This document shows positions 1-10,716 of a stretch of DNA of 10,716 nucleotides, piece by piece. Numbering within the stretch: position 1 is the first letter of the stretch; the number at the start of each line of letters is the position of its first letter. The notes under the pieces were generated by a model. It had not been told where the DNA came from. It made no database searches and saw nothing but the letters and a program-made list of their open reading frames with translations. The position numbers and the translations under genes were made by a program. Origin of the DNA: Candidatus Micrarchaeota archaeon (GTDB taxonomy: Archaea; Micrarchaeota; Micrarchaeia; Norongarragalinales; SBBD01). The stretch spans positions 1-10,716 of the forward strand of contig JBBSVW010000061.1 in assembly GCA_038046605.1 (NCBI GenBank), in the 5' to 3' direction.

Positions 1-280
1 AGCAGGCAGAGCTAGAATTTACGCTTTTCGGTGAGTTACAAAACTAACCCGTTACGAAATAATCAAAAACTGCTGCAATATTTTTGATCTAAATGAATAT
101 TCAAGTTTAATGCATCAAGCAAAATCAATATGCCCTGATCCGGATGACATCCAATATTTTGCCCTGGCCTTGAAATTAGGCTGCCCCATCTGGTCAAACG
201 ACAAGGCGCTTAAGGAGCAAAATACCGTTGAAGTGATTTCTACAGGAGAATTAATTGATAATTTGGCAAAATCCGCTTAA
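1..280 (+). pseudogene. 3' part of a PIN-domain (VapC-like) nuclease gene with its reading frame interrupted near 27-55
   Basis: Manual translation of frame 2 (35-280) gives ...EIIKNCCNIFDLNEYSSLMHQAKSICPDPDDIQYFALALKLGCPIWSNDKALKEQNTVEVISTGELIDNLAKSA*. The DPDD..Y.ALAL...CPIWSNDK.L motif is typical of archaeal PIN proteins. Frame 2 has TGA at 32-34, while frame 3 (QAELEFTLF...) looks like the upstream continuation. The 5' end is outside the window. Confidence 0.75.
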
Positions 281-319
281 TGGAAAAACAGCGGTATTTT
301 TGGGAACGATATTAAACCA

Positions 320-3300
320 TTAGACTTTAGCTTCCGCAACTGCAACCTGCCTATCCTCTGAGCCGGGGGATCCTGTTTTTGCCTCCGAAATTGCAACTTG
401 CTTTTCCGCAAGCTCAACTTCCACGAGCTGGGAGGAGCCCTTTATCATGCTCACCCCAATGAGGCAGTCCGCATTCTTGTAGGTCATCTGGTTGTGGGTG
501 ACGCATAGGATTTGGGAGCTTTTGCCTATTTCCTTCACAAGAAGGGCAAGCTTGCGGGAATTTTCCATATCGAGGGCGGCATCCGCCTCATCCAGGATGT
601 AGAGGGAGGAGGGGTTGTAGGATTGGATGGCGAAGAGGAACAGGATTGCGATGAGGGATTTTTCGCCTCCGGACATGAGCTCGAGGTATTTTACCTCCTT
701 GTTTTCGATTTGCGCCTTTATTGTTAAGCCCCCTTCAAGGGGATTTGCCTCGTTTTCCAGGAAAAGCGTTCCCTTGCCCTTGAAAATTTGGGAAAATAGG
801 GCCATGAAATTCTGGTTGACGGAATGGTAAGCGCCCATGAATGTTGCAATTTTCTTTCCCTCGATTGCTTTTATCATATCGAGGATTGCCTGCTTTTCAT
901 TTGCAAGCTGCCGCACTTTCAATTTCTGCTCATCCAAATCCTTTGCGCGTATCTCGTATTCATCAATTGCCTTGAGGTTAACCGTTCCAATTGAAGTGAT
1001 TTCCTCTTCGGAGGCTTTGATTTTGAACATCAATTCCGCCTTATCGGAGATATTAAGAAGCTCCACCTGCCCATATTTGGAAAATTCGGTTTTGAGGTTG
1101 GTGAGGTTGGTTTCTGATACCGCCCTTGCAACATCGCGCTTTTGCTTTTCACCAACAATTTTCTCGCGCTCGAATTCCCATTTGCCCTTTTGGGTTGAAA
1201 TTTTGTAAACTGAAGAGTCAAGGCGCTCCCGTTCCTCAATCAAATCTTTTAGCGCGCCTGAAACTAATTTTAATTCCTCGTTTTTCGCATTCACAAGTTT
1301 TGCGCTATCCTTTATCACTTGATCGGATTTTGCAATTTCGGCTTTTGCAGTTTTGATCTCCTCCTTGAAATCATTTTCCATTTTCTCGAGGTTTTTCCAT
1401 TCCCGTTCATAAGCAGCGTATTGCGTGTTTTGCGAATCAAGCCTATTTTGGTAATCGCTCATCTGGAATTTGAGGTCGGCAAGCCGCTTTTCCTTCTCTT
1501 TTAGGGCGATCCCAAAGTTCTGCTCCTTTTCGACATCGATTTTGGATTTAAGCTCAAGAGAAAGGATGTTGAGTTCGGAAAGCTTCCTTACAAGCGCGCT
1601 TTTATCCTCATCGAATTTTTCAATTTGCTTTTGCGAATCCTCGATTTCATCCTGGAGGGCCTTGAGCGCATCCCTCACATTCTTGGTTTTCTCATCGTAA
1701 TCGCGTTCCAGCTTGTCGTAATTTTGGATTTCAAGCTCTATTGCACGAATTTTGACTTCGAATTCGGCCTTTTTCTTTCGTTCAATTCCCATCTTTTCCT
1801 GCGATGAGTAAAGCTCCCCAAGGAGCGCCTCCTTGCCTAATTTGAGCTGCTGCACCTGCTTTTCATATCCTTCCAGCTGCTCCTTCATCTTCTGGAAATT
1901 CACGCGCTCCTGGAAGGAGCCTCCCGTCACCAAGCCGGCCTGCTCAACTAATTCGCCATCCATCGTGACAAGGCGGGATTTTCCAATGAGGAGCTCAGAT
2001 TCCCTTAGCGATTTTGCAAGAAGAGTATTTCCAAGCACATATTTCATGGCTTTTTGGTATTGCTTATCAAATTGCACTAAATTTAGGAGAAACCCAAGGG
2101 CGCCTTTTTCCTTATCCAGGGAAAGTTCATCCTTGTTTAACTCGAATGGCTTGATTTTGTCAAGTGGAATAAATGAGACACGGCCAAGTTTGCGGGCTTT
2201 TAGGGAATCAATAAGTTTTTCTGCGACCTTTACGCCATCAACAACAACATAATTGAGCCTCCCGCCAACTGCGACCTGGATTGGAAGGGCATATTTGGCG
2301 TCGTATTCGATTAGTTCCTCGACTGTTCCATGAATTCCTCCAATTGTTGCCTTTTGCTCCAAAACGAATTGCACTCCGCGCGAAATTTCCGCCTCCTTGG
2401 AATGCTGGAGCCGGGTCATGATTTCGGTGCTTTTTATTTTGGCTGTAAGGAGCTCTTTTTCACTTTCCGCAATTTGCTTGTTGAGCGCTTTTTCGGAATT
2501 GAACAAGTCATCGAGGGATTTGGAAATGCCTGAAAGTTCGCTTTGGTGCTTCTTTTTTGCCTCCTCCGCCAATTTCCTCTTTTCCGAATAATCCTCCCTT
2601 CCCCCTTGGCGAAGGCGCTTCATCTCATTTTCCTTCAAATGGGAAATTTCCACAAGGCTTCCGGATTTTGCCTGTATCGCATTCAGCTCCTCCTTTATTT
2701 TTAGCATTTGCGCCTGCGCATCATCATAGCCCTTTTTGCTCTTGAAGAAATCCTGCGAGAATTTGTTGCTTTCCTTGGTTACGGCATCGACCTTGCGCTG
2801 CTCCTCCTTCAAAATTTCATCGATGGCCTTGATTTCGGATTTGATTTCCGTAATTTTCGAAAGCGTTCCCTTCACTTCATCGTGCGCGCGCATCTTTTCC
2901 AGCTGCATTGCGGCAATTTTTTCATCATTCTTCTTGAGGAGGGATTTTTTCTCATCGATTTGGGCGCGGTTGCGCTCGATTTCCCCCCTGAAATTTTCGA
3001 TTTCCTTTTCCAGGACAAGCTGCTTCCCTTCACTGCGCTCCGATATTTTCCGGTGGACCTCGTCCTTTTTAGCCTGCAATTCCTTGACCTGATCGTCGAG
3101 CTTGTTCATTTCCGCAACTATTTGCTCATTCTTGGAATTGAGGTCGACCATCGAGTTGATGGCGTTCTCGAATTCGATTTCAACTGCCTTTAGGTCGATT
3201 GAAAGAAGCGTTGCTTTGTAGGCATCAAGCTCATGCACCAAATGCAAATAGCGGTCCGCATCTGCCTTGTCCTTTTTTAGCTGCTCAAGAAGGCCGTCGC

Positions 3301-3847
3301 GCTCCCCTAAAATTACAGAAGCCTCCTTTAACCGATCATCCACTTTCCCTAGTTCAAAGAGTGATTCCTTCTTTTTTTCCTCGTATTCGAGAACGTTTGC
3401 GATGTTGTCAACAAGGGTCCTGCGATCCCTCGAATTCATCTCGACTATTTGCTGCACCTGGCCTTGCTGGATGATGTTGTATGTGCTGATTCCATGCGAG
3501 CGAAGGAAATCCTCAATCACATATTTGTGCACATGCCTTCCGTTCATGCGGTAGCGGATCTTCCCATCGCTCCTAATTGCCCTGCTGACAACAACCTTTT
3601 CGCCCTTCCCATCTGAGAGGGAAAGGTTCACCTCGGCGATTTTGGAGTGGGTGTGGATTAGGTCTATTGTTTTCTTTGCGCGAAGGGCGCGAATGCGGCT
3701 TTCCCCAAGCGCAAAAAGTATGGCATCAACGATGTTGCTCTTGCCTGAGCCATTTGGGCCTATGACTCCGTTGAAGCCTTTGACTAGGTGGATGCGCGCA
3801 TCCTTGAATGATTTGAAATTCCTAAGCTCTACGGATTCGACGAACAT
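320..3847 (-). CDS. smc: Chromosome segregation protein SMC
   Basis: 1175 aa. N-terminal NFKSF and Walker A GPNGSGKSN, Q-loop IIQQGQ, long coiled coils, hinge with G-x6-G-x3-GG (GELVEQAGLVTGG), signature MSGGEKS, Walker B/D-loop YILDEADAALD, H-loop VTH. Confidence 0.97.
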   Translation of the reverse strand: MFVESVELRNFKSFKDARIHLVKGFNGVIGPNGSGKSNIVDAILFALGESRIRALRAKKTIDLIHTHSKIAEVNLSLSDGKGEKVVVSRAIRSDGKIRYRMNGRHVHKYVIEDFLRSHGISTYNIIQQGQVQQIVEMNSRDRRTLVDNIANVLEYEEKKKESLFELGKVDDRLKEASVILGERDGLLEQLKKDKADADRYLHLVHELDAYKATLLSIDLKAVEIEFENAINSMVDLNSKNEQIVAEMNKLDDQVKELQAKKDEVHRKISERSEGKQLVLEKEIENFRGEIERNRAQIDEKKSLLKKNDEKIAAMQLEKMRAHDEVKGTLSKITEIKSEIKAIDEILKEEQRKVDAVTKESNKFSQDFFKSKKGYDDAQAQMLKIKEELNAIQAKSGSLVEISHLKENEMKRLRQGGREDYSEKRKLAEEAKKKHQSELSGISKSLDDLFNSEKALNKQIAESEKELLTAKIKSTEIMTRLQHSKEAEISRGVQFVLEQKATIGGIHGTVEELIEYDAKYALPIQVAVGGRLNYVVVDGVKVAEKLIDSLKARKLGRVSFIPLDKIKPFELNKDELSLDKEKGALGFLLNLVQFDKQYQKAMKYVLGNTLLAKSLRESELLIGKSRLVTMDGELVEQAGLVTGGSFQERVNFQKMKEQLEGYEKQVQQLKLGKEALLGELYSSQEKMGIERKKKAEFEVKIRAIELEIQNYDKLERDYDEKTKNVRDALKALQDEIEDSQKQIEKFDEDKSALVRKLSELNILSLELKSKIDVEKEQNFGIALKEKEKRLADLKFQMSDYQNRLDSQNTQYAAYEREWKNLEKMENDFKEEIKTAKAEIAKSDQVIKDSAKLVNAKNEELKLVSGALKDLIEERERLDSSVYKISTQKGKWEFEREKIVGEKQKRDVARAVSETNLTNLKTEFSKYGQVELLNISDKAELMFKIKASEEEITSIGTVNLKAIDEYEIRAKDLDEQKLKVRQLANEKQAILDMIKAIEGKKIATFMGAYHSVNQNFMALFSQIFKGKGTLFLENEANPLEGGLTIKAQIENKEVKYLELMSGGEKSLIAILFLFAIQSYNPSSLYILDEADAALDMENSRKLALLVKEIGKSSQILCVTHNQMTYKNADCLIGVSMIKGSSQLVEVELAEKQVAISEAKTGSPGSEDRQVAVAEAKV

Positions 3848-3982
3848 AAGGCGCTCACAAAATGGGTTGCAAAATATTACGCAAGAGGGTTTAAAAGTGG
3901 TTTACATCGCTTAAACGCATGAAAAGTGAATAAAATCAGATACCCGGCGGAATTGAAATAAAGAAAATAATCCTTTTTTAGC

Positions 3983-5332
3983 CTATGCCCCAAAAAGGAG
4001 GTTTTTGGCTAGGTAAAGCATGAGCGCAACGCAGGAAAGAAGGCCGATAAGCGCCCTGAATCTGCTTAAATGCTCCATTAGCCCATTTTTTCGCTTCATC
4101 ATGAATGCAGATAGGTTTGTGACAGCGTAATATCCCAGCAAGCCAAGGCTGCTCATCTCAATTATCTGCCTGAAATCAACAAAGAGGGCAAGGAGGGCCA
4201 TTAGAATTGCAGATGAGAGGATGGCAACATAGGGAGTGCCATATTTGGAGTGGATTTTTGAAAGGAAGGCAGGAAGCTGGCTGTTCCTTGCCATGGAATA
4301 GGCAATTCTTGAAATTCCCAGAATTTCGGTTAAAAGTACTGATGCGGTAGCCGCAAGGGCGCCTATTGCCACCAAAATGACCGCGTACCTGCTGCCTGCA
4401 AGGGAAATCGCCTCCGCAATTGGCGCTTTGGAAAGCGAAAGTTTGTCTGCACCAAGCATTCCTATGGAAACAAATCCCGTAAGAAGGTAAATTGCTGTGC
4501 AAACGGTGAGCGCAAGAAGGATAGCCCGGGGGATGGTGGTTTTTGGATTGATTACCTCTTCTGCAATTGTTGCACTCCTTCCAAAGCCTGCAAATGCGAA
4601 GAAAATAATGGCTGCTCCGGAAATGATGCCGCCCAAACCCTTCCCGAGCGGCTCTTCGAAATTATCATACGAGATGCGGCCGATGCCAAAGAGGATGAAA
4701 AAGAGCAGGATTGCTATTTTCATGACAACAAGGGCATCATTCACATAGCTTGAGCGCTTTAATCCGACAATATTCAAAAGCGCCATGATGGCAATAATCC
4801 CAAGGGCGATCATTTTCACATCAAGGCCAGGATATAGGACAACGAAATAGCTCGCAAAGCCTAAACTAACAACGGCGCCACTTACTGTTGTCGATAGTGA
4901 CCAAAGGATGCCATCTATGAATCCGGCTTGGTGGGAAATTACCTTGTAGGCGAATTCGTATTCCCCTCCTTCCTTGGGGATTTGCTTGCTTAATTCTGCG
5001 TAGCCTAGGGCGGTGATGTAGGAGATTGCGCCAGCAAGAAGGAGTGAATAAATAAGACCGGAACCCGCAACGCTCGCCGCAACCCCAATCACAACGAAAA
5101 TGCCAGCGCCGATGATTGCGCCCATATCTATCGCAGTGGCATCGTAAAGGCCAAGGACGCGCTTAAGCTTGCCATTTTCACCCGATGCAATTGATAATGG
5201 GGAATTTACGGCGTTTTTTGGGGCCGGATCGACCTTTTCAATTAATAATCCTGCAGGAGTGCTTTCTTTATATTGGGGTTTGAATTTTGCCGTTGCTTTG
5301 GCTAGTCCTTTACGTTTTCCTTTTGTGGGCAT
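3983..5332 (-). CDS. APC-superfamily amino acid permease
   Basis: 449 aa with about 12 hydrophobic segments. Motifs LKRVLGL...GAIIGAGIF (TM1), YAEL...P.EGG.Y, FAFAGF...AEEV.NP...IPRAI, SRIAYSMAR...LP.FL.KIH.KYGTPY. The exact start is uncertain because of a basic N-terminal extension. Confidence 0.93.
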   Translation of the reverse strand: MPTKGKRKGLAKATAKFKPQYKESTPAGLLIEKVDPAPKNAVNSPLSIASGENGKLKRVLGLYDATAIDMGAIIGAGIFVVIGVAASVAGSGLIYSLLLAGAISYITALGYAELSKQIPKEGGEYEFAYKVISHQAGFIDGILWSLSTTVSGAVVSLGFASYFVVLYPGLDVKMIALGIIAIMALLNIVGLKRSSYVNDALVVMKIAILLFFILFGIGRISYDNFEEPLGKGLGGIISGAAIIFFAFAGFGRSATIAEEVINPKTTIPRAILLALTVCTAIYLLTGFVSIGMLGADKLSLSKAPIAEAISLAGSRYAVILVAIGALAATASVLLTEILGISRIAYSMARNSQLPAFLSKIHSKYGTPYVAILSSAILMALLALFVDFRQIIEMSSLGLLGYYAVTNLSAFMMKRKNGLMEHLSRFRALIGLLSCVALMLYLAKNLLFGA

Positions 5333-5466
5333 GGAATTGTAAAGCGCTTGCGGTATAAATAGATTTTCTTGCTTTGGGCAAAGTGATTTAAACCAAAAAA
5401 GAGAAGTAATATTCGGGCGGTAGATGGAGAGCCAAATGGGATCGCCTTGAATTTTAGAGAGTTTTT

Positions 5467-6507
5467 ATGGTGCTTGATGCTTCCACATACAACCTTGTGC
5501 TTACCCCTGAGTCCGCGCTTTCCATGATACAAAAGGAAATTGCGCACCGGGGCTGGAAGAAATTCGAGGTGGAGGAGGTCCGGCTGATTTACACCCCATT
5601 TTACATGTTCTCATTTGATGTGAAGGCAGAAGGCGGAGCGCCCCCGATTACGGGGAAAGCGGCGATCAATGCGTATAATGGGGATATTTCAGATTTGATA
5701 CCTTACATCATTGATAGACCGCTCACCAAAACCAAAAATCCCTCAGAAGGCGGGGAAATTGAGGAGACGGCAATATCAATGGCGGAGGCAAAAGAGGCTA
5801 CGAAAGATAAGATTGCTGCGCAAACTGGATTGAAGCGCGAAAGCGTTTCGGTTTCCGCGTTTGTAAAAGTTTACATCCCATTCTTTAGAATTTGGCTTGA
5901 GGCGGCGCACCAACCCATAAAGGTGGATGTGGATGCGCTTATGGGAACGCCCCTGGGATTGGAGGGATTGCATGAGCGCGAGAAAACATGGGGAGAAGCC
6001 ACAAGTGAAACGCTAAGCCGACTGAAAACGCCCCAAGGATGGGTTGATTTGAGCGGAAAATTGATTGGTTCGCTTACTGGTGGTGGAGGGGGAGGGCACG
6101 TTGGCGGGGATCATGGGAGAAGCGATGGTCACGGAGATGGCGGGCAGGGGGGAGGAGCTGGCGGAATTGCCGGAACCGGCTTCCAATCGCGGTGGCTAAT
6201 TCTGATTGTTGCAATTGGGGCGCTTGCATATTTTGCGTTTTTGCAGCCATCATCCGGAATCAAATGCACCGGTGAAATTACCCAGTATAAAAACGAATGC
6301 ATGCTTTCCGGAATTTGCACTTACTCATTGAAGAACAATGCCGAATTGCCAGTTGGGGAAATTAAACAGGTTTTTGTGAAGGATGGGAAAGATACGCTAT
6401 TTGATACCTACACTAATGTCGTTTTCGAATCAACGCAAGAGCCCTTTGAGGTCACTTTTGAACCAAAGGGGAAGGAATGCAGGCAGTACACGTGGGGATA
6501 CTCCTAA
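5467..6507 (+). CDS. Hypothetical membrane-anchored protein: two PepSY-like repeats, Gly/His linker, one TM helix, Cys-containing C-terminal domain
   Basis: 346 aa ORF divergent from the permease. Internal repeat LIYTPFYMF...AAINAYNG / KVYIPFFRI...VDVDALMG; linker GGGGGGHVGGDHGRSDGHGDGGQGGGAGG; TM WLILIVAIGALAYFAFL; 4 Cys after the TM. Confidence 0.8.
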   Translation: MVLDASTYNLVLTPESALSMIQKEIAHRGWKKFEVEEVRLIYTPFYMFSFDVKAEGGAPPITGKAAINAYNGDISDLIPYIIDRPLTKTKNPSEGGEIEETAISMAEAKEATKDKIAAQTGLKRESVSVSAFVKVYIPFFRIWLEAAHQPIKVDVDALMGTPLGLEGLHEREKTWGEATSETLSRLKTPQGWVDLSGKLIGSLTGGGGGGHVGGDHGRSDGHGDGGQGGGAGGIAGTGFQSRWLILIVAIGALAYFAFLQPSSGIKCTGEITQYKNECMLSGICTYSLKNNAELPVGEIKQVFVKDGKDTLFDTYTNVVFESTQEPFEVTFEPKGKECRQYTWGYS

Positions 6508-6565
6508 TTAAAGTTGATTTTTTCTAATTTTAGCCTTGTAAATCTGTTCTATTGATGATCACACT

Positions 6566-7771
6566 ATGGTAAAATGCGCCAATTGTTCTAAGGAAGCAGT
6601 TGTAAGGCTTAGTTACAACAAGACCGACCTTTGCGGGAATTGCTTTTGCGACCTGTTTGAAAATCGGGTGAAATCGGCTAACCGTGATTTCAAGTTGATT
6701 ACTCTAAATCAGAAGGTAGGGGTCGGGGTTTCGGGGGGGAAGGATTCGGCGGCATTGCTTTATGTGCTCTCCCATATTGTGAAAAATATCCACGGAACCA
6801 CGCTTATTCCAATTCTGATTGATGAGGGGATTTCTGGCTATAGGGATCAAGCGATTTTGAAAGCTAGGGAATTATGCGATTCGCTGGATTTGCAACTTCG
6901 CATTTTTTCCTACAAGGATGGGTTCAAACTTTCAATGGATGAAATCATGAAGATGAAAAAGGCAAATCCTACAGGAGGTTATGAGAGGAGCTGCACATAT
7001 TGCGGGGTATTCCGGAAAACTCTTCTGAATAAGGCGGCACTTGAGCTGGGATGCGATACACTTGCAATTGGGCATAATGCGGATGACATCGCGCAAACTT
7101 TTTTGATGAATTTATTGCATAATGAGCCGGATCGATTGAAGCGCTTTGATGTGATAAACGATGAGGTGGAGGGATTTGTTCCCCGCATAAAGCCTCTCAT
7201 TTACAACCTGGAAAAGGAGGCAGCGCTTTACTGCGAGCTTAAGGAGCTCCCATATCACAGGGGCGAATGCCCGTATTCCAATGAGAGCTTCCGTGGCGAA
7301 ATCAAGAACTTTTTGAATGGATTGGAGCAAAAATTCCCGGGAGTGAAATTCAATCTTTTACGCTCATATTTGGCAATGAGGAAAGAATTGGAGAAGGCCT
7401 CAAATTTTGAGAGGATGTTTCCCAATGGCGAAGGCTTCGAGGATATGGAAATGTTCATCAAAGCAGTTGGAATGGCAGATCCGTCACTTAAAATCGCTGG
7501 ATTTTCGGATGATGCGCCTTCAAAATCAAAAAATGAATATTCTAATGATACGGAACCGCAAATATCAGGATCCAAGCACGATTTAAGCCATAAAATTTCA
7601 TTCAAGAAAAGCACGGCTTCAAAATACCAAAAATGCAAAAACTGCGGCCAGAACTCCTCCACGGGCCTATGCAAGGCGTGCTCTTTTATAGAAAGCATAA
7701 ACGAAAAAAGGAACTCTGCCAATGGGGATTTGAATAAACCTAAAAGGGCTAAATCGGCGATGAAAAAGTGA
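6566..7771 (+). CDS. TtuA/NcsA (Ncs6/Ctu1-like, TIGR00269-type) tRNA 2-thiolation protein
   Basis: N-terminal Zn finger CANC...CGNC, PP-loop SGGKDS, CTYCG, GHNADD, RIKPL, ECPY, C-terminal Zn finger CKNC...CKAC. Confidence 0.93.
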   Translation: MVKCANCSKEAVVRLSYNKTDLCGNCFCDLFENRVKSANRDFKLITLNQKVGVGVSGGKDSAALLYVLSHIVKNIHGTTLIPILIDEGISGYRDQAILKARELCDSLDLQLRIFSYKDGFKLSMDEIMKMKKANPTGGYERSCTYCGVFRKTLLNKAALELGCDTLAIGHNADDIAQTFLMNLLHNEPDRLKRFDVINDEVEGFVPRIKPLIYNLEKEAALYCELKELPYHRGECPYSNESFRGEIKNFLNGLEQKFPGVKFNLLRSYLAMRKELEKASNFERMFPNGEGFEDMEMFIKAVGMADPSLKIAGFSDDAPSKSKNEYSNDTEPQISGSKHDLSHKISFKKSTASKYQKCKNCGQNSSTGLCKACSFIESINEKRNSANGDLNKPKRAKSAMKK

Positions 7772-8616
7772 AAATTAGCCAAATCCATCTTGCCCAATTA
7801 TTGCTCCTTAGCATCGCCATCATCTGGGGCGTCACATTCGTTGTGAACAAGGATGCGCTTGCCTATGTAGATGCGTTCACGCTGGTTGGAAGCAGGTTTT
7901 TCCTGGCATTCATAATAATGGGCGCCTATTTGGTGGCAAAAGGGATTAGGATAGGCAGGAAAGAATTGGAATCTGGGCTTGTGCTTGGCGTTTTGCTCTT
8001 CATTTCATTTACAACCCAAACATATGGGCTTAATTTCACAACCCCCGCAAGGAGCGCATTCATAACGGGCCTATTTGTCGTGCTAGTGCCGGCGATTTTT
8101 TTCCTTTTGGGGGGAAAGGTTAGGAAAAGGGAACTGCTTGCGGCAATTATTGCTTTTGCGGGCTTATTTGTGCTAACCTACCAGCCGGGATTTGAAATAA
8201 ATTTCGGGGAGGCACTTACACTCATATGCGCGGTTGCTTATGCAACGCATATTGTGTACATGGGAAAATATGTCAGGAAAATACGCCCATTGCCCCTTGT
8301 TGTCGTGCAATTTGGAGTAGTTGCGGTTTTGGGCTTTCTATTAGCATATGCTAGCGGCACCGCCTTCTTTTCAGCCGGAGCAATAACCCCAATTGTCCTC
8401 CTAACAATATTTGCAACCATTTATGCGTTTTTCGGGCAGGCATGGGCGCAGCAAAAACTCACGGAAACCCAAACCGGAATCATTTTCACAATTGAGCCAA
8501 TTTCAGCTGGCCTTCTTTCGGTTTTGCTTGGGATTGAGGTGTTTTCAACCCAGCAAATTGCGGGCTCGGTGCTTATTTTGGCGGGGATCTTCCTTGCTTC
8601 GGTAAAAAAGAATTAA
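7768..8616 (+). CDS. EamA/DMT family transporter
   Basis: 282 aa with about 10 TM segments. Motifs IWGVTF...K.AL, Q..GL.FTT.ARSAFITGL.VVLVP, GEALTL.CA..YA.HI, IIFTIEPI.A. The GTG start overlaps the thiolase stop (GTGA 7768-7771), suggesting translational coupling. Confidence 0.93.
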   Translation: MKISQIHLAQLLLLSIAIIWGVTFVVNKDALAYVDAFTLVGSRFFLAFIIMGAYLVAKGIRIGRKELESGLVLGVLLFISFTTQTYGLNFTTPARSAFITGLFVVLVPAIFFLLGGKVRKRELLAAIIAFAGLFVLTYQPGFEINFGEALTLICAVAYATHIVYMGKYVRKIRPLPLVVVQFGVVAVLGFLLAYASGTAFFSAGAITPIVLLTIFATIYAFFGQAWAQQKLTETQTGIIFTIEPISAGLLSVLLGIEVFSTQQIAGSVLILAGIFLASVKKN

Positions 8617-8623
8617 TCTGACT

Positions 8624-8761
8624 TTAAAGCAATTTGCCAGCGATGTAAACGATCAATCCGCTAAACGTAACAAAGCCAAAATTCTTGAGGTCGCGCATTT
8701 GGCTCTCAAGGCGCCTAACCCTGAATTCTAGCTTGATATATCTCATTTGCCAAATGTCCAT
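8624..8761 (-). CDS. Small (45 aa) coiled-coil plus C-terminal TM peptide, not in the ORF track
   Basis: Manual translation MDIWQMRYIKLEFRVRRLESQMRDLKNFGFVTFSGLIVYIAGKLL*. It is preceded by GTGATGATG (SD-like, with alternative starts at 8764/8767/8770). It fills the gap between the upstream peptide gene and the convergent EamA stop. Confidence 0.65.
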   Translation of the reverse strand: MDIWQMRYIKLEFRVRRLESQMRDLKNFGFVTFSGLIVYIAGKLL

Positions 8762-8773
8762 CATCATCACGAT

Positions 8774-8923
8774 TTATCTTAGCTTGAACTTATCAAGCAA
8801 TTTGCTTGCAATTAGGTAAGCCGGCAGCATTGCTAAGAATGCCGCCTCACTTCGGATCAGAAGCACCAATCCGGCGCCAAGGCTTGCAAAAAGCGCTATT
8901 TCAAAATTAGTTTGGCCCCGCAT
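8774..8923 (-). CDS. Small (49 aa) membrane peptide with class III (pilin-type) signal motif
   Basis: From ATG 8923: MRG/QTNFEIALFASLGAGLVLL... This has [KR]G-Q, Glu at +5 and a hydrophobic stretch. TATA-like TTTATATA lies about 30 nt upstream on the minus strand. I prefer this start over the track's 8983. Confidence 0.65.
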   Translation of the reverse strand: MRGQTNFEIALFASLGAGLVLLIRSEAAFLAMLPAYLIASKLLDKFKLR

Positions 8924-8952
8924 ATTAACCACAATCCTTGATAAATGGGGTT

Positions 8953-8962
8953 CTATATAAAT
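8953..8962. promoter_or_regulatory. Probable archaeal TATA box(es) between the divergent peptide operon and tRNA gene
   Basis: CTATATAAAT reads as a TATA element on both strands. It lies about 30 nt from ATG 8923 (-) and about 40 nt from tRNA start 9002 (+). Confidence 0.5.
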
Positions 8963-9038
8963 ATTGGGTTGATGAAATATCAACTGGAAGTTAATTGGAA
9001 TGGGCTCGTAGTCGAGTGGTAAGACGTCAGTTTCACAC

Positions 9039-9121
9039 GGACTTCTTTTTCTTCCCGAATAAAAAGAACTCCACTAGAAAAAGAAGGGAGTGTTAAGGAA
9101 AAGGAAAAGGAAGTCGTGAAC
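9039..9121 (+). other. tRNA intron 1 (83 nt, anticodon loop, probably 38/39)
   Basis: Central helix TCAC (9033-36) / GTGA (9116-19), bulge AC^G, closing stem GACTTCTTTTTCT (9040-52) / GGAAAAGGAAGTC (9103-15), 3' site AC^A in a relaxed loop. Sequence alone also allows 36/37 or 37/38, with an identical spliced product. Confidence 0.85.
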
Positions 9122-9142
9122 ACTGAAGAACCGGAGTCCGAT

Positions 9143-9227
9143 TGCCTTGCCTTTCTTTTCCAAAAGAAAGGCGATGGCGCCGCGAAAGAAAAGGATTTTG
9201 CGGCTCCGCCAATTAAAGGCAAGGAAA
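9143..9227 (+). other. tRNA intron 2 (85 nt, T loop, probably 59/60)
   Basis: TCC (9137-39) / GGA (9223-25) helix with 3-nt bulge AA^T next to the T stem; closing stem TGCCTT (9143-48) / AAGGCA (9216-21); two internal hairpins (9149-9172 and 9175-9211). The junction is uncertain by 1-3 nt. Confidence 0.82.
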
Positions 9228-9399
9228 TCTCCGCGGGCCCAATTGACACCCCTAGGGGGGAAGGATTCCCCCCTACTCGTGTTACGCAGACTTGGGATCT
9301 GCTAATGTCCGAATTGGCTTTCAATTCGTACATCGCCTCTACCCCCTTTCTTTGATTGGGAGGATAAATTGGGAAATAAAAATTAATTTGGTGGTTTGC

Positions 9400-9786
9400 A
9401 TGGTAAAATGGGATTTTAGGAAGGCAAACAAGCCGATCCTGATCGTATCTTTTTTTGTTGTTCTGGCTGCGATCATATTCATTGCCATCATGGCAAAGGG
9501 ATATTTCGAGATGCAAAACGATGCCAGGGGCGCGCCTTGTGACAAGCTGCCCACGTTCATTTCCGCCAAAATCATGCTTGAAGAGAACATGAATGTGGTG
9601 TTCAAAATCGAAAAGATCGGCGGAACAATAATCGTAGAGGAGGAAAAGCTAGCGGATGGGACGCAAAGGTGCCCCGGAAAAGCCGACTTTGCAATTTACT
9701 ATGGGACGGATTCACAGCGCACGCAGATTAAAGCGCTCATCGGCGATAAATTCTACGGAATCCCATATAGGATGTATAACACATAG
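9400..9786 (+). CDS. Hypothetical single-TM membrane-anchored protein (128 aa)
   Basis: ATG 9400 is preceded by SD-like GGTGG. N-terminal TM ILIVSFFVVLAAIIFIAIMA, two Cys (PCDKLP, RCPGKAD), C-terminal FYGIPYR. The track's extension to 9292 overlaps the tRNA trailer and is unlikely. Confidence 0.8.
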   Translation: MVKWDFRKANKPILIVSFFVVLAAIIFIAIMAKGYFEMQNDARGAPCDKLPTFISAKIMLEENMNVVFKIEKIGGTIIVEEEKLADGTQRCPGKADFAIYYGTDSQRTQIKALIGDKFYGIPYRMYNT

Positions 9787-9793
9787 CGGTAAT

Positions 9794-10081
9794 ATGAAAA
9801 TCGCCTCGCCGATCACAGAAGAAAACCTCGACCTATTCGCACTTAATTTGAAAGCGAATGCATTGAACCATAGTGTATATAAAAAATACATCCTCAATGT
9901 CGAAGAGGGTCAAAGCCATATGTATTCCAAAGAAGGTAAGAGGCAGTTGCACGTTTTTAGGCATTTCCATTTCCGGGGCCATACCCCAACGGAAATACTG
10001 AACAGCTTTCGCGAATTTGCAAATAGTAAAATCGGGAGGCCTTTCCTACGCTTGGTAATGCTAAATATAGCCATTAGCTAG
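9794..10081 (+). CDS. Hypothetical protein (95 aa), possibly a disrupted longer gene
   Basis: ATG 7 nt after the previous stop: MKIASPITEENLDLFALNLKANAL... No recognised motif. A shifted frame continues ELSQEIIARLRTHPV... to 10170. Confidence 0.45.
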   Translation: MKIASPITEENLDLFALNLKANALNHSVYKKYILNVEEGQSHMYSKEGKRQLHVFRHFHFRGHTPTEILNSFREFANSKIGRPFLRLVMLNIAIS

Positions 10082-10230
10082 AACTTTCCCAGGAAATTAT
10101 TGCCAGGTTAAGGACCCATCCTGTTAGGGGTAGCGTTGTAAGCCTGGTTTTGATCCGCACTTTCAAATAATGGAAAGAAATGTTCCAGATTAACCAATAT
10201 TAGACACTACCGATTTCCTCATTTTGCGGC

Positions 10231-10467
10231 TCAATTCGCGAGGATTCGGAATACGGATTCAGTCTCATTGTAAATAGTCGGCATCTCCTCCAGAACCGGC
10301 TCCAATCCCTTCGCCCGGAGCTTTGCCTCCAAATCCTCCATCCGCTCGTGCTTGGCATAAAAAAACGTCCAGTACTCCTCGCACACCCGGACCATTCCAT
10401 TAGCCGTTTTGAGCCAGAGGTAAATGGAGTTCCCTACCGGCTGCGCATCAAAGAGGAAGGCTTTCAT
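10231..10467 (-). pseudogene. N-terminal remnant of a family-B (PolB2-like) DNA polymerase
   Basis: MKAFLFDAQP.GNSIYLWLKT..G.......YW.FFYA resembles, from memory, the N-terminus of archaeal PolB2-type proteins (..LFD.YP....M.LW......F.P.FY). It stops after 78 aa with no exonuclease or polymerase motifs downstream. Confidence 0.6.
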
Positions 10468-10716
10468 GCTAAGGGGGTAAGATTAGGGAAATAAATGCCA
10501 AGTGAGGGGTGGTTTCCGGTGGAATGTGATGCCATTTAGAGGAATTTCGAAATAACGACAAAAAAGGTGGCACAAAGTAAGTTACAACTAAACTACCTCT
10601 AAATTCCCAAAATAATAGTGCCTAATATTATTACCCTTACTTCTAATACTATCAAATGGTATACTATAGTTAGAGGTTAAAATATTGGAACATTTTAGTC
10701 AAATTTTTTGACCGGG

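Follow-up and report, generated by a model that had tools for sequence, protein, structure and literature searches.

The question raised by this locus is whether a 240-nt segment of a micrarchaeal genome encodes a functional tRNA-Val(CAC) interrupted by two long introns, and, if it does, how introns of such length came to sit in the gene. The segment lies in a window of 10,716 nt (the whole stretch of DNA that was analysed) belonging to a Norongarragalinales-like Micrarchaeota metagenome-assembled genome (MAG) from groundwater, which consists of 106 contigs and is 90.7% complete. The reading that we hold with high confidence is that this tRNA is functional, is probably processed by the tRNA splicing endonuclease EndA and the ligase RtcB, and carries an older intron 1 alongside a recent, repeat-derived intron 2.

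A tRNA-Val(CAC) gene in three exons

A first-pass annotation of the window had proposed that a tRNA-Val(CAC) lies hidden here in three exons, split by two long introns, and both the analysis of the joined exons by ARAGORN and the comparison with orthologues bear this out, with the coordinates exact (Table 1). Exons of 37, 21, and 14 nt are separated by inserts of 83 and 85 nt, so that introns make up 168 of the 240 nt (70%). When the exons are joined in silico, ARAGORN reports a 72-nt tRNA-Val(cac), and when intron 2 alone is removed, ARAGORN -i reports Val(cac) with an 83-nt intron. Removal of the inserts thus restores a canonical cloverleaf tRNA, as is characteristic of bulge-helix-bulge (BHB) tRNA introns, and the locus is confirmed as a real tRNA-Val(CAC) gene with two long introns of the protein-spliced type. 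The anticodon (9034-9036) is contained in exon 1, and CCA is absent from the encoded 3' end. The A/T-rich box lies 37-48 nt upstream of the mature 5' end; by eye, many other tRNA genes of the genome have similar upstream A/T boxes at comparable spacing.

Table 1. Features of the tRNA-Val(CAC) locus, in coordinates of the window.
Feature	Coordinates	Strand	Basis
A/T-rich box TATATAAATATT, putative archaeal TATA-box promoter element	8954..8965	+	read from sequence
Exon 1: acceptor 5' strand, D-arm, anticodon-stem 5' strand, anticodon loop; standard positions 1-38	9002..9038	+	ARAGORN on joined exons
Intron 1, 83 nt, position 38/39 (predicted)	9039..9121	+	fold, orthologue comparison
Exon 2: anticodon-stem 3' strand, variable loop, T-stem 5' strand, T-loop positions 54-59	9122..9142	+	ARAGORN, orthologues
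Intron 2, 85 nt, T-loop position 59/60, copy of the dispersed repeat family 2	9143..9227	+	fold, blastn, nhmmer, orthologues
Exon 3: T-loop position 60, T-stem 3' strand, acceptor 3' strand, discriminator A73	9228..9241	+	ARAGORN, orthologues
Family 3 repeat copy	9244..9364	+	nhmmer

As had been anticipated, standard finders miss the gene. In its native form, the locus yields 0 tRNAs by ARAGORN and nothing in Rfam at the gathering score, nor does a tRNA match appear at E<=10; weak Rfam matches of the native sequence to miRNA, snoRNA, and gyrA-RNA families (E 0.16-9) are at chance level and were set aside. ARAGORN run on the native genome reports no Val tRNA at all. Unsupported ORFs overlap the gene, as the first-pass annotation had also foreseen: one on the minus strand (8980-9516) has no Pfam match, and another runs along the plus strand (9116-9355). 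A second Val(CAC) gene was sought with blastn and the cloverleaf scan; neither found one in the assembly, which is 90.7% complete and could lack a further copy. A tRNA-Val(TAC) gene is present on contig C70 of the same genome. Because GUG could in principle also be decoded by tRNA-Val(UAC), the Val(CAC) gene is not indispensable in the strict sense.

Thirteen orthologous Val(CAC) genes were compared by gapped alignment. The orthologue in the same-genus genome G002 is identical in 72 of 72 exon positions, has a single 99-nt insertion after position 37 in the anticodon loop, and is without a T-loop intron. Four further genomes of the same family (G004, G006, G007, and G009) have intron 1 only, and exons 2 and 3 are contiguous in all of these and in G002. 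Eight genomes from four other families (f2, f7, f9, and f11) carry uninterrupted 72-nt genes, identical at 61-68 of 72 positions. Because relatives carry the predicted joins as contiguous DNA, the exon joins are settled, and chance agreement is far from a sufficient account of them. Half of the eight intron-less orthologues (L013, L015, L016, and L019) were scanned with the Rfam tRNA model and score 67-72 bits at a gathering score of 29, and two one-intron orthologues reach 53.5 and 51.7 bits. A TtuA-like neighbour gene is common to our locus and to those of G002, G004, and G006, and these loci are therefore orthologous. Exon 1 is identical to that of G002 and differs by 1-4 substitutions from the other orthologues; its pattern, with up to 3 mismatches allowed, was not found in G001, G003, G005, or G008. 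U at T-loop position 55 is nearly universal in tRNAs; in this gene the position is C, a variant common to the intact orthologues.

Splice junctions and the probable processing machinery

In the unconstrained minimum-free-energy structure of the 240-nt precursor (−96.4 kcal/mol), all four cloverleaf stems are retained, and each splice site falls within a relaxed BHB, in agreement with what had been proposed for both junctions. A strict BHB has two 3-nt bulges separated by 4 bp, and both introns have it in relaxed form; on each strand the predicted cut lies 2 nt beyond the central helix on its 3' side. Intron 1 forms a rod-like extension of the anticodon stem, in which a strict 3-nt bulge (9037-9039) and a 4-bp central helix (9033-9036/9116-9119) are followed by an intron-intron helix that starts at 9040/9115, and the 3' site is a 1-nt bulge (C9121). 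In intron 2, the strict 3-nt bulge (9226-9228) is at the 3' site, the 5' site is a 2-nt bulge, and the central helix (9137-9139/9223-9225) consists of 3 bp plus a G.A pair.

The first-pass annotation had called both insertion points non-canonical. This holds fully for intron 2, at 59/60, a known non-canonical hot spot documented for tRNA-Cys of ARMAN-2 in the available text of PMC3239211. Intron 1 is predicted to lie at 38/39 from its BHB geometry and from the retention of C38 in orthologues. The canonical 37/38 placement was considered and, by eye, rejected: it forms only two of the four central-helix pairs, whereas 38/39 forms all four, and only 38/39 keeps the conserved C38 in G002, G004, and G006. 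Cutting at 37/38 in Val(CAC) gives a product identical to that of 38/39, so intron 1 is non-canonical by one nucleotide only. Other kinds of intron or embedded RNA found little footing: self-splicing group I and group II introns gave no Rfam match at the gathering score and chance-level matches at E<=10, and direct reading of both introns found no C box (RUGAUGA) of a C/D-box sRNA.

The genome encodes the enzymes that such introns would need. EndA, on contig C20, is a single polypeptide of 388 aa of the ARMAN-2 three-unit (epsilon2) type, of which residues 14-388 align to 15-387 of the ARMAN-2 enzyme (4fz2) with an E value of 3.5e-126. The catalytic triad (Y236, H251, and K282) is identical to that of ARMAN-2, and the specificity loop reads GTYK, with K162 aligned to ARMAN-2 K161; roles for the triad and the loop lysine in ARMAN-2 EndA are given in the available text of Hirata 2012 (PMC3488258). 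The protein thus has the length (about 390 aa), the three units, the triad, and the loop lysine of an epsilon2 EndA, and the organism is an ARMAN-type archaeon with a broad-specificity endonuclease, a combination that the first-pass annotation had named as a known setting for multiple or non-canonical introns. RtcB is encoded on contig C28 (569 bits), so that a relaxed-motif endonuclease and an RtcB-type ligase are both present.

Long introns also turn out to be a genome-wide trait, as the first-pass annotation had suspected. A cloverleaf scan returned 28 rows, 7 of which were dropped as spurious or as alternative 3' ends (C9 50718-50901, C27 20594-21258, C32, C38, C69, C88, and C105 10758-11239); the "introns" in these rows, 112-396 nt long, extend across unrelated or coding DNA. 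We also dropped an alternative V=16 reading of the Asp tRNA and discounted an ARAGORN "Arg ccg" on C45 with a 233-nt intron. Among the 28 reconstructed, ARAGORN-supported tRNA genes, 21 are interrupted, 6 of the 28 twice, and 20 of the 21 have introns of 78-199 nt. The description of two long introns in one tRNA as atypical is therefore right for archaea generally and wrong for this genome, where the architecture of Val(CAC) is typical.

On this basis, a precursor of at least 240 nt would be transcribed from the gene, in which intron 1 would prolong the anticodon arm, and intron 2 the T arm, each as a long helix. The epsilon2 EndA would cut at 9038|9039, 9121|9122, 9142|9143, and 9227|9228, each in a relaxed BHB, after which RtcB would join the three exons and CCA would be added. 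Transcription, cleavage, and ligation are here inferred.

Two introns with different histories

Sequence comparison shows that intron 1 is the older of the two, shared across the family, variable in length, and sliding by two positions between genera. Homologues of 99, 56, 64, 82, and 82 nt occupy the same place in five same-family genomes, the intron is missing from all eight genomes of other families, and blastn found no paralogue in its own genome. Compared with G002, the exons are 100% identical, whereas intron 1 has only 87% identity over 63 nt and another length, which points to selection acting on the exons. Intron 2 is absent from 13 of 13 orthologous Val(CAC) genes examined and is a recent gain; measured against the empty site in G002, it is a precise 85-nt insertion with an ambiguity of at most 1 nt.

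Intron 2 belongs to a dispersed repeat, family 2. By blastn it has 11 further copies at 82-89% identity in its own genome, and nhmmer places the family at about 22 loci. Family 2 is a repeat of approximately 75-85 nt with inverted-repeat ends, TGCCTTGCC and GGCAAGG(CA), which pair in the fold. Its sites in tRNA genes are the T-loop (59/60), the anticodon loop, or the D-loop, and some copies are nested inside one another. Orientation was read for 12 host genes; for several host tRNAs of family 2 copies the reconstruction was by eye only. Copies are forward in Val CAC, Val TAC, Asn, Leu CAG, Phe, and Thr GGT, and reversed in Gly TCC (57.9 bits), Lys TTT (41.0), Met (28.6), and Gln (23.5), as well as, by eye, in Pro GGG; Ala TGC holds both orientations. 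Wrong-strand cross-hits that arise from the palindrome score no more than about 18 bits. The Val(TAC) gene has an even longer family 2 intron at the same site as intron 2, and the T-loop intron that tRNA-Val(TAC) carries in the congener G006 shares 94% identity with the 3' half of intron 2.

Intron 2 thus behaves as a member of a mobile tRNA intron family, with relatives in Asn, Leu, Val TAC, Phe, Ala, Lys, Gly, and other tRNA genes, and intron 1 does not. Two family 2 copies are intergenic, between ORFs, where no tRNA was detectable either natively or after 1,400 trial excisions each. Terminal inverted repeats and many dispersed copies, some of them outside genes, are properties of MITEs (miniature inverted-repeat transposable elements), but the target-site duplication that also marks a MITE is missing from the Val(CAC) insertion in comparison with the empty site of G002; we therefore describe the repeat as MITE-like rather than as a MITE. 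Across 401 sampled genomes of the phylum, family 2 occurs in 11, all of the same order (5 of 6 in f1, 4 of 21 in f11, and 1 of 8 in f9). In Arg TCT, the element is present in the congener G004 and absent in our genome. By eye, the intron tail follows the T-loop: it is GGA in 5 of 5 T-loops that start with TCC, and among 11 that start with TTC it is GAA in 7 and GGA in 4. An RNAalifold consensus of 8 family 2 introns gave no covariation, the copies being too alike. Mirror-image purine tracts are conserved in both intron types.

A second repeat, family 3, begins 3 nt after the tRNA 3' end and is neighbouring context rather than part of the tRNA. It consists of a G5/C5 hairpin framed by GACAC...GTGT and followed by further hairpin modules, gives 48 nhmmer hits in the genome, and begins within about 5 nt of the tRNA 3' end in 9 of 28 tRNA genes. 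At two other loci, on C9 and C57, 15 nt of the tRNA 3' end recur 197 and 153 nt farther downstream, with family 3 and reversed family 2 elements between the duplicated ends; in front of the distal copy stands the tail that T-loop introns also have. No duplicated 3' end was found at the Val(CAC) gene. We infer a link between these loci and the origin of T-loop introns.

The interrupted structure could in principle come from assembly or binning, with chimeric joins induced by repeats, given that intron 2 and the family 3 element downstream are multi-copy, that contig depth rises over both, and that the genome is a MAG in many contigs. We regard this as scarcely conceivable. In contigs from four public DNA runs, with pieces from three studies, one covers 8900-9284 without a difference, that of a second study covers 8900-9178, and that of a third covers 9115-9241, across intron 2 and both flanking exons; no joint in these contigs skips either intron, and congeners show the same architecture in other tRNAs. 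Contigs from three studies have pieces of the interrupted form and no skipping joint, and the architecture is therefore not an assembly artefact. Nor do we give much credence to a decaying pseudo-tRNA, in which the recent arrival of the repeat in the T-loop has put Val(CAC) out of action and left GUG to tRNA-Val(UAC). The absence of intron 2 from all orthologues, which makes it recent, and the existence of Val(TAC) would suit this explanation, but the exons have stayed identical to those of G002 despite diverged introns, and in the fold the insertion coincides precisely with a BHB whose cut sites are in register. Val(TAC) itself carries its longer family 2 intron at the same site. Family 2 also occupies this site in Asn GTT, Phe GAA, Gln TTG, Lys TTT, and Ala TGC, and because each of these is found only once in the assembly, the repeat must be spliced there. 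The match between intron tail and T-loop adds modest support, as the copies are related.

A different route to the same gene would be spread at the RNA level, with an excised intron re-inserted into a pre-tRNA by a reversed endonuclease/ligase reaction, reverse-transcribed, and recombined into the genome, no DNA repeat being involved. The insertion is precisely the unit that EndA would excise, it has no target-site duplication, and copies in many tRNAs share the 59/60 site, all as this route would have it. It is nevertheless unlikely, because family 2 copies stand in both orientations relative to the host tRNA, nest in one another, lie in tRNA 3' flanks between duplicated 3' ends, and occur twice between genes, and inverted, nested, flanking, and intergenic copies are unexpected from sense-strand reverse splicing.

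A possible repeat origin for tRNA introns and its nearest parallels

For the functional, repeat-interrupted Val(CAC) that we favour, the structure of family 2 explains how such an insertion is tolerated. The terminal inverted repeats provide the intron-intron helix of the BHB, and the short GRA-NN tail forms the central helix by pairing with T-loop positions 54-56; the inverted ends and the tail together rebuild the BHB, and an insertion at this site would therefore stay spliceable. The copy in Val(CAC) most likely came by recombination with a Val(TAC)-type gene, which shares its T arm and acceptor strand. More tentatively, as an idea that we would not yet call probable, protein-spliced tRNA introns throughout the order may be born from small non-autonomous DNA repeats. 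Modular inverted-repeat families would insert into tRNA genes, mainly at 59/60, with no fixed orientation and with nesting, and would persist because their inverted ends and a GRA tail rebuild the BHB for the broad-specificity epsilon2 endonuclease. Loci such as those on C9 and C57, where the tRNA 3' end is duplicated, would then be intermediate stages, and the mirror-image purine tracts could mark an intramolecular triple helix, predicted to involve the pyrimidine tract, its hairpin partner, and the mirror purine tract, with a part in element mobility or in the excised RNA.

By itself, Val(CAC) is one more multi-intron tRNA of an ARMAN-type archaeon, and a reminder that ordinary tRNA finders under-count tRNAs in such genomes. 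The wider interest lies in what can be compared: the same intron present and absent between congeners, and the same element inside and outside tRNA genes. Together with the apparent duplicated-3'-end intermediates, these comparisons make the gain of archaeal tRNA introns directly testable in one small clade, and the locus offers natural relaxed-motif substrates of 80-200 nt for a structurally characterised epsilon2 endonuclease. A 2026 preprint on Asgard archaea, in its available part, treats the route by which archaeal tRNA introns arrive as a question still open (10.64898/2026.10.13.758758).

The kind of intron is already known, and its repeat-derived form is a new variation on it. In a search of the openly accessible literature we found no description of long or repeat-derived tRNA introns in Micrarchaeota. 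The closest system is ARMAN-2 (Candidatus Micrarchaeum acidiphilum), which, according to the available text of PMC3239211 and PMC3488258, belongs to the same phylum and has the same epsilon2 enzyme type. It also shares the 59/60 site with a relaxed hBH-type motif, and its EndA cleaves a relaxed 59/60 intron in vitro (Fujishima 2011, PMC3239211). The introns and substrates described there are 13 and 25 nt, in contrast to 78-199 nt in 20 of the 21 interrupted genes here, and introns of 83-85 nt are predicted substrates of an epsilon2 EndA, longer than those published for ARMAN-2. The available parts of both accounts describe neither repeat-copy introns nor copies in both orientations.

Thermoproteales also have multi-intron tRNA genes, with up to three introns per gene, for which "large-scale intron transposition" was proposed (Fujishima 2010, as cited in the available text of PMC4090602 and PMC4033280). 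The likeness extends to similar introns in different tRNA species, at canonical and non-canonical sites, and to a gain thought to occur at the DNA level under the constraint of forming a BHB. As far as those sources describe the system, the differences are that it belongs to another phylum and uses an alpha2beta2 endonuclease rather than epsilon2, and that the elements here have terminal inverted repeats and reversed, nested, 3'-flank, and intergenic copies. The Caldiarchaeum model of mobile-element integration at tRNA 3' ends, as outlined in the available text of PMC3293823, resembles the duplicated 3' ends on C9 and C57, whereas the Val(CAC) gene shows no such duplication. In its working, family 2 resembles the eukaryotic "introners", transposon-derived spliceosomal introns (available text of PMC11282704): a small non-autonomous repeat makes a removable intron on landing. 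Here removal would be by a protein endonuclease at an RNA structure rather than by the spliceosome, and the hosts are tRNA genes; the two share no homology, and the parallel is one of analogy only. If true, the birth of introns from repeats would be an archaeal tRNA counterpart of introners, and this lineage would directly show a route by which archaeal tRNA introns arrive as DNA.

The tRNA-Val(CAC) gene and its orthologues

The first-pass annotation had proposed a three-exon tRNA-Val(CAC) gene with two inserts, and its coordinates hold as claimed: deleting both inserts in silico joins the exons into a 72-nt product that ARAGORN accepts as tRNA-Val(CAC), and removing the second insert alone leads ARAGORN -i to report Val(CAC) with an 83-nt intron. 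The native window yields 0 tRNAs with ARAGORN, nothing at the Rfam gathering score, and no tRNA match even at E<=10. No second Val(CAC) gene was found by blastn and a cloverleaf scan in the assembly (1.64 Mb, 106 contigs, 90.7% complete), in which the window is contig C61.

Sixty related genomes were searched and the loci inspected, yielding 13 Val(CAC) orthologues. Both predicted exon joins exist as contiguous DNA because relatives lack one or both inserts. Eight genomes from families f2, f7, f9, and f11 contain uninterrupted 72-nt genes with 61-68/72 exon identity. Within the same genus, G002 has identical exons (72/72), a 99-nt insertion after position 37, and exons 2 and 3 contiguous; after the same position, the sole insertion is 56 nt in G004 (71/72) and 64 nt in G006 (68/72). 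In G007 and G009, from other genera of the family (68/72), an 82-nt insertion lies two positions earlier. The Rfam tRNA model, whose gathering score is 29, gives 67-72 bits to the four of the eight intron-less genes that were scanned (L013, L015, L016, L019), and 53.5 and 51.7 bits to two orthologues with one intron. The TtuA-like gene adjoining tRNA-Val(CAC) in our genome also adjoins it in G002, G004, and G006, so these are orthologous loci.

An assembly artefact would be another way to obtain such an interrupted gene. Pieces of the interrupted form, however, occur on contigs of publicly deposited DNA runs from three studies, all groundwater metagenomes; a contig from the third crosses intron 2 plus both flanking exons, and no joint skipping either intron occurs among the contigs of these runs. 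The interrupted structure is not an assembly artefact, the gene with two introns is confirmed as real, and the original interpretation of the locus is supported.

The T-loop (9137-9143 joined with 9228) is TCCGATT: position 55, almost always U (pseudouridine 55) in tRNAs, is C here, and in sister genomes the loop is TTCGATT. The C55 variant also occurs in intact orthologues and in other tRNAs of the clade, namely Asp in our genome, Arg(TCT) in G004, and Lys(TTT) in G003; the loci concerned outside the window are L003, L016, L017, L020, L021, and L102. Three open frames overlap the tRNA gene and the adjacent repeat; the two tested have no Pfam match, and all three appear to be spurious ORFs, of a sort that automated gene calling could report in place of the tRNA.

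Coordinates of features (window positions unless a contig of our genome or another genome is named)
Feature	Position	Strand	Description	Basis
tRNA-Val(CAC) gene	9002-9241	+	exons 37, 21, 14 nt; inserts 83 and 85 nt	direct reading
Putative promoter of tRNA-Val(CAC)	8954-8965		A/T box
Intron 1 junction	helix 9033-9036/9116-9119; bulge 9037-9039; intron-intron helix from 9040/9115	+	3-nt bulge	predicted fold
Intron 2 junction	bulge 9226-9228; helix 9137-9139/9223-9225	+	T stem; strict 3-nt bulge; helix; 2-nt bulge at 5' site; intron-intron helix	predicted fold
Intron 1 mirror pair	9044-9056 vs 9076-9088		13 nt
Intron 2 mirror pair	9151-9161 vs 9184-9194		11 nt
Family-3 copies	9244-9364; C9:23054-23159; C55:6588-6701; C106:10853-10889; ~44 more			nhmmer
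Duplicated tRNA 3' ends	C9:22930-23300	-
	C57:9920-10420
	C89:~36690-36920
	L106 (G053); L021 (G022)
Overlapping open frame	8980-9516	-	178 aa
Overlapping open frame	9116-9355	+	79 aa
Overlapping open frame	9292-9786	+	164 aa
Ordinary neighbours	320-8616		SMC (1,175 aa), amino-acid permease, TtuA-like PP-loop tRNA thiolase, EamA transporter
ORF	5467-6507		346 aa; no Pfam match
Congener tRNA-Gln(CTG), L104	G003:C5:156600-156950		three inserts	by eye

Junction geometry and splicing enzymes

When the 240-nt precursor is folded without constraints, its minimum-energy structure (-96.4 kcal/mol) retains the stems of the acceptor, D, anticodon, and T arms, with each intron as a long helical extension. 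Both junctions show relaxed bulge-helix-bulge (BHB) geometry in this predicted fold, bearing out the earlier description; the 3' site of intron 1 is predicted to be a 1-nt bulge only (C9121). For both introns, the predicted cut on either strand lies 2 nt beyond the central helix in the 3' direction, in agreement with the BHB rule, and this places intron 1 at 38/39. The noncanonical positions originally claimed stand for intron 2, at 59/60, and are qualified for intron 1, where cutting at 37/38 would yield an identical product; by eye, only the 38/39 cut keeps the conserved C38 in G002, G004, and G006. The relaxed intron of tRNA-Cys in ARMAN-2 (Candidatus Micrarchaeum acidiphilum) is also at 59/60 and is cut in vitro by the epsilon2 enzyme (PMC3239211).

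Our genome encodes one splicing endonuclease (EndA; contig C20, 388 aa), which aligns along its entire length with the epsilon2 enzyme of ARMAN-2 (PDB 4fz2; E 3.5e-126). Read against the residue roles in PMC3488258, catalytic Y236, H251, and K282 are conserved, as is the ARMAN-specific loop, which reads GTYK; that paper (Hirata et al.) attributes cleavage of relaxed motifs to the loop lysine. Typing thus gives an epsilon2 EndA with catalytic and specificity residues intact. The nearest EndA loci in named genomes (85-89% identity) are in Candidatus Micrarchaeota/Norongarragalinales MAGs. The tRNA ligase RtcB is also encoded. The endonuclease would cleave the precursor at four sites, after which the exons would be ligated and CCA added. 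A full-length epsilon2 EndA, 69% identical to the archaeal enzyme, is also encoded on an 8,963-nt contig filed under Candidatus Kaiserbacteria (CPR; L042), most likely a mis-binned Micrarchaeota contig.

An older intron and a repeat-derived intron

Intron 1 has no paralogue in our genome by blastn, and matches the orthologous introns of G006 (96% identity over 49 nt), G002 (87% over 63 nt), and G007 and G009 (83% over 47 nt). This homology makes it an older, family-level intron, varying from 56 to 99 nt among same-family orthologues. The homologous intron sits at 36/37 in G009 (L009) and G007 (L010), where a good BHB can be drawn by hand, and at 38/39 in our genome and its congeners; it has slid by two positions between genera.

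Intron 2 is a copy of a dispersed repeat, family 2, with 11 more copies in our genome at 82-89% identity (blastn) and about 22 loci by profile search. Its inverted ends, TGCCTTGCC ... GGCAAGG, form the intron-intron helix; the element further contains an inner hairpin of the pyrimidine/purine type and a core that is GC-rich and conserved. The element occupies T-loop position 59/60 in at least 10 tRNA genes, the D-loop of Gly(TCC), and, by eye, 37/38 of Thr(GGT). Among 12 host genes read for orientation, copies are forward in six (Val CAC, Val TAC, Asn, Leu CAG, Phe, Thr GGT) and reversed in five (Gly TCC, 57.9 bits; Lys TTT, 41.0; Met, 28.6; Gln, 23.5; Pro GGG, by eye), with one of each head to head in Ala(TGC); palindromic cross-hits of the profile on the wrong strand reach ~18 bits at most. 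Several T-loop introns are composite, one element nested in another. Four loci lie in tRNA 3' flanks (C57 twice, C9, C89), and two are intergenic, between ORFs, with no tRNA found there natively or after 1,400 trial excisions each.

T-loop introns of any element or orientation end in GRA plus two nucleotides before the 3' cut, and this tail pairs with T-loop positions 54-56. By eye, it is GGA in 5/5 T-loops beginning TCC, and GAA in 7 and GGA in 4 of the 11 beginning TTC, a match that lends modest support because the family copies are related.

Family 2 occurs in 11 of 401 sampled genomes of the phylum, all 11 from our genome's order, and congeners differ in whether the same tRNA carries it. 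No counterpart of intron 2 exists in any of the 13 Val(CAC) orthologues, and its insertion is recent. Over its 3' half it shares 94% identity with the Val(TAC) T-loop intron of G006; this match, combined with the T arm and acceptor strand common to Val(CAC) and Val(TAC), makes recombination between Val genes a plausible source. Family 2 itself probably spread at the DNA level. As its insertion lacks a target-site duplication, we do not class the element among MITEs.

In each of the two introns, a pyrimidine tract is also followed downstream by a purine tract complementary to it in parallel (mirror) orientation. Mirror tracts of 10-13 nt recur in seven other long introns of our genome (in total, 9 of 23 introns tested), their lengths reached by 0/200 mononucleotide shuffles per intron, a lenient control for low-complexity tracts. 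In the G004 orthologous intron, the pyrimidine tract is altered and, by eye, the mirror tract is altered to correspond. The pyrimidine-loop-purine-loop-purine layout fits that of a predicted intramolecular purine-motif triple helix.

A second repeat, family 3, starts 3 nt after the tRNA-Val(CAC) 3' end. Its G5/C5 hairpin, flanked by GACAC...GTGT, is joined by additional hairpins in some forms, and its end reads GCCTCTACCCCC...TTGCGAA; nhmmer gives 48 hits in the 1.64-Mb genome. It begins within about 5 nt of the 3' end in 9 of 28 tRNA genes, also follows protein genes, and in a short form constitutes the T-loop introns of tRNA-Asp(GTC) and tRNA-Gly(GCC). On C9 and C57, a second copy of the final 15 nt of a tRNA, from T-loop position 60 onward, lies 197 and 153 nt downstream. 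Family-3 and reversed family-2 repeats occupy the interval, and the tail that ends T-loop introns also stands before the distal copy. A similar duplication was seen by eye on C89. Such loci may represent intermediate stages in how 59/60 introns arise, or scars left by integration.

Interrupted tRNA genes across the genome

ARAGORN -i reports 21 tRNAs in our genome, 0 for Val, and 13 with introns, mostly 72-121 nt. Our cloverleaf scan tolerated anticodon-loop and T-loop inserts, and each candidate was run through ARAGORN after joining; 21 of 28 rows were kept and 7 dropped. Leu(CAG) and Glu(CUC) are among the genes recovered. Kept rows, ARAGORN calls, and Gly(TCC) make up a supported set of 28 tRNA genes, 21 interrupted and 7 uninterrupted. 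An intron of at least 78 nt is present in 20 of the 21; long introns, surmised from the Val(CAC) gene to be a lineage-wide system, are a feature of the whole genome. T-loop introns span 80-199 nt, and six genes have two introns: Val CAC (83+85 nt), Val TAC (29+140), Met (61+143), Asp (91+80), Ser GGA (39+100), and Pro GGG (42+141). More interrupted genes were read by eye (Pro CGG, Pro TGG, Gln CTG, Leu GAG, Gly CCC, Val GAC, Thr GGT, Ala CGC), some with three interruptions. All three Val isoacceptors are present and interrupted, and the tRNA-Val(CAC) architecture is typical of the genome. In a congener, tRNA-Gln(CTG) has, by eye, inserts in the D-loop, anticodon loop, and T-loop (family 2).

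ARMAN-2 is already known to have multi-intron tRNAs, the 59/60 intron site, relaxed motifs, and the epsilon2 enzyme (PMC3239211, PMC3488258), and in Thermoproteales different tRNAs are known to share intron families (reviews PMC4090602 and PMC4033280). Our genome stands apart in intron size, in building introns from modular repeats with inverted-repeat ends, and in where these repeats occur: in reverse orientation, nested, in the flanks of tRNAs, and in intergenic DNA. We found no description of such introns for Micrarchaeota in the literature searched, which did not extend to supplements and subscription journals. As a single gene, tRNA-Val(CAC) is of a known kind; the lineage-wide, repeat-derived introns are what is new.
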